Made by a program: the position numbers and the translations under genes. Shown here in pieces: positions 1 to 64,000 of a DNA stretch of 64,000 nt. Source of the stretch: a virus. Each line of letters starts with the position of its first letter. Positions within the stretch are counted from its first letter, which is position 1. The notes below the pieces were generated by a model. That model was not told where the DNA came from and did not search any database. It was given only the letters and a program-made list of their open reading frames with translations. The stretch lies in IMG/VR virus record IMGVR_UViG_3300002026_000029, positions 26,796-90,795 of that record; one strand, written 5' to 3'.

Positions 1-1021
1 GTATGCAACTAAGAAGTTTGCTGGTAAGCAGTTAATACTACGTAAAGAGTTTTTGACCATAGCTTTTGGTGATGATGATTTTAGTATTACACAATTAAAG
101 ATGTTTAATAAGACTAAGCCAAAGACTAAGATACTAATTCGTCAGATTGAGAGTGGTTGGCAAGATTTAATGCAGATTGCTAAAAGTAACATTGTTATTA
201 AGACACCTGCTGTTTTCACTGGTAATATATGGTCAAACTTAAAGATATTAGTTTACGTAGGTGTTCATCCAATTAAAGGTGCTGAACTAATGTTATTGGC
301 TTCAAAAGAGTTAAAGAGATATGAGACTGATAATGCTGAGTTGGGTAAGTTAAAGAGAGATCGTCTTAGTGGTATAAAAGATTTAGATGTTAGAATTACT
401 GAGATAGAAGCTAAGATGAAAGAGAATTTAGTTTACCCTTTAATTACAGCAGGATTGTATCAGTCGATAGTAGAAGATGTTACTACTAGTACTAAGTTGA
501 ATACTGTTGGGCAATACTTTGATGATAAGCTTAATAAGTATGTGACTAATGACACTGCTAACTCAGTGATACAAATGCTATTCATGACTCAGAAGACTAA
601 GCCTTATCAACAAATGTTAAAGCTGACACAAGTATCAGACTTCTACTTTAGATTTGCTCAGTACTATGATGCAATTGATAATAAAGGCCATAGCCCTGAG
701 AGAGCACTACGAGATGCTATTGATAACTATATTAACTATGAAGTTCCATTAGAGAAACATGTAAGATATATGGATACTATTGGTTCATGGTTCTTTATAA
801 AATACTTTGTTAAAGTACAGCGAGTTATAAAGAAGTTTGCCACTCAACACCCACTTAAGATGGCTACTGACTTAATGTTACAGCAATTCGCATGGGGTGA
901 TACTGAGGGAGTTGAGAATAGTTTCTGGGCAACTAAGATATGGAGTAAGATTCTACCATTTAATCAGTACAGTAACCTTAAACAAGTTATTGTGCCATCT
1001 GGAGCTGATTTAGTTCTATAA
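1..1021 (+). CDS. Virion-encapsidated RNA polymerase (N4 gp50-like), C-terminal part; gene begins upstream of the window
   Basis: Frame is open from base 2 (YATKKFAGKQLILRKEFLTIAFG...). The C-terminal pattern (IVIKTPAV..N, PLITAGLYQSI, TQVSDFYFR, A..NYINY..P....YMDTIG.WFF) matches my recollection of the N4 vRNAP C-terminus. Confidence 0.75.
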   Translation, partial: YATKKFAGKQLILRKEFLTIAFGDDDFSITQLKMFNKTKPKTKILIRQIESGWQDLMQIAKSNIVIKTPAVFTGNIWSNLKILVYVGVHPIKGAELMLLASKELKRYETDNAELGKLKRDRLSGIKDLDVRITEIEAKMKENLVYPLITAGLYQSIVEDVTTSTKLNTVGQYFDDKLNKYVTNDTANSVIQMLFMTQKTKPYQQMLKLTQVSDFYFRFAQYYDAIDNKGHSPERALRDAIDNYINYEVPLEKHVRYMDTIGSWFFIKYFVKVQRVIKKFATQHPLKMATDLMLQQFAWGDTEGVENSFWATKIWSKILPFNQYSNLKQVIVPSGADLVL

Positions 1022-1043
1022 GAGTAGAAATACTCATGTAGAA

Positions 1044-2522
1044 CTAGTTATATATAATTGCTCTAGACCCGTCACTCAAGAACTCAGTAGCTCCTATTAA
1101 TTCAACCATAGCCCTCGAACAGGCTACATATGCTAGTAATAACTCTTCCTGGTGCTTCTTGATCATAACTTCTTTTGCATTCTTACCGCGTGCCTTCTCA
1201 AGCTTTATACTAATCAATGCCTTTGTTACAGCTACGCTAATGTCAGGTGCTAATTCCACTGAGGAAAACTCAAGCCCTTTAGATGAGTGCCCTGTAGATA
1301 GTGTGAGGTTACATGGATACTTATTACACTCTTTTGCATAGTCTGTTAGAATATTTAGTTCTGCAGCACCATGAGTGCTAATTACATTAAGAGCACGTTT
1401 TAACTCCTCATCATCCTTACTAGCTGCAACTAGATACTTACTTACTTTAGGGTACTGTCCCTGTAGGTATGGGTTTGATTCCCAATACTTACGTAGCTTT
1501 TCAATATGCTTGTAGGCAGCATTAGTAATTGGCTTACCATTGTCAATATTTACTAGTATTAGTGGTAGTTCTAGTAATGTTTCAATAGGACGTGTGGTAT
1601 GAAATGGAATAGAGTTACTCATTAATTCAAACATCTTGATAACAAGGTATGAATTGTTACGGGCAATATACGCTTTAGATGTTATTAGCATTTCATCCTT
1701 AGCATAGTCACGACCTACAAACTCAAATGAAGAGTCTAAGTTATTCTGCATAAATGTTTGTATCTTAAGTGCGATAGGTGCAGATACTCTAAATGATTGA
1801 GTTAGTTTAGTAGTGATGCCTTCACCAGCCATTGCTTTAAATCCATTTATAGTTCCATTGAAAGAATATATATTTTGAAACTGATCACCAACTACTATTT
1901 TCTTTGGTGCTTGTATAAGTTTAAATATTTCTAGTGTAACTGCATTTATATCACCACCCTCATCTAGCATTAGTATAGAGACAGTTGGAGGTGGTATTGA
2001 ACCAGTTGCAAGTAACACATGATAAAACTTTAAGTAGAAGTTATGAGGACATTGTATTTCACCAGTAGACATTAAGTCAAGGTGATCACATACATTATTA
2101 GCTGCATAAGATGTTATATTGATTGATTTAAAGTACTCCAATGGGTCAGTGTAGCTGGAGTTAAGAAAGTCATTTAAGACTGTTACTATTGAAGCCTTTT
2201 CTGCATATGAAGCTCTAGGCAGTCGGACATCACGAGGATTAAACCAGCCCACCTTTAACCCATACTGCCTTACAGTGCTTGCGTATGCTAAAGAGTGAGT
2301 TGTGGTGCATTTTACACCAGTCCCTTTAAACTTAGTAGTTGCTTCTTCAGCAATAGCTTTGTTGTACGCTAGATAGAGACCATTAGTTATGTTCAAGTCT
2401 TTGGCAATTTGAATTAGGGTGTGAGTCTTACCTGAACCAGCGCAGGCTGGTACTAGTACTAATGATACATCCTCTCGAAGTAGAGTATCTATAACGTGTT
2501 GTTGTTGCTTAGTTGAAGCCAT
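1044..2522 (-). CDS. UvrD/REP-type superfamily 1 DNA helicase
   Basis: ACAGSGKT Walker A, YLAYNK, LDEGGD, VGDQFQNIYSF, LTQSFR, STGHSSKGLEF, YVACSRA motifs. Confidence 0.9.
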   Translation of the reverse strand: MASTKQQQHVIDTLLREDVSLVLVPACAGSGKTHTLIQIAKDLNITNGLYLAYNKAIAEEATTKFKGTGVKCTTTHSLAYASTVRQYGLKVGWFNPRDVRLPRASYAEKASIVTVLNDFLNSSYTDPLEYFKSINITSYAANNVCDHLDLMSTGEIQCPHNFYLKFYHVLLATGSIPPPTVSILMLDEGGDINAVTLEIFKLIQAPKKIVVGDQFQNIYSFNGTINGFKAMAGEGITTKLTQSFRVSAPIALKIQTFMQNNLDSSFEFVGRDYAKDEMLITSKAYIARNNSYLVIKMFELMSNSIPFHTTRPIETLLELPLILVNIDNGKPITNAAYKHIEKLRKYWESNPYLQGQYPKVSKYLVAASKDDEELKRALNVISTHGAAELNILTDYAKECNKYPCNLTLSTGHSSKGLEFSSVELAPDISVAVTKALISIKLEKARGKNAKEVMIKKHQEELLLAYVACSRAMVELIGATEFLSDGSRAIIYN

Positions 2523-2590
2523 ATTAATCCTTTAAGTATAATAAGACTACCCTAAGGTAGCCCTATATAATTAACATTATTTAACAGATA

Positions 2591-2827
2591 CTAACTGTGT
2601 TTAGTAAGATTTAATCTACTAAATAACCAGTCTACGTAGTACCCTTTTAAAATCTTCTCATTAGCACGAGAGATTCTACGGTGTAGTAATTCATACTGGC
2701 GTAGGATAGCATTACGTGACGTTAGTGGTGTAGGTGTAGTAGTAGTATCAGCGATACCACCGTCCGCAATGTCGTCATCTAAAATAACGTTAGTGTTCAT
2801 TTTGTTCCTTAATTGCTGGACGTTCAT
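2591..2827 (-). CDS. Hypothetical protein
   Basis: 78-aa ORF in co-directional gene run. Confidence 0.45.
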   Translation of the reverse strand: MNVQQLRNKMNTNVILDDDIADGGIADTTTTPTPLTSRNAILRQYELLHRRISRANEKILKGYYVDWLFSRLNLTKHS

Positions 2828-3278
2828 CCAAGATTTTTTGTAATTTTACTTCAGGACCAGTCCAGTCTATAGGCTTTAACTGTTTACCAAGTTCGTCTTT
2901 AGGTCCACCAATTTTAGCCATGTTGCAGGTAGCCACAACATCGAAGCCTCTTTCAATCTGGTCTACTGATAAACGCATCTTAGCCAGCTTACCAATGTTA
3001 AACCATACACCATCAATAGCTTTATCAAATTCAGCTACTTCAGATGGCATTTTGAGATTACGTTGCTCCATACCTTGTCTAATTTGGTTGAGAAAGCTTA
3101 ATGCAACCATACGTGCTGTTGCTTTATGAGCGTTTACATCCTCTGGGTTGTTGAATACTTCCTCAAAGCCTTCTAAGGCTTCTTCGATGATGTATGCAGT
3201 CTCTAAGAAGCTATCCATACCTTTACCAAGTAGGCCAGCTTCTTCATTGAACTTGTAGATATCTGATACTATTCGCAT
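2790..3278 (-). CDS. MazG-like / all-alpha NTP pyrophosphohydrolase
   Basis: IIEEALE...EFDKAID...V..CNMAK....GK.LKP..W.GPE pattern typical of phage PRA-PH/MazG-like proteins. Confidence 0.7.
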   Translation of the reverse strand: MRIVSDIYKFNEEAGLLGKGMDSFLETAYIIEEALEGFEEVFNNPEDVNAHKATARMVALSFLNQIRQGMEQRNLKMPSEVAEFDKAIDGVWFNIGKLAKMRLSVDQIERGFDVVATCNMAKIGGPKDELGKQLKPIDWTGPEVKLQKILDERPAIKEQNEH

Positions 3279-3571
3279 TTTTTAGCACTTAATGTATTAA
3301 ACAACGATATTACTTGTGTAAGTGTTAATAGTTCTTGTGCATCATCTAAATCAATGTCACCAGTTAGAAGTTTATCTAATGTAGTGTGTATAATAAACTC
3401 TAACTTCTCTGTTATTGTACCTTCTAGTACTAGATCTTCTGATACAGTATCTATATGATTATCACTAGCCGCATCTGTGTTTAGGCGCTCAGTGTTGAAT
3501 AGTTTTGATAGCAACTCTCTAAAGGCTACGTCTGATTTTGTTTGTGTTTCTTTGAATGCCATTATAGTCAT
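3269..3571 (-). CDS. Hypothetical protein
   Basis: 100-aa ORF overlapping the next gene in the run. Confidence 0.55.
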   Translation of the reverse strand: MTIMAFKETQTKSDVAFRELLSKLFNTERLNTDAASDNHIDTVSEDLVLEGTITEKLEFIIHTTLDKLLTGDIDLDDAQELLTLTQVISLFNTLSAKKCE

Positions 3572-3576
3572 TCTCC

Positions 3577-3903
3577 TTATTCAAATAGTCGATCAAACCT
3601 AGCAAATATATCACTAGGTTGTTGGGAAGCAGTAGTATTACCATTAGCAGTGCTAGTGGTAGGTGACTCACCTTCCAAGATTTGTAATTTAATTGGATAC
3701 CATATAAGGTATAAGCTGATTAGTGTTGAACCGGCGGTAGCACTTACTACTCCTAGTATAGTCCCACCGAAAAATATGTTTAGTATGAACAGTAGACCTA
3801 AGTCTACAACTACATCTATATAATTTCCACGGTTCCACTTTATCCGTACTATAATAAACTGAAAGAGTACGGCTAGTCCTAGAAGTACTACCATTATTCC
3901 CAT
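3577..3903 (-). CDS. Membrane protein (about 3 TM segments)
   Basis: Three hydrophobic stretches then a polar tail. Confidence 0.6.
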   Translation of the reverse strand: MGIMVVLLGLAVLFQFIIVRIKWNRGNYIDVVVDLGLLFILNIFFGGTILGVVSATAGSTLISLYLIWYPIKLQILEGESPTTSTANGNTTASQQPSDIFARFDRLFE

Positions 3904-5285
3904 TAGTCTACCTTAGCAAAGAGTTTCTCTGCATACTCAGCGAAATCAGAACGTACAACTCTGTTGAGTGGTACTACATGTCTATTTATCTTATCGCCTG
4001 TTTTAGTTGCACAATCATGTAGGATCACACTTAAGCCATTAGTAAACTTAGTCATGTTAGGATTGTCAATTTGTTTGTTTGAACCGATTAGTATAACCTT
4101 ACAGTTCTTACCTATACGTGTCAATGCTTTTTGTAGTGATGGTTTTGATGCATTCTGAACTTCATCATAGATGAATATTGCATCTTTGAATGTGCGTCCA
4201 CGCATACCAAGTCCAGTCATTGGTGTTATATGATAATCTTTAACCATCTTTTCAATATGTTCTGCTACCTTATCCTCAAAATCTATACCAACTACTTTAC
4301 CTGCTTTAGGGTCTTTAAAGCGGGCTCTAGCAATATAGTCTAGTGAGTCATAGAGTGGATGAAAGTAAATAGCATTCTTTTCTTCTGCGGTTCCTGGTAG
4401 AAATCCGACTTCCTCAATAGCCTCTACATCGTTGATTGATGATCTGACATAGATGATTGATGTGTATGGTGTTGTTTTGTCTTTTATGAGCTGTATGGCA
4501 CTTGATAAACTTACTAAAGTTTTACCTGAACCAGCCAAGGCTTCACAAACTACTAAATCAATTGAAGGATCTAGTATTACTTTTGTGAGTAGAAGTTGAT
4601 CAGCACCTTGTGGATTAACATCTTGTTTTCTAAGGCGGTCTTCAGTTTCTTTACCTAGAATAGTTATAGTTTCATTGTCTATAGTAGCTAGTTTGATATG
4701 GTCACTATCTGGCGTTGTAAACTTGTAGTTATAGTGTTCAATCAAATGGGACGGGTCAATGTCAATAATGCTTTTACCATGGAGAGCACGAAATGTTGCA
4801 TCATCAACTTCTAGTGTACGTGTAAATTCATAGTCTACCTTGTCTACTACTTTAAAGTCAGTAACTTTTAGACCAACAGCTAGCCCTCTGAATCTTACCA
4901 TGGCGTCATTAGACATTACTATGGTTTCTCCGCCCAAAATACCACTAGTGGCAACTGCCAGTATTTTTTGATCATTTTTACTATCTGAAGATGTGTCAAT
5001 GTTATAGTGTAGTAAGCTGACTACTTTAATAGCAATACCTTCTAAAGCTAATGTAGTAACTGTGCCTAATTTTGATGTTACTGTTTCCACTACAGTAGCT
5101 TTTGCTAGCAATCTGCTAATAGCTCTAGATTGAAAGGCCAGCTCATTGAGTCCACTTTTCTTCGAGTCTAACTCTTCCAGTACTGTCTCTGGCAAGACTA
5201 TTGTAACATCTTCTCGCCTTCCTAGTATTAGTAAATTATTATGGTCTAATAATAATATATTTGTATCTAACAATAAGTTATACAT
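3903..5285 (-). CDS. phoH: PhoH-family ATPase with N-terminal PIN domain
   Basis: LLDTNILL...VLEELD..K...NDQKIL...SND (PIN); ALAGSGKT, MRGRTF, DEVQN, LTRIG, GS.KQID, VRS (PhoH). Confidence 0.9.
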   Translation of the reverse strand: MYNLLLDTNILLLDHNNLLILGRREDVTIVLPETVLEELDSKKSGLNELAFQSRAISRLLAKATVVETVTSKLGTVTTLALEGIAIKVVSLLHYNIDTSSDSKNDQKILAVATSGILGGETIVMSNDAMVRFRGLAVGLKVTDFKVVDKVDYEFTRTLEVDDATFRALHGKSIIDIDPSHLIEHYNYKFTTPDSDHIKLATIDNETITILGKETEDRLRKQDVNPQGADQLLLTKVILDPSIDLVVCEALAGSGKTLVSLSSAIQLIKDKTTPYTSIIYVRSSINDVEAIEEVGFLPGTAEEKNAIYFHPLYDSLDYIARARFKDPKAGKVVGIDFEDKVAEHIEKMVKDYHITPMTGLGMRGRTFKDAIFIYDEVQNASKPSLQKALTRIGKNCKVILIGSNKQIDNPNMTKFTNGLSVILHDCATKTGDKINRHVVPLNRVVRSDFAEYAEKLFAKVD

Positions 5286-5295
5286 TATACTCCTT

Positions 5296-5529
5296 TTAAG
5301 TATCTAAACAAAGTATATCTTCACTAAATAGTTCAGTATTTCCACTACTAAGTAATGGTGCTCCTGTGTATTTAAATTCCTTATACTTAGTTAATATTTC
5401 TTTTTCTTTAGCTCGGCACTCACTTCCGACTTCATAGTACCATACTTTTATAACTTTTAATTGGGTAAACAATCTTAAACTAAAATTAATTAAGTACGTG
5501 TCATTATTTTCCCTTTTTACTTGCAACAA
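5296..5529 (-). pseudogene. Probable C-terminal remnant of a GIY-YIG-like homing endonuclease
   Basis: KEKEILTKYKEFKY.G..LLSSGNTELF tail without an N-terminal catalytic part. Confidence 0.4.
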
Positions 5530-6112
5530 TAGCTTCTAAGCCTTCAATATCACCTAGTTCACGAGCTTTCCAGCGAGCTAAAAGCTCTGCTTTGCCCATC
5601 CATAGGTCTTTACCTGCTATTACTAATTCCATCTCATGTGTAGTTAAAAACCCATCATAGATTTCTGCAAATGCTTTGTTAAGTTCTGCATCAGTAAAGT
5701 CCATCTGGGCCTTCATTTCGTGCCCTTTACCTTGTGCTCCGCCACTGTAGTTGTGAATCATAAATTGAACATAATCAGCTACTTCAATTGTAGCACAACT
5801 CATAGTGATTATAGTTGCCACTGATGCCACAGTACCTGATAGTTTAGCGTTAACTGCTGCTTTAGTATTACGCAAAGCGTCTACTATCATAAATCCTGAG
5901 TCAACATATCCTCCACCATTATTAATAATTAAATTACATGTATCACCTTCGTAAGCAGTGCGTAGTGTGTGACATAGTTTATTGTATTCACTTGGAGCTT
6001 CAATTTGGTCTGTTAGATATACATCTGTATGACGACCAGTGGTAATAATAGGGACGTAATCATCCCAGACAGACATCTTTGGAGGTAATTGTGGTACTTG
6101 CATTTCAAACAT
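5504..6112 (-). CDS. ClpP-like (S14/crotonase-fold) protease
   Basis: INNGGG.V, VASVATII, FMIHN, DLWM motifs. Confidence 0.8.
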   Translation of the reverse strand: MFEMQVPQLPPKMSVWDDYVPIITTGRHTDVYLTDQIEAPSEYNKLCHTLRTAYEGDTCNLIINNGGGYVDSGFMIVDALRNTKAAVNAKLSGTVASVATIITMSCATIEVADYVQFMIHNYSGGAQGKGHEMKAQMDFTDAELNKAFAEIYDGFLTTHEMELVIAGKDLWMGKAELLARWKARELGDIEGLEAIVASKKGK

Positions 6113-6121
6113 ATAGTTCCT

Positions 6122-6388
6122 TTAAAGTTGTGATGGTGTGCCATAGACTCCAGTTAGTTGTGCAATACGCTCTTGGCATACGTGTATAATTTTTTGGTAG
6201 TCTAGTTTGCGAGAGTCCCCTTCTTTTGTGCGTAGAACTCTTTTTATGATATCTGCATCCCAAGGATTTAAAGAGTATTCTCTCCAAATATCCCAAGGCT
6301 GTATTCTGTGTGTTGAGTAGTCAGATGCTCCAACGTGCATTTGTTTGTGTACTGGTATGTCATTCAATAGCTTCGCCATTAGAGTCAA
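6122..6388 (-). CDS. DUF3310-like small protein
   Basis: VGASDY...IQPWD.......W.A.IIKRVLRTK.....D..K pattern. Confidence 0.7.
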   Translation of the reverse strand: MTLMAKLLNDIPVHKQMHVGASDYSTHRIQPWDIWREYSLNPWDADIIKRVLRTKEGDSRKLDYQKIIHVCQERIAQLTGVYGTPSQL

Positions 6389-7520
6389 CCTTTCTAAATA
6401 TTATACCAACTGGTTTAAGTGGGATACCATCAGCAGAGTATGTTTCAAACTCAACCTTTAACCACTTACCAATATAGCTATCAGCATTAGCTGCCATATC
6501 AAGACGTTGCTCATTAGTACCTATAAGTTTAACCTTGAATTGTTTTAGCATAGTGTTTAGACCTGCAGTAGGTTTACCAGGAATTGGTATCCAAGAGCCA
6601 TCTACAGAACATCTGAAAACAGCATGGCCGTTCTTGTCTATGTCATAACCTATAACCTCAAACTCAAGATCAATAGGCATTTTGTACTTGAACACATCAA
6701 GACTTCTAGTGTTGTACTTGTATAGGCCAGTACGGTTACGTACTATTAAGCCCTCATAACCAACGGCTACAACATCATCATGTTGTTGAACTACATCGTC
6801 TTCATCTTCTGCTATACCTACATTGATAGTTACTATAGTTTTTAACTTAAGTTCTGCAACTGATGGGTATAGTATTTTACAACGCTGTTCATAAGAGCCT
6901 TCAGCTGTTGGAAAGTCAAATATATGAAATACTAGAGATGGTGTAAGTTCATTTGGTTTAAGAGTAGCAGCCATAATGTCTTGTAAGTGCTGACCATGGC
7001 AGTACATCTCACCATTGATTGAGTGGCCATCTAAATGTTTAAGAAGCTTAATGGCTTCCTCACGTTGATGGGCTGGGACAGGATACTCTTCACCACCACG
7101 AGATAGAAGTTTAAGTTCACCTTCTACTAGACGATACTCACAGTTTACACCGTTGAGTTTTACACTAGTGAAACATGGATACTTGACTTTCTTCTTGTGG
7201 TCATGAAAGTTACTTACTTTCATTGGCAGCATAGCTGTAACAGGTGCGGTAGGAGAGGTAGAATAGTTAGTTTTACACTTCTTAGTCCATACAGCATTTG
7301 CTTCAATAGTCGCTTGTTGCTGTGCTGATGTTTCGTTAGCCTTACCTATATTCTTTGGTGTGCATACAGTAGTTTTACTCTGTATCTTACCATTTAATTG
7401 CCCCCATTCTACCGTATACTTATCATCAATAATAGTGATGTCAAATATTTGAATGGCTCCACTGGTAGCAGTTTTGAATAGTCTAGTTAATATCATTGGA
7501 ATCCTTTTTGCGTACTTCAA
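6360..7520 (-). CDS. ATP-dependent DNA ligase
   Basis: KLNGVNC (motif I), SRGG, NGEMY, FHIFD, EGLIVR, KYK and C-terminal OB fold. True start is probably the second Met (~7495). Confidence 0.88.
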   Translation of the reverse strand: MKYAKRIPMILTRLFKTATSGAIQIFDITIIDDKYTVEWGQLNGKIQSKTTVCTPKNIGKANETSAQQQATIEANAVWTKKCKTNYSTSPTAPVTAMLPMKVSNFHDHKKKVKYPCFTSVKLNGVNCEYRLVEGELKLLSRGGEEYPVPAHQREEAIKLLKHLDGHSINGEMYCHGQHLQDIMAATLKPNELTPSLVFHIFDFPTAEGSYEQRCKILYPSVAELKLKTIVTINVGIAEDEDDVVQQHDDVVAVGYEGLIVRNRTGLYKYNTRSLDVFKYKMPIDLEFEVIGYDIDKNGHAVFRCSVDGSWIPIPGKPTAGLNTMLKQFKVKLIGTNEQRLDMAANADSYIGKWLKVEFETYSADGIPLKPVGIIFRKVDSNGEAIE

Positions 7521-7701
7521 TTAGAAGTATTGATTGGTATGGTATGAAGATAATAATATCAGGAAAGCCAACTTCAGTACAGGTTATACCTGCACTTTCA
7601 TACTCAACGTCAATAGAACGAACTACATCAATAGGTTTATGAGAATTGAGGTGAATTATGTATGAGTTTACTATCATGTCTGTACTTTGAATGAGGCCCA
7701 A
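7483..7701 (-). CDS. Hypothetical protein
   Basis: Short ORF between nrdB and ligase (likely start MIVNS). Confidence 0.45.
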   Translation of the reverse strand: MGLIQSTDMIVNSYIIHLNSHKPIDVVRSIDVEYESAGITCTEVGFPDIIIFIPYQSILLIEVRKKDSNDIN

Positions 7702-8795
7702 TCATCTTCTGAAATGGCTTTGTTCAAAGAGCCTAGTAGGTAATTAACCCCATCGGCTTCATTAAGAGCTACTTGTAGATTACCAATATTTGTATATTTA
7801 GTAGCCCATGCACATGGGTTCATCTTTACTTCATCTACTACTAGATTTAAACCGATTGCTGTAGCTGCTTTGTATAAGTTATAACGTGCATACTCTTTAA
7901 GAATATTAGCATTTAACCCCAATAACTTAGCATCACCATCAAATAAGTAGTCAATCCAAATCATATCAGCTTCTAATGCTGTACGATACATTGCACGGAT
8001 TTCTTCTTTATTTGTTTCAAATATATGTCTCCACTCATCGTCTTTCTTTAGTCTATTGATTAAGTATTGAGTCATAACTTTGTGTTCTTGTTCATCTATA
8101 CTAATTTTAGATAAGGCTTTACAACTACTTTCCATCATTCCATTTTCTGCAAAAGCAAAGGTAGTAATGAATGAAGTTTGAAATAAACCAGCTTCCAAAA
8201 TGTTTAAGGCATAAAGGGATAGTACTAAAGACTTTTTATGTGCTTCTAAATTGTAGTCTAATGTTGATAGTTCTCTCATGGCATTAAGCTTAACTGTATC
8301 ATTGAACTTAGAGATAATCATAGTAGCACGATCTAAGATATGTGGATTGATGATGATGTCGTCAAATATCTTTGTAGCATTAACAGGTAACGCCTTGATA
8401 ATCTCAGCGTACGCATTTGAGTGAATATCTTCAAAGAACCCGTGTACAGTCCACCATGACTCTAAATGTGGGTTAGTAGTTATAGGTTTGAAGACTTCTA
8501 ATACAGTACGGGTTGCAATTGAATCTAGTACTGTTTGGAACTTTAAGTTCTTTAAGAAAAGTTCTTGTAGTCCCTTTGGCATAGCATCAAAATCTTTAGC
8601 ATCTTGATTGTAGCTAAAGTCATTTTTAAACCACATAAGACCTAAGGCCTTATCAGTACGCTTTTGTATCCACTGCTCTATATTGAGGTCTAGACGGGCT
8701 ACGTTACGACCAGAGCCAAAGAATAATGGCTCTTTAGTGAAGTCTATGTTTTCTGTTGTAAATATACTCATACCGCGCATCCTTCTCCACCGCAT
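7674..8795 (-). CDS. nrdB: Ribonucleotide reductase class Ia beta subunit
   Basis: EPLFFG, NLKFQTVLDS, EDIHS..Y, LEAGLF..SF, IDEQEH di-iron motifs. Likely start MSIF at 8771. Confidence 0.93.
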   Translation of the reverse strand: MRWRRMRGMSIFTTENIDFTKEPLFFGSGRNVARLDLNIEQWIQKRTDKALGLMWFKNDFSYNQDAKDFDAMPKGLQELFLKNLKFQTVLDSIATRTVLEVFKPITTNPHLESWWTVHGFFEDIHSNAYAEIIKALPVNATKIFDDIIINPHILDRATMIISKFNDTVKLNAMRELSTLDYNLEAHKKSLVLSLYALNILEAGLFQTSFITTFAFAENGMMESSCKALSKISIDEQEHKVMTQYLINRLKKDDEWRHIFETNKEEIRAMYRTALEADMIWIDYLFDGDAKLLGLNANILKEYARYNLYKAATAIGLNLVVDEVKMNPCAWATKYTNIGNLQVALNEADGVNYLLGSLNKAISEDDWASFKVQT

Positions 8796-10987
8796 GATGT
8801 AGGCGTATCATCATCAGCTGATTTTGTATTGTTATAATATAATGTTTTAATACCATAATACTTAGCAAAGTATAGATCAGCGATTAGATCCTTTTGTGGG
8901 ATTTTATCTTCTGGGTATAGTTCTGGATTGTAGAATGTATTAGCACTGGTTGATTGGTCGATCCACTTTTGAGTAACAGCAACTTGGCGTAAGAAGTCTT
9001 TGGTAATTGGTCTATCAAATGAACAATCGTAGTTCTGTGATAGTTTTATTGCCTCAGGAGCTACTTGCAACATTGTATTGGTCTTACTACCTTTTATGGT
9101 AAGAAGATTGCGGATTGGATCCAAGCTACTAGTTTGATTACCTACAATAGAGCTAGACTCAGATGGTGGCACCATTGAAAGTGCTGCATTGGCTAAGCCA
9201 TGTGTTACTATTGATGTACGTAGAGATTCCCAATCTAGGGAAGTTGTAAACGGTACAAGTTCATCAACAGTTTTCTTATAGCGATCTATCGGTAAGATCC
9301 CTAATGAATAAGTAGTCTTGTGAAATAGTGGTATAGGACCGAACTCTTTAGCTACATTGTTAGAAGCTGTTAGTAGGCCAAATTGGAAATGTTCCATCCA
9401 TGTGTCGTGTAATTTAAGAGCAGCTGGAGAGCCGTAACGTACACCATTCTTAGCTAGATAGTAGGCGTGATTACTCATACCAATACCTAAGCTAGCATAT
9501 TGATCTACGAACGCGTTAGCTGCAGCTGTAGGATGATTTTGACGCGTGATAATGTTGTTCAATCCACGAACTACTACATCAGTTAAATCTGGTAAGTCTT
9601 CTAATGATACATCAGCTTGATTAATGTTTGTAAGAATACATACACCAATATCAGGTTCTAATGATAGAGTGCTTATAGGCTTAGTAGGTGATAAGAATTC
9701 TACACAGATATTACTTTGTGTAATTGGTTCTGTATATGAGCAATTGGTATTAGCTTCATCAATGTTGAGGACATAGAATACACCATTCTCAAAGCGTTCA
9801 GTTGTGAATATGTCAAGTAGATCACGTGCTGGTATCTGTGACGAGTATAGACCAGCTGCCTCTAGTTTTTCATACAAGGCAGTAAACTCAGCTACTTTGT
9901 TACTATTGAACAAAGTTATTAGTTCCTGGTGTTGACGTGGACTAAATAGGGAAATTAACGTACCAGCTTTAGCTCTGTCATAGACAAGTTGATTGAATTT
10001 AATCCCATGTTTTAGATCATTTATTCTTTTTACAACTTCAGTACGAGGTGACTTAATTGCTAGAATAGTTTCAATCTCAGGATCAAAGAAGTTTATATAC
10101 GTAACTGCTTGACCGCGTCTCCCCATTTGAGTGGATGTTTGTATATCAGCATCAATAGCACGCATCAGTGGTATTTTACCTGAATGACGTATGGCACCAC
10201 CTTTTACAGGATCGTTGATAGAGGCAACACTTGATATGTCAATTCCAATTCCAGCTCCAGCAACTGTATGCTTTATAATAGCAGATTTACCTGCTGTCCA
10301 AGAATCAATTGAGTCACCTATGTTTATAGTTATGCAGGAGGCGTAGTCACAACTAGGAGTTCGTAGGGCTTTCATCATTGGAGTTGGTAGACTTATTTTA
10401 AATGTTGACAGAGCGTTATACACTTTTGTAATGTAGATATTACGGTTTTTGTAGTCTCTAAACATATCCATAGCAATAGCCATAAACATGTGTTGTGGTG
10501 ATTCTATACACCGTCCATTATCAAATATAGCATATTTGTCTAGGAGTTGATCTAATCCAGCATGTGAAAATAGTAAGTCACGTGAGTGGTCTATAATAGT
10601 TTCAAAATAGATAAACTCTTCTTCTGAGAAGTCTTGGTAGAGCTCTTTTCTGTATAGACCACTTAAGCAGTTAATTTTAACAGCATCTCTGAATACAATC
10701 GGATCTACAGCATTGAATGCGTTAGAGTACACTTCTTGTAACAGTAGATTTGCTGCAACATAGGAATAGTTAGGAGAACGTAAAGTTATCATGTCCTTTG
10801 CTGTTTTTATCATAACCTTGTGGATTATACTTGTAGGTATGCCATCGTAGAAATGCAATTTAGCAGCTAATGCTATTTCTGATACAGAAACTCCTGATAG
10901 GCCTTCTACAGCCCATTCTAGTGAGTTATGCACTTTATCTATATCTAGGGGCTCTAGTACACCATTTCGTTTTGTTACATGTATCAT
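8768..10987 (-). CDS. nrdA: Ribonucleotide reductase class Ia alpha subunit
   Basis: N-terminal ATP cone (VTKRNG), SLPTP, ASC, QSNICVE, PSESSS, TLYY, C-terminal C..GGC.. Confidence 0.95.
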   Translation of the reverse strand: MIHVTKRNGVLEPLDIDKVHNSLEWAVEGLSGVSVSEIALAAKLHFYDGIPTSIIHKVMIKTAKDMITLRSPNYSYVAANLLLQEVYSNAFNAVDPIVFRDAVKINCLSGLYRKELYQDFSEEEFIYFETIIDHSRDLLFSHAGLDQLLDKYAIFDNGRCIESPQHMFMAIAMDMFRDYKNRNIYITKVYNALSTFKISLPTPMMKALRTPSCDYASCITINIGDSIDSWTAGKSAIIKHTVAGAGIGIDISSVASINDPVKGGAIRHSGKIPLMRAIDADIQTSTQMGRRGQAVTYINFFDPEIETILAIKSPRTEVVKRINDLKHGIKFNQLVYDRAKAGTLISLFSPRQHQELITLFNSNKVAEFTALYEKLEAAGLYSSQIPARDLLDIFTTERFENGVFYVLNIDEANTNCSYTEPITQSNICVEFLSPTKPISTLSLEPDIGVCILTNINQADVSLEDLPDLTDVVVRGLNNIITRQNHPTAAANAFVDQYASLGIGMSNHAYYLAKNGVRYGSPAALKLHDTWMEHFQFGLLTASNNVAKEFGPIPLFHKTTYSLGILPIDRYKKTVDELVPFTTSLDWESLRTSIVTHGLANAALSMVPPSESSSIVGNQTSSLDPIRNLLTIKGSKTNTMLQVAPEAIKLSQNYDCSFDRPITKDFLRQVAVTQKWIDQSTSANTFYNPELYPEDKIPQKDLIADLYFAKYYGIKTLYYNNTKSADDDTPTSCGGEGCAV

Positions 10988-11006
10988 ATAGTTCCTTTAG
11001 TATTAA

Positions 11007-11180
11007 CTAAGCTTTATCAGCTTCAACTAGTTCAGTACGCACTGCTGTGACACACTTTTTAATATCCCCTAGAAGTTTACGGATACGTCCACTTTCAGCC
11101 TTAGTAGGTTTGTTGTAGTATGCTTCCATACGGTTTGATACATCGTTGATTAGAGCTCTCATGTGTGTAAATTCGTTCAT
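11007..11180 (-). CDS. 57-aa basic helical protein, Hc1/histone-H1-like family (not in ORF track)
   Basis: Translated by hand: MNEFTHMRALINDVSNRMEAYYNKPTKAESGRIRKLLGDIKKCVTAVRTELVEADKA, with an AAGGA RBS. Confidence 0.6.
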   Translation of the reverse strand: MNEFTHMRALINDVSNRMEAYYNKPTKAESGRIRKLLGDIKKCVTAVRTELVEADKA

Positions 11181-11224
11181 ATATGAATCCTTATTTTGTG
11201 TGTTGTGTATTGTAGTGAAAATAA

Positions 11225-11417
11225 AGAGCGTACATCAGTAGTGTATTACTTCTGAGTAGAGGCCCGATGTGTAATGTAGTATAAGGCTATTTACCGTGAT
11301 GTACTACAATGGCAGGCTTATCCATTAGAGTCTCACTCTCCATGGAATAAGCCATGATATCCTAGTTTGCTGGTGATAAGTGTCACTGTTACTCTCAGTC
11401 TCCAGCCACCTGTAGTA
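11225..11417 (-). ncRNA. Candidate structured RNA (multi-stem junction) upstream of nrdAB
   Basis: Closing stem 11302-11313/11405-11417 and a long internal hairpin 11315-11353. The G-U pair works only on the minus strand. Confidence 0.4.
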
Positions 11418-11587
11418 TTATAGTCTTAGCATGACTTTACTGTAGCAACCCATCAAACTACAGTCTATATTTATATATTGGATACCAACTCTTTTAAGGT
11501 CATACATGGCTTGGACCACTAGTCTTATATACTTGTCAGTTACATCTGGATCTGTCTTCATTAGATCTGTTACTATTGTTTGTAGCA

Positions 11588-12673
11588 TTAGTATTGCTTA
11601 ATGCTATCTAAGTAATATGTTTTAACAATGTTTGTCACATACTTTTTTAACTTATCAAACTCTACATTAGCTGCACTAATAGTATGGATTTCTTCTTTGA
11701 CTACGTCATTGAGTACCCACCTTATTACTTCACCTATATGCTTTACTTCAGTAGCGTTAGTCTCACTAATAGCTTGATTAAGTCTCCACTCAGGTGTTAT
11801 TTGAGAAGCTATTAAGTCAAGCTTAATCATTTCTTCTGAGGATAAAGGATCTTGTGTTTGAGGTGTTTTAGGCTTGCCACCATGGAGTAGGCCCTTAGCT
11901 TTTAGACGATAAGTTGGATGATCACCGTGTGAAAGGCAGTATAAGTATACACCTTCACCTACATTATCTGGTTTGTTATGGTAGGTGGCGATAGGAGATG
12001 CTGCCTCTACTGTAGCTACTAACTCTTCAAGTTTAGTTACACATTGATCAGGATTGTTAAAGTCTAATACAATTGTGTAGTTTCTAAACGTAGTCATGTT
12101 ATAGATTGACACAAGTTTATCCTGTAAACTCATAGTTGATACAAGGCGAAATGAGTCGTCACTGTTATCAACGACACGTGCATACTTAAATATATATGCA
12201 CCCTTTGGTGTACCTGAACAAGCAGCATTACCTTTTTGAATATTTTCCCCAGCCCACTCACAGTCAATGACTAATGTATGGGTCTGCAAATTCAGTGTGT
12301 GTAAGTTTACAAGTGCTGTTATGATGTGAATCCAGCTGCTTTCTGTTTTAGAGACAAAAGCTGCCATACCGTTTTGATCACCTAATATAGTTCGGATGTG
12401 ATTACGTCCTTGTACCCATAACTCACCGTTAGTGTAACATACAGCCATATTCTCACCATGGAGCTTCTCAGTTCCAGTGAATGTAAGAATAGGTAGTGTT
12501 ACCTGGTATTCATTTAGTAAGATAATCTGCTCTTCTGTTGGAGGTAGTCCTAGCTCTGGATTATAACCAGCATATGCGTGTCTACCATGTTTGTCAGTAT
12601 TACGTAGTACTTCACCATATAAATTAGAAAATGATTTAGTTTCTCCAAAATGGAGATGTCTACGCAAGCTCAT
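11588..12673 (-). CDS. RNA ligase (Rnl2-like nucleotidyltransferase)
   Basis: TEKLHGEN (motif I), QGRN, DCEWAG..IQKG, GEGVY, LKAKG plus an Rnl2-like helical C-domain. Confidence 0.8.
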   Translation of the reverse strand: MSLRRHLHFGETKSFSNLYGEVLRNTDKHGRHAYAGYNPELGLPPTEEQIILLNEYQVTLPILTFTGTEKLHGENMAVCYTNGELWVQGRNHIRTILGDQNGMAAFVSKTESSWIHIITALVNLHTLNLQTHTLVIDCEWAGENIQKGNAACSGTPKGAYIFKYARVVDNSDDSFRLVSTMSLQDKLVSIYNMTTFRNYTIVLDFNNPDQCVTKLEELVATVEAASPIATYHNKPDNVGEGVYLYCLSHGDHPTYRLKAKGLLHGGKPKTPQTQDPLSSEEMIKLDLIASQITPEWRLNQAISETNATEVKHIGEVIRWVLNDVVKEEIHTISAANVEFDKLKKYVTNIVKTYYLDSIKQY

Positions 12674-13326
12674 TACTTAGCGCCTGGAAAGCCCGTTGCT
12701 TTCTTAGCTCCTGGGAAGCCTGCAGCTTTTATTGGTGCAGAACCTTTTGTAGCTGAATCAGATTGTTGTTTCTTTTTCCAAGCAGCTACTGATTCTGCAG
12801 TTAAGCCATCCTCATAACGTACTTCTGTTGCAACTGCAGTATCTTTTTCAAGACGAGTACCAATATCTTTGTTTGTAATCATCTCAGAACCTGATGCACC
12901 ATCAGACTGACGGTAGAAGCGACGAACTGATGTATCTTCTTGAATATCACCCTTATACATTCTGTAGCCAAATTGTATCCATACTTTAACAGGTACATTA
13001 GTTAATTCAGGAATACAGTTTAACTCTTTTGCACCCTTTTTAAATGTGACTGTTGTAGGTTCTGGGTCTGATAACTCATCTTCACCAACTACGGTTGCTA
13101 GAGCTTCTAAGATCTTATACCCAAATGTTGGTTGACCATTAGTTCCTAGGATATTGTTATTGTAAGCCATTAACTTGTCAAAGAAGTAGTTTACACTTAC
13201 TGCTCCGTTAGTTGTGTTTACCACTTCTACATGCTTAAGTGTTACATCGTAAATACCTGATTTAGTAATGTATCCGCTTTCACCTTCTTGTTGTACGTCG
13301 TCTTTGTTAATTATCATAAATGCCAT
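12673..13326 (-). CDS. Single-stranded DNA-binding protein (N4 gp45-like)
   Basis: SGIYDVTL pattern, flexible low-complexity C-tail, position after AAA_24 ATPase as in N4-like phages. Confidence 0.6.
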   Translation of the reverse strand: MAFMIINKDDVQQEGESGYITKSGIYDVTLKHVEVVNTTNGAVSVNYFFDKLMAYNNNILGTNGQPTFGYKILEALATVVGEDELSDPEPTTVTFKKGAKELNCIPELTNVPVKVWIQFGYRMYKGDIQEDTSVRRFYRQSDGASGSEMITNKDIGTRLEKDTAVATEVRYEDGLTAESVAAWKKKQQSDSATKGSAPIKAAGFPGAKKATGFPGAK

Positions 13327-13348
13327 TGTTTTTCCTTGTTATTTAATG

Positions 13349-14011
13349 TTATAGTAGAAAGCTTGTAGCTTCTACTTTTGAGGCTGTCAACTTTGCAATA
13401 TGCTCGTTGATATCATAGTGTGTACTATCTACAGAGTCTTCAAGACCAAGTAGTGTTGTTCGGCATGGAAATTTCATCGACTTCTGGTGTACTACATATG
13501 ATGATGATTTCTTTTCAATAAACACAGCATCATTAGTGATACTTAACCACGACCCTGATTTACCAAATTGCCCTGTTGCTGGGATTATGTGTCTAGCTGT
13601 GTCAGCATCAAATACTGTATGGGCTACAATTACAACGTTAATACCATTAGCAATTAGTACATCTTCCACATAGGCATTAAGATTTAAGGTATCTCTGTTG
13701 TTATTTTTGTGAACATCAAACCCCTTATAGTTATTATCATTAAAAGCACTCATTGCAGTGTAGAACTGTGTAACTGTGTCAATTACTACTGTTGCTGGCA
13801 GTTTCTTAAACTTATCTTGGTATACACCGAGTTTCTCGTTTATCTGACTAATTAGTGCATCTATACCATGAAATTCAGTTACATTAATGTGTGGTACTGC
13901 AAAACCATATTCCTTTCTATCCATATTTATTACTAGAGCATCTGTTATCGTAGATACTAAAGTAGATTTACCTGTATTTTCAAATCCTGAAACTAATAAT
14001 TTTATAGCCAT
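13349..14011 (-). CDS. AAA_24 / Sak4-like P-loop ATPase (N4 gp44-like)
   Basis: LVSGFENTGKST, VVIDTVT, VIVAH motifs. Confidence 0.8.
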   Translation of the reverse strand: MAIKLLVSGFENTGKSTLVSTITDALVINMDRKEYGFAVPHINVTEFHGIDALISQINEKLGVYQDKFKKLPATVVIDTVTQFYTAMSAFNDNNYKGFDVHKNNNRDTLNLNAYVEDVLIANGINVVIVAHTVFDADTARHIIPATGQFGKSGSWLSITNDAVFIEKKSSSYVVHQKSMKFPCRTTLLGLEDSVDSTHYDINEHIAKLTASKVEATSFLL

Positions 14012-14085
14012 TGATTCTCCTTATTGTGGTAACTAGCCACGTAATTGATTTGATAGTTTAGTGACATTCTCTGGTCATTGTCATG

Positions 14086-14631
14086 CTAACTGAACATACA
14101 GTTTCGTGTAATATCTATATAGCCATTAGTAGGCTTAACAAGTACTACTTCTAGTGTATGTCCACACCAGGTTGAACGCCTAGAATCGTTTGTATGATAA
14201 TCACCACCACCTGCTGAGGATGTTTCAGAGTTACATAATAATGGAATTGGATGGATTAGCCATTCATTATAGCTTTGACTTAATGCCATTATTACTTTTA
14301 AAGTATTCATGTCTATGAATGTCTTATTTGTGTGGTTAAGTATGTAATAGCCTGCATTTAGTTTGTTAAGAGCTAGCTTCTTAGACACAGCTAATTCTAT
14401 ATCTACTGAAGCTGTATCCCAGCTTAGGCTGGTCACACCTTCATCAGCTTTGTGGTAATCACATAACCATGTGACTTTTGCAGGCTTATTACGGAGTAGT
14501 GCCATAATGCTAGTGCAGTAGGTATTCTCCATGAAGCTGTGCTCCATTAACTTAGCACCATTACCAGTAGAGTGTACATCATACATTCTAGGTTTGTCAG
14601 TGGTTAAAACTGCTTGATAATACGCACCCAT
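14086..14631 (-). CDS. Conserved phage hypothetical protein
   Basis: MGAYY...KLMEHS...IHPIPLL...GGGDY pattern recalled from uncultured phages. Confidence 0.55.
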   Translation of the reverse strand: MGAYYQAVLTTDKPRMYDVHSTGNGAKLMEHSFMENTYCTSIMALLRNKPAKVTWLCDYHKADEGVTSLSWDTASVDIELAVSKKLALNKLNAGYYILNHTNKTFIDMNTLKVIMALSQSYNEWLIHPIPLLCNSETSSAGGGDYHTNDSRRSTWCGHTLEVVLVKPTNGYIDITRNCMFS

Positions 14632-15470
14632 TATTCTGGTCTTGGTACATCGTTTTTCTTCATTCTATAATCACACATAAGTAGATACTGTATGTCTTCG
14701 TAGTCATTAAAGCACTGAACGGAGTCTGCTATTAAGTTTAAGATGCCATGAATAAATTCATAAGCATTATCATCAAATGGTAATAAGAATCTTTCAGTTC
14801 TTACACCAATAGTCTTAGTTGGCTGTACTGCGTAGCATAGTTCAACTTGAGATATCTTAATACCTTTTTGATGTAGAATATAAGCGTAGGTGTATGCCTG
14901 TAATTTGTAAGCATAGGAGAAGTTTGTTGGCTTAGTACTTGCAGTCTTGTAATCACGTACAGTAAGACACCCAATAGAATTCTCCAGGGTGTCGTTAGGT
15001 GCTGTTGATGTTATTGCATCATATGTTCCACCAACGAAGATACCTGGTCTGAGTTCATGCAATATAAAGTTCTCAGTAGCTACTGTATGTGCTGGTAACA
15101 CGTAGTCTTTTATGAGTGCTTCTGCCATTGGCTTCCACAATGAGTGGATCTTACTAATATCATATTCCTCATTGTTACTGTGTGAGTCGATATACAGCTC
15201 CACTGCTTCTTGCAATGCATCACTATCGTGCTTAGTGCCACTCATCTTAGCATTAGCTATTATTTCAGCACAATGGTGTACAACGGTTCCTAGTACAGTA
15301 CTGGTAGTACCAGTGAACTTTTTAGGTCTTCCTAGTAAATTTTCATAATACCAGTTAGTCTTATCTGAAAAGAACTTCTCCACACTTGATGGTGATATCT
15401 TGAAATCTCCTGGTCTTAATAAGTCCATACCTGTATAGTAGTTTCCTACTGTGTAGTCTACTTCTTTCAT
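14631..15470 (-). CDS. PD-(D/E)XK exonuclease (Cas4/RecB-like)
   Basis: ISPSS, GTVVH, ATE, GGTYDA, DYKT, Q..TY motifs. Confidence 0.8.
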   Translation of the reverse strand: MKEVDYTVGNYYTGMDLLRPGDFKISPSSVEKFFSDKTNWYYENLLGRPKKFTGTTSTVLGTVVHHCAEIIANAKMSGTKHDSDALQEAVELYIDSHSNNEEYDISKIHSLWKPMAEALIKDYVLPAHTVATENFILHELRPGIFVGGTYDAITSTAPNDTLENSIGCLTVRDYKTASTKPTNFSYAYKLQAYTYAYILHQKGIKISQVELCYAVQPTKTIGVRTERFLLPFDDNAYEFIHGILNLIADSVQCFNDYEDIQYLLMCDYRMKKNDVPRPE

Positions 15471-15566
15471 TGTGTCTCCTCTTGGTTGATATTAAATATA
15501 CTAGTTAACGTATCTTCAATTATGGTTAGTATATAGTAATAGTATAGCCCAATATGTGAAAGTATG

Positions 15567-16076
15567 TTATCCATTTTTAATCTCTCTTATATAAATTTCA
15601 ACCCTAGGGTTGTCTTTGTCTTGTGTGCCTACATAGAACGCTTCTTTAATACAGTACAGGACATTATCATTTTTAACAGTTCCTGCCTTCTGAGCAGCAT
15701 CTAAGAAGTACTTAGACATTAGTGCTCCTACATTTAGTAGGTCACTTACCTTGCTCTTGTAGTAGTAGACGTATGCAACTTCGTACTTGCCTTTAAGTGT
15801 AAATCCAGATGCTATGAGCTTTGGTACAATTAAGTCACTGTATCTCTGCTTAACATCATTCTGAATATAGTAATGAGCAGTACGCAACCAATTCATACCA
15901 ACAAGGAATGTCTTAGGTTTCTTAGACTTGAAAGTTTGAGTGTAGTAACATGGAACACTGATGTGCAAATGTACTATATCTCGTCCAGGAGCCTTAGCAA
16001 TGTCATACACTTGTAAGGTATCGTCTAAAGTCTCTTCGATGCTTGTACCAGTCTTAACGGCTATCTTAGAGTCCAT
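15567..16076 (-). CDS. RusA-like Holliday junction resolvase
   Basis: DLLNV...K...DA....G....DN...D.DNPRVEI motif. Confidence 0.7.
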   Translation of the reverse strand: MDSKIAVKTGTSIEETLDDTLQVYDIAKAPGRDIVHLHISVPCYYTQTFKSKKPKTFLVGMNWLRTAHYYIQNDVKQRYSDLIVPKLIASGFTLKGKYEVAYVYYYKSKVSDLLNVGALMSKYFLDAAQKAGTVKNDNVLYCIKEAFYVGTQDKDNPRVEIYIREIKNG

Positions 16077-16705
16077 CAGTGTAGTACATATGCCACTGGC
16101 GTATTAGTGTAACACATAGTACAAGATTCACATGACTTCTGCCCAGAATGAGCTGTTACTGGGCATATGTAGATACCACGTTTAGTGGCTTCTGGTATAT
16201 CAGTTATGTTAATTACGTAGGAGTTTACTCCAGGCCGTTCCAGCTTTGATAAGCCTATGTTGTCTGCTGAGTATCTAACAGCTACATTAGGTAGCTCTTT
16301 AATGCGCTGTATGATAGAATGTATAGCAGGTATCTTAAAAGATCGCGTTGGTAACCAATGAGTCACGTTTGGTGTAAAGCTAATTACTTGTAATACTTTA
16401 GTGGCTAACTCAGGAGTTTCTAGATCGCCAGAGTCAAACCAACGAAAGTAGTCAAACTTACTTATTTTAGCAACCATACGGTCGGTCCAATCGGCTTTAT
16501 GGTAATCTTCGTGATTAGTCTGCCTTGCAGCTTTAACCACAGGAAATCTATACATTCCTTTAGTAGCGTAGCAGTTTTGACATACTTCTACTACAGTTCC
16601 ATCAGAGGTTTTACTTCCAGGGCAAGATTTTCGTGCTTCTAAACTCCAACATCCTACACGTTTTCCTATAATCTTCATCTTTGATGGCTTACTTATTTTT
16701 ATCAC
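16076..16705 (-). CDS. GP88-like Cys-rich (radical-SAM-like) protein
   Basis: SKM..., CPG...C..CYA.KGMY, FRWFDSGD, HWLPTR, CP....C..C..C. Confidence 0.7.
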   Translation of the reverse strand: MIKISKPSKMKIIGKRVGCWSLEARKSCPGSKTSDGTVVEVCQNCYATKGMYRFPVVKAARQTNHEDYHKADWTDRMVAKISKFDYFRWFDSGDLETPELATKVLQVISFTPNVTHWLPTRSFKIPAIHSIIQRIKELPNVAVRYSADNIGLSKLERPGVNSYVINITDIPEATKRGIYICPVTAHSGQKSCESCTMCYTNTPVAYVLH

Positions 16706-16940
16706 TTAATACCCTTAATGTATAAATACCTTTCATTAGTTTATCTCTAGTGGTACCAAGGTTTTCACGTAAAAATATATTACGGTACTTACCTGTAGTA
16801 GCACTGTAGTTCCATGCTTTGTGTAATACGATACCAGTAGGTGTCTTGGATACTATTGGTGTATCATAACTAAATAGTGTAGATGTTTCACCATCGTGAA
16901 CAATAATTTGGTTTACTTTTAATGTCTCAATTTTTACCAT
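16689..16940 (-). CDS. Conserved phage hypothetical protein
   Basis: FSYDT.I...WNYSATTGKYRN.FL motif. Confidence 0.55.
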   Translation of the reverse strand: MVKIETLKVNQIIVHDGETSTLFSYDTPIVSKTPTGIVLHKAWNYSATTGKYRNIFLRENLGTTRDKLMKGIYTLRVLSDKNK

Positions 16941-17335
16941 AATGTTTATCCTCCGTTTTATCCCAGTAGGCCAAACAGACGCTATCAGTTTCCATATAGC
17001 CTTGTGTGCTAAAGAAGAACATACGAATCTCTTCTAGCTCTTCTTGTGTTAAGTCTTCTAACTTCTTCTTAATGTTATACATTATTATCCTTTAAATTCA
17101 TCTACTAGATACTTCACTAAACGATCTACGTCGTTAATAGTAAAGCACCCATACATGTATTGTTTGTTGCTGAGAATACTTTGAAAGGTTACTTCTCTCA
17201 GCTATAAGTTTAACCAGGTAGTTTCTTTCTGCTTTACGTAACTAACAAATGATGGTGTAACAGTTTATATTTAGGGTCAATCATGATACAATGGACGACC
17301 ACATAGAGCCCTACTAATAGAACTCTAGTGATTGT

Positions 17336-18256
17336 CTATATGGCAGTTAGTACTGTAGACTGTAATCTGCTAAGTGGCATACTATGATCCCAGAAGTTAT
17401 TTATACTATAAACTAGGTCTGTAATATAGTCCTTAGAAGCACCTAATTCCTTTGCTAAAGAGATAGCACCTAAGAGTCGGTTAGTACCAACTCCAGGAGG
17501 TGACTCATATGCAAAGTTAAATGTTTGCATTGGAGATGCTAATTGAGATACAGCACTACCAGAGGAGATAATTGCTTGTCGCTTATCTTCGATAGCTGCA
17601 GCCTGCATTTGAGCAATTTTAAGGTACATAGAAGGGTCTAATGGCATCTTGTCTATAGTAGAATATACATTTCTGTTTGCGTAGCTGTAGTACACCTGTG
17701 AGCGTCCTAGCGAGTCTACTTTAAGTCCAAATTGATTTCCTATAGCACGTATAAATGGCTTCCATAATTCTTCAGATACCTGTACTGAACGTGACAGTTC
17801 TATGAAGATTCTGTACTTATACGCATTATCAGGATTGGAAGTTCTAGCAATGTGATGGTTTGTTGTATGAAGCACTTTATGCATTTCCTGATCAGTTAAT
17901 GAGGTTGTATCAATATCTAAGCAGACCCAGGAGATATCAGGGAATAAGTTACTCTTACCACGTATTAGCCCATATGCATGTGGATGTTTTGTAGTGTCAT
18001 ATATAGCACCTTCGAGTGCAGACTTATATCTAAATGGTGTGAAGCCATAATCACCTGAGAGAATGTTTGCTAAAGCACTGAAGGATTGTTTACTATAAGA
18101 GAATCCATAGACAGCATTCCAGCTTACCTGAGCTTTTAAATTACTTATTATATCATGTGACTTATTTAATGTGATGGCTTGCTGAAGGGCGGAATTATCT
18201 ACAGGTATAAAAGATATTCCATGACGCGCATAGTGTGTAGTGGGAGTACCATCCAT
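17336..18256 (-). CDS. Primase, AEP-type domain (C-terminal half of N4 gp43-like protein)
   Basis: VCLDID, ARTS, KYRIFI, VD...RSQ and PriCT-like tail; own AGGAG RBS. Confidence 0.7.
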   Translation of the reverse strand: MDGTPTTHYARHGISFIPVDNSALQQAITLNKSHDIISNLKAQVSWNAVYGFSYSKQSFSALANILSGDYGFTPFRYKSALEGAIYDTTKHPHAYGLIRGKSNLFPDISWVCLDIDTTSLTDQEMHKVLHTTNHHIARTSNPDNAYKYRIFIELSRSVQVSEELWKPFIRAIGNQFGLKVDSLGRSQVYYSYANRNVYSTIDKMPLDPSMYLKIAQMQAAAIEDKRQAIISSGSAVSQLASPMQTFNFAYESPPGVGTNRLLGAISLAKELGASKDYITDLVYSINNFWDHSMPLSRLQSTVLTAI

Positions 18257-18271
18257 ATAAGCTCCTATTGA

Positions 18272-19675
18272 TTATGCTAATTCATCTTTGTCATATGCAA
18301 CTATTCCAGCATCTAGAAAGAAGTGAATGTATTTGTCTGAGACAACATACTTACTATCATCAGCACTATTAGCTAAATCAACTAATTCTATTAGTTTACG
18401 TTCTGATCCAGCACCTTGTATAAATCCAGCCTTTCGTAGTTGATGGATACTCATTGAAGCGAAGCCACCTTGCTGTATGCTATGCATATAGTTAATAAAT
18501 AACTCATATGGTTCTTTATTTAATTCAACTTCAAAACTATCTAGATCATCAACAAAGAGCTCTATAAAGTTTATAGCTTCTATGAAGTTAGGTCCAGTCA
18601 TTACTGTAGAGCCTTCTAAGATAGCAAGAGCACCTGCAATCTTTAAGGCCGCCCATTGTCTATGCTGACGATGAAGTTTGGCTAGAGGAGCTAATGAAGA
18701 TATCTTATTAGATAAGATTTCATTGTAGTTCTTGTAATCCGAGAATAGATCTTCAACGTCGGTAGTAACTGTTAAGTCATCATGTGATGTTGTATGAACC
18801 AGTGATGTGAACCATGGTGTGAATGTACTAGCAACTTCCTTTACACGGATTGCTTCATCTCTGTCATATAGACGAGATTCTTCAATGGACGTGAATTGAG
18901 GGTCTTTAGCATCTTCTTTTGAGAAGCAGACTATTGAACGTCGTGCTAGTTTTGAGCTAGCCTCATCTAAGAACTTTTTCTTAACAGCTTCGTTGTAGAT
19001 AAAGCCATATGAGCTACCAAATAAAAGAGCACTAACTGGTAGATTGTGAACTGCTTCACCCTGACTCTCATCAGATTTTAAAGCTTTAACTGGTAGGCTA
19101 CCGGCATCGTATAGAATAGATAGCGCTGTAAGAAGCTCCATCAAATCTTTAGATGAAGCTAGCTCTGATGAGAGCTCATCAACATATAAAGTACCAGCAC
19201 CTAGTTCACCAGACTCTAAACCATTTAAGTGCTTAATCCAACCTGGAAGGGTTGAGATAGCAACTACTAAATCTCGTGGTTTAGAATAGAAATCTTTCCA
19301 TTTTGTAACTGGTTTCCCAGCATCCTCAGCAGCTTGCACTGCCATTAGTTTTGCATGGGCTATTCGATCTACATCAATTAGTTTGAGAGCTGGTGTTAGT
19401 ATGCTTTTTATAGCACTTAATGACCTTCCTTTACCTGAACCACTACCACCAATTAGTATGCTGATAGTGTTTATTGGTATAGATATTCCATGCCAGTTTA
19501 TATTCTTTCTTAAGTGACCTGCAAATGTAACTAGTTCACTTGCTGTCATTAAAGCTCTCATTTTAGGCTCAATATTACGTGATACTACCTTTTCAGCTGC
19601 CTCAAATACTTTTGGTAACTTAGGGTCTAAGCCTCCGGCAGCCTTTAGAGACTCTTCATACATAGTATGTTGCAT
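18272..19675 (-). CDS. P-loop NTPase, DUF3987-like (N-terminal half of N4 gp43-like protein)
   Basis: IPIN....GGSGSGKG, YVDELSSEL, LYDAG, LLFGS, LARR, ALKIAGALA. Confidence 0.75.
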   Translation of the reverse strand: MQHTMYEESLKAAGGLDPKLPKVFEAAEKVVSRNIEPKMRALMTASELVTFAGHLRKNINWHGISIPINTISILIGGSGSGKGRSLSAIKSILTPALKLIDVDRIAHAKLMAVQAAEDAGKPVTKWKDFYSKPRDLVVAISTLPGWIKHLNGLESGELGAGTLYVDELSSELASSKDLMELLTALSILYDAGSLPVKALKSDESQGEAVHNLPVSALLFGSSYGFIYNEAVKKKFLDEASSKLARRSIVCFSKEDAKDPQFTSIEESRLYDRDEAIRVKEVASTFTPWFTSLVHTTSHDDLTVTTDVEDLFSDYKNYNEILSNKISSLAPLAKLHRQHRQWAALKIAGALAILEGSTVMTGPNFIEAINFIELFVDDLDSFEVELNKEPYELFINYMHSIQQGGFASMSIHQLRKAGFIQGAGSERKLIELVDLANSADDSKYVVSDKYIHFFLDAGIVAYDKDELA

Positions 19676-19685
19676 ATGTGTTCCT

Positions 19686-20819
19686 TTAGTTTGATTGCTG
19701 ATTACGTACTAACGCTTGACTAACTGTATTTCTAGATATTTCACCATACTCTTTGTGTAGTGTAATGGATTTCATTGATTGTTTGCTACGGTAGCCTTGG
19801 CCTGTGTGCCATGCGTCTTTAGCTGTTAGGGTATTGAATGTTTCAACAACGCAGTTAGTAAATTCCTTCACTTGCTGGTGATGCACGTGACCTAAATAAA
19901 AGTAACGGTGTTCAGAAGCTGACCATTGATTCTTACAGTCTACTGACATAATCTCACCTAGTTTCTCCGCTTTAACAGTGTGACCATGCGTTATTCCAAT
20001 TAGGTTTTTACCAAATACATGGTACATAAACATTGATGGAGTATCGTGAACAATAACTCTAGGATCATTACGAAACCAAGCTTTAACAAAGCTAGTTACG
20101 TAGAGGCTTGAGTGGGCATTGTGATTACCAATTGCTGAACGCCAATGGACTACGTTATGTTTCTGTAGAGCTTTTTCAATAAGGGAGACAGCTATATCTA
20201 GACCAGCTTGAATAATCTTAGCAAATCTACTATCAACATCAACACGAGTACCTTTGGTAGTTGTGTTGTCTTGTGAGTCCATATGATAGAAGTCCCCTGT
20301 ATCAATGATAAAGGCTTCCTCTGATGGATGGGCTTGCTCTACTAAGAGATCAATAGCTGATAACAAGTCTGCAACACAGATGGTTGTATCATAGTCCTCA
20401 CCAGACTCGCGTCCCCAACTTAGAAGTCCTATATGGGCATCTCCAATAGCATAGATACTCATTGTCTGAGAATCTACTTTTGAAGGGCTAGTTATTACTT
20501 TAGTAGCAACTATTCTTGGGTTATCAATAAACTCGTTTACTGCAAGTTTAAAGGACTCAAGTTCATTTGCTTTTGACTTGTCTTCTTTTACCCATTGTAT
20601 TTTAATGTTACCATGTTCATCGTATAAGGTTGATGTGCCTTTTACACTGAGTGTGGTAGCTGATTTCTTTGTTAATGTAGTTAGACGTGCACTTAGTGCC
20701 TGACGTAACACATTAAATTTCCTAGCTATTGCAGCTATTGATACTCCGGCTCTGTACTGTACTAGTATTTCATCCCAGTTATCATCCATTATCTTAGTTG
20801 TATTTTTATTCTTACTCAT
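19686..20819 (-). CDS. Calcineurin-like metallophosphoesterase with N-terminal HTH
   Basis: GDAHIG, TGDFYH, GNHN, THGH, GHVHH, DAW...GY; N-terminal SIAAIARKFNV helix-turn-helix. Confidence 0.85.
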   Translation of the reverse strand: MSKNKNTTKIMDDNWDEILVQYRAGVSIAAIARKFNVLRQALSARLTTLTKKSATTLSVKGTSTLYDEHGNIKIQWVKEDKSKANELESFKLAVNEFIDNPRIVATKVITSPSKVDSQTMSIYAIGDAHIGLLSWGRESGEDYDTTICVADLLSAIDLLVEQAHPSEEAFIIDTGDFYHMDSQDNTTTKGTRVDVDSRFAKIIQAGLDIAVSLIEKALQKHNVVHWRSAIGNHNAHSSLYVTSFVKAWFRNDPRVIVHDTPSMFMYHVFGKNLIGITHGHTVKAEKLGEIMSVDCKNQWSASEHRYFYLGHVHHQQVKEFTNCVVETFNTLTAKDAWHTGQGYRSKQSMKSITLHKEYGEISRNTVSQALVRNQQSN

Positions 20820-21109
20820 GTCGTTCCTTGTGTTGAAGTTACCACGTTATCTAGGGTAACTTTATTAATAAAATTAGCTGTTGATACAAAATCAGCAGAG
20901 ATACGAGTTGTGCTGCGGTAGTTAGCTATTAGCTTAGTAGTTAGTGGTCTGTACAGTTCACAGTATACAAATAATGGCTGTGTAAAATCTCTACGCATGT
21001 AATTATCCCAAAAGGATTTATTAACTGTTTTCATTACTTTTTTTACTGTATGCACTGACGTTTCCCTATTAATAAGATTTATTAGTATTGCTATTTCAAA
21101 AGCTGTCAT
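20816..21109 (-). CDS. Hypothetical protein, MTxFEY-leader family
   Basis: Begins MTAFEIAI. Confidence 0.55.
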   Translation of the reverse strand: MTAFEIAILINLINRETSVHTVKKVMKTVNKSFWDNYMRRDFTQPLFVYCELYRPLTTKLIANYRSTTRISADFVSTANFINKVTLDNVVTSTQGTT

Positions 21110-21136
21110 TATTATTCCTAGACTTGTAGTATATGA

Positions 21137-22570
21137 TTAATGTGTTTCTGCCCATGAGTGTCCAACACTGAAGTCCGCTTCTATCCGTATATTCATGTTA
21201 AACTGTTCTTGTATCATATTACAGCCCTCAACCATAATATTGCCTAGTTTATTTGCAAATGGTATTACGACGCTGCATTGATACTCATCATGTACAAATG
21301 CATTCTGTACCCAGAGACCACCATGTTTAAATCCTACGGAATTGGCAAGGGAATGGTAGTTAACCATCCATTTCTTTGCAATAATTCCAGCTGACCCTTG
21401 AAGTAGTAGGTTTAATGCAGAATGTGGCGACCTAGACGTTAGCTCACGTCCGTCAATGGCAGTTATAGATCCTTTTTCTTTAGACTGTTTTTGACAGTCT
21501 TTTATTAGCTCATTTATACCTGTTAGATTTTTAAGGAATGTATTAGCTACTTGTTCTCCGTAAATTGTTTCGTACACTAGACGCTCTGTGTACAGTACGT
21601 ATTGATTTTTCCTGAGAGGGAAGTATTTGGTGTCTCCAATTGTTACAAGCCGTTTCTCAATCTTTTTCTTTGCTGTTGTATACTCTTTAGTTGTAAAGGA
21701 TAACAGTAAGTGAGGGGCATTTGGCTTAAGTTCAATACCGGTTTCCGTTGTTGTAGTATTAGTCCAGTGAATTTCTAATTTAGACGTAAGTATATTACCT
21801 CTAATTGAGCTTCCTTGACCATATAGGTAGCCGAAAAAGAAAGATTTACTAGCAGTTCTAGCTGTTTTCATGTCTTTAGTAGCGGTTTTCTCGTCCCACT
21901 CTCTATCGTCTAGTGTCCAGAAACCAGCAAGCTTTGCATGGTAGAAATGAAGATCCTTAGATAGGGCTATATTAGCATACTTACCACCATCATAGGGAGC
22001 TAAGTAATGTGCTAATACACGTATCTCGATATTCTTTAAGTCTGCCCCTACCATAACCATACCAGGTGGAGCACAGAATACTTCTCGATGGCGTTTGTCC
22101 TTACTGACTTGTGCAAGATTTGGCTTACTATGCGTAGCTCTATGTGTTGTAGCACCAATTAAGTCCACGCGGTGATGAATAGAATGAGTAGCTGGATTAA
22201 AGTATCGTAACCAACCACCTTTTTCACCACCAATCTGGGATTGATCTTTTATTACTTTTAGGTACCGTTTAAGTAATTGTCCAGATGGGTGTTCCATTTC
22301 TTCTAGAGATTCAACATCAGCTTTCTTGTTACCATTTTTAGTATAGTAAGGGAATACAAAGTTGTAATCCTCTTCCATCCACTGTATGATATTATCACGG
22401 GATCCAGGACTAAACGCTTCATAGCTTATTGACTGATATTGCCCATGTCGCGTTACTACTATTGTACTCATAGGAGTGCTGAACCACTTAATCTTTTTAA
22501 CACCAATTAATTTTTTAGTTCCATTAGCATAGGTTTTCTGAATTGGTATTGTGTATGGTGCAAGAATCAT
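21137..22570 (-). CDS. DNA polymerase family A (T7-like), polymerase half of a split gene
   Basis: FSPGSR, GATTHRATHSKPNLAQV, GADLKNIEIRVLAHY (motif A), RTASKSFFFGYLYG (motif B), ALNLLLQ, VHDEYQ (motif C), WAETH. Confidence 0.93.
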   Translation of the reverse strand: MILAPYTIPIQKTYANGTKKLIGVKKIKWFSTPMSTIVVTRHGQYQSISYEAFSPGSRDNIIQWMEEDYNFVFPYYTKNGNKKADVESLEEMEHPSGQLLKRYLKVIKDQSQIGGEKGGWLRYFNPATHSIHHRVDLIGATTHRATHSKPNLAQVSKDKRHREVFCAPPGMVMVGADLKNIEIRVLAHYLAPYDGGKYANIALSKDLHFYHAKLAGFWTLDDREWDEKTATKDMKTARTASKSFFFGYLYGQGSSIRGNILTSKLEIHWTNTTTTETGIELKPNAPHLLLSFTTKEYTTAKKKIEKRLVTIGDTKYFPLRKNQYVLYTERLVYETIYGEQVANTFLKNLTGINELIKDCQKQSKEKGSITAIDGRELTSRSPHSALNLLLQGSAGIIAKKWMVNYHSLANSVGFKHGGLWVQNAFVHDEYQCSVVIPFANKLGNIMVEGCNMIQEQFNMNIRIEADFSVGHSWAETH

Positions 22571-22572
22571 AA

Positions 22573-23280
22573 TCAGCTACTGGTAGGCTTTTGACTTAAT
22601 ACTCGCTGGTGTACTGTAAGTGTATTAGTCAAAGCATTTTGCATTATAGTAATTGCGTCTGATGCTCCAGCCTCTAGTGTATCTAAGAGTGTCATCTCAG
22701 CATCGTTATAAAGGATGTCTAAATACTCTTCTAGTATTGTATACGTGGTTGTGATTGGTAATGAACGTTTCATTTCCTCAACCTGTAGTACCATAGTTAG
22801 TTTACTTGCTGATTTAATCTTTGCTTGACTTAAAATACTATTATGAAATGCATCAGTATACATTCTATGAATAATTTCAAATGGATGGGTATTTGCCCCC
22901 ACTATCCGAGCAAAGCGCTTAATAATATCACCATTATTATTAGGAAAATCAATATAATTCACATACTCAAATATATTTAATATATCACTATGAGTGCTTG
23001 ATCCGTTAGTGGTAATGTACACCAGTAGTTTATGATGGATGTCTATATTTGTCTTGTGAATGTATTCTGGAACAATAGTAGAACTTGTAGAGAGGCGATG
23101 TAGAGCAAATGTAAAACATTTGTAAGTATTTATTATTACTTCTTTATTATTATTAGTAATATCTTTCCATCTGTAACTAGCTAATATCCGTTCTAACTTT
23201 CGCACTGTATGATCTAAGGATTTAAATGTTTTAGTTTTAGTTATTTCTTTGATTGATATTGCGTATTCAAAGTTTGTCAT
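22573..23280 (-). CDS. Hypothetical protein, MTxFEY-leader family
   Basis: Begins MTNFEYAI. Confidence 0.6.
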   Translation of the reverse strand: MTNFEYAISIKEITKTKTFKSLDHTVRKLERILASYRWKDITNNNKEVIINTYKCFTFALHRLSTSSTIVPEYIHKTNIDIHHKLLVYITTNGSSTHSDILNIFEYVNYIDFPNNNGDIIKRFARIVGANTHPFEIIHRMYTDAFHNSILSQAKIKSASKLTMVLQVEEMKRSLPITTTYTILEEYLDILYNDAEMTLLDTLEAGASDAITIMQNALTNTLTVHQRVLSQKPTSS

Positions 23281-23626
23281 TGATAGTCCTTGTTATTATA
23301 AATGCTGCAACAGATGGATGCATCCATGGTGCGAGTATTGCCCTCTCAAATGCGGTACTGGTTAAGTTAAGCTCTGCACCTACTAAGGCTTTGTAGTCTT
23401 CTTTATCAAGTTCAGTCATGTATGTTAGTAGTGCTTGGTTAACAAGTCTTCTTCGACGTAATGGAATAATCGTAGAAGGATGAAGTTTTAGCAGAAAACA
23501 TAAGGCTTTAAGTGAGTAGAGATCTAAGCTGTGTTCTGTTAGTGTGTATACAAGAGAGTTCACGCTAGCTTTAGTTGTCAGTTTACTTATGGTTATTTTG
23601 TGGATAGAGTATTCAAATTCAGTCAT
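23267..23626 (-). CDS. Hypothetical protein, MTxFEY-leader family
   Basis: Begins MTEFEYSI. Confidence 0.6.
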   Translation of the reverse strand: MTEFEYSIHKITISKLTTKASVNSLVYTLTEHSLDLYSLKALCFLLKLHPSTIIPLRRRRLVNQALLTYMTELDKEDYKALVGAELNLTSTAFERAILAPWMHPSVAAFIITRTINDKL

Positions 23627-23635
23627 TTATATCCT

Positions 23636-25096
23636 TTACATAATTGATATGTTTGTACCTAGTACATGCATTGGGTTACTTCTAGTGGATACCCAATAGT
23701 TAGTAATACGCTTCATTATTGGGTAGTTATTAAATACCTGCTCAATGTCTGAGTCGTTATCCGAAAAACTCATGTAGATAGTTTGTGAGGTATCTTTTAT
23801 CTTTAAGCTTTCAATATGGTTAAATACACATGCATGACTAGTACCACCTGATGTGTACCTAGTTGCTAAGGCCTGTGTAAACAGAGGACTTTTACTAATG
23901 TCATACTCATTTTGTATGTCAAAAGCATGAATTATTTTAGTATCATGTATGAGAACCGTTAATTTAGATATACGTTTAGACTCTGATTCAATTAGGTATA
24001 GTAAGCGTTGTAAGTCAGTTTTACTCATTGAGCCACTATGGTCAATAGATAATATTATTGCTACTTTATCATCAATAAATATCTTCTTTGGAGCTTTATA
24101 GATATGACGGTACGTACTGTTTAGGTTAGCCCAAGTAGACATATAGTTATGTGTCTTATAGAATACTTTTTTCTTAAATGAAGCCTTTATACGTTTAAAC
24201 CATCCTGTTTCAACTTTAATAGATGTAAATAAGTCTTCAAAGAGCTTACCTGTTGCAGTACCACGAGTGTTGTTTTGAATAATCTCACTGAGAGTTTCAG
24301 CAAGAGTTGCTAGAGCGTTATCTGCATCGTCGGTGGACGTAGTACACTTATCGCTAGTAGCTGTTCCATCAATAGCTTCCGCCATAGATGCTGTAGCTGA
24401 TTTTGCAGCAGTTGGTTGTAGAGAGTCTTTACCATTGCATGACACAGAGCTCATAGTATCAGAGACTGGCTCGGTAGTAGTAGATGTATTACTTGATATC
24501 ATCAATTTTAGTATTTCGATATCTGATAATTTATCGGCATGATACTTTGAATTATACATGCTTAAAGCTTCAATCTCAGGCCATTTATTACGTGCGCTTT
24601 CATGTCCAGTAAGGAAGATATCTTTCAAGCTGTAATTGATAGCGTAGTCTTCAGCTACATTAATTATATGATGTGGATTTTCTATTGCACCAGCAATTCT
24701 AGTCATCATATTTTCATAAGCTGATGTATTATGTTTACGTAGGATGTGTTGTAGTTCATGTAGGTATACAAAGCCAAGAAAGATACCATGGTTGGACAGA
24801 GCTTTATAAATGGCTGTTAAGTCTTTTTCTGTGTAGTACACAAAGGTAAAATTTACTACAGTTGCTGCACCCATCTCAACATGGGCACCAAAGTATTTGC
24901 TAAATGATATTAAGCTTTTATCTAGCTTAGGTAGTGGTGCTAGGGCTTTGCTTATAGTTACAATAATTGGTAGTTTTAAGAATAGACCTACACTGAGAAT
25001 AGCTGTCTTATCCTTACCTAGGGCAAGGTTAGTACTTTTAGCCACTTCTTTGTAGATATAGTTTTCAGCATCGTGAATAAATTCTTGTGGTGTCAT
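23636..25096 (-). CDS. Metallopeptidase-like/vWA-domain protein (N4 gp25-like)
   Basis: HELQH zincin motif, N.A.D..IN, DHSGSMS MIDAS, GGT, SD. Confidence 0.8.
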   Translation of the reverse strand: MTPQEFIHDAENYIYKEVAKSTNLALGKDKTAILSVGLFLKLPIIVTISKALAPLPKLDKSLISFSKYFGAHVEMGAATVVNFTFVYYTEKDLTAIYKALSNHGIFLGFVYLHELQHILRKHNTSAYENMMTRIAGAIENPHHIINVAEDYAINYSLKDIFLTGHESARNKWPEIEALSMYNSKYHADKLSDIEILKLMISSNTSTTTEPVSDTMSSVSCNGKDSLQPTAAKSATASMAEAIDGTATSDKCTTSTDDADNALATLAETLSEIIQNNTRGTATGKLFEDLFTSIKVETGWFKRIKASFKKKVFYKTHNYMSTWANLNSTYRHIYKAPKKIFIDDKVAIILSIDHSGSMSKTDLQRLLYLIESESKRISKLTVLIHDTKIIHAFDIQNEYDISKSPLFTQALATRYTSGGTSHACVFNHIESLKIKDTSQTIYMSFSDNDSDIEQVFNNYPIMKRITNYWVSTRSNPMHVLGTNISIM

Positions 25097-25113
25097 AATA
25101 TAGTTCCTTGATG

Positions 25114-25353
25114 TTATTGTGGTTCATGAAAACCATGAATAATATTGTGGTTCATGAAAAACATGAATAATATTGTGGATGGGGCACGAAGTAGTGGTGA
25201 TCTCGAAATGTAGGCATATAGTTGGTGTTGAAGTTTTATGTGGGTAGTAGAGTTTTTAGTTAGCACAGTTGTGTATAATTCTAATTGTTCTACAGTAAGA
25301 GGTTGTTTACTTTGGATGCATTGTTCCATTATTCTGTATTCAAATGCATCCAT
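25114..25353 (-). CDS. Hypothetical protein, MTxFEY-leader family
   Basis: Begins MDAFEYRI; 3' end contains a 28-bp tandem duplication. Confidence 0.5.
   Translation of the reverse strand: MDAFEYRIMEQCIQSKQPLTVEQLELYTTVLTKNSTTHIKLQHQLYAYISRSPLLRAPSTILFMFFMNHNIIHGFHEPQ
25116..25178. repeat. 28-bp tandem duplication (attgtggttcatgaaaa[c/a]catgaataat x2)
   Basis: Seen directly; one mismatch between copies. Confidence 0.8.
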
Positions 25354-25381
25354 TGTGTAGCCTTAGTATTGTTGTGTGGTA

Positions 25382-26581
25382 TTATTTACCAATAAAGTCT
25401 GCCGCTATTGCAAAGAATTTGTCACTATCTGCAAACTCTATAGCGTCCCATAACTTCTTATCTTTAGCACTTAGATTAGGGTAGTAAAGTGGATCACGTG
25501 GTGTACCAAGTATCTTATCAACTATAGTTGACACACCCACTGAGATTACTTTATTATTTGCACGGGCATTTGCCTTTGCATGTAGTTCACCAACTAAGAA
25601 TCCTATAAAGTTACTTGATGTTATATTAGCATCTATTAGTCCGACTACGTAGGCAGCATCTTCAACTGTGTCACAGTAGTTAATGATGTAAGCATAGAGG
25701 ATTTGGTCTATTGGTTTTAGTGAGGCAATGTTAATAGTTTCTTTCGCTTTTATCTTTGCTACAAAGTTAATCTTTTCAATGTACTCAATATGACGAGCTA
25801 GCTCAGCTGATGCTGCGTTAGATACTTTTTGTTTTGCAATGAAGAGACAGTTCTCTTGAATAAATGATTTGTCGTATAAGTCAAATTCATTTGCTAAATG
25901 TGTCCATGATCTCGGTGTGCCAAACTGTTCAATCATAGTAGATTCTTCTTCTTGAACATACGTTGAATGGGCTTTTAAGAATGAGCTAATATAAAAATGT
26001 AGTCCTCTACCAAAGTTATCATACCAGTAGTTGAAATCAAATGGAACTGGAAGAATACCAATACGGTCTTTGATTGGAGAGTCAATACCTGAGAAGCCTG
26101 CTTCATCAGAGTCATTCATTGCTCCCATAATGGCTACACGTGGATCTAGTCTATATGAACCTAACTTACGTTCACCAAGGAGTCCATAAAGGTAAGGAGC
26201 TACTGCCATGTTTACACGGTGTAGGTCATCAAGGAATAGGATACAGCCAGCCTTCCCGTCTTCAGTTGCTAGTCGATTAGCATTCTCAATAATTTGAGGT
26301 ACTGACCATACTGTAGCTTCAGAATTGACTGCACCAGTTGTTGAGTATTTATCCATATGATGTGCTGAGACGAAGTTTGGTAAGCCAGAAAGTTCTTCAG
26401 TTGCAAGTTCAGGTAATGATACCTGAATGATGTGCATGTTAAGGTCTTTAGCGATAGCTTTCATAGTTGCTGTTTTACCAATTCCTGGGGCTCCAGCAAT
26501 ACAGATTCCACCACCAATGTCATGTCCACGTAGTTGCCCTAATATGTTTGTTGTAAGTATTATATTTGTTATTGGGTTCAT
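25382..26581 (-). CDS. MoxR-like AAA+ ATPase (N4 gp24-like)
   Basis: GAPGIGKT, LSGLP, ILFLDDLHR, GAMN, DR, TPRSW; next to the vWA gene. Confidence 0.85.
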   Translation of the reverse strand: MNPITNIILTTNILGQLRGHDIGGGICIAGAPGIGKTATMKAIAKDLNMHIIQVSLPELATEELSGLPNFVSAHHMDKYSTTGAVNSEATVWSVPQIIENANRLATEDGKAGCILFLDDLHRVNMAVAPYLYGLLGERKLGSYRLDPRVAIMGAMNDSDEAGFSGIDSPIKDRIGILPVPFDFNYWYDNFGRGLHFYISSFLKAHSTYVQEEESTMIEQFGTPRSWTHLANEFDLYDKSFIQENCLFIAKQKVSNAASAELARHIEYIEKINFVAKIKAKETINIASLKPIDQILYAYIINYCDTVEDAAYVVGLIDANITSSNFIGFLVGELHAKANARANNKVISVGVSTIVDKILGTPRDPLYYPNLSAKDKKLWDAIEFADSDKFFAIAADFIGK

Positions 26582-26582
26582 T

Positions 26583-27659
26583 TTAATCCTTTAAATTAAG
26601 TAGTATAGCGTTTATTGCTTGAGTTGCACAGACAGCGTCAGAGTTACCTACAGTAGTTTTAACAAGATCTTTATTACGTTCAAGTTCCTCATGTAGTTGT
26701 TTTATAACCAAATCAAAATTTACAGCATGAGCAGGGTAGCGTAAGCGTGATGCTTCTAATACGGCTAATTTATCAAGAGTGAAATAGACATCTGATATCT
26801 TCCACTCAGACTTACGCTCTATAGTTGTAACGTATGTATAGTCGTCACTATGGGTTAAGTAGTAGGAGTGTTGATAAAGTGGTATCCTATTAATACGTGC
26901 ATAAGACGTTATAAAGTAATTATCCATGAGTATATAGGAATTTTTAGCTGGAATCATGTTAAGGGCACTGGTATTAGTGTACATGCTAAGAATAGAAATT
27001 GATGCATTAGGATTGCATAATTCAGGCATACGTGTGGTTACAAATTCAACTAGCTTTTGAGACTTAACTGGTGTTGCATTCCAAATTACAGTAACATATC
27101 TAATGTAAATACTATGAAGTGCTGTAAGTTTTTGTAACTTACCTAAGTAGCGTAGAGCGTTAGCACTTGTTAAGGGCTTTTTTAGGGCTTGAATATATTT
27201 AGTGAATACAGCTAACGAAAATTCTGTTTGTTCCATACTGATAGTAATGGCTTCGTCTAACTTTAACATACTACGGCGCTTACGTTCTACTTCGTAAAAC
27301 TTATGTGGTGTTATTTTCTTAAGTACAGGTAGTGAAAGTAATGATGTTACTTTTACTCTATCTTGGGCAACACTAAATAGGTGTCCAAAGCGTGATTTGA
27401 TAGTTTGTACGATGTTATCTCTGTCATATCCAAAATTATATAACATTTTATATGATGATGATTGAGTGAATAGTACAAAGGCCTTAATAATTGGTTCTTC
27501 TTTCATGAATATAGCCTGCACATCATCAGGTATTATAGCATAAGCACCATACTTAGTGTGAATGGTGTTAAGTTTATCCTGCACTTTAGTATTAGTATTT
27601 AGTTCATGGATGTACTCTTCTAATGTACAAGTATTATCATCTAATGTTGATAGTGGCAT
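26583..27659 (-). CDS. Hypothetical protein
   Basis: 358-aa ORF with AAGGA RBS. Confidence 0.65.
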   Translation of the reverse strand: MPLSTLDDNTCTLEEYIHELNTNTKVQDKLNTIHTKYGAYAIIPDDVQAIFMKEEPIIKAFVLFTQSSSYKMLYNFGYDRDNIVQTIKSRFGHLFSVAQDRVKVTSLLSLPVLKKITPHKFYEVERKRRSMLKLDEAITISMEQTEFSLAVFTKYIQALKKPLTSANALRYLGKLQKLTALHSIYIRYVTVIWNATPVKSQKLVEFVTTRMPELCNPNASISILSMYTNTSALNMIPAKNSYILMDNYFITSYARINRIPLYQHSYYLTHSDDYTYVTTIERKSEWKISDVYFTLDKLAVLEASRLRYPAHAVNFDLVIKQLHEELERNKDLVKTTVGNSDAVCATQAINAILLNLKD

Positions 27660-27722
27660 AGATAATTCCTTAATTTAAAATAATATAATTCTACTAATAG
27701 TGTTATACTATTGTAATTGTTA

Positions 27723-27753
27723 AACTATACAGCTAATCATATAGCTGTATAGT
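27723..27753. terminator. Long intergenic hairpin (aactatacagcta-loop-tagctgtatagtt), terminator or processing site
   Basis: 13-bp perfect stem. Confidence 0.45.
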
Positions 27754-27795
27754 TACTAGGTAATATTTCCACTTGGTCTTTATACCTTATTTATA

Positions 27796-28101
27796 TTAAC
27801 GATATATTTGACCGCGTAGAGTAATAGTTCCATCAATATTTATCGTTGGTGTTTCCCATGCTTTCTCAGCTGCTGTCTTAGCCCAATGTGCTTTGTTTGC
27901 TGCCGTTAGGTTTTGACGTGTACCACGCTGTACTCTTGCTATACCAGCCCATCTGTGTACAGTACTCTCTGAGATATTGTAGTCTGATGCGATTGTTCGC
28001 GCTGATTTAGTTACAACTGTTTTGTATGCTTCTACAACTGCATTATGTAACTCTAATGGGTATACATTTCCGTTTTTAATCTTTCTTAATTTATTTCTCA
28101 T
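27796..28101 (-). CDS. HTH DNA-binding protein
   Basis: SARTIASDYNISESTVHRW helix-turn-helix. Confidence 0.7.
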   Translation of the reverse strand: MRNKLRKIKNGNVYPLELHNAVVEAYKTVVTKSARTIASDYNISESTVHRWAGIARVQRGTRQNLTAANKAHWAKTAAEKAWETPTINIDGTITLRGQIYR

Positions 28102-28771
28102 TGTTAATCCTTTTATTTAGTTCAATTATGATTGGAGCATTCACTAATTGGTATGAATCATTTAGTAGAGATGCACAGACATTTAATACAGACTCATGTA
28201 CACGTTTACCGTAGGCTTCATGGATATGCCCTGATATATGTACATCTAATTTACGTAGTAACTTCTTCCGTTTAGCTAGTGATCGTGAACCAACATGTGG
28301 ATCACACCCAAAAGCATTTTTTACTTTGTCATGGCACTTATAAGCAGGGCCGTGAGTGATTAGTATATTTGTGTCTAATGGGATACGTTCCCATAACTTT
28401 GCAAGTTCATCATCACTACTCATGAATGCCCAGTTGTAAAACTCATTTGAGTAAGGTGAACCATAGAATTTTATTCCATCAACTACTACACTTGAGTCTT
28501 GTAGATAAGTTATTGTATGGTATTGACTAAGAAGTGCTCTGAATTCTACAGGGTAGTCTTCAACTTGTACCTCATGGTTACCTGCTATTATTATCTTATG
28601 TTTAAATGGTTGTAAGATAAGCCAGTCAAAGAAGTCTTTTGTTTCTAGTAGTCCAAGATCATCACCACGTGTCCAGTCTCCGGCATGAACTAGAACATCA
28701 GCTTTATAGGGCCGAAGGTCTAATTGAGTATGTCTTCCGTGAGTGTCACTAATACAGCATATTTGTAGCAT
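28091..28771 (-). CDS. Metallophosphoesterase (MPPED/239FB-like)
   Basis: SDTH, HAGD, AGNHE, ITHGP, GHIHE. Confidence 0.9.
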   Translation of the reverse strand: MLQICCISDTHGRHTQLDLRPYKADVLVHAGDWTRGDDLGLLETKDFFDWLILQPFKHKIIIAGNHEVQVEDYPVEFRALLSQYHTITYLQDSSVVVDGIKFYGSPYSNEFYNWAFMSSDDELAKLWERIPLDTNILITHGPAYKCHDKVKNAFGCDPHVGSRSLAKRKKLLRKLDVHISGHIHEAYGKRVHESVLNVCASLLNDSYQLVNAPIIIELNKRINNEK

Positions 28772-29121
28772 TAATTATCTCCATCCTCTAAATTAGTTTG
28801 TAGTAACTTAAAAGCACGCATAAAATCTAACCGTACATTTACTTCAAATGTGCCACTTTGTGCGTACCTAGGTAGATCAGTTATTGGGTAGCCTTCATGA
28901 ATGTATTTATTGAATGCAACTTGGTAGAGTTTATAATAAGGTACTAATTGCTTTAACCGCTCGTAACTATTTGGACGCATATGAAATAACATTACATCAG
29001 TTTTTGTAAGGGCTTCAGTATCTGCCAGTCGGCGATACTTTGATATCAATTTTTTAAGTTCTTCACGTGAGGTAATGCTTTTAATTCTAACCTCTTCTAT
29101 TGCGTATTCAAATTCAGTCAT
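28771..29121 (-). CDS. Hypothetical protein, MTxFEY-leader family
   Basis: Begins MTEFEYAI. Confidence 0.6.
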   Translation of the reverse strand: MTEFEYAIEEVRIKSITSREELKKLISKYRRLADTEALTKTDVMLFHMRPNSYERLKQLVPYYKLYQVAFNKYIHEGYPITDLPRYAQSGTFEVNVRLDFMRAFKLLQTNLEDGDN

Positions 29122-29520
29122 TTAAATGGCCTCTAGTGTATTAACTAAGTGAGGGTTATACTTATATAAGTCAACCTTAGAACGCTCCCTAGAGCCTTCT
29201 TGTGGAGTCTCAGGAGTGTATGTGAAATTAGCTTTAATGATGATCTTCTCATCATTAGTCCTGAATGCCAAAACAGATGAAGCTTCTAGTACTTTGGTGT
29301 ACATAATACCATCAATCTTGGTATTTAGTATAATATATCCTCTATAATCAACATAAGACTCTTCAAGATCTGTGTTGTCAATATCAAGTACTATTGTGAG
29401 GTAGTTAGGAAGACCCCAGTCTTTTATAGTTACCGTGAAGGGAATCTTTGTACTCACACAGTGTGTGAGTAGTTGATGGATAGTAGTTGTGATAATTTTA
29501 TACATGAGTGTCCTTACCAT
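29122..29520 (-). CDS. Hypothetical protein
   Basis: 132-aa ORF overlapping the exonuclease stop. Confidence 0.55.
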   Translation of the reverse strand: MVRTLMYKIITTTIHQLLTHCVSTKIPFTVTIKDWGLPNYLTIVLDIDNTDLEESYVDYRGYIILNTKIDGIMYTKVLEASSVLAFRTNDEKIIIKANFTYTPETPQEGSRERSKVDLYKYNPHLVNTLEAI

Positions 29521-30305
29521 GGGGCTATATAGGTTGTGTTTGGGATATATTGTTTAATAGTAGATTTCTTTACATACTCTTTAACTGGGCCATTAGGTAG
29601 AAATTTTGGGTGGAAGGAGCGTGCCAGTTCAAGTGCAATATCTTGTTTTTCTTGGAGTAGCTCAGTATTTAGGATGCGAGCTTTGGTTATATCAAAGTAG
29701 AAGCCAAACGATGTTTGTTCTGCTATTATTATTGCAGCCTCATGTTCTAGTGTTATAACCTCTGGGAGTGGAAAGAATGATTTACTCTGTAAAAATAGTA
29801 GTAGATCTGCTGTTAAATCCGTATCTTGTTTACAGTATGTAGCCATCTCTTTTGTAAGACCTGTATTAAACTCTTGAAATTCAATCTTATCATTGCCTAA
29901 CCGCTTACCAAATGCTTTTAATGAGAATGAACCCCATATGTCTTTTGGTAGCCCTAGAGAAGCATCTATACTAATTAACTCATCAGCACTATACATTAGT
30001 TTAGATAGTATTAACGTGTCATATGGGGTTGGTATAAGTGTAACTCCAATAACATGTCTAATAACTATATCATCAAAGCCAAGTCCATTGTGAGCACATC
30101 GTATATCAGCTGTGTTGATTAAGTTTATAGCTTGGGTTAGTGAACCATCAGAATATGAAGTGTAATATTCGGTGAATAATTTAGCTGGTTGGGGTTCACC
30201 ATCTAGTATCATTGTTACTGCAATACAGTAAATTTTAGTGATAGCATCAATTCCTGCATTAGTTATGAAAGGAGTCTCAATATCATACACTGCGATTGTT
30301 TGCAT
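29514..30305 (-). CDS. DNA polymerase family A, 3'-5' exonuclease/thumb half of a split gene
   Basis: YDIET (ExoI), AHNGLGFD (ExoII), DTLILSKL, SLKAFG.RLG, YCKQD (ExoIII), LEH...Q...GFYFD thumb helix; AAGGAG RBS. Confidence 0.9.
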   Translation of the reverse strand: MQTIAVYDIETPFITNAGIDAITKIYCIAVTMILDGEPQPAKLFTEYYTSYSDGSLTQAINLINTADIRCAHNGLGFDDIVIRHVIGVTLIPTPYDTLILSKLMYSADELISIDASLGLPKDIWGSFSLKAFGKRLGNDKIEFQEFNTGLTKEMATYCKQDTDLTADLLLFLQSKSFFPLPEVITLEHEAAIIIAEQTSFGFYFDITKARILNTELLQEKQDIALELARSFHPKFLPNGPVKEYVKKSTIKQYIPNTTYIAPW

Positions 30306-30321
30306 ATAAACTCCTTTGTAA

Positions 30322-30576
30322 TTAATGTGATGGTGTTATAATTTCACTTGTTTGGATTACACCCAGTACTTCTATAATAGAATCATACTTATCAGCTTTG
30401 ATTCTTAATGCTTCTTTCTCTAAATCTACTACGGATGCAGTTGATTCATAGATGGCAATAATATCTTTAGCTTTGTAGTAGGCTACTACTAATGTGTCAT
30501 ATAAGGCTTCTTTTGACATAGTTTCATCAACTGATTGTTCTATATCATATATTTCGTTTAGTAGTTTAGCTATCAT
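30322..30576 (-). CDS. Hypothetical protein
   Basis: Small ORF in accessory run. Confidence 0.5.
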   Translation of the reverse strand: MIAKLLNEIYDIEQSVDETMSKEALYDTLVVAYYKAKDIIAIYESTASVVDLEKEALRIKADKYDSIIEVLGVIQTSEIITPSH

Positions 30577-30799
30577 TTAGGTATCCTGTTAATTCTGTTA
30601 ATAATGAACGATTAAACTTTTGAGATTCTAGACTCTTAGTTATACGTTCAATGTCACGGGTCTTGTAGTCTTCACGTAAAAGTCTTGTTATTAAGACTTC
30701 ACTCCAACTTATTTTTTGAGATATTGCTTCTTTATACTGCATTTCACTAAGTACATTAGCATTAAAGTCATCACCATAAATGTATGTAGCTTGTAGCAT
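30566..30799 (-). CDS. Hypothetical protein
   Basis: Small ORF in accessory run. Confidence 0.5.
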   Translation of the reverse strand: MLQATYIYGDDFNANVLSEMQYKEAISQKISWSEVLITRLLREDYKTRDIERITKSLESQKFNRSLLTELTGYLNDS

Positions 30800-30973
30800 T
30801 AGCAGACTTCTTCTAGTAACTCATAAAAGTAGTAATTGTGTCTAGCACACAAGGTTTTTATTCTTACTAATTCATCTGCAATTGAGAGAATTCCACATTC
30901 TTTTATAAAGAAGTCATAATCTTCTTGAAGTTTTTTGTCATACAGATACGCTTCTTTTTCGTCGTTATTCATG

Positions 30974-31177
30974 TTATTTTTCCTTTATTATTTGGATTTT
31001 CTGTAAATCGTCTGCACTGATGTACCCCTCAACATATACTAAGTGGTGTTCCATTTTATATTTAGCTACACCAGTTTGTTGACTATAAGCAAAAGTAAAT
31101 AATATGAGTACCACTATCATACTAAATACTATCACTACACCTTCACCGTCTACGTTTTGCATAAACCATTCTTTCAT
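30974..31177 (-). CDS. Small membrane-anchored protein
   Basis: Single hydrophobic segment VVIVFSMIVVLILFTFAY. Confidence 0.5.
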   Translation of the reverse strand: MKEWFMQNVDGEGVVIVFSMIVVLILFTFAYSQQTGVAKYKMEHHLVYVEGYISADDLQKIQIIKEK

Positions 31178-31181
31178 TTTG

Positions 31182-31418
31182 TTATTCCTTTATCTCATCG
31201 TTGCATAGTACTATATCTTCAACAGTTATGTCAAAGTCTTCTATGTTTTTAAAATATCTGTCTGGAATATTTACCGTGATTTTAAATCTGTCATAATCTG
31301 TTATCTTTGGTATAGGTAGATTAGTTGCTGTTAAGCTACTAAAATTCTCATTTCGGAGTTTACTTGCGTTATCTGTAATGTAATATTTTGACAAGTCCAT
31401 GAATAATTCTACTTTCAT
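31182..31418 (-). CDS. Hypothetical protein
   Basis: 78-aa ORF with AAGGAG RBS. Confidence 0.5.
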   Translation of the reverse strand: MKVELFMDLSKYYITDNASKLRNENFSSLTATNLPIPKITDYDRFKITVNIPDRYFKNIEDFDITVEDIVLCNDEIKE

Positions 31419-31581
31419 TTAGTACTCCTTGGTTTGGTTACTTAATATAGTCATAATAAGTATAAGTACACCTATAATCCAAACACATAGAGTATGGTTA
31501 TGTATAACTGGTGTAGTTGCTGCAATAAATACCTGAAATAGTACGAGTAAAACTTGTATAAAAATAAATAACTTCTGCATA

Positions 31582-32193
31582 TTAATAATCCTCCACCTCT
31601 ATTTCTGTGTCAAGCAGTCTTTTAAATTCTTTCGAAGTACTAATCATTGCTAAAAAGTCTGCATCATTTTTAAAATATCTAACATTATTAAACCAATACT
31701 GGCCATTAAAATAAGCGTATTGTGCTATTTTAATCATCTTCTTTGGTTTAATTTTATAATCACAAGAAGCGATATTATTAACCTCTTCTGGTGAGCAGTT
31801 CAGTATATTTATTAAATAATCTGTCATGTTTTTATTCACCATGGCTAAATTATCTATTTCTAGTTGTTTCTCGTGTTGCACGCTATTTTCTGTATAGTAA
31901 GTTTCAGCGTTTAATTCTTCAGCATACTTGTATGCATCTTCATAGCTATACTTACGAATACTTCGTTTAGACCACTCTAATACAGTGTCGTCATCTCTGA
32001 CACAACGGGTATAATTGCTGTAGTCACCATAAATGGTGTTGCTATATGTAAGTGACGCACTAGACCAAACCAAATAGCTTTTATCATGAACAGTAGATGT
32101 CCACGTCCAAGTATCTTTTATAGCATCATCAAATACGTATCCATTTAGAAAGTCTACTTTTTTAGTGGATAAACGCCAGTCGTTGTGTTTCAT
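31582..32193 (-). CDS. Protein with degenerate, circularly permuted DUF1566/Lcl-like domain
   Basis: DWRL...WTST...TRCVR followed by LEW...YEDAYKYAEEL. Confidence 0.55.
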   Translation of the reverse strand: MKHNDWRLSTKKVDFLNGYVFDDAIKDTWTWTSTVHDKSYLVWSSASLTYSNTIYGDYSNYTRCVRDDDTVLEWSKRSIRKYSYEDAYKYAEELNAETYYTENSVQHEKQLEIDNLAMVNKNMTDYLINILNCSPEEVNNIASCDYKIKPKKMIKIAQYAYFNGQYWFNNVRYFKNDADFLAMISTSKEFKRLLDTEIEVEDY

Positions 32194-32202
32194 AATATTC
32201 CT

Positions 32203-32955
32203 TTATGGTTTTACTTTATTATACAATGCTGGTTGATTAATTTGTAATAGCTCAAGCATCGCTGCACTGAGTTCTCTTATTTCTGCTTGAGCATGACTGT
32301 CTAATCTGAGTTTGAAGTAGTTTTTTAGTCCTTCAGTTTCTCCCATCATGTAGAATTCTGTGTAGGTAACTTGAGGTAGAAATCTGGAAGCTACTTGTGT
32401 TTCATTTGTGTCACATAGATCTGAATATAAATTTAGTGCATTGTCTATAATAGTTATAGCAGCGCCGTTCTTTCTTAGTTCTTCTGGAAACCAGAATTGA
32501 AAAGGAACTTTAGAGCCTTTAGTGTATCGTCTTGACATCTCAAGGTAAGAGAAGCTTCTATGTCTCATGAACTGAGACCTTACAAACATAGGTACCTTGA
32601 TACGAAAGCAAGCAATGTTCTGCTTGTGAGCATCCACGTTATCTTTGTTTGAGTATCTTACTGAATAATCATCAGGAGAGTTTCTCATTGATGTTGTTAT
32701 GCTACAGTACGGGTAAGTATCAACAATAAATTCCCACAGGCTCTCATGTTTAATAGACTGCATACGTTTGTATAGAGCTTCTGGATTCTTAGCTTCTTCA
32801 TTTCCGTATGCTAATGAAGCTAAGGTAGTAACAGTATGGATACGTTGTTCTTCTGACTCATTAGCATGTGATGCATCATATAATGATACTGCTCCTATGG
32901 AATCGTTGTATAGCTGTACTGTGGCTACTTTAGTGAATAGATTATCTTCTGTCAT
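32203..32955 (-). CDS. thyX: Flavin-dependent thymidylate synthase
   Basis: HES, VRSQFMRHRSFSYLEMSRRY, LRLDSHAQAEIR. Confidence 0.93.
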   Translation of the reverse strand: MTEDNLFTKVATVQLYNDSIGAVSLYDASHANESEEQRIHTVTTLASLAYGNEEAKNPEALYKRMQSIKHESLWEFIVDTYPYCSITTSMRNSPDDYSVRYSNKDNVDAHKQNIACFRIKVPMFVRSQFMRHRSFSYLEMSRRYTKGSKVPFQFWFPEELRKNGAAITIIDNALNLYSDLCDTNETQVASRFLPQVTYTEFYMMGETEGLKNYFKLRLDSHAQAEIRELSAAMLELLQINQPALYNKVKP

Positions 32956-32968
32956 TTGTTATTTCCTT

Positions 32969-33346
32969 TTATATCTCTGCTACAAACTCACAGCAAATGT
33001 GCTCTAGTAAGTAATTGTAGATTTTTGTACCTAATAGGTAATCAGCGTAATCTGAGGCATGTTTTTTCCATATAGCTGGTAATTCTGGATTGTACTCAGC
33101 CATAATTTTATCATTGTAACATGTATTAGTACTAAAGAAAGCATTTAATAATAGTATGTTTTCTTCGCCTACTGCAGCTATAATATAATCCAGTTCTGCT
33201 CTAACAGTATCAATATCTTTTTTTTTATAGTAGTAAGTTATGTAATTAGGTTCGTGTCCTTGTACTCCAAATCTATCTGCTGCATTTGAATACTGAACTC
33301 CAAATAAAAACTTTCCTTCTATATCTCCTGAGTAGTATCTACCCAT
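32969..33346 (-). CDS. Conserved phage hypothetical protein
   Basis: MGRYYSGDIEGKF.F.VQ.S.AADRFG...ADY.LG.KI...C.F.AE; start placed after a CAGGAG RBS. Confidence 0.65.
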   Translation of the reverse strand: MGRYYSGDIEGKFLFGVQYSNAADRFGVQGHEPNYITYYYKKKDIDTVRAELDYIIAAVGEENILLLNAFFSTNTCYNDKIMAEYNPELPAIWKKHASDYADYLLGTKIYNYLLEHICCEFVAEI

Positions 33347-33490
33347 ATTATATCTCCTGTATACATATATATATATATCATCTAGCACATAACTTACACT
33401 TTACCACAAATTCAAACGGTATCAGCAATATTATTTACTTTTTTTGCTTAATAGATGGTATCATATTATTGTCAAATATTTTATTTTTTT

Positions 33491-33958
33491 TTAGCTTATT
33501 CTTGTGTCATTATTTTCAGCTTTGTAATATACTTCAGTATCTAATGTTTTAGCATACTCTATTGCTTTATCATGAGTATATCCAGTGTCCGTTGACTTTG
33601 CCCACTCTAGTCCAAATTTACCATCACGCACGCACCTAACATAATACTTATTAGATTTATAGTCGGTGCTGCCATTACCGTCGTTGAAATAGATAGTCCA
33701 AACATAGCCCGCAGCGAAAACATCGGGCGAACTAGACCAATAATAGTCGGATCTAGTATCTTCTACATCAGAAGTAGGGCTATGTTTTTTATAGTTAACT
33801 AAAGTGAATAACTCCTTTATTGTAGGTAGTCTCCAATCGTTATATTTTCCATCATTTATATTTTCTTCTAAAATCCACTGACATGATGCAAATATTGCAT
33901 CTGGTTCTGTATCAAAAACTATTCCATTAGCATCACCACATGTTTGCTGTAATTTTTC
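33491..33958 (-). pseudogene. Start-less 155-codon frame with permuted DUF1566/Lcl domain; out-of-frame continuation of 33919-34137
   Basis: Hand translation: ...FDTEPDAIFASCQWILEENINDGKYNDWRLPTIKEL...YYWSSS...VWTIYF...YYVRCVRDGKFGLEWAKS... Confidence 0.65.
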
Positions 33959-34137
33959 TCAGATAATACTCTACTTGTATTAATAATGAATTTATTACTA
34001 AATGCCCACTCTTTACACAAATGAATTAAATCGTGTGTAGATAAGTAGCATTCACCATTTGTGATTTGGTTAATCTTATAGTCTTTATAAGAACCTGCTA
34101 TTCCAGTTACTGCTGTGAATAGTTCATCTGTTATCAT
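33919..34137 (-). CDS. Hypothetical protein, N-terminal part of a frameshifted gene
   Basis: MITDELF...HLCKEWA pattern; its usual partner motif TEP.AIF..C.WIL lies in the -1 frame. Confidence 0.5.
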   Translation of the reverse strand: MITDELFTAVTGIAGSYKDYKINQITNGECYLSTHDLIHLCKEWAFSNKFIINTSRVLSEKNYSKHVVMLME

Positions 34138-34412
34138 AACGATTCCTTTGTGTTGAATATAATATAATGTGAGGGTAATGTTAAAATATCTTTTACTACA
34201 TTTTGATACTTTAACTTTTCTTCCAGTGTCTTGAAATGATCACTTTTATCAGAATATGTCATTTGCAATAATGTCCAAAGAGTATCTTTAGCTATAGTAA
34301 ACCAGTTATCTTGTACGTTTATAGTATCACAATGAGCTTTAAATGTTTTGATTATTTTCGCATCAATACTGTTTGCATCAATTTCTATCATCGATATTTG
34401 AGTAGTTTTCAT
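34134..34412 (-). CDS. Hypothetical protein
   Basis: Small ORF with RBS. Confidence 0.5.
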   Translation of the reverse strand: MKTTQISMIEIDANSIDAKIIKTFKAHCDTINVQDNWFTIAKDTLWTLLQMTYSDKSDHFKTLEEKLKYQNVVKDILTLPSHYIIFNTKESL

Positions 34413-34421
34413 CTTATTCCT

Positions 34422-34613
34422 TTAATTTAAGTCAGTACTATTTGTAAGCAATTGCTGAATTATATACTCAGTGCTGTACCAATTAGGGGTGTTATCAACG
34501 ATTAAGTACACATATTCATGATTAAATTTATAATTATCTACTTTTAATACTTTATAAACTTTATAGGTCATATAGTTAAAACTAACCCAATCACCTACTT
34601 TAAACTTATTCAT
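34422..34613 (-). CDS. Small SH3/KOW-like protein
   Basis: KFKVGDWV start. Confidence 0.45.
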   Translation of the reverse strand: MNKFKVGDWVSFNYMTYKVYKVLKVDNYKFNHEYVYLIVDNTPNWYSTEYIIQQLLTNSTDLN

Positions 34614-34618
34614 ACTAT

Positions 34619-34885
34619 TTACTGTACTTCTAAATGCTCGGTATACTTAACTTTGTATATCTCAAGTATTTTATTTGTTGTTTTGTCTAATTTTATAAGT
34701 CTATTGAATGTACATACATAAGCATTCTTGTAGCGTACTATGTCCTCAACATGATTTATTGACAGAACTACTATGAAATTATCATCATACCCTTCCCTAT
34801 CATAGTAGAATCTAGCATAATAATTTGTGTAATCTATTTTTCTAAGTACACATATAATGTCTTCCCATGTTGGTGTATTCATCAT
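34619..34885 (-). CDS. Hypothetical protein
   Basis: Small ORF in run. Confidence 0.5.
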   Translation of the reverse strand: MMNTPTWEDIICVLRKIDYTNYYARFYYDREGYDDNFIVVLSINHVEDIVRYKNAYVCTFNRLIKLDKTTNKILEIYKVKYTEHLEVQ

Positions 34886-35264
34886 TTATCCTTTTTGTTT
34901 CTTCGATTTTAACGTATAGATAATGTTCTTTTCCATTATTGTTACACTCCAGTTCTTTTTCTGTATACCATCCTAATAATAGTTCTGTTGCTCTCATTTC
35001 TGCACCTTTGTAGTAATCTCCTATGGATGCTTTATTTTGTGAGCATTTAACAAGTCTATACCACTGATATTCGTAAACTGGTTCTGGTGGTTGTTTTAAT
35101 AGACATTTAGTAAAATCTCTCTCATACTTTACTAACCCTCTAACTGCTGCATGTGACCACATACATGGATATTTTGCACTGCTTACATCAAATTGTTCAG
35201 GTATGTGGTACCTGCACCCAATACAGAATGAGTAGTTACCTTTGTTTGTTGGCGTCACGGTCAT
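34842..35264 (-). CDS. Hypothetical protein
   Basis: Cys-rich N-terminus; PEPVYEYQW...YTEKE...KIEETKR motif. Confidence 0.5.
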   Translation of the reverse strand: MTVTPTNKGNYSFCIGCRYHIPEQFDVSSAKYPCMWSHAAVRGLVKYERDFTKCLLKQPPEPVYEYQWYRLVKCSQNKASIGDYYKGAEMRATELLLGWYTEKELECNNNGKEHYLYVKIEETKRINDEYTNMGRHYMCT

Positions 35265-35330
35265 CCTTTATAATTTAAGTACTATAAGATAGCATTAATA
35301 TGTTATCTATAAAGGACTTTTAGTAGAGTT

Positions 35331-35414
35331 TGGTGGGTAAGCATCATTCAATTTTTTTGTACAGAAATCTCTTCCGTTATGAGCGGAAGGTGTTTACTAT
35401 TAAGCTATGTGTCC
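35331..35414 (-). pseudogene. Degenerate tRNA-Met/Ile (CAT)
   Basis: Intact anticodon arm CTTCCG-CTCATAA-CGGAAG, TAGCTTAA D-arm start and terminal ACCA; T-arm and acceptor stem disrupted. Confidence 0.55.
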
Positions 35415-35420
35415 TTATTG

Positions 35421-35499
35421 TGGTGAATACAGGTAGGATTTTCACCTACAATTCCTTAGCGTAAGCCATGGTGTTTCTAATTTTTAAACTACAGTATTC
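35421..35499 (-). pseudogene. Degenerate or non-canonical tRNA (TAC-containing loop)
   Basis: GAATAC/GTATTC acceptor stem plus ACCA; T-arm GTAGG-TGAAAAT-CCTAC; aberrant anticodon loop. Confidence 0.5.
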
Positions 35500-35516
35500 C
35501 TATATTTATATTTGTG

Positions 35517-35595
35517 TGAAGACTGGTAGGGCTCGAACCTGCAACCACCAAACCTAAGCAAGGTACTCTACCAATTGAGCTTATTACAGTCTTCA
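35517..35595 (-). pseudogene. Degenerate or non-canonical tRNA
   Basis: GAAGACTG/CAGTCTTC stem, AGCTCAATTGGTAGAG D-arm and GGTTCGAGCCC T-arm; anticodon stem unpaired. Confidence 0.55.
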
Positions 35596-35724
35596 TATAT
35601 TTAATGCTTTGTGAAATACACAACATAATGGTGGTGTATTCTTACACAGGATTTGAACACACTTCTTGCTCTGGTATCTAGCCAATGTGTACTTCATTAA
35701 AAGTTAAATAACTTCTCAATGCAA

Positions 35725-36015
35725 TTATCTGTTAGTTGCAACAAAAAAAACAGATACACTAAATAAATTATTTAACTTAACATAGTATAGGGACTTCCAC
35801 CATATAACTTTAGATTTGTAGCATATATTATAAGCATCTAAACTCTTACTGTTGACATACCTTGTGTCTTTAAGCTTTGTACCATAAATACAAAACAATT
35901 CTTTTTGAAGAGTTTTTATACTTAAAGTATAGTATTTACCAGATTTCGTCACTATGTTAATTTTATAATAATTTGCTGTGTGTGTGTTATTTTGGAGTTG
36001 AACCAGAAAGTCCAT
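35725..36015 (-). CDS. Hypothetical basic protein (AT-rich)
   Basis: 96-aa ORF, weak RBS. Confidence 0.35.
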   Translation of the reverse strand: MDFLVQLQNNTHTANYYKINIVTKSGKYYTLSIKTLQKELFCIYGTKLKDTRYVNSKSLDAYNICYKSKVIWWKSLYYVKLNNLFSVSVFFVATNR

Positions 36016-36410
36016 AAGCGTTATCTCGCCAATAACACATCAAATACAGGACTTTCACCTGATGTTAAGGATAGCCTTTATCTCACTTATCTAGGTTTTG
36101 CTACGCAGGAACCTTAACCCATAGGATATTCGTTTAAGGTACGATGATTTGAACCTTTGGTAGTATTCTTTTATATAGCGTCGTACTGCTGGACAACGCT
36201 TAGACGTACAGTTCTCAACACTGGTAGGAGGGCTACATATTATTTTACGCTCAACTTTTCGGATACTGTGTGAGCCTCATTGAGTAATGGTAGCACATTC
36301 TCAACGCAGTCAGCTAGGCACGTTGTACCTATAGATTGCTTCTTAACTGGAATCAATACCCTAACAACCTACCTAAGCAATTTCAGTAGGCTGTAAGAGA
36401 TATTGTGTAT
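36016..36410 (-). ncRNA. Candidate large structured ncRNA (~400 nt)
   Basis: ORF-free; several stems with minus-strand G-U pairs; a predicted pseudoknot and a T-loop-like arm. Confidence 0.5.
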
Positions 36411-36415
36411 AGTAG

Positions 36416-36437
36416 TACTAGAGTGTACACTCTAGTA
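36416..36437. repeat. Perfect 22-bp palindrome tactagagtgtacactctagta
   Basis: Seen directly just downstream of the 36446-37252 stop. Confidence 0.75.
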
Positions 36438-36445
36438 ATTACTGA

Positions 36446-37252
36446 CTACTTCGCATTAAAACTTAATTCTGGGTAAACCTCAGCTTCAAATTTAGCTTTA
36501 AGATTAGTTAGGTTTCTATTTGCAGTCTCTGCTTTTATGTACTCCATAATAGATGCAGAAGCATCGTTTATATCGGATAAGAATCTAAGAGCTTTGGCAT
36601 TCCCTGATGCATGAATAGGAGCTGCGATTATTGTATAAAATGGTTTCCAGTCTTCTAATAAGAAATAGGCTTGTGTCATCTTCTCAGTAAATTCAGTACG
36701 GCCTTCAGGATGAAGTTTTTGAGCCATGTATATGTCGTCTTCAGATAGGCTGTGCTCATCAAGTAACCATTCGTGTAGAGCTTTCTTTTTCATTGTTTCA
36801 ATAGATATTGCAGCATCACTCATTTTCTTAGGAAGAGTCCCTGTAGTTTCACATGCACGTTTAAGATTATCAGCTGTTGGCTTACCAAACTTAGCAAGAC
36901 ATACATCCATTAAGGCCATTGCATCCTCAATGTTGTCCGGTATATACTCAGCTGCTGATAGAGATAAGGCAACATAGAATTTAGCTTTTATAGCTTCTAG
37001 TATAGGACGCTTTTGTAAGTATGAGATATACGTTTGTGCTGTTTCAGTTGTGTACCCTAAATCTGGGATAGCTTGATCGAAGCTCTGCTGAGAGAGATTA
37101 GTAAATAGCATGAAGAAGATTTCACCTCTACCATAATTTAACAGTTCCTGTGAAAAAATGTCAACTCGTTGTAGTTGTTCTTTTGCCCACTCTACATCTA
37201 TTATATTGTTTTCAGGGAGAATTACGCCAGTTTCTGTTTTTGATTTACTCAT
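36446..37252 (-). CDS. Hypothetical protein
   Basis: 268-aa ORF with RBS. Confidence 0.65.
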   Translation of the reverse strand: MSKSKTETGVILPENNIIDVEWAKEQLQRVDIFSQELLNYGRGEIFFMLFTNLSQQSFDQAIPDLGYTTETAQTYISYLQKRPILEAIKAKFYVALSLSAAEYIPDNIEDAMALMDVCLAKFGKPTADNLKRACETTGTLPKKMSDAAISIETMKKKALHEWLLDEHSLSEDDIYMAQKLHPEGRTEFTEKMTQAYFLLEDWKPFYTIIAAPIHASGNAKALRFLSDINDASASIMEYIKAETANRNLTNLKAKFEAEVYPELSFNAK

Positions 37253-37503
37253 TGATATTCCTTTGTAACTAATGTACGTATAGTACGTTCAGATAATCCT
37301 GTAGCCAGTTGTGCTGCTTTCAGAAACATCTTGTAAGTGGGAGAAGCTTTTTTAGCTTCACGGAGTATTAGACTTTTACCTTCTTGAATAGAGGTTGAGT
37401 CAAATGGGTTAATTGAGTATGTTTTTTGCTTTATGAAAAAGTAGAGTTGACCGTATGTTAGCTCTTTTGTTGGATAATACGGGGAAGATTTACTATGTAG
37501 CAT
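37249..37503 (-). CDS. Hypothetical protein with C-terminal HTH-like motif
   Basis: QLATGLSERTIRTL. Confidence 0.5.
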   Translation of the reverse strand: MLHSKSSPYYPTKELTYGQLYFFIKQKTYSINPFDSTSIQEGKSLILREAKKASPTYKMFLKAAQLATGLSERTIRTLVTKEYQ

Positions 37504-38103
37504 TTAAGCTCCAATCGTCATACCTGCTACTGAATAAGTAGTTGACTCTACCGCATCTGCATTGTAACGAATAGCCCACTCATTTAAGGTAAACTTATCA
37601 GATGGTGGTGTCATTGGTGTAACTTGACCAGCAATATGGTTAATGCTTACTAATGTTGGTGTGGTAAATTCTTTTAGCTTAGCACGATATGTTGTATTAA
37701 GAATAGTACTAGTGTTACTGTCGAAGATCATAGCTATTTTTTTGATTAGAAAGCTGTAGTCCTCATTAAAAGAACCAGTGCCAGTAAAAACATCTCTACG
37801 GTATGGTGTAAAGAATCTATGGGATAGAATTGCCATGGCTATATCATGTGAAGTATCCATTCCTAGTATAGTAGCTGCAGTTTCAATAGCTTTACGATGA
37901 TCTTCATATGTAATTTTGTTGACACCAGTCTTATGTGCATGTTCTGCTTGACGAGCTACTGTATCTCTATTATACCAAAATATGTTACGATCAAACTTTG
38001 TTATCGTTTCTTCAAACTTACGTTGTGGTCGTGCACCTACTTTCATGAATTGCTGTTCTAAGTGTAAGTCTATTGATGTCATGGTAATCCTTATAGTTTC
38101 CAC
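37504..38103 (-). CDS. Hypothetical protein
   Basis: 199-aa ORF in run. Confidence 0.6.
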   Translation of the reverse strand: METIRITMTSIDLHLEQQFMKVGARPQRKFEETITKFDRNIFWYNRDTVARQAEHAHKTGVNKITYEDHRKAIETAATILGMDTSHDIAMAILSHRFFTPYRRDVFTGTGSFNEDYSFLIKKIAMIFDSNTSTILNTTYRAKLKEFTTPTLVSINHIAGQVTPMTPPSDKFTLNEWAIRYNADAVESTTYSVAGMTIGA

Positions 38104-38549
38104 GGTGCTACGCCCGCTTCTTGTATGATTGCTGGCTTTGCAGCCGCTATGATTGATTCTACTTGCTGTACTGCTACTTTAATGGTGGCTCGCTTTATGT
38201 CTTCTTCAGCATCCTTAATTGCTTTCCTAGCAGCTTTTTCTTCTGCTCGTTGAGCTTTGATAGCAGCTTCCTCATCAAGTGTCTCTACACGAGCTGCTTC
38301 AGTAGATATATAAGCTTGTATTTGTGTTTGAGTTCTACCAAGACCTGGCATTGATATTTTCTTACCAGCTGTTGGAGGTACTTTTAAAGGTACTACAGCT
38401 TCTTTAAGTTGTTGTACTGGTGATTCATCCTGTGAAATGAGTTTAGGCGTTGTAGACACCTGAAACTTACGCTGAAGCTCATCTACAAACCTTAATACAA
38501 TTGACGCATCTAGTGGTGATAGTGTTAGGGTTACTGTTACTGTATTCAT
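38091..38549 (-). CDS. Hypothetical protein, coiled-coil C-terminus
   Basis: A/E/K-rich helix. Confidence 0.6.
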   Translation of the reverse strand: MNTVTVTLTLSPLDASIVLRFVDELQRKFQVSTTPKLISQDESPVQQLKEAVVPLKVPPTAGKKISMPGLGRTQTQIQAYISTEAARVETLDEEAAIKAQRAEEKAARKAIKDAEEDIKRATIKVAVQQVESIIAAAKPAIIQEAGVAPWKL

Positions 38550-38558
38550 TTGGATCCT

Positions 38559-39041
38559 TTATGGTATAAAGTATTGTTTAATACGTTCAAAATTAACTAG
38601 TTCGTAGTTATGCTTTTCAGGACTTACATCAAAGTAGTGCGGGGAATCTAGTATAGAGCGGTGTAAGTGTCCATGAATGTTACCAATACGACCTCGTAGT
38701 TCCTGTGGATGAATTGGACAATGGCTTAACCAATAATTTTTATAAGACCGTAATCCATGTACTTCATTGAAGACTGTTAAGTAGTCTACTATTGGGAGTG
38801 TATCGTGATTACCTAGATATAGGACTTTTTTAGAATGTTGTAGTGCTTTGATTGTAGATAAGTATTCAGGCTCGAAGACTATATCACCAAGGAAGAAAAC
38901 TGTATCACGCTTAGTAACTACTTTATTATAGTTAGTTACTAAGGTGTTTACGTGGTCTTCTATAGTAGAGAACTCAGGTCTATACTTTAAAATTGCTTTA
39001 TGGCCTAAATGCCAATCACTGGTGAAGTACACTTTACTCAT
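38559..39041 (-). CDS. Calcineurin-like phosphoesterase
   Basis: FTSDWHLGH, LGD, GNHD, SHCP, HGHLH. Confidence 0.9.
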   Translation of the reverse strand: MSKVYFTSDWHLGHKAILKYRPEFSTIEDHVNTLVTNYNKVVTKRDTVFFLGDIVFEPEYLSTIKALQHSKKVLYLGNHDTLPIVDYLTVFNEVHGLRSYKNYWLSHCPIHPQELRGRIGNIHGHLHRSILDSPHYFDVSPEKHNYELVNFERIKQYFIP

Positions 39042-39049
39042 ATTAGTCC

Positions 39050-39630
39050 TTATGTTAATTTAGTATATATTAATAGTGCTATAAATAGCACCATTCGTAT
39101 ATACTAATGGTTGCAAGTGTTACGGCACGTGCACACGACTCAAACGTTAATGTCCGATGTGAGTTCTGGACCTCCTTCGTTATCAGCGAAGGCTTAGATT
39201 TATAGTTTGTAGTCTCACATACTATTGCAACTAATTGCTAAAAGAGAGAAGTTTGGTATCTGTTTCACTTCCAAGATATCTACGTTTTACGAACTGTAGA
39301 CTGACGGGACATATTCAGCTGTTCCTCACTATAGAGTTGATAAGACTCATTTAATACTATACGTATAATATTAGATTAATCTTAGAGTACCCATCCATTG
39401 GCAGATTAAGCGTGAAAAGGACTGGCCTATTCTGGGTGCGCTAAGAGCTGGGATGAGTTATTTGTTCGGACTATAATACCGCTGTCTTCATATAGAGTAC
39501 CAGAAAATACTCACAGTTGCTGATGTAACTTATAATTTCGTATTACATTTTAAAAGATTTTCACTTTTACTGAGAAGATTTCCACTTTCACGCTAGTTCA
39601 GCATAGTCAATTATGAAACTAGAATATCCT
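39050..39630 (-). ncRNA. Candidate large pseudoknotted ncRNA (~520 nt core, 39108-39622)
   Basis: ORF-free; multiple stems and two long-range pseudoknot pairings; 3' domain closes with GTTGCAA/TTGCAAC followed by CA. Confidence 0.55.
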
Positions 39631-39912
39631 TTATACGCCCGTTAAACGAACTAATGCATTGGAAATACCTAGTATCAGCATATTAATAATAATACCTAGT
39701 ATACCAAATATAACTAGAAACAGTGTTGTTCCAAATACGCTTAATGTAGTTATTGGTGCAAACCATGCTATTGATAGTAACCCAGTTAGTTTAAGTATCA
39801 GTAGTGCTACAAATACTGTTGGAGCCACTTTCACTGCTACTGCTGATCCTAGTAATGCAAAGAATGCTGTTACACTTACAAGTGCTATAAGTGTTAAGTT
39901 AATGACTTTCAT
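39631..39912 (-). CDS. Small multi-pass membrane protein
   Basis: Almost entirely hydrophobic 93 aa. Confidence 0.6.
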   Translation of the reverse strand: MKVINLTLIALVSVTAFFALLGSAVAVKVAPTVFVALLILKLTGLLSIAWFAPITTLSVFGTTLFLVIFGILGIIINMLILGISNALVRLTGV

Positions 39913-40235
39913 TAAGAAATCCTTGGAACTACTGGTAAGTTTAACTCAGCCATTATACGTGCTGCTTCAGCTTGTGCTTGTGCTAATCTAACTTGACGGT
40001 AGGCTGTATCTACAATTGCGTCACAACGCATATCGTCTATAGGCCCTTGGAGAGCTATTTCAAGGGCTTCTACGCCCTTTGTTGTTATAAGGTTAATACC
40101 CATAAGAGTTGAAGTAATTACTTCTCCTCCAGTGCGTACTGTGCTATCTACTACTACTGCCGCAGTCGCTACAGTTGAGAATGCGATACCTAGTGCCTTG
40201 AATGGTCCAATTGATTTCTGTCTATTGTCGTGCAT
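39912..40235 (-). CDS. Amphipathic early protein, paralog of 49499-49861 (possibly N4 gp1-like)
   Basis: Shared V..GG..V..T...IN.I...G.E...I......D.M..DA.. pattern. Confidence 0.5.
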   Translation of the reverse strand: MHDNRQKSIGPFKALGIAFSTVATAAVVVDSTVRTGGEVITSTLMGINLITTKGVEALEIALQGPIDDMRCDAIVDTAYRQVRLAQAQAEAARIMAELNLPVVPRIS

Positions 40236-40262
40236 TAATTTCCTTTATATGAGTAGGTGGAT

Positions 40263-40342
40263 TGTATACTCAATACAGCCCACTAATGTATTACCTAGGA
40301 GGGATAAATATATTAGTATTTGTGGGCTGTATTGAGTATACA
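40263..40342. repeat. 21-bp perfect inverted repeat forming a long hairpin
   Basis: tgtatactcaatacagcccac (40263-40283) / gtgggctgtattgagtataca (40322-40342). Confidence 0.85.
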
Positions 40343-40443
40343 TCCTGCACAGCGAGATGCAGGATAGGTTTGGTTAGTAATTATAGTTGGGTACTAAATT
40401 ACATTCATCATATGAATACATTGGTTCCTTAAGTTGCTTAATG

Positions 40444-40704
40444 TTATAAGTCTTCAATCTGTATTAGTTCACGTTCTGCTGTAAGATCAGTGATAATACA
40501 TGAGAAGCGTTCGTTGTTAAGTATTTGTGGTAAGAATTCATTAGCCTGAGCAAATGTAATATCTACTACACTATTTGCACCACAAACTTTACGTGCGAAG
40601 TCATCTACAGGGTGAAACCAGCCAACCATTGCACCAGTTTTATTTGACACGATACGTGCAGCGAATTGATTCTTACTTACAGATTGTTGTTGATTAAATG
40701 CCAT
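40444..40704 (-). CDS. Small early protein, paralog family with 44808-45062 and 45250-45501 (possibly N4 gp2-like ssDNA-binding cofactor)
   Basis: MAF...ARIVS.KTG..V.W..P...TD.T.....IEDL. Confidence 0.55.
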   Translation of the reverse strand: MAFNQQQSVSKNQFAARIVSNKTGAMVGWFHPVDDFARKVCGANSVVDITFAQANEFLPQILNNERFSCIITDLTAERELIQIEDL

Positions 40705-40780
40705 TAAATCTCCTTGCCCTATGGGTCTTTTTTATTTTTTTTTGCCTCCAGAATTTTTAGGACTTAGGTTGTCACATTAG

Positions 40781-41005
40781 TTACTTTATGTCGTTTACAG
40801 ATTCTTTTGAAATGATTACTCCATTGTAGGTGATTGTATGAGTTGCTCTTTGTGATAGATCATATAACCATGTGCTGATTTTAGTTTTATACCCTTCTTT
40901 GATAGGTATGACACCTCCAACAAAATGACGGATGGATAGGCTTACTACATTTTGTATCGGCTGTAGTAATTGAACCGGTAAATTATTTACAAGTATTTCA
41001 AACAT
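40781..41005 (-). CDS. Hypothetical protein
   Basis: TAATG-coupled small ORF. Confidence 0.5.
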   Translation of the reverse strand: MFEILVNNLPVQLLQPIQNVVSLSIRHFVGGVIPIKEGYKTKISTWLYDLSQRATHTITYNGVIISKESVNDIK

Positions 41006-41241
41006 TAACGTACACGCACACTATGTACATTACCGATTAGGATAAGGAGTAGCTTTTGGACAATTCCTTGGACAGGATTAAGTACCCATGTTTTATTATC
41101 AAAGGCATATGGAACTGTACGACGCATAGTTGACGTGTACCATCTACCCCATAACATGAAGGTAGTTACTCGTTGACGAGGCTCAAATAGTATCTTACCA
41201 TCTATATATGCATCAATAGCTTCATTTTGTGTTAGGTTCAT
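41005..41241 (-). CDS. Hypothetical protein
   Basis: Small ORF with RBS. Confidence 0.5.
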   Translation of the reverse strand: MNLTQNEAIDAYIDGKILFEPRQRVTTFMLWGRWYTSTMRRTVPYAFDNKTWVLNPVQGIVQKLLLILIGNVHSVRVR

Positions 41242-41663
41242 TGTATTCCTTTATGGTTTAATGGTGGGTAATAACCAGCTCCCTTGCCGGCAACTCTGTG
41301 GGTGACCTCATGACATTTTTTACAGAGAGTACAGAGTGCTTCTGCTTTTTCATTTCCGAGGGTATTGTAATGGATGTGATGAACTTCACAGTCATCAGGA
41401 CTACCACACATACGGCATTGGTGTTTATCTCTGTGGAGAGTAATCAGTCTATTAGGATTATTATACCACTGGACACTACGAATGTATTTGTTGTAGTCTA
41501 TTACTGATACAACCTTTGTTGGTAGTACCCATAGTCTTATAGCTGTTACAAGATCTGATATAGACTTAGTGGGTGTAAATATAGGATTACGAGGTCCTAT
41601 ATCATCGTCAGCAGTTAATACTAAGTAGAGTATAAGCCCTACTACAACTAGTATTACCCACAT
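41238..41663 (-). CDS. HNH endonuclease with N-terminal hydrophobic segment
   Basis: CRMCG....EVHHIHY...G.E....L.TLCKKCH...H. Confidence 0.8.
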   Translation of the reverse strand: MWVILVVVGLILYLVLTADDDIGPRNPIFTPTKSISDLVTAIRLWVLPTKVVSVIDYNKYIRSVQWYNNPNRLITLHRDKHQCRMCGSPDDCEVHHIHYNTLGNEKAEALCTLCKKCHEVTHRVAGKGAGYYPPLNHKGIQ

Positions 41664-42070
41664 TTAGTCTCATTTACTTCTGAAGTGAAAGATGGTGTGG
41701 CACCTATTAAACTCATAGAGTTGTTAATGGCGTGTAGTTGTGTAGATAATTTAATGCACTCATTTACCATATAGTTTGCATCTTTAAATGTTGAGTACTT
41801 AGTGGTATTATGCGTAGTAGTATCCTTATAATGAGCAGCATCAAAGCCTACTACTGTTACATTAGATGCTAAGTTCAGTGGATGTAAGTATGGTTTTTGG
41901 TAGGTAATACCACCGTGTACATCAGAAGTGTAGTATGCTTTTTCAATCTCATTACTTGCCTTAGGAACTATTACATAACCACAATGATGTGAGTCATTTA
42001 CGTATAGCACTACTGCACGGTATCCTTCTTTAGTTGTAAAGTCTTTGACTATTATAGGGTCTTCTAACAT
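41654..42070 (-). CDS. Conserved phage hypothetical protein
   Basis: HCGYV...DVHGGITY...GFDAAHY motif; start MLEDP follows a GAGGA RBS. Confidence 0.65.
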   Translation of the reverse strand: MLEDPIIVKDFTTKEGYRAVVLYVNDSHHCGYVIVPKASNEIEKAYYTSDVHGGITYQKPYLHPLNLASNVTVVGFDAAHYKDTTTHNTTKYSTFKDANYMVNECIKLSTQLHAINNSMSLIGATPSFTSEVNETKCG

Positions 42071-42114
42071 TGTTACTTTCCTCACAAATATAATAAAGTT
42101 TTCTAAGATAATCA

Positions 42115-42273
42115 ATATTACCCGCAATATTTAATCAAAGTTTTATTAATTAAATTGCTTAGTAACATATCATATAACTAGCAATACTACCCGCAACACT
42201 TAATTAAAGCTTTAACCATTTTACATTGTTCAATAGATTACATATATTGTCCATAACATTTAATCAAAGCTTT
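42115..42273 (-). promoter_or_regulatory. Three imperfect 30-bp direct repeats, probable tandem promoters or operators
   Basis: 42115-42144, 42184-42213, 42244-42273; located after terminators and before the middle genes. Confidence 0.5.
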
Positions 42274-42335
42274 CAAATATAGCGAATAGTAATACTAAAA
42301 TAAAAGAGCCTACGAATTAGGCTATCCATTTTAGT

Positions 42336-42365
42336 AAAAAAAAAATAAAGTAGCCCGAAGGCCAC
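42336..42365 (-). terminator. Rho-independent terminator after the RNAP genes
   Basis: GTGGCC-TTCG-GGCTAC hairpin followed by TTTATTTTTTTTTT. Confidence 0.85.
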
Positions 42366-42371
42366 ATAAGA

Positions 42372-43133
42372 TTAACAAATTGCATAGCTGGAAGTAGTTA
42401 ATCCTTTGATAAATTGTTTGTTATCAATGTTGAAGTTCTTATTACAGAATTGTTCAAGGGAACGACTGTTTGAGATTTGCGCAAGACCGTCTAAGAATAG
42501 TTCTCTTACAACTCTCATATTATTTGGGTGACATTGAATATCGTCGTGAATGTGGGCTACTTGGAATGGAGCTTTATCAATTATATTCCTGATTAAGAAT
42601 CCATCGTGTGCGTGTACAAAGTTTGCTACTAGTGGAGTATATACATCTGATGGTGTATTGCTTTCAAAGCGATATGGAAGGTTTAAGCCTTCATTATCTA
42701 GGATACCGTCAATATGCTTAGTTACTTGTATGCGTGCAATGTGCCCGTCTGGAGTAGAGAACTCGTGGTAGAGTGCTGTATTATCCCAACGTTCGTTTAT
42801 TGCTTGCATAACATTAGCAGCACCTGGAAATAAGTCTGTGATGGTATCATAGAAAGCTTGTAGCTCTTGAGTATCTTTGCCAAAGGCATTGATAGGTTCT
42901 TGTCTACTATTGTAGAAGTATGTCATTAGAGGTTGTTTGCAATACGCACGTACTTCTTTGAATGTCATAGAGGCGAATATAGTTGATGTAGGAACTTTCT
43001 GTAGCATTGTTTGTGCTACTAACGAATATGGGTCAGCACGTAGAGTAGTCTCGATATAGTTATCTGGATTACTCTTTAGCTGTCTAATTTCAGCAAGGAT
43101 TTGTGATTTAGTTCTAGTAGTTTTTCGTGTCAT
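42372..43133 (-). CDS. T7/N4-type RNA polymerase II, part 3 (motifs B and C)
   Basis: RADPY, RAYCKQPLMTYFY (motif B), TPDG, ANFVHAHDG, HIHDDIQCHPN (motif C). Confidence 0.9.
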   Translation of the reverse strand: MTRKTTRTKSQILAEIRQLKSNPDNYIETTLRADPYSLVAQTMLQKVPTSTIFASMTFKEVRAYCKQPLMTYFYNSRQEPINAFGKDTQELQAFYDTITDLFPGAANVMQAINERWDNTALYHEFSTPDGHIARIQVTKHIDGILDNEGLNLPYRFESNTPSDVYTPLVANFVHAHDGFLIRNIIDKAPFQVAHIHDDIQCHPNNMRVVRELFLDGLAQISNSRSLEQFCNKNFNIDNKQFIKGLTTSSYAIC

Positions 43134-43147
43134 TAGTATTCCTTATG

Positions 43148-43351
43148 TCATTTAAATAAGCTAAAAGTTATATATCTGTTTGCACTGCATCTATTCTGTC
43201 GTTGTGTAATGCTAGTCCTATTTGGGTGGTATTGAATATCGTCGTGGATGTAGGCTACTTTGAATGGAGCCTTATCAATTATATTCCTGATTAATAATCC
43301 GTCGTATGCGTGTACAAAGTGTACTACTGGTGGAGTAGTTATTCGTGTCAT
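43148..43351 (-). pseudogene. Internally deleted duplicate of RNAP part 3 (RBS/start fused to the motif C region)
   Basis: 43219-43337 matches 42521-42639 (12 mismatches in 119 bp); RBS/start 43342-43364 is identical to 43124-43146. Confidence 0.7.
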
Positions 43352-43384
43352 TAGTATTCCTTATTTAGTTGTGGGTTGGCACTA

Positions 43385-44203
43385 TTATAGTGCGGAGAGT
43401 TCTGCTTTTAATGCAGATAGTCTAGCGTTAGCTTCGTCTGTGTATTCTCTGTGAATGTATGCATTAACATTACAGTTTTTAGCTGTTATTGGGCAACCAC
43501 TCATAGCACTCATACACTGAATTCCTGAGGCTGTGGAGTCTAGGCCAACGTTGTGCCCTATGGGGTTTCCAAGGACAACTCCTTCGTACCACGCAAACAT
43601 TGCTTTGATGAAGAGTTCAGGCTCACTTGCTGTTTTTGCAATGATACTTATGTGGTCTTCTAAGCTGTCTCTAGAAACTTCTGGTGTGAATACTAAGGCT
43701 ATTATTTTGTTAGCTTCATTAATTCGTTTTACCCATATCTCTTTGTCGTAACCTAATTGGTTAGCAATATCTACTTTGAGGTAGAACTTGCCTTCGTCCG
43801 TTAGGAGTTCTTTGTCGTGGAAGTTGAGCATTGCTTTACGGTAAGCATTAGCTTGAGGATTGACGTGGTAGCCTTGTGAGTACATACGTCCACGACTATC
43901 GTACTTCCAACCAAACCAAAATTGGTTACCGTTTTCTAGTAGATAGTCTATGACATCATCAGTTTCTTTTGTACGGAGTATGAATGATTTAATTCGTTCC
44001 TGTTCGTTCAGTGCTGATAGTGGTTCTGTAGTTGGTTTAAGCACATCTGATATTAGGTGTAGTATATCAGTATTAATACTCCAAGAGATTGATTGGAGTT
44101 TGTTTATAGCTGATATATTGATGTATTGACCAACATCATTACCACGACCTAGTATTAAACTATCTTTATCTTTTGTCAGTAAGTGTGACGTAACTCTCTT
44201 CAT
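43385..44203 (-). CDS. T7/N4-type RNA polymerase II, part 2 (DxRGR and motif A)
   Basis: YDSRGRMYSQGYHVNPQ, YLKVDIANQLGYDK, LDSTASGIQ; AGGAG RBS. Confidence 0.9.
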   Translation of the reverse strand: MKRVTSHLLTKDKDSLILGRGNDVGQYINISAINKLQSISWSINTDILHLISDVLKPTTEPLSALNEQERIKSFILRTKETDDVIDYLLENGNQFWFGWKYDSRGRMYSQGYHVNPQANAYRKAMLNFHDKELLTDEGKFYLKVDIANQLGYDKEIWVKRINEANKIIALVFTPEVSRDSLEDHISIIAKTASEPELFIKAMFAWYEGVVLGNPIGHNVGLDSTASGIQCMSAMSGCPITAKNCNVNAYIHREYTDEANARLSALKAELSAL

Positions 44204-44808
44204 TATTTTCTCCTAGGTGCAAATGATAGTGGTTGGACTAACATAGGTGGTAGATATTGGGTGAATTTAATTCGCTTGTATAGCGATAGTGATACACTCA
44301 TAGTTGGTACTATTACAGCAGAGTCTCCGTGAACGGTGATGTGTCCTTGATTTACAGTACGATCTTCTTCCCGTACTATACGAACAGTGTATATACCTAG
44401 GTCATTGAAATGAGCTAGGAGTTCTATACCTGTTTGTACTGCGTCTATTTGGTCGTGGTGTAGTGCTAGTCCTATTTGGGTAGCTACAGCTTGGATAGGT
44501 GCAACTCCTGCATAAGCTACTTCCTTACCTCCACGTATTACTAGTGTTGGTTTTATGAGGATAATGGCTGCTAGTAGGGAGTTTACTAAAAGTACTTTAG
44601 CGTCTTCTAGTCCATAGTACATAGCAATCTCTTCTACTCGTGCTTTTGATGCAAGGTCACTTCGTTCCATTGTGAGGAATAGTTCAGCTCTAGCTAGTAC
44701 TAGTTCTATATCAGAACTTTTTATACTTGCTATTTCATCATATACCCAACTGAGGATATTATGCTTTCCTTTAACAGATTCTGTTAATAATTGTGTAGTA
44801 TAGCTCAT
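44203..44808 (-). CDS. T7/N4-type RNA polymerase II, part 1 (N-terminal region)
   Basis: Ends QYLPPMLVQP, the conserved PMxxxP motif of N4 gp15/T7 RNAP; TAATG-coupled to part 2. Confidence 0.7.
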   Translation of the reverse strand: MSYTTQLLTESVKGKHNILSWVYDEIASIKSSDIELVLARAELFLTMERSDLASKARVEEIAMYYGLEDAKVLLVNSLLAAIILIKPTLVIRGGKEVAYAGVAPIQAVATQIGLALHHDQIDAVQTGIELLAHFNDLGIYTVRIVREEDRTVNQGHITVHGDSAVIVPTMSVSLSLYKRIKFTQYLPPMLVQPLSFAPRRK

Positions 44809-45062
44809 TACAAATCCTCTATTGATATAGTTGTTGGAGCAACTGTTGTGTCAGTTACTATTAGTTCAAAGTATTCGTTTTCGATATTCTTGTAATAGTA
44901 GCGAGCTTCTTCTGCTGTGAGGTCTATTACTTTTTTACCAAATACTTTGGATACACCTGCTTCTATAGGGTTTAACCACGTTAAGGCTGTACCTGTCTTA
45001 CGTGAAACTAAGCGTGCTACAAACATAGCTTTATTTTTAACTTGTGTTGATTCAAATGCCAT
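44808..45062 (-). CDS. Small early protein, paralog of 40444-40704
   Basis: MAF...ARLVSRKTG...W..P...TDTT.....IEDL. Confidence 0.6.
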   Translation of the reverse strand: MAFESTQVKNKAMFVARLVSRKTGTALTWLNPIEAGVSKVFGKKVIDLTAEEARYYYKNIENEYFELIVTDTTVAPTTISIEDL

Positions 45063-45249
45063 ATGGATACCCTCCTAGGGTTTTATTAAAATTGTTTTGA
45101 GTTTGAATCTATGATTCTGACTTTGTTTATTAAAGCGTTGAACTTTACTTCTAGTTCTGCTAAACGTTTTTCAATTGATGTAATTGTAGGTGATTGTCTA
45201 AGAGGTGGAAACTCATATTGTTTTGTCACCTCGTTGTATGTTTTTATCA

Positions 45250-45501
45250 TTAGAAGTCTTCTGGAGATAGTCTAGTGGTAGGTGTAGTCTCCGACACTTC
45301 TAGGATAAGGCTTTTGATATATGTCTCAAAGTCACCTTTGTTTAAGCTTTGTATATCAGCCATAGTGATGTATTCTGGTTGCTTACCTATCATTGTTTCA
45401 GTGAACTGTGATGATAGGTTAATGTATGCTACTGTATTACCCTTAGAAGTTTTAAGGGTAATAGAGTATAACTTTTGTGCTTTAGTTGTTTTGTTGAACA
45501 T
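45250..45501 (-). CDS. Small early protein, diverged paralog of 40444-40704
   Basis: SITLKTSKGNTVAYIN...IT...SETT.....PEDF. Confidence 0.5.
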   Translation of the reverse strand: MFNKTTKAQKLYSITLKTSKGNTVAYINLSSQFTETMIGKQPEYITMADIQSLNKGDFETYIKSLILEVSETTPTTRLSPEDF

Positions 45502-45513
45502 AGGTGAATCCTT

Positions 45514-45741
45514 TTAATTTAATTTCATTTCTAAAATAGAAGTTAATGCCGGAGTGACAGTAGCTTCAGCCATACGTTCTAGTTCTAGTAGTATTTTGTG
45601 GATAGAACAATCAATGTCAAGTAAATGTTCCGTTATTGTGTTCATACTAACATTAGTAATTACTTGTACATTATGTGTTAGTTGTTTAATTTTAGTTACA
45701 TTATTTTGAATATAATGAACTTGAAGTAGTAACTCATTCAT
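45514..45741 (-). CDS. Hypothetical protein
   Basis: Small ORF with RBS. Confidence 0.5.
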   Translation of the reverse strand: MNELLLQVHYIQNNVTKIKQLTHNVQVITNVSMNTITEHLLDIDCSIHKILLELERMAEATVTPALTSILEMKLN

Positions 45742-45841
45742 AATAATCCTTTTTAGTAGGGTAGAAGCAATTTAATTGCTAGGGAATAGTAAGGGTTAGC
45801 CTTACAGTAGTTCGTGGCTTGTAGGTACCTTAGAATTAGTA

Positions 45842-46048
45842 TTATGAGTATAGTATAGCACTACAGGCATAGCATAGTTCTATTGAACCTATACAGTGGA
45901 TTTCAGCACCTTTATTCTTATAGTATCTTAGGTAACGTGCTGGACGTATTAGGTTGCGGTGGTTGATTGTTATTACGATAAAGAGGTTAGGCAAAGACTC
46001 TTCGTATCTTTGACACGTTACTGGTGTTGGTATTTGGTATTGGGTCAT
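45842..46048 (-). CDS. Hypothetical protein
   Basis: Small ORF with AAGGA RBS. Confidence 0.45.
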   Translation of the reverse strand: MTQYQIPTPVTCQRYEESLPNLFIVITINHRNLIRPARYLRYYKNKGAEIHCIGSIELCYACSAILYS

Positions 46049-46113
46049 TTGGTGTTCCTTTTATTGGTCCATTATATGGTGTATCTTATTCTAACAACAT
46101 TGTTCCTTGTAGT

Positions 46114-46638
46114 TTACAATTTTTTGTATGTTAGAGATTGTAGTGTAGCCCAGTTTATTGTTCCGTCTATGAATAGAGAGACTAGTGAACATTCTGGTAC
46201 TGTATAGTCCTCTGTAGTTGAAGGGTTGAGCAATTCAGCTACAGTTATTTGTGTTAGAGTGGTGATGTAGTATTCTGGTAGAGAAGATTTGATAACGTAG
46301 TAGGTTGCTAGTGCATATCCTCCTTCTATGTCATTAGTATCTAAGTCTAAATATTGCTTTTTTATTTTTACTGAGAGTGCTATTGGATTAAGTAGGTTGG
46401 CTACTTTTTCTTTAAAGATTAACATCTCTTGTATAACTTCATCTGGTGATGTTAGTTCAGCTAGTGTCTCTGAGGTTACACTTCTAATTAGAAATAAGTG
46501 TTTGTTAGCATTTACTTCAGAGAGAGTTATTGTTTTAGTGTCTCTTGCTTTAAAGGCTTCTAGTTTAGATACCTCAACTTGGATTGCTTTGTCTATTGCT
46601 GTTGTTAATTCTGATGGTGTTAATTCTAGTTGTGGCAT
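46114..46638 (-). CDS. Hypothetical protein
   Basis: 174-aa ORF with RBS. Confidence 0.6.
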   Translation of the reverse strand: MPQLELTPSELTTAIDKAIQVEVSKLEAFKARDTKTITLSEVNANKHLFLIRSVTSETLAELTSPDEVIQEMLIFKEKVANLLNPIALSVKIKKQYLDLDTNDIEGGYALATYYVIKSSLPEYYITTLTQITVAELLNPSTTEDYTVPECSLVSLFIDGTINWATLQSLTYKKL

Positions 46639-46852
46639 TGCGTTTTCCTTTATGGGATTTTTAGGGTAGTTTGGGTAGTTTATTCTTCAGTTTGCATTGA
46701 AGTTGGGTTGTTAGATTTATGGGTAATTGTGGTAAAAGACCGCAGGTCCAGTTTTTAGCCCTATTTAAGGCACTTTTTAGCCCCTAAAAGACCCTCACCA
46801 ATACCTAAGGTACCCCTAGAAACATCGTTCCTTGTAGGGTAGATATGAGAGT

Positions 46853-47605
46853 CTAAATAGAGTTGTCATTGAAGTCAGTGGTTGTAGCACCTGATTTCAA
46901 TTCATATCTTCGATTAGCTTCATCAGCTAATATCATCTGGATTTCTGGAGTGATTACTCCTGATGCTATCACTGAATAGTAGAAGTCTTTACCAAGCTGT
47001 GTGGTGATATAACTATCAGTAGACCACCCACGGTCTTGGTTTACGATTACATCCTCTTCTAGACGCTTTATATAAGCGTATATAGATGTTACTCTATTCG
47101 TCTGTGTCTCCCTGCCTTCTTTATTAGTAATAGCAACAGTAAGACCATTGAACAGAGGTTCTATTAGGTCTGGTCTAACTTTGGCAATGTATCGAGCGTT
47201 TTCAAGGGTAACTTTACCAATGCCCCAAGCATTAGCCACTTCTTGTTTAGTCTGAGTGTTGGCTGGTCTTAATGTTTCTTTACAGGCAGTAATAACTTTC
47301 TGAGTAAGAGTAAGGTTACGTCTAGTATTAACTGACTTGACGAAGATTCGTACCTCATCTTCTGTTAAGTCGTCGTCTAGTTCTTTATACACAATATGTT
47401 TACCTAGTAGTACTAAGGCTTGTTGCCTACACCTACCGTCTACTATCTCTCCGTGCCATATAACAATAGGCTCACGTTGTTCGTTGACTTTTATGTCTTC
47501 TGTTAACACTGATTGTTCTACCCCAGTTGCCATTGGTACTAGACCGGCTAGTTTATTGTTAACTGGAAATGGTCCGTCTTTCATTAGTCGTACTTTGATA
47601 CTCAT
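46853..47605 (-). CDS. ParB-like N-terminal domain DNA-binding protein
   Basis: L..DI....QREPIVI..G.IVDGRCR..A...S.N.RRNLT..QK plus HTH; AAGGAG RBS. Confidence 0.75.
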   Translation of the reverse strand: MSIKVRLMKDGPFPVNNKLAGLVPMATGVEQSVLTEDIKVNEQREPIVIWHGEIVDGRCRQQALVLLGKHIVYKELDDDLTEDEVRIFVKSVNTRRNLTLTQKVITACKETLRPANTQTKQEVANAWGIGKVTLENARYIAKVRPDLIEPLFNGLTVAITNKEGRETQTNRVTSIYAYIKRLEEDVIVNQDRGWSTDSYITTQLGKDFYYSVIASGVITPEIQMILADEANRRYELKSGATTTDFNDNSI

Positions 47606-47630
47606 ACATCTCCTTTATGTTTAACGCTTA

Positions 47631-47706
47631 ATTGTAGCATAAGTTGCTAATAATTGTTCAAAGTTTGTTCATTATGAGGGTATTACTGAACAATTCTTGA
47701 ACAATT
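47631..47706 (-). promoter_or_regulatory. Host sigma70-type promoter (TGcTACAAT) overlapped by a TGAACAA inverted-repeat operator
   Basis: Extended -10 at 47631-47639; aattgttcaa..ttgttca / tgaacaa..ttgaacaatt dyad at 47652-47706. Confidence 0.55.
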
Positions 47707-47801
47707 GCCTTATCAAATGAACAGATCCGTTCATTAGTTGGCAGATATTTTAGGGGTATATATAATATACTATTGTTTTGTGCATTCTGCTTAAAGGCAG
47801 C

Positions 47802-48023
47802 TTAAACTATAACCATTAGTGAAGCAATCTCTGCTTCACTATCTACTGCTTGTATAGCTTTTACTACCATAGCTTCTGTTAGATTGATTTGATAGCGCTT
47901 GGATAAGTCTTCTGCTATCTCTTTTACTTCCATACCAAAGAGGTCCATTTCATAGCAGTTAGCTATTATCATCTTAGCTGTTGGTGATGCCACCATTTGC
48001 TGTGCTGTGTAAGTGTGTTGCAT
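47802..48023 (-). CDS. Hypothetical early protein
   Basis: Small ORF with RBS. Confidence 0.55.
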   Translation of the reverse strand: MQHTYTAQQMVASPTAKMIIANCYEMDLFGMEVKEIAEDLSKRYQINLTEAMVVKAIQAVDSEAEIASLMVIV

Positions 48024-48223
48024 TAGTATCCTTTTGTTGTTAGTGTGAAGTTATCATCTGATAGTTCTTCATAGTCTTGTATAGTATCAAGGACGAGTTG
48101 GAACGTCTCACCTGTTATGGTTGATGTAGCTACTACGTGAGCCGGTAGCTCAAGTGAGTAGATTGCCTTAGATGCTATGTATTCTAGAGTTGATGAGCAT
48201 TGGTTTAAGTAGATGTTGTACAT
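48023..48223 (-). CDS. Hypothetical early protein
   Basis: Small ORF, TAATG-coupled. Confidence 0.5.
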   Translation of the reverse strand: MYNIYLNQCSSTLEYIASKAIYSLELPAHVVATSTITGETFQLVLDTIQDYEELSDDNFTLTTKGY

Positions 48224-48240
48224 TAGTAGCCTTTAGTTAT

Positions 48241-48298
48241 AAGATATTATCTCATAACTAAAATAGAAGTACCAACGGTCAGACAGTTTGTACTCTAG
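48241..48298 (-). promoter_or_regulatory. Putative vRNAP early promoter (TCTCATnnCTAnAATAGA plus hairpin on the template strand)
   Basis: Motif recurs at ~49365, ~49964 and ~50170. Confidence 0.4.
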
Positions 48299-48350
48299 GT
48301 GAGGATAGGTAGTGGTCCTCTCTTCGTCCTTTCCTCACCGTGTGCTTTTA

Positions 48351-48402
48351 GTGAGGCTCTTATGTGAGGCTCTTATGTGAGCTCTTGCTCTTAGGTGAGC
48401 TC
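48351..48402. repeat. Short tandem repeat (gtgaggctcttat x2 plus degenerate copies)
   Basis: Seen directly. Confidence 0.7.
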
Positions 48403-48439
48403 TAAAAAAAAATAACGAGAACCAAACAATCCATAAGGA

Positions 48440-48760
48440 TTATTTAGTTCTCGTTGCAGGTTTAGCAGTTGCTACTCGTGGAGCTACGTAAAAACTGCCT
48501 GTTGTGAGATGAAACATTATTCGCTTCATCTCCAGTTGAGCGTTGGTTGACCCTAGTAGGGTTTCCAATGTAGCACCGTTTGAGTAAGGTGCATTTATTA
48601 TTGTGGCATACACCGACTTAGGTTGCGTAAGACAATCTTCCTTAGTGAATACAGGAGTGAAGAATTCTACATATTCTTCTACTATAGCAGATGCTAATTC
48701 TGCAGTCATATTCCGTGGACAAGGTACTTCAGTTCGAGGTGTTGATTTTGTGTATAACAT
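48440..48760 (-). CDS. Hypothetical early protein
   Basis: Shares the leader gaggcaaaggatataaaatg with 48798-49310. Confidence 0.6.
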   Translation of the reverse strand: MLYTKSTPRTEVPCPRNMTAELASAIVEEYVEFFTPVFTKEDCLTQPKSVYATIINAPYSNGATLETLLGSTNAQLEMKRIMFHLTTGSFYVAPRVATAKPATRTK

Positions 48761-48797
48761 TTTATATCCTTTGCCTCATCGAGGACTTTAACCACCG

Positions 48798-49310
48798 TTA
48801 GAGTTGTCTTTGATTGGGATTTCCCAAAGTAATCTCTGGATTGGCTCTTTGTACCTGTGTGTCATTTCTGACCACTTCTTTTACTATTATACTTCGTAAG
48901 AAGTCGTCATCGTCAACATTGGCGAGCAAGCTCACCAAGTCTTCTAGACAATACCTTATCCCTTTGTTATGGATAGTAACTGTGGTACCATCCATCCACA
49001 CGGGTAAACGCTCTACATTTCCCAATTTATGCCTTGTTTTTTCAACTTCTACAATAACAGTTAATTCAACCCAGCATCTAATATATAAATGACCTGATGC
49101 TAGTGCACCAGTGTCTTCGATTTCGAATTTAATCGAAGTATTGCCAAACGTGGCATTAATTTTCGCCACTTTTGTAAACTCATCTGTATATTTGGGGTTG
49201 TTAGTGATACAGTAACTTAGTTCACCTGTTATTTTTCTATCTTTTAAATATATATTCAGTTCATTTTCGTACTTCTCAAAGTCAAAGTTCATTTTTGTTG
49301 TGTATGACAT
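48798..49310 (-). CDS. Hypothetical early protein
   Basis: 170-aa ORF with shared leader. Confidence 0.6.
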   Translation of the reverse strand: MSYTTKMNFDFEKYENELNIYLKDRKITGELSYCITNNPKYTDEFTKVAKINATFGNTSIKFEIEDTGALASGHLYIRCWVELTVIVEVEKTRHKLGNVERLPVWMDGTTVTIHNKGIRYCLEDLVSLLANVDDDDFLRSIIVKEVVRNDTQVQRANPEITLGNPNQRQL

Positions 49311-49498
49311 TTTATATCCTTTGCCTCAATAGCTCGAGGCTATTTGTTGATATAAGAGATATTCTCTCATTTCTAAATAGAGGCTACTACTTGCGTAGTG
49401 CTTCTAAGGATTTAACTATTCTTATATAGTTGTTGAATCCTCTAGCAGTGCCTTTTGGGTGGCGTGCTAGGAATTGCTGTAGTAGTCTGATATTACTA

Positions 49499-49861
49499 CT
49501 AGGCATTGAGCGTCCCCCTTAGAAGACGAGCCTTAACTTCGTCGAATTGTGCCTGCGTTAAGCCTGAGGCGTTTAGTGCCTCAGCTACTTCCTTCTCCCC
49601 GTGTAGGCTAGATATAACAGCGTCAACTATCATCTCGTCTATCACCGAGTTCATCATTATGATGCCTAACTCTGAACCCCCCGACACTATGGTGTTTATT
49701 AACTTCGCCGTGTTAGCCACGGCCTGTCCTCCATTAGTTACCACTGCGTGAGTGGTTGTGAATGCTGAATCTATTATATCGAAACTGCCGTGCCATACTT
49801 TGGTAAGTCTGCCTTGCTTTCGCGTATACGTATTTTGAGTTGTTGTTTGTGTAGTTGCCAT
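49499..49861 (-). CDS. First substantial early gene, amphipathic (possibly N4 gp1-like)
   Basis: Strong AGGAGG RBS; paralog of 39912-40235; position at the start of the early region. Confidence 0.55.
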   Translation of the reverse strand: MATTQTTTQNTYTRKQGRLTKVWHGSFDIIDSAFTTTHAVVTNGGQAVANTAKLINTIVSGGSELGIIMMNSVIDEMIVDAVISSLHGEKEVAEALNASGLTQAQFDEVKARLLRGTLNA

Positions 49862-49869
49862 TGTAATAA

Positions 49870-50116
49870 TCCTCCTAGGATTTTAGTATTCTAACAGAGC
49901 CTAAGCTCAACCGTGTAGCTTCTTGTAAATTAAGAATATCTACACACCAAGACCGTAGCCTTATTCCATTACTATAATAGAAGTATCTACTATAGTAATC
50001 TTCGTTAACCCCTTTTAGGGTCTAACGGACGAATTACGGTTACTACACCGCTTGTATCTACAGTCCACATAAAGTCCTCCTAGGATTTTAGTATTCTAAC
50101 AGAGCCTAAGCTCAAC
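49870..50116. repeat. Exact 42-bp direct repeat (49870-49911 and 50075-50116) containing an RBS and hairpins
   Basis: tcctcctaggattttagtattctaacagagcctaagctcaac occurs twice. Confidence 0.9.
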
Positions 50117-50119
50117 GAT

Positions 50120-50600
50120 GTTAAGAGATGGCTAGTGTTGCTAGGTCTCACTAAGATATATACTATCTATCTCATTACTACAATAGAAATACAAGTAACA
50201 GGAGAGTCCACCATTGGTTAGCTCTTAGCATAGCTGGTTACATTAGTGGCTCGATAAATGGGTCCCCTTTCTGGTGGTTTATACAGGGGGGTAGTACTGG
50301 AGATGGAGGGCTCTTCCGGCTATACTAAGAGCATTTCCAAAAATAAAAAAATATTACCTTAAGCCGCTTAAGCCGCTACCACTACCAACAACAAACGGCA
50401 AATGATTGCCTCACCATCCAACAACTAACTGCAACATAACTACTAAAACTGACTAGAGAATTACCGTTACTACAATCATTTTAAGGGCCATAGGAGACAC
50501 GACTAACTGCAAAAGCTATAATTGATCAGATACAGAACTAAAACAGCTGTAGACCTTCTATACAACATATGATATACTTCCACAAATTAAATTAAGGGTA
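50120..50600. other. Divergent early/late junction; probable physical genome end / terminal repeat region
   Basis: Strand switch between first early genes and terminase-side late genes as in N4-like genomes; G6 run at 50286-50291. Confidence 0.5.
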
Positions 50601-50605
50601 TAACA

Positions 50606-50866
50606 ATGGCAAAAGCTAAAGTAATAGATGAGAATGAAGTAATAGAAACTACTGAAATAGATCTAACTGATATAGTGGTGGAAGAAGTAATTGAAGGTAC
50701 TAATGAGATGGTCATAACTGATATAGTACTGGATGATATAATACCTACACCTGAAGAAACTAACCTAATTAAAACTGATACTCATGTATGCACTCCTATG
50801 GTAGTAAAGAACCGTAGCAGGTCTAAGATAATCTGCAGTGTATGCAGTAAACTGATAGTAAAGTAG
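50606..50866 (+). CDS. Acidic protein with C-terminal Zn-finger-like motif
   Basis: HVC...CSVC; preceded by a TGaTATACT promoter-like motif. Confidence 0.55.
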   Translation: MAKAKVIDENEVIETTEIDLTDIVVEEVIEGTNEMVITDIVLDDIIPTPEETNLIKTDTHVCTPMVVKNRSRSKIICSVCSKLIVK

Positions 50867-51179
50867 TAACTGATGATACTACACCACCAATACGATGAAG
50901 ATGCTGTTATGATGTCAATGGAGATTAGTAATGATGCTACATACCATGAATTGTTTGAGAAGTTTATAAAGTTCTCAGTAACCATTGGATATCACCCTGA
51001 GACTATTGCAGTTACTGTTGCTAACTTCTGTATAGAGGATATATAATGGAGACTAGTATCATATGCCCTCATTGTAAGGTGAGTGTAGTTCCTGTAGTTA
51101 AGATATTTAATACTAAGATATGTCCTAAGTGTAGTATTATTATTAGTAGTGATAAGGGTATTACCAAAGGAGATAGATA

Positions 51180-51452
51180 ATGTTTATTGGTACATGTAAG
51201 GTGTGCGGTCAGGTTAATACAATAGATGTTCAGTGTAGCTGTGCTGCTAGGCTAACTACTAGTATAATGGATGATATTGCTAATAGTAGTTTAGTCTCCT
51301 TTAATTGTGAGTATTGTGGAGAGATCCATTCTAAATTATTCATGTGCACTGCTAAAGCTACACAGATGGGATTTATGGGTATGGTTACAACTAGTATAGC
51401 TACTAATAAGAGATGGTCTTTTATAGCCTGGTTTAAGGGATTATTTAAGTAA
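51180..51452 (+). CDS. Small Cys-rich (Zn-finger) protein
   Basis: CKVC..CSC, CEYC..H....C; GGAG RBS. Confidence 0.55.
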   Translation: MFIGTCKVCGQVNTIDVQCSCAARLTTSIMDDIANSSLVSFNCEYCGEIHSKLFMCTAKATQMGFMGMVTTSIATNKRWSFIAWFKGLFK

Positions 51453-51877
51453 TGGCATTCCTTAGAGTTGATTCTAGTCCTATAAAGAAGCAACGCCTCT
51501 ATTTAATGGTCATAGAGATGCCATCTGGTATCCAGGTGATAAAGATAGGTAAAGCTAGTGGTGAAAGTAGTAAAGAGCGTATGATGCAGATTAACTCTAG
51601 TATCTTTGATAAGTTTAGGTGTACAGCTAAGATTAGTATTAAGAGAGATAGAGAAGTAGATGCTGATAAAGTGTTTGAGTACGAGACAACACTCCACAAA
51701 TTCTTTGTCAACTACAGGTATGAGACTAATCATAAGTTTGATGGTGTAACAGAGTGTTTTGTCTTACCAGAAAATAGTGATGATGCAGTGCAGGCTTTTG
51801 AGGCTGTGATAGAAGGGCTTGTACCTGACTTCACCTACACAGCTCCTACTGATACTCCTGATAAGTTGCCCTTCTAA
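51452..51877 (+). CDS. GIY-YIG-like (T5orf172/MUG113) nuclease-domain protein
   Basis: LYLM...IKIGKA....R...I...E..LH..F...FDG.TECF. Confidence 0.7.
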   Translation: MAFLRVDSSPIKKQRLYLMVIEMPSGIQVIKIGKASGESSKERMMQINSSIFDKFRCTAKISIKRDREVDADKVFEYETTLHKFFVNYRYETNHKFDGVTECFVLPENSDDAVQAFEAVIEGLVPDFTYTAPTDTPDKLPF

Positions 51878-51995
51878 TATGTTGTATACTTCTATCTTTA
51901 AAGGACTACTGTGACAAAAGAGAATAGTGAATATATAAATGGCATTGGAGCACAGACATCCCAAATGCTTGCATTGGTTGGTAGTGGCGGAGTGT

Positions 51996-52468
51996 ATGAA
52001 TAAAGGATTTTGGCTCATATACGCACTAAAGCAATGGATAAGGCTACTGCACTTAGTAGGTCTGGTAATATCGCTACTGGTATTTAGTACGATAAGGCTG
52101 AAGCTACAGCTGCAAGTAAGAGAGGATACACACCTGACTACAGTTATGCTCTAAATGCTCTTGCTGGTAACTCTAATGCAGCAGGGCCTAACGCGCATTT
52201 CAGTGATGCTGGTAAACTGCCTAACCATATAACGTTTAGTGATGAGGCTACACTACATAGCCAAACTAATCAAGGAGGTCATTGGAGAGAAGAGAGTCAG
52301 CTTGGACTTGGTACTATATTCACACCATCAGTACAACAGATGAATATACCTGGGTATATTGGTAACTTAGCTAGGTATGCAGCCAGACCAGACAGTGGTA
52401 TTGACACTATAGGAGTACCGCACCATATACTTCAATTAGTAAAGGAAGGTAAGTGGAAGAGGGACTAG
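51996..52468 (+). pseudogene. Interrupted conserved phage gene (frameshift near start, in-frame TAG at 52085)
   Basis: Hand translation ...GNIATGI*YDKAE...HFSDAGKLPNHITFSDE....QGGHW...; open 52088-52468. Confidence 0.55.
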
Positions 52469-52644
52469 GTAAGATCAAACTTGACCCAAAGAACAAATGA
52501 ACATTCACTAAATACTGTAAGAGTATTGGCGAAATAGGTGTAACAGTTAAGTGTATTGCTAAGGTGGTAAAGCCTCAAACAATCCTGTTACTAAGAGAGA
52601 TAGAGATAAAGCAGTTTTGCTGAAAATGCTAAGGACTTTAACAA

Positions 52645-52989
52645 ATGATAGGAGTTGTAATGGAAGAGTATGAAGATTTAGAAGAAATGGCAATGGGTGC
52701 TAAAGGTAAACATAAGATGGCTATGATGAAGAAGGAAGAGAAGCGTAGAGTTATGCGTAGACTTAAAGAAACACTTAAGATCAGTGGTAGTTGGAATGAT
52801 GAGGATTTAACTGCTGGTATGATTGAAGAGGTATTTATTGATCTAGTAAAAGGATTTAAAGACCCAATGGTTAAAGCATTGTTTGATAAAGAACCATATA
52901 AAGCTATGGTTAATAGTCTGATTGATATAACTACTATCCTGCAGATGCAAGAAGAAGTTGAAGAGGATGCACTACTTAAAAAAATATAG
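52645..52989 (+). CDS. Hypothetical protein
   Basis: Likely start MEEYE after AGGAG. Confidence 0.55.
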   Translation: MIGVVMEEYEDLEEMAMGAKGKHKMAMMKKEEKRRVMRRLKETLKISGSWNDEDLTAGMIEEVFIDLVKGFKDPMVKALFDKEPYKAMVNSLIDITTILQMQEEVEEDALLKKI

Positions 52990-53140
52990 TATACTACCAA
53001 ATCTAAATAAGGAGGTCCACTTGGCTTGTAAGGCAAAAGGTAAAGGCACTAAACCTAAGAAGTAGTATATAGTTACCGTCAATCAGTACACGGATAGAAG
53101 TTACTGGTATTAATAGGAGGGCATAAGTCCCTCCACCTAC

Positions 53141-53214
53141 TATGCTATCGTCTAATGACAAGACATCAGGATTTAGTCTTGAAGATCTAGGTTCAAATCC
53201 TAGTAGCATATCCA
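53141..53214 (+). tRNA. tRNA with TTA anticodon (ochre-suppressor type, Gln-like body; may be a pseudogene)
   Basis: TATGCTA/TAGCATA acceptor, GTCT/AGAC D-stem, TCAGG-ATTTAGT-CTTGA anticodon arm, CTAGG-TTCAAAT-CCTAG T-arm, T-CCA end. Confidence 0.75.
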
Positions 53215-53335
53215 CTAACCACATAATTGATTTGAGATAATTCTCTTAGAGGAACTTAACTACTTCCTCTATCCTTCTAACACCTATTATAATCTAACTA
53301 CTACTATTTAGCTATACTTTCACAAAAGGAACTAA

Positions 53336-53596
53336 ATGTTAAATAAAACACCAACAACTGATATCGCATGGAGTAAGGCACTTAGTACGTTAAGTTCTGA
53401 GGCATTCTACCTACTAGCTATTCTACACTATAAAAACTTCTACATAACTGATGAGACACTAATGGAGTTTACCAACCTTGGTGTTAGTAGTCATAGAAAG
53501 TATAAGAGTGAATTAATAAAGGCAGGATACTTGAGTATTAAACAGATAGGCAAGGGTGTGTATCATTACACTATAAAGGACGTAAGTAATGGCTAA
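53336..53596 (+). CDS. Winged-HTH protein
   Basis: LSSEAFYLL...L....N.G.......ELIKAGYL. Confidence 0.6.
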   Translation: MLNKTPTTDIAWSKALSTLSSEAFYLLAILHYKNFYITDETLMEFTNLGVSSHRKYKSELIKAGYLSIKQIGKGVYHYTIKDVSNG

Positions 53597-54380
53597 GAAT
53601 ATAAGTGAGATTGTTAATATGGCTAATGAGGCTTCTGTTAGAGCAGTTCCTGTTACTAGTCAGAATATAACAGTAGAGAAGTTAAAGAAGTTTATGCCAA
53701 AGGGTAGCTCAACATCTATAACACAAGAAGTTGTTGATCTAGTAAACTCAATGGGAGCTGATACTGGATTACCACAGGAGTTACTAGAGGAAGACTTCAT
53801 GTCCTACTTAAGTGTTCTCACTACTAGTAGGATCAGTGCTCCTGACTATATCAATGCTGTTAAGTACTGTAACTTAAAGAGGAATATGAGCAACAAGGAA
53901 GCTTGGGCAATAGTATTTCCTCATAGGTACGATAAACTAATTGAAGAAGGTCGTCAGGTTGATAGTCATGTTAGTATGTTTGATAAGTGTAAGGCTGTTG
54001 TAGCTATTGATAAAGAGCTACTAATACCAATATATTTACAGTACGCAGGTTACTTCCATGCAGCAGTAAAGAAGCAATTTGATTTGATGAATGGTATTGC
54101 ACCTAAGGATAAGAATGGCAAGGATGCCTTTGTAAGTCCTATGGTACAACACTTAGCTGCTAAAGAGTTATCAGCACTAACTAGGATGCCTGAAGAAAAC
54201 AAGCTGAGTATTACTGTTAATCAGGGTGAGATTACTATGAATGCAATGAAAACTATGACAGAGCAGTTAGCTGCTCTCAGTGCAAAGCAGCATACTAGAC
54301 TGAAGAATGGTGAAGACATCATTGATGTACAGCAAATAGGTATAGATTTTAATAATATTGGAGTAGATACATATGAGTGA
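53589..54380 (+). CDS. N4 gp69-like protein (terminase-adjacent)
   Basis: F.SY..VL......DYINAVKY........AW...FP.RY, VSPMVQ..AA..L; directly upstream of terminase. Confidence 0.7.
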   Translation: MAKNISEIVNMANEASVRAVPVTSQNITVEKLKKFMPKGSSTSITQEVVDLVNSMGADTGLPQELLEEDFMSYLSVLTTSRISAPDYINAVKYCNLKRNMSNKEAWAIVFPHRYDKLIEEGRQVDSHVSMFDKCKAVVAIDKELLIPIYLQYAGYFHAAVKKQFDLMNGIAPKDKNGKDAFVSPMVQHLAAKELSALTRMPEENKLSITVNQGEITMNAMKTMTEQLAALSAKQHTRLKNGEDIIDVQQIGIDFNNIGVDTYE

Positions 54381-56088
54381 AATTAAAAAGAGTCTAAAGA
54401 AGTTTGATGTTGATGCAGCACTAGACTCAATTGACTTATCGTTCAACGGATACATACCATCAGAGGATAGCTTAAAATTCTTCAATATCATTAGACTAGT
54501 ACAGGGTAAGGACTTCGAGTTTAACACACCCTTAGTTCACTACTGGATTGTAGACTTATTACTAGGTAATATTAGTAGAGCACAGTACCCGTATGGTGAA
54601 GAGGTTAATAGAAATATTACTATTAATAATAAAAGAATAGCTATTATGATGTCGCGCGGTTTGGCGAAATCCTCTATAGTAACGTGCTTCTGGCCAGTGT
54701 ACTGCTCAATAGTAGGTGAAGTTCCTGACCTAGGACTAGTTCACTTCGGAGTTGGTATTGCTGCATCAGCTCAGGGTGGTGGACGAGTTATAGCTAAGAG
54801 TATTCAGTCCCTTTGTGAGGACAGTAAGTTCTGTAAAGAGTACTTTGAAGATATGAGGTTTACTGAAACTGAGAGTGAGTTCACTAGGAAAGGTACTGGG
54901 AGTAAGGATGATAGAACATTCCTGTTTCGTACAATGGGATTTAGTGGGGGTATCCGTGGTACTAGATCAAACGTAGGCTCACACAGACCTGACTTCCTAG
55001 TATTTGATGATACAATCCTTAATACTCAAGCAGCATACTCAGAGACGATTATGCATACGCTGAAAGAGACAATAGACTCTGATGCTATTAATGCACTGAA
55101 GGGTGGGAATAAAGGAAAGATCTTCCACGTGTTTACTCCGTTTCATAGTAATGACCCTAACTACAGAATGCTTACTGAAGGGGCGTATACACCTGTTGCT
55201 ATCCCAATATGTGAGAAGGTGTACGAAGGTATGCCTAAAGAAGAGTTTGTTGGAGCATGGCCTGATATGCACCCGTATGAGGCTGTTATAGAGCAATATA
55301 ATCAAGCAGTAGCATCTAGTTCTACTAAGTCATTTAATCAGGAAAGGATGCTTAGAATTAGCTCTGATGAGGATAGAATGATACCTGAGGAATTAATTGA
55401 ATGGTACAGTCGTAAGGTATTACTAAAAGAACTTCATGCATACAATATTTATATAACCACTGACTTTACAACTACATCCGAAGCGAAGTCTGACTTCTCT
55501 GCTATATCAGCATGGGCTGTTAATAGTAATAGAGACTACTACCTAGTAGATTTATGTGTTAAGCGTCAAAGTATAGCTGAGCAGTATGATGAGTTATTTA
55601 GGATGGTAGGATTCTGGACTTCACATGGAAAACCAGTAGAGGTCGGTATTGAGATTGATGGACAGCAGAAAGCTCACTTATTTTCATTAAAAGAAATGAT
55701 GGTTAAGCGTAGTGAATGGTTTCAGTTTGCTAGGCAGAAGGGTACAAAGTATGGAAGTGTTGGTATACTAAGTAGAAACTCAGGAGGCAGTAAGCATGAG
55801 AGATTTAGGTTCATGCTTCCACAATTTCAGAACCATAAGATGCACTTTCCACTTGAACTACAAGATACACCTGATATGAAGGAGGCGTTACTCCAGATTA
55901 AATACACTACATGGGAATCATTTGGTGGAAAAGACGACTTCATAGACACTGTTAGTCAGCTAGGTATGATTGAGATTCGTTACCCGAATGTACCTAGTAA
56001 TAATGGTATTACAACTGATAGAGAGGGCTCTATTTGGAGAGATATACATAGAGAGGACGATTCATCAGCATATTCTAGTTATGCATAA
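54373..56088 (+). CDS. Terminase large subunit (N4 gp68-like)
   Basis: Y.PS....F.N.I, RGLAKS, GIRG...RP.F.VFDD, TPF, F.QE.MLRI, YITTDF.TS...SDFSAI..W, DDFID.VS.L. Confidence 0.9.
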   Translation: MSEIKKSLKKFDVDAALDSIDLSFNGYIPSEDSLKFFNIIRLVQGKDFEFNTPLVHYWIVDLLLGNISRAQYPYGEEVNRNITINNKRIAIMMSRGLAKSSIVTCFWPVYCSIVGEVPDLGLVHFGVGIAASAQGGGRVIAKSIQSLCEDSKFCKEYFEDMRFTETESEFTRKGTGSKDDRTFLFRTMGFSGGIRGTRSNVGSHRPDFLVFDDTILNTQAAYSETIMHTLKETIDSDAINALKGGNKGKIFHVFTPFHSNDPNYRMLTEGAYTPVAIPICEKVYEGMPKEEFVGAWPDMHPYEAVIEQYNQAVASSSTKSFNQERMLRISSDEDRMIPEELIEWYSRKVLLKELHAYNIYITTDFTTTSEAKSDFSAISAWAVNSNRDYYLVDLCVKRQSIAEQYDELFRMVGFWTSHGKPVEVGIEIDGQQKAHLFSLKEMMVKRSEWFQFARQKGTKYGSVGILSRNSGGSKHERFRFMLPQFQNHKMHFPLELQDTPDMKEALLQIKYTTWESFGGKDDFIDTVSQLGMIEIRYPNVPSNNGITTDREGSIWRDIHREDDSSAYSSYA

Positions 56089-56138
56089 TGAATAGGATTC
56101 TACTATAATGCTAAATTAGTTTATAGAAAAGGAATACA

Positions 56139-56591
56139 ATGACCTATACCACATTAAATAACATTCTAACCGGGCTATTACTCGGTGATAATACAATACC
56201 AAAAGACCCAGAAGTTATGAAGGGACTTGTTCAGTATGCACTAACAACAGTTGCTATGCAGGCTGATTCACTACACCTAATGACACTAAGTGTAACTGAT
56301 AATGTACTCCGCCTTACACAAGGTGACTACATGATACGAGTTCCGGCTGTTCCATTATTAGATACTGATGAAGTAGATATTGATGATGAATTAGTGTTTG
56401 CAGTTGCACGATACATGGCCAGTTACTTAAGCAAAGAGAAAGGTGGTATTCATGTTAATGCTGCTGATCGTATTGTGAAAGACTACAATGCTAAAACATG
56501 GGAAGTACTTGAGCAAATGCAGAAGGAAGCTTATGCTGGTGGAATTGGTGATGTATGTTATGCTGAGCCTGATACTACCTGGACATTGTAA
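56139..56591 (+). CDS. Putative virion structural protein (head-tail adaptor-like)
   Basis: Follows terminase; IDDEL..AV..Y.AS pattern; upstream TATAAT. Confidence 0.45.
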   Translation: MTYTTLNNILTGLLLGDNTIPKDPEVMKGLVQYALTTVAMQADSLHLMTLSVTDNVLRLTQGDYMIRVPAVPLLDTDEVDIDDELVFAVARYMASYLSKEKGGIHVNAADRIVKDYNAKTWEVLEQMQKEAYAGGIGDVCYAEPDTTWTL

Positions 56592-57079
56592 TGACATATC
56601 CTCCAACAGAATTAGTTGCTGCTATTGACCTTGTTGATTGTGGTATACAGGGTGCATTGAATGGCGCTGATATAAAGAGTGTTAGTAGAGTTGGAGACTT
56701 GGAGAACAAGATCTCAATTGGTACGGCTAGTGTCTTTGTAGCCAAACAACTGTTTAAAGAGAATGCGCCATATAATGTACAAGTGGTAGATGGAGTTACA
56801 ACATTTGTGATGTCATATAACTTTCTACAGGAAGCCCGTAGACACTTCAGCGGTGAGCAGACAGAAGCAACTTCAACGTTTAGTCCTCTTGAGTTAGAGT
56901 TTTATAATACGTATATAGATTACGAAGATGGTATAATTACACCTATTGAACTAGCTGCTCCACTCACTGTCCTACAAACATGGGTTGCTGATGAGATAAC
57001 TAGTACACCTCATCCAGAACTACTAAGAACTTATCCTACTACTCATAAGTGGAATAAAACATTAAAACTAACAATATAA
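56591..57079 (+). CDS. Hypothetical late protein
   Basis: TAATG-coupled ORF. Confidence 0.55.
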   Translation: MTYPPTELVAAIDLVDCGIQGALNGADIKSVSRVGDLENKISIGTASVFVAKQLFKENAPYNVQVVDGVTTFVMSYNFLQEARRHFSGEQTEATSTFSPLELEFYNTYIDYEDGIITPIELAAPLTVLQTWVADEITSTPHPELLRTYPTTHKWNKTLKLTI

Positions 57080-57088
57080 AGGATTACA

Positions 57089-58327
57089 ATGGCTAGAGAT
57101 CTTCTTACCATTCTAAAAGAGGTTAGAGGTACAAGTGCTCCTGAAGCTCCAATAGTTGATGGTATCTATCATGATTTAACAATTAAAGATTACAATGGTA
57201 ATGCTGGTGTGTACGGGGATATAGTTGCTAAGTATACAGGTATTACTACGGCTGCTAACAGTGTTGCATCTGATATAGTTACGATTCAGGCTAGTAAGGA
57301 TGCTGCAACTCAGTCTGCGATAGTGGCAGCAAGTAGTGCAGATTCTGCTATTGCAGCTAGTGCAGCCGCGCTGAACAGCAAAGAAGCAGCTAGTATTAGT
57401 GCTTCTAATGCATTAGCTTCAAAGAACCTAGTGGATGCTAGTGTTAGCATAGTAATTAATGCTAAAGCGATTGTGACTGATGATCTAGCTTTAGTGCAGA
57501 GTGCTGCTATTACTACAGCTAATAATTTAATAGCTAGTACAGCTGTTATGAGTACAACAGAAGCCTTTAAGGACACAGCTGTAACAGCTAGTGTTACATC
57601 AGTTGCTATACAAGCCACACTTGATAAATACTTTATAGGAGCTGTTAATACTAATCCTACAGTAGACAGGGCTGGTGATACGTTAGTAGAAGGTGCTGTG
57701 TACTTTAACACAGTTACTAATAAAGTTATGTACTTTAATGGTATTTCATGGTACTCACCAGAATCAATTACAGCAGGCTATGCCGGAGATGCACACTTAG
57801 ATAGTATGGTAGCTACAACAGCCGCATCAACTGCGACAGCAGCTAGTCTGTTAACAGCAGAGAATGCAGGACTAGCGCGAGCTGATGCTACACTTACAGA
57901 GCTACTAGTTGATTCAATTACAGATGACGTTGCTACTACAACTGCTAATGTTATCTTAACACATGCTGATGTAATAACAACTGCTAGCAATACTACTACT
58001 ACTGCAGGATATTTGAGTGAAGTCACAGAACTCGTATCCACTATTAGAGATGGACGTACATGGTTCTTTGGTGAAGGTGACCCATTAGATAGTACTGGTG
58101 TTGATGGTGATATGGCATACAATATGTTATCAACTGTAACATTTATTAAGGTAGCAGGTATATGGAGGTATACAACTATATTAAAAGGTGCAGCAGGTGA
58201 TATGGGTCTAACACCAGAGATGGAGTTTTACATGGATGGTGAATTGCTAAAGTATAGAGTTGTTAATTATATAGGTACAGTCGAACAAGTAGAACAAGTT
58301 GAACAAGTAGAATGGAGTTTAACATGA
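57089..58327 (+). CDS. Tail fibre-like structural protein
   Basis: Ala/Ser/Thr-rich coiled coil; GAVYFNT....YFNG..W and G.G.P....G.DGD.Y modules. Confidence 0.7.
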   Translation: MARDLLTILKEVRGTSAPEAPIVDGIYHDLTIKDYNGNAGVYGDIVAKYTGITTAANSVASDIVTIQASKDAATQSAIVAASSADSAIAASAAALNSKEAASISASNALASKNLVDASVSIVINAKAIVTDDLALVQSAAITTANNLIASTAVMSTTEAFKDTAVTASVTSVAIQATLDKYFIGAVNTNPTVDRAGDTLVEGAVYFNTVTNKVMYFNGISWYSPESITAGYAGDAHLDSMVATTAASTATAASLLTAENAGLARADATLTELLVDSITDDVATTTANVILTHADVITTASNTTTTAGYLSEVTELVSTIRDGRTWFFGEGDPLDSTGVDGDMAYNMLSTVTFIKVAGIWRYTTILKGAAGDMGLTPEMEFYMDGELLKYRVVNYIGTVEQVEQVEQVEWSLT

Positions 58328-58758
58328 ATGGTGTAGTTACTAATTTACCTGAGTTAATAGAATCAACTATTATAGCTTATGGGATTAATCAAGGTGCACC
58401 TGGTACGGATGGTATTGATGGTGTAGTTGGTCCAATAGGGCCACAAGGGGCAACTGGGACTAAGGGCTCTAAGGGTGACCAAGGTGTTAAGGGCAACACT
58501 GGAGCAACTGGTCTTACAGGTGATACAGGACCAGCAGGGTTACAAGGTTTAACTGGTAAAAGTGCATATACCTCTGCTATTGAGACTGGAGCTTTTGGTG
58601 GTACAGAGGCTGAGTGGGCAACTAAGATGTTAATGACATACACAATCCATGAGGTTGATACAAAGTTCTCTGATGTACTAGATTTAATTAGCCCTAATGG
58701 TACACAGTATAAGATTGTTGTGAGTAACACTGGTGTGTTATCTACAATAGAAGTATAA
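58312..58758 (+). CDS. Collagen-like tail fibre protein
   Basis: (Gly-X-Y)n, GKSAY..A...G.F.GTEAEW, L.SPNGT.Y...V.N.G.L. Confidence 0.75.
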   Translation: MEFNMNGVVTNLPELIESTIIAYGINQGAPGTDGIDGVVGPIGPQGATGTKGSKGDQGVKGNTGATGLTGDTGPAGLQGLTGKSAYTSAIETGAFGGTEAEWATKMLMTYTIHEVDTKFSDVLDLISPNGTQYKIVVSNTGVLSTIEV

Positions 58759-58768
58759 GGTATTAGTA

Positions 58769-60874
58769 ATGAAAATACGAAAAATAGATACGATTGGTGT
58801 TAAACCTTTACTAGATATAGGGGAGTTTGGTTACGATGCCTACGTAGCTGGAGCAGACGTAGGTAGAGTATACATCGGAACTGGTACTGCTAATATTCCA
58901 ATAGCAGCATTAGCTGATGTTGGAGTATATACGACACATACTACTGATGGACAAGTATTAGTTACAGTACCTAATACAATAGCAGCATTGTTAGAAGTGA
59001 ATAGTGTGTTACAAATACCAGGTATAGACTATAGCGTAGTAAACACAACAACAGTACAGTTTTTAGTTCAATTTAATGGTACTGAAGTCCTAACTATTAT
59101 AGACATGAGTAATGTTCAGACAATTATAGACAGATACACTTTGTCAGCTAAAGGGCAGCCATTAGGATTAGCTGAGCTTGATGCTGCTGGAAAAGTTCCA
59201 CTTGCACAATTACCAAGCTATGTTGATGCTATATTAGAGGTTGCTACGTATTCTGCATTACCAGTTACTGGGGAAAGCAGCAAGATTTACATAGTAGTTG
59301 CTGATGAAACAAGTAATGGTGATACTAGTTCATACAGATGGGCAGGTACTGTGTACGCAATGGTTAGTAATATACTAACAGCTGCAGACATAAAAGCTCT
59401 GTATGAAAGTAATGCTAACACAAATGAATTTAGTGATATAGAACAGACTAAGTTAAGTGGTATAGAAGATAATGCAACTAGAGATCAAACTGCGTTGGAA
59501 ATTGAGACGTTATATGAAGGGTTGACAGATACAAATAAGTATACAGATGCTGAAAAAGCTAAAGTAGAATATATAAGTGTTAGTTCGGCTGTGGATTTGA
59601 ATCAATTTGAAACTACAACTCAGTTAGGGTTACGTGATGCAGCAAATAGAGCACGAGCTAATCATACTGGCACGCAGGCATTAGACACAGTTACCGAAAC
59701 TACTACACAGAAGATTATGACAAGTGATGAAAGAATAAAGTTAGGTGGTATTGAAACAGCAGCTACTGCAGATCAAACAGCTAGTGAGATAGAAACACTG
59801 TATGAAGGTGTCCTTAATACAAATAAATACACTGATGCTGATTTAGCATTAGTTGATGTAAGTACTGCACTTACAACAGCAGCAACTACCCTTCCAACTG
59901 CAGTGAATGAGATAAATACATTAGTTGCAACTAATAGCTCAAATATTAATGTAATCATAGACTCTATTGCAGGACTTAGTAGTGCTAGTGGCGCATTTGG
60001 TGCTACAGCTATTGCTATTGATATTCCAATTAATGGAACACTAGTTACACTGACTGCATTTGACCTTAAGTTAGATGGTTCAGATCCAGCTATCATGGAA
60101 TTAATACCAACAACTGGTGCGTTTATACTTAAGCGGGCTGGTAAGTATAGTTTCATATCAAGTATCTATGCTAAAGCAATTGATAAAGATGCTGATATTA
60201 CCCCGCGTATTGCGTTAACTACTAGTATACCATTTAATATAGGTGGGGACACTATTGTATATGATGATACATTTGCACTGGTAAGAGTAAAGAAAGAAGG
60301 TATTATATTCCCAGCTGCAGTATTATTTGAGGTAACTCAAGCAATGCTAGACTACTCAGGTGGTGAGGTATCAGCCAGTTTGAGCTTTGGACATGTAGAG
60401 ATTATTACAGCTGATAAACAGTTAAGAATAACAGGATTTGATTCAGTACTAAGTACTGTTAGTGCTGTGTACTCAGGGTTTGCAGATCACAGTCAGTTAA
60501 CTGGTGTAATGGCTATAGGTAGTCACCCAGCTGCTGCTATAAGTGTGACAACAATAGGAAACTTTAATAGTGTTGATGTACAGGCTATGCTTGAAGAGTT
60601 TGATAGTAAATCTGGTAGTAGTAGATATGATACAATGCTAAGTACAAAAGATGTTATAGATATGCTGTATACTAATGGTGACTTAACAGCTGTAAGGTAT
60701 GCTGGTGATAATGGTACAAGCCTATATTACAGAGATGTATTAACGTACACTAATGGTAATTTAGTAAATATAAAGCATTACTACGGTACAACCAACTTAA
60801 TGACTCAAAGTGCTACTACAACTTTAGCATATGATATGAATGATAATTTAATAAGCACAGCTTACACGGAGTAA
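58769..60874 (+). CDS. Tail fibre/appendage protein
   Basis: G.A.LD..GKVP..QLPSYVD, repeated KL.GIE..AT.DQTA.EI..LYE...TNKYTD, RANHTGTQ. Confidence 0.75.
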   Translation: MKIRKIDTIGVKPLLDIGEFGYDAYVAGADVGRVYIGTGTANIPIAALADVGVYTTHTTDGQVLVTVPNTIAALLEVNSVLQIPGIDYSVVNTTTVQFLVQFNGTEVLTIIDMSNVQTIIDRYTLSAKGQPLGLAELDAAGKVPLAQLPSYVDAILEVATYSALPVTGESSKIYIVVADETSNGDTSSYRWAGTVYAMVSNILTAADIKALYESNANTNEFSDIEQTKLSGIEDNATRDQTALEIETLYEGLTDTNKYTDAEKAKVEYISVSSAVDLNQFETTTQLGLRDAANRARANHTGTQALDTVTETTTQKIMTSDERIKLGGIETAATADQTASEIETLYEGVLNTNKYTDADLALVDVSTALTTAATTLPTAVNEINTLVATNSSNINVIIDSIAGLSSASGAFGATAIAIDIPINGTLVTLTAFDLKLDGSDPAIMELIPTTGAFILKRAGKYSFISSIYAKAIDKDADITPRIALTTSIPFNIGGDTIVYDDTFALVRVKKEGIIFPAAVLFEVTQAMLDYSGGEVSASLSFGHVEIITADKQLRITGFDSVLSTVSAVYSGFADHSQLTGVMAIGSHPAAAISVTTIGNFNSVDVQAMLEEFDSKSGSSRYDTMLSTKDVIDMLYTNGDLTAVRYAGDNGTSLYYRDVLTYTNGNLVNIKHYYGTTNLMTQSATTTLAYDMNDNLISTAYTE

Positions 60875-60881
60875 TATATAT

Positions 60882-63800
60882 ATGGATACTATAAGTTATA
60901 GCATAGCAGCTAAAGCATTAAAAGAACTGGCAAGTAAGGCAGATATAAATGGTAATGGTATTGTGATACCTAAAGGTGCCACAGTTGAAAGACCTATACT
61001 AGGTGTAAATGATTATGTGCTTAGATATAATACAGATGAGTCTGGATTAGAAGAGTGGAATGGTGTAGCTTGGAATAATATTAGTGGTAATATAACAGCT
61101 ATAAATATGAAAGGGACTGACACTGAAGCAAATATACTAGCAATGGTTGGTATGGGAACTGAGGATTTATGGATAGCTAGTGACACACTTTACGGCTTTG
61201 TGTATGATGGGAGCATGTGGATAAATATAGGACCTATACAAGGACCGCAGGGATTGCAGGGTTTACAAGGTATTCAAGGGGTTCAGGGTATTCAAGGTGA
61301 TACTGGTATTCAAGGTATTCAAGGTATTAAAGGTGATACTGGTATACAAGGTGATACTGGTGTACAAGGTGATACTGGTATACAAGGTATTCAAGGGGTT
61401 CAGGGTATACAAGGTGAAACTGGTATACAAGGAATCAAAGGTGATACAGGAAATACTGGTGATACAGGTACTAATGGAATAGATGGTGCAAAGATAACTG
61501 GCGTATCTACGAGCAAGGCTGGTAAAGATACTACTGTAACTGTTAGTGGAGATTTTGTAGGTGCTCCTTCTGTATTCCATATACTAGATGGTTCTGATGG
61601 TACTGGGGATATGCTAAAAGCTACATACGACACTACTAATAATGGTGTAGTAGATAATTCTGAAAAATTACAAGGTTTTGTAGTAGGTACTGGTTCTAAT
61701 AATATAGTGCAACTAGATGCTACTGGTAAATTACCTGCTGTAGATGGGAGCCAACTTACTGGCGTAAGTAGTGTTGGCAGTATAGACGATTTAACAGATG
61801 TGAATACAACTACTGTGACTCCTACCAGTGGTGATGTTTTGGTATGGAATGGTATTGGTTGGGTACCAGGCGATAAACAAGCTAGTCCAACATTTACTGG
61901 GACTGTAGTATTACCAAGTACTACTAGTATTGGCACTATAACTAATACAGAACTAAGTTATTTAGACGGTGTTACCAGTGCTATACAAACTCAATTTACT
62001 GGTAAAGCTCCAATAGATAGTCCTGAATTGACAGGTACACCAACAGCTCCAACAGCAACAGCAGGTACTAATACTACGCAGGTTGCTACTACAGCTTTTG
62101 TTATAGCCAATACTACTACACCAACTATCACAACCCCCACAATCACAGCACCTACAACAGGAGCTATGGACTTCAATGGTGTTATCACTACGTCAGTGTT
62201 TGCAACATCTACTACCTATGCAGGAGTTCACGACTTCACTCACTGGCAGGTAAGTTATACAGCTGATTTTGCTATCAACCAAGTAGAGAGTACTGCAGGT
62301 AATCTAACCTCATGGAGTCCATCTGTTGGTGTACCACTACAGTTGTGTTATGTACGTGTTCAACATGGTAGCGATGGTCATCGTAGTTCTTGGAGCCCGC
62401 CTATTAGTTTTACTACATCGGATATTGTCATTAATACTCCAACACTTACTGTCGATGGAACTCCTACAAGTGTCCATGAAAATCCAGTGCTTACAACTGG
62501 TGCGTTCAGTGTTGCTAATAGTGGTGTTACTACTCATGCTTCAACTGATTGGACGATTACCCGTGATTCCGATAGTGTTGTGGTATGGTCAAGCCTAGCT
62601 AATACAGTTGACTTGCTTACGATTACAGTTCCTGCTGGCTTCTTGGCAGTAAGTACTGCATATACATTTAAAGCAAGACATACAGGTGCTGCTTATGGGT
62701 CTAGTGCGTATGTTAGTGTAGCTGGTACAACACTGGCTACTTTTTCCTATGAGAATTATTTAGCTGTAGGTCATGATACATCCCCATACGTTACAATCTA
62801 TGGTAATAGTGTAGATACTAGTACTAAACTAGCTAATCCTGCAACTTTACCTACTGGTACTAGTTATTATAAAGGCGTAGCCTTTAGTGCTGATGGCGTT
62901 TATATGTCAGTTTCTCATGCTACAGCTCCATACATTACAATATACAAAAGAGCAGGAGATGTGTTTACTAAGCTAGCTAATCCTGCAACATTACCTGCTA
63001 GTACTGGGTATGGGGTTGCATTATCGTTTACTAAGCTAGCTAATCCTGCAACATTACCTGCTAATACTGGGTATGGAGTAGCCTTTAGTGCTGATGGCGT
63101 TTATATGTCAGTTGCTCATGAGACAACTCCATACATTACAATCTACAAAAGAGCAGGAGATGTATTTACTAAGCTAGCTAATCCTGCAACATTACCTACT
63201 AGTACTATGGTTGGCGTAGCCTTTAGTGCTGATGGTGTTTACATGAGTTGTGGTCATACTACAACTCCATTCGTTACAATATACAAAAGAGCAGGAGATG
63301 TGTTTACTAAGCTAGCTAATCCTGCAACATTACCTACTGGTGCTGTGTATGGAGTAGCCTTTAGATACAAAAGAGCAGGAGATGTGTTTACTAAGTTAGC
63401 TAATCCTGCAACTTTGCCTACTGGTACTGGGATTGGTGTAGCATTTTCAGCTGATGGTGTTTATATGAGTGTTGCACATAGCACTACTCCATTCATTACA
63501 ATATATAAAAGAACAGGAGATGTGTTTACTAAGTTAGCTAATCCTGCAACTTTACCTACTAGTACTGGGCGTGGAGTTGCATTCTCTGCTGATGGTGTGT
63601 ACATGAGTGTTGCACATAGCACTACTCCATACATTACAATATATAAAAGAGCAGGCGATGTGTTTACTAAGTTAGCTGACCCTGCAACTTTACCTACTAG
63701 TACTGGGTTAGGAGTTGCATTTAGTGCTGATGGTGTGTACATGAGTGTTGCACATGTCATTACTCCATTCATTACAATATATAAAAGAGCAGGCGATGTG

Positions 63801-64000
63801 TTTACTAAGTTAGCTAATCCTGCAACTTTACCTACTAGTACTATGGTTGGCGTAGCCTTTAGTGCTGATGGTGTTTACATGAGTTGTGGTCATACTACAA
63901 CTCCATTCATTACAATATACAAAAGAGCAGGAGATGTGTTTACTAAGCTAGCTAATCCTGCAACATTACCTACTGGTGCTGTGTATGGAGTAGCCTTTAG
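60882..64000 (+). CDS. Large tail fibre / receptor-binding protein, runs off the window (not in ORF track)
   Basis: GGAG RBS plus ATG at 60882; frame open to the end; collagen repeats ~61230-61490, SP.LTGTPTAPT module, Fn3-like domains, 46-aa propeller repeats. Confidence 0.85.
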   Translation, partial: MDTISYSIAAKALKELASKADINGNGIVIPKGATVERPILGVNDYVLRYNTDESGLEEWNGVAWNNISGNITAINMKGTDTEANILAMVGMGTEDLWIASDTLYGFVYDGSMWINIGPIQGPQGLQGLQGIQGVQGIQGDTGIQGIQGIKGDTGIQGDTGVQGDTGIQGIQGVQGIQGETGIQGIKGDTGNTGDTGTNGIDGAKITGVSTSKAGKDTTVTVSGDFVGAPSVFHILDGSDGTGDMLKATYDTTNNGVVDNSEKLQGFVVGTGSNNIVQLDATGKLPAVDGSQLTGVSSVGSIDDLTDVNTTTVTPTSGDVLVWNGIGWVPGDKQASPTFTGTVVLPSTTSIGTITNTELSYLDGVTSAIQTQFTGKAPIDSPELTGTPTAPTATAGTNTTQVATTAFVIANTTTPTITTPTITAPTTGAMDFNGVITTSVFATSTTYAGVHDFTHWQVSYTADFAINQVESTAGNLTSWSPSVGVPLQLCYVRVQHGSDGHRSSWSPPISFTTSDIVINTPTLTVDGTPTSVHENPVLTTGAFSVANSGVTTHASTDWTITRDSDSVVVWSSLANTVDLLTITVPAGFLAVSTAYTFKARHTGAAYGSSAYVSVAGTTLATFSYENYLAVGHDTSPYVTIYGNSVDTSTKLANPATLPTGTSYYKGVAFSADGVYMSVSHATAPYITIYKRAGDVFTKLANPATLPASTGYGVALSFTKLANPATLPANTGYGVAFSADGVYMSVAHETTPYITIYKRAGDVFTKLANPATLPTSTMVGVAFSADGVYMSCGHTTTPFVTIYKRAGDVFTKLANPATLPTGAVYGVAFRYKRAGDVFTKLANPATLPTGTGIGVAFSADGVYMSVAHSTTPFITIYKRTGDVFTKLANPATLPTSTGRGVAFSADGVYMSVAHSTTPYITIYKRAGDVFTKLADPATLPTSTGLGVAFSADGVYMSVAHVITPFITIYKRAGDVFTKLANPATLPTSTMVGVAFSADGVYMSCGHTTTPFITIYKRAGDVFTKLANPATLPTGAVYGVAF
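62823..64000 (+). repeat. 138-bp (46-aa) tandem beta-propeller repeats TKLANPATLP...GVAFSADGVYMSVAH..TPYITIYKRAGDVF
   Basis: Unit starts at 62823, 62967, 63030, 63168, 63306, 63390, 63528, 63666, 63804, 63942; two units truncated in frame (63 and 84 bp). Confidence 0.9.

Follow-up and report, generated by a model that had tools for sequence, protein, structure and literature searches.

T7-type RNA polymerases (RNAPs) are textbook single-subunit enzymes, and to our knowledge RNA polymerase II (RNAPII) of coliphage N4 has until now been the sole natural heterodimer among them. Its structure is given in PDB entries 6DT7, 6DT8 and 6DTA. Several phage enzymes are encoded by homing-endonuclease 'genes in pieces', such as Aeh1 nrdA, which is split by mobE, and the DNA polymerase gp43, which is split in T4-related phages.

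N4 RNAPII is a heterodimer of gp15 and gp16, and two N4-like species carry gp16 in two genes (PMC4496689). Pseudomonas phage ZC08 has an HNH gene inside RNAP2, and homing-endonuclease insertion has been proposed as the origin of split phage RNAPs, with Aeh1 and Twort cited as precedents for gene splitting (PMC5418858). T7 RNAP has also been divided by design: three- and four-fragment forms work, and antiparallel SynZIPs at an engineered split raise the activity more than tenfold (PMC4299498). In the SynZIP 17/18 split enzyme, the helical pair at the fingers-region break raises the affinity of the fragments (Segall-Shapiro et al. 2014, PMC4299498).

The DNA analysed here comes from an uncultured microbial-mat phage. 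The window, meaning the whole stretch of 64,000 nt that was analysed, spans positions 26,796 to 90,795 of the IMG/VR record IMGVR_UViG_3300002026_000029. In it, a T7/N4-type single-subunit RNAP is covered jointly by three adjoining minus-strand ORFs of 201, 272 and 253 aa, referred to below as parts 1, 2 and 3.

Layout of the RNAP genes

The locus has the following features, in the order of transcription.

44203..44808, minus strand: part 1, 201 aa, RNAP N-terminal domain, with the C-terminal end PMLVQPLSFAPRRK
44210..44214, minus strand: AGGAG ribosome-binding site of part 2, read from the sequence
43385..44203, minus strand: part 2, 272 aa, thumb/palm half, with a T/DxxGR-like motif (YDSRGR), the unbroken N4 gp15/gp16 junction and motif A
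43781..43804, minus strand: equivalent of the N4 gp15/gp16 break, LTDEGKFY, just 5' of YLKVDIAN, continuous here
43517..43543, minus strand: motif A, LDSTASGIQ, which includes the first catalytic Asp (part 2 D222, equivalent to T7 D537 in the T7 alignment)
43388..43456, minus strand: C-terminal extension of part 2, residues 250-272, with a predicted acidic helix at 256-271
42372..43133, minus strand: part 3, 253 aa, fingers and remaining palm, including motifs B and C, C-terminal end ...SSYAIC
43041..43133, minus strand: N-terminal extension of part 3, residues 1-31, with a predicted basic helix at 9-21, then NxDNY and a linker to RADPY
42912..42950, minus strand: motif B, RAYCKQPLMTYFY, in part 3, aligned to N4 gp16 and T7
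42540..42554, minus strand: motif C, HIHDD, which includes the second catalytic Asp (part 3 D197, equivalent to T7 D812), aligned with T7 IHDSFG
42307..42365, minus strand: two terminator-like hairpins with T-runs immediately after part 3, from a consensus scan only

The preliminary description of this DNA had placed one cut right after PMLVQP and had given part 2 its own AGGAG site and a TAATG coupling, and the sequence bears these out, as it does the other sequence statements of that description. The TAA of part 1 (44205-44203) and the ATG of part 2 (44203-44201) have base 44203 in common. Parts 2 and 3 are set apart by a 251-nt spacer, which was absent from that account. Between the ORFs, the consensus scan found no terminator-like site on the minus strand, suggesting that they form one operon. 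Immediately upstream of part 1, this phage and relatives have a conserved gene of ~85 aa, and ~85-aa paralogues flank the operon.

The second break falls between motifs A and B, and the two catalytic aspartates are therefore on different chains, with motif A in part 2 and motifs B and C in part 3, just as had been proposed. Thus the catalytic unit is not carried on one chain, as it is in T7-like RNAPs.

Homology to N4 RNAPII, T7 RNAP and single-chain relatives

The three ORFs are collinear with N4 gp15/gp16, the N4 RNAPII structure 6DT7 and T7 RNAP, as well as with single-chain relatives of 593-608 aa. Part 1 matches positions 19-181 of phrog_2166 ('N4-like RNA polymerase', E 3e-7), and its residues 104-197 align (E 3e-8) with residues 82-161 of a relative that is a single chain of 593 aa. 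Part 2 matches positions 189-429 of the same family (E 8e-49) and scores 23.2 bits against Pfam PF00940 (cut-off 22); in profile searches it finds PDB 6DT7 chains A (E 5e-26) and B (E 2e-17) and T7 RNAP residues 374-566 (E 8.5e-18). Part 3 matches phrog_2051 ('RNA polymerase', E 1e-39), 6DT7_B (E 1.7e-21) and T7 residues 725-848 (E 6e-4), and its AF2 model has a mean pLDDT of 85. The part 3 of the window alone has no Pfam match; the orthologue in locus L005 scores 33.6 bits against PF00940, and many clade members also carry this domain.

Residues 147-268 of N4 gp15 align with residues 15-134 of part 2 (E 3e-20), and residues 9-102 of gp16 with its residues 141-249 (E 4e-17). Since gp15 and gp16 both align along part 2, the N4 junction (part 2 ~134-141, LTDEGKFY) is continuous here, which bears out the earlier claim of a fused junction; it is continuous in all 29 aligned part 2 sequences. 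Residues 111-371 of gp16 align with part 3 from residue 32 onward (E 2e-8). With the N4 position intact and two breaks elsewhere, the term 'relocated split points' used in the preliminary description is a fair one.

At the nucleotide level, blastn of phage records gave only matches of 72-81 nt, in Vibrio N4-like phages, and a scan of viral contigs with the part 2 protein alone gave no match. A giant virion RNAP, which belongs to the schitovirus genome context of N4-type RNAPII, was not clearly found: a 1200-aa piece of the ZC08 virion RNAP has no match in the source record (77% complete) or in two relatives, and finds only weak matches (E 3.6e-4), to a 1944-aa ORF, in a complete 118-kb relative.

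Conservation of the three-piece layout

The three-ORF layout with identical break points is present in 10 other loci, or 11 in total, and two of the relatives that have it are complete genomes with terminal repeats. The clade consists of uncultured phages with genomes of roughly 100-118 kb. Part 1 is 60-71% identical across 9 related loci, while parts 2 (268-288 aa) and 3 (~249 aa) each fall into ~30 protein clusters that are 49-66% identical with invariant catalytic residues. These include D222, S226 and G227 of part 2 (motif A, Dx3SG; n = 29 sequences), and R62, K66 and Y74 (motif B, Rx3Kx7Y) and H196 and D197 (motif C, HD) of part 3 (n = 22 sequences). Mean column identity within the clade is 65-67%, and the pieces are kept under purifying selection. 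The spacers vary among the 11 loci, from a 1-nt overlap to 898 nt at break 1 and from 1 to 958 nt at break 2.

Split-type part 3 sequences form one clade (SH-aLRT 100). N4-type and fused labels are intermingled on the tree, with weak support for a sister grouping; the N4 junction may have been re-fused, or the splits may have arisen independently.

The possibility, raised in the preliminary description, that the stops are assembly errors is contradicted by independent contigs: Logan contigs from the probable source run are identical to the DNA of this locus, and those of a second sample are identical over the region covered, which is the part 2/part 3 junction and spacer. The public runs listed for this DNA include no RNA run. 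Across the monophyletic clade each ORF is conserved with its own ribosome-binding site. Together, homology and conservation strongly support a natural three-polypeptide single-subunit-type RNAP with split points other than those of N4. The heterotrimer proposed earlier is thus supported to the extent that three conserved ORFs have their own ribosome-binding sites and invariant catalytic residues, and that no intron, frame relation or alternative code joins them.

Charged extensions at the second break

The two breaks differ in kind. Break 1 is a clean cut without added residues. Break 2 lies near T7 residue 566, or residues ~101-110 of N4 gp16, at the palm-to-fingers transition, and has gained ~52 residues. 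The distance from motif A to RxDxY is 23-30 aa in 77 continuous relatives and 76 aa here, summed over the two chains. None of these 77 relatives has the added residues, so that in none of them are the helices encoded inside one continuous ORF, an outcome that would have spoken against the earlier proposal; in the full HMMER scan of representatives, no continuous relative carries the insertion. Longer, fused forms of part 3 were also not found, which is weak evidence alone but agrees with the HMMER scan of representatives.

The tail sequences quoted in the preliminary description are exact. It had assigned a strand and a helix to each side of the break; the helices are predicted in single-chain models, at residues 256-271 of part 2 (block-mean pLDDT 82-91) and 9-21 of part 3, whereas the strand segments are not predicted as strands, and the beta-ribbon half of the proposed clasp is not supported. 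In the part 2 tail, L262, L265, L269 and L272 are spaced 3-4-3, with L265 and L269 invariant. The part 3 head has I12, L13, I16 and L19, again with a hydrophobic spacing of 3-4-3, and I12, L13, I16 and R17 are invariant. Mean net charge is -3.9 for the part 2 tail (n = 29 sequences) and +3.6 for the part 3 head. Conservation is 0.55-0.57 in the part 2 tail versus 0.60 in its core, and 0.67 in the part 3 head versus 0.59. In the source phage the part 2 tail is less acidic (net -1 to -2) than in any other family member, and K266 stands at a position that is E in 28 of 29 sequences.

The predicted helices have the a/d hydrophobic spacing and the complementary charge of an acid/base coiled coil, but at 13-16 residues each they span about two heptads rather than several. 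This is short for a stable zipper, and a long zipper is not supported. When the hydrophobic moments of the helices were compared with those of shuffled sequences, neither stood out significantly (z 0.9 and -0.2); the test is uninformative because charged residues flank the core. Complex prediction with the tails only (part 2 228-272 and part 3 1-45, with alignments) gave a score of 0.13 with the mark at 0.32, which is neutral evidence. On the sequence patterns and helix models, an antiparallel helix clasp that rejoins the split active site is plausible.

Mobile elements and the spacer relic

Several relatives have mobile elements in or next to the pieces. Locus L055 has an HNH_3 (+AP2) ORF between parts 1 and 2 (E 1.6e-14), and L004 has a GIY-YIG-like ORF of 251 aa between parts 2 and 3, at 19.5 bits and thus below the Pfam cut-off of 22.6. 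Mutually homologous group I introns lie in part 2 of L003, within the motif A codons (69 bits), and of L055 (78 bits). Other relatives have breaks that are near-empty. Homing endonuclease genes favour intergenic gaps anyway, and those at the relatives' breaks may therefore have followed the split instead of causing it. In the source phage no endonuclease gene occupies a break, and the spacer at break 2 contains only a patchwork relic.

43144..43364, minus strand: patchwork relic, 218 nt, composed of three diverged stretches copied from the gene itself
43334-43364, minus strand: relic piece, 97% copy of the part 3 ribosome-binding site, start codon and first codons
43219-43337, minus strand: relic piece, 90% copy of the part 3 segment FVHAHDG...HIHDD
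43144-43227, minus strand: relic piece, 85% copy of a part 1 segment
43351..43148, minus strand: 67-aa ORF through the relic

The pieces meet at overlaps of 3-9 nt. Their changes are mostly nonsynonymous (8 versus 3 synonymous in one piece, 7 versus 5 in another) and include a stop codon. The relic is also present in the second sample. Another phage's allele is rejected as its source, every piece being nearest to the source phage's own gene, and it is not a clade-wide trait, as no relative has it.

Proposed assembly and origin

The locus probably encodes a T7/N4-type ('RNAPII-like') RNAP that is made as three co-transcribed, separately initiated chains, with a helix tether at one break and an origin in mobile-element insertion. 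Judged by homology and conservation, parts 1, 2 and 3 would have to join non-covalently into one catalytic unit, to which parts 2 and 3 would each contribute one metal-binding aspartate. Break 1 is presumably held by the native domain interface. At break 2, the acidic helix of part 2 and the basic helix of part 3 would leave neighbouring points of the parent fold, and their most likely role is that of a short antiparallel acid/base pair tethering both halves. As a fallback, each arm may grip the partner chain.

The three-piece layout appears to have a single origin, in the ancestor of the clade. The gene was most plausibly split by insertion of a mobile element, either a free-standing homing endonuclease or an intron that has since decayed, as in 'genes in pieces'; in relatives, this gene still carries such elements, either in the breaks or close to them. 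The spacer at the second break of the source phage may be a non-functional scar, in which copies of the phage's own gene were stitched together at microhomologies.

A bolder version, which is rather doubtful, is that the acid/base pair evolved as a heterodimerisation module and that part 3, with the fingers, the promoter-specificity region and motifs B and C, is a detachable sigma-like subunit. If so, assembly of the active site across chains would be a regulated step of the transcription programme, not a tolerated scar, and the enzyme would be nature's equivalent of the synthetic 'resource allocator', a split T7 RNAP.

A phage clade with a three-chain enzyme whose catalytic aspartates are on different chains would show to what extent this fold can be fragmented in nature. 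It could also be a dated example of mobile-element 'genes in pieces' in which evolution has, it seems, compensated for the split by adding charged helical tails at a break. For synthetic biology, the clade may provide split sites that nature has optimised, as well as a small natural tether, for sensors and circuits based on split polymerases. For annotation, RNAP fragments of ~250 aa in large marine and microbial-mat phage genomes would be subunits, not pseudogenes.

Alternative explanations

The three pieces may form a working RNAP in which the tails are translated leftovers of the splitting element that merely provide stop and start codons, assembly being left to the native palm/fingers interface. 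Neither N4 gp15/gp16 nor engineered T7 fragments need zippers to assemble (PMC4496689, PMC4299498), break 1 appears to work without added residues, and the helices are short with no significant amphipathicity. Neutral remnants should have decayed, though, as the patchwork spacer has, whereas the tails have core-level conservation, invariant Leu and Ile residues and an acid/base asymmetry kept in lineages that are 49-66% identical. This makes leftover tails an unlikely explanation.

Alternatively, the tails could be functional but bind a cofactor, nucleic acid or membrane instead of each other. Candidate cofactors are a protein like the ssDNA-binding N4 gp2/Drc and the ~85-aa paralogues that flank the operon. 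N4 RNAPII is membrane-associated and cofactor-dependent (PMC4496689). The conserved ~85-aa gene adjoins part 1 in the source phage and in relatives, and the basic head of part 3 could touch nucleic acid. Set against this, the tails occur only at the chain break, always together and with opposite charge, and a separate partner seems quite improbable.

It is very improbable that the ORFs are joined into one or two chains, by RNA or protein splicing, frameshifting or stop suppression, and that the three pieces are an annotation illusion. Group I introns do occur in this gene in relatives, but positions 42200-45000 of the window have no Rfam match even at E<=1, so an intron here is rejected. In L005, the stop of part 2 is only 1 nt away from the start of part 3, too close for an intron at break 2. 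The genome has a tRNA with anticodon UUA; however, an alternative code or UAA suppression is rejected, since the parts are in different frames and a second in-frame stop follows parts 1 and 2 (TAA-TGA and TAA-TAG). Part 1 ends in A-AAA-TAA, and part 2 follows in the -1 frame. A -1 frameshift joining the two is conceivable at this site, but the arrangement is not conserved in relatives, and in L003, L005, L006 and L052 the frame of part 2 is not open ahead of its start codon. Frames and spacer lengths between the parts vary by locus, and the tails are conserved as protein. At 23 and 31 aa, the tails are far below the size of a split intein and lack its nucleophile residues, and this candidate is rejected as well.

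That the gene is simply broken, as a pseudogene or metagenomic assembly error, is effectively refuted: the record is an incomplete metagenome-derived contig with decayed gene fragments in the spacer, but the same breaks recur in 11 loci of different samples, the ~30 clusters of each part have intact catalytic motifs, the two complete relatives keep the layout, and independent contigs and the second sample have the identical sequence.

Comparison with known systems

Like N4 RNAPII, this enzyme belongs to the minimal T7-like family, is naturally split and presumably assembles non-covalently; in N4 the genes are also adjacent and are early/middle genes. N4 RNAPII has one break, just before YLKIDIAN, whereas the clade described here has two others. 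In N4 a single chain holds all three catalytic motifs, and here A is apart from B and C. Where N4 has a linker of 8 residues, this clade has ~54, divided between two charged predicted helices.

The locus resembles 'genes in pieces' in that the gene of a conserved essential enzyme has been cut into separately translated ORFs that remain under selection. In the known cases a free-standing endonuclease gene sits at the cut; here L055 has an HNH gene at break 1 and L004 a GIY-YIG-like ORF at break 2. Unlike the Aeh1 type, the arrangement is old and clade-fixed with or without an endonuclease, and it has two breaks, one of them with conserved complementary extensions. The N4-like species with two-gene gp16 and ZC08 show that a gp16-type gene of N4-related phages has been seen before in more than one ORF. 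In ZC08, RNAP2 is interrupted after ~residue 337, close to its 3' end, and the N4-type break between gp15 and gp16 is retained. The reports of these phages (PMC4496689, PMC5418858) describe neither the present break points nor a conserved clade nor terminal helices.

The engineered T7 RNAP (PMC4299498) is similar in that three or four fragments are expressed together and reassemble, and in that its C-terminal fragment contains the promoter-specificity region as well as motifs B and C. That enzyme is man-made, split at residue 601 and joined by designed zippers of ~40 residues, whereas the split here is natural, lies at the equivalent of T7 ~566 and has putative helices of ~13-16 residues. By analogy, the tail pair may be the natural counterpart of the antiparallel SynZIP zippers in the engineered split T7 RNAP.

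Three ORFs of one polymerase

An RNA polymerase (RNAP) of the T7/N4 type is encoded in the window, which comes from an IMG/VR virus record of 90.8 kb, at about 77% completeness. The observation of three ORFs is confirmed:

44808..44203, minus strand, part 1, ORF of 201 aa
44203..43385, minus strand, part 2, ORF of 272 aa
43133..42372, minus strand, part 3, ORF of 253 aa

The C-terminus of part 1 is ...PMLVQPLSFAPRRK. AGGAG lies at 44214-44210, and the last base of the part 1 TAA is the first base of the part 2 ATG. Reading the sequence bears out the preliminary description of a cut after PMLVQP (break 1) and of a ribosome-binding site (RBS) with TAATG coupling for part 2. Parts 2 and 3 are separated by a spacer of 251 nt. 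A same-strand scan between the three ORFs found no terminator-like hairpin, and two such hairpins lie 3' of part 3. A further stop codon follows in frame after that of part 1 and after that of part 2 (TAA-TGA and TAA-TAG).

Parts 1 and 2 match positions 19-181 and 189-429, respectively, of one PHROG profile, 'N4-like RNA polymerase', and part 3 matches the PHROG profile 'RNA polymerase'. Profiles of the clade of split-polymerase relatives match the solved N4 RNAPII (6DT7 chains A and B) and T7 RNAP, with the end of the conserved core of part 2 falling at T7 residue 566 in the profile alignment. The coliphage N4 enzyme has two subunits, gp15 and gp16, broken just before YLKIDIAN. Part 2 residues 15-134 align with gp15 residues 147-268 (E 3e-20) and residues 141-249 with gp16 residues 9-102 (E 4e-17), while part 3 from residue 32 aligns with gp16 from residue 111. 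Since gp15 and gp16 both align within an uninterrupted part 2, the N4 break is continuous here, in agreement with the fused junction first proposed.

Part 2 carries motif A (LDSTASGIQ, with D222), and part 3 carries motif B (RAYCKQPLMTYFY) and motif C (HIHDD, with D197). The two catalytic aspartates are therefore on different polypeptides, as had been claimed, with break 2 between motifs A and B. In a single-chain relative of 593 aa, the part 1 match runs up to residue 161 and the part 2 match begins at residue 174; these matches are collinear and nearly abut, so break 1 is clean, with no residues added.

Conservation of the split

A search of 5.8 billion proteins gave about 30 clusters of part 2 (268-288 aa) and about 30 of part 3 at 50-65% identity, the latter nearly all of about 249 aa with the N-terminus M-(K/R)-R-T-K-x-Q-I-L-A-E-I-R. 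The break points also recur in the DNA of ten related loci, taken from viral as well as metagenome collections, where the layout is the same wherever the contig reaches (all three parts are visible in eight, and only some of them in two short contigs). At break 1 the ORFs overlap by 1 nt at one extreme and lie 898 nt apart at the other; at break 2 the spacer runs from 1 to 958 nt. The frame relations between the parts differ among loci. For two relatives the genome is complete, with terminal repeats, at 102 kb in one and 118 kb in the other. When the part-3-equivalent region is placed on a tree, the 22 split sequences group together as a single clade with an SH-aLRT of 100 and a long stem. Its nearest neighbors are N4-type and single-chain forms, and as these two labels are interspersed, the tree does not fix the order of splitting and fusing.

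Splicing of the parts into one chain is contradicted by the lack of any Rfam family match in the polymerase region and by locus L005, where 1 nt separates the stop of part 2 from the start of part 3. Over the full 2.6 kb, the sequence agrees exactly with a Logan contig of the probable source run. The same microbial-mat study supplied a second sample, in which six short contigs match without a difference across part 3, the spacer and most of part 2. These independent contigs, together with the shared layout in relatives, exclude an assembly error or a pseudogene for practical purposes. The reading as a three-subunit polymerase is well supported.

The sole tRNA found in the window by ARAGORN (53141-53214, plus strand) has the anticodon TTA and is a potential suppressor of UAA and, by wobble, of UAG. 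Paralogues of about 85 aa flank the operon (44808..45062, 45250..45501 and 40444..40704 (-); L003:1877-2137 and L005:2073-2333 in two related loci), and in relatives one is always directly upstream of part 1. They have no family match and are candidates for a polymerase cofactor. In the complete 118-kb relative (L134/L135, G002:C1:88987-90813, minus strand), an ORF of 1944 aa is only weakly similar (E 3.6e-4) to the polymerase portion of a schitovirus virion RNAP; a search for that RNAP gave no match in this record or in two other relatives.

Terminal extensions at break 2

The eight residues that N4 has between ...NVVNY and RRDAY correspond at break 2 to 23 at the end of part 2 and 31 at the start of part 3. 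From motif A to RxDxY there are 23-30 residues in 77 continuous relatives, which came from scanning all of 1.84 billion representatives with HMMER, versus 76 summed over the two chains of the clade. A search confined to longer proteins turned up no fused form, which is weak evidence. These tails equal the catalytic core in conservation, with a column identity of 0.55-0.67 against 0.59-0.60. Net charge is opposite in the two: its mean is -3.9 (range -6 to -1) over the C-terminal 22 residues of part 2 and +3.6 (range +2 to +5) over the part 3 head.

The tails had been described as strand plus helix, paired in a clasp. AlphaFold2, run on single chains with an alignment, predicts the helices, at 256-271 in part 2 (block-mean pLDDT 82-91) and at 9-21 in part 3 (block means 67-82), but not the strands. 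Invariant or near-invariant hydrophobic residues have a 3-4-3 spacing in both (L262, L265, L269 and L272 in part 2; I12, I16 and L19, plus L13, in part 3). Both helices start at neighboring points of the parent fold, so any pairing must be antiparallel. In the sub-lineage of loci L006 and L055 the last Leu of part 2 is Ala and the Gln preceding part 3 I12 is Ile; as a single event, this gives only a hint of a compensating pair in the antiparallel register. Each helix covers only about two heptads, and a hydrophobic-moment test of the two did no better than shuffles. Taking this evidence with the short helices, the moment test and the missing strands, it is likely that the extensions stabilize the part 2/part 3 complex; the clasp is plausible, and the chances of a specific antiparallel pairing of the two helices are roughly even.

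Mobile elements and the spacer

The polymerase gene in this clade is a target of mobile elements. In locus L003 a group I intron of 372 nt (3470-3841) interrupts the motif A codons (DATASG|LQ), and removing it restores part 2 at 269 aa. A homologous intron in L055 (about 2390-2971) is 77.6% identical to it across 241 nt and lies at another site, YSQG|YH, which suggests movement of the intron from site to site within one gene. L055 also has a 251-aa HNH_3 (+AP2-like) ORF at the part 1/part 2 gap, and L004 a 251-aa GIY-YIG-like ORF, below the Pfam threshold, at the part 2/part 3 gap. An 87-aa ORF (phrog_17589, function unknown) is conserved in the part 2/part 3 spacer of one sub-lineage (L006:3714-3977 and L055:3402-3665). 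Elsewhere, a 141-aa ORF two genes downstream of part 3 (41238..41663, minus strand) resembles HNH endonucleases in its C-terminal half (phrog_119, E 5e-10; Pfam HNH match below threshold), and a 146-aa ORF upstream of the L005 operon (L005:1539-1979) has a GIY-YIG-like signature, GIYKLYKGKTVVFIGYS, and no significant family match.

Intergenic gaps are the usual settling place of endonuclease genes in any case, so the endonucleases at the breaks as a consequence of the split cannot be separated from endonucleases as its cause. The latter role has been suggested for homing endonucleases in split phage RNAPs (PMC5418858), and the mobile elements in this gene fit both that suggestion and the 'genes in pieces' route of other phage enzymes.

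The spacer of this phage is a patchwork. At 43144-43364, three stretches of the phage's own polymerase-operon DNA recur as diverged copies set side by side in a mosaic: one of the RBS, the start and the first codons of part 3 (97% identical), one of its FVHAHDG...HIHDD segment (90%) and one of a segment of part 1 (85%). The pieces overlap by 3-9 nt at the joins (microhomologies), and each is nearer to the phage's own gene than to that of any relative. The differences are mostly nonsynonymous, include a stop codon and look neutral, and a 67-aa ORF through the patchwork (43351..43148) is probably not functional. Across 11 loci the patchwork is unique to this phage, with nothing similar in the relatives. 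It is probably the scar of microhomology-mediated template switching in break repair, now decaying.

Comparison with known split polymerases

N4 RNAPII is the established natural heterodimer (PMC4496689) with a solved structure (6DT7), and the same review remarks in passing that gp16 is in two genes in two species. In phage ZC08 an HNH gene interrupts RNAP2 (PMC5418858); the interruption is near the 3' end, and the N4-type break is retained. Engineered T7 RNAP is functional in three or four fragments, and adding antiparallel SynZIPs where the fingers region was broken raised its activity more than tenfold (PMC4299498). New here are a conserved clade with two breaks that are not those of N4, an active site to which more than one chain contributes, and terminal helices that are conserved, complementary in charge and confined to the split forms.
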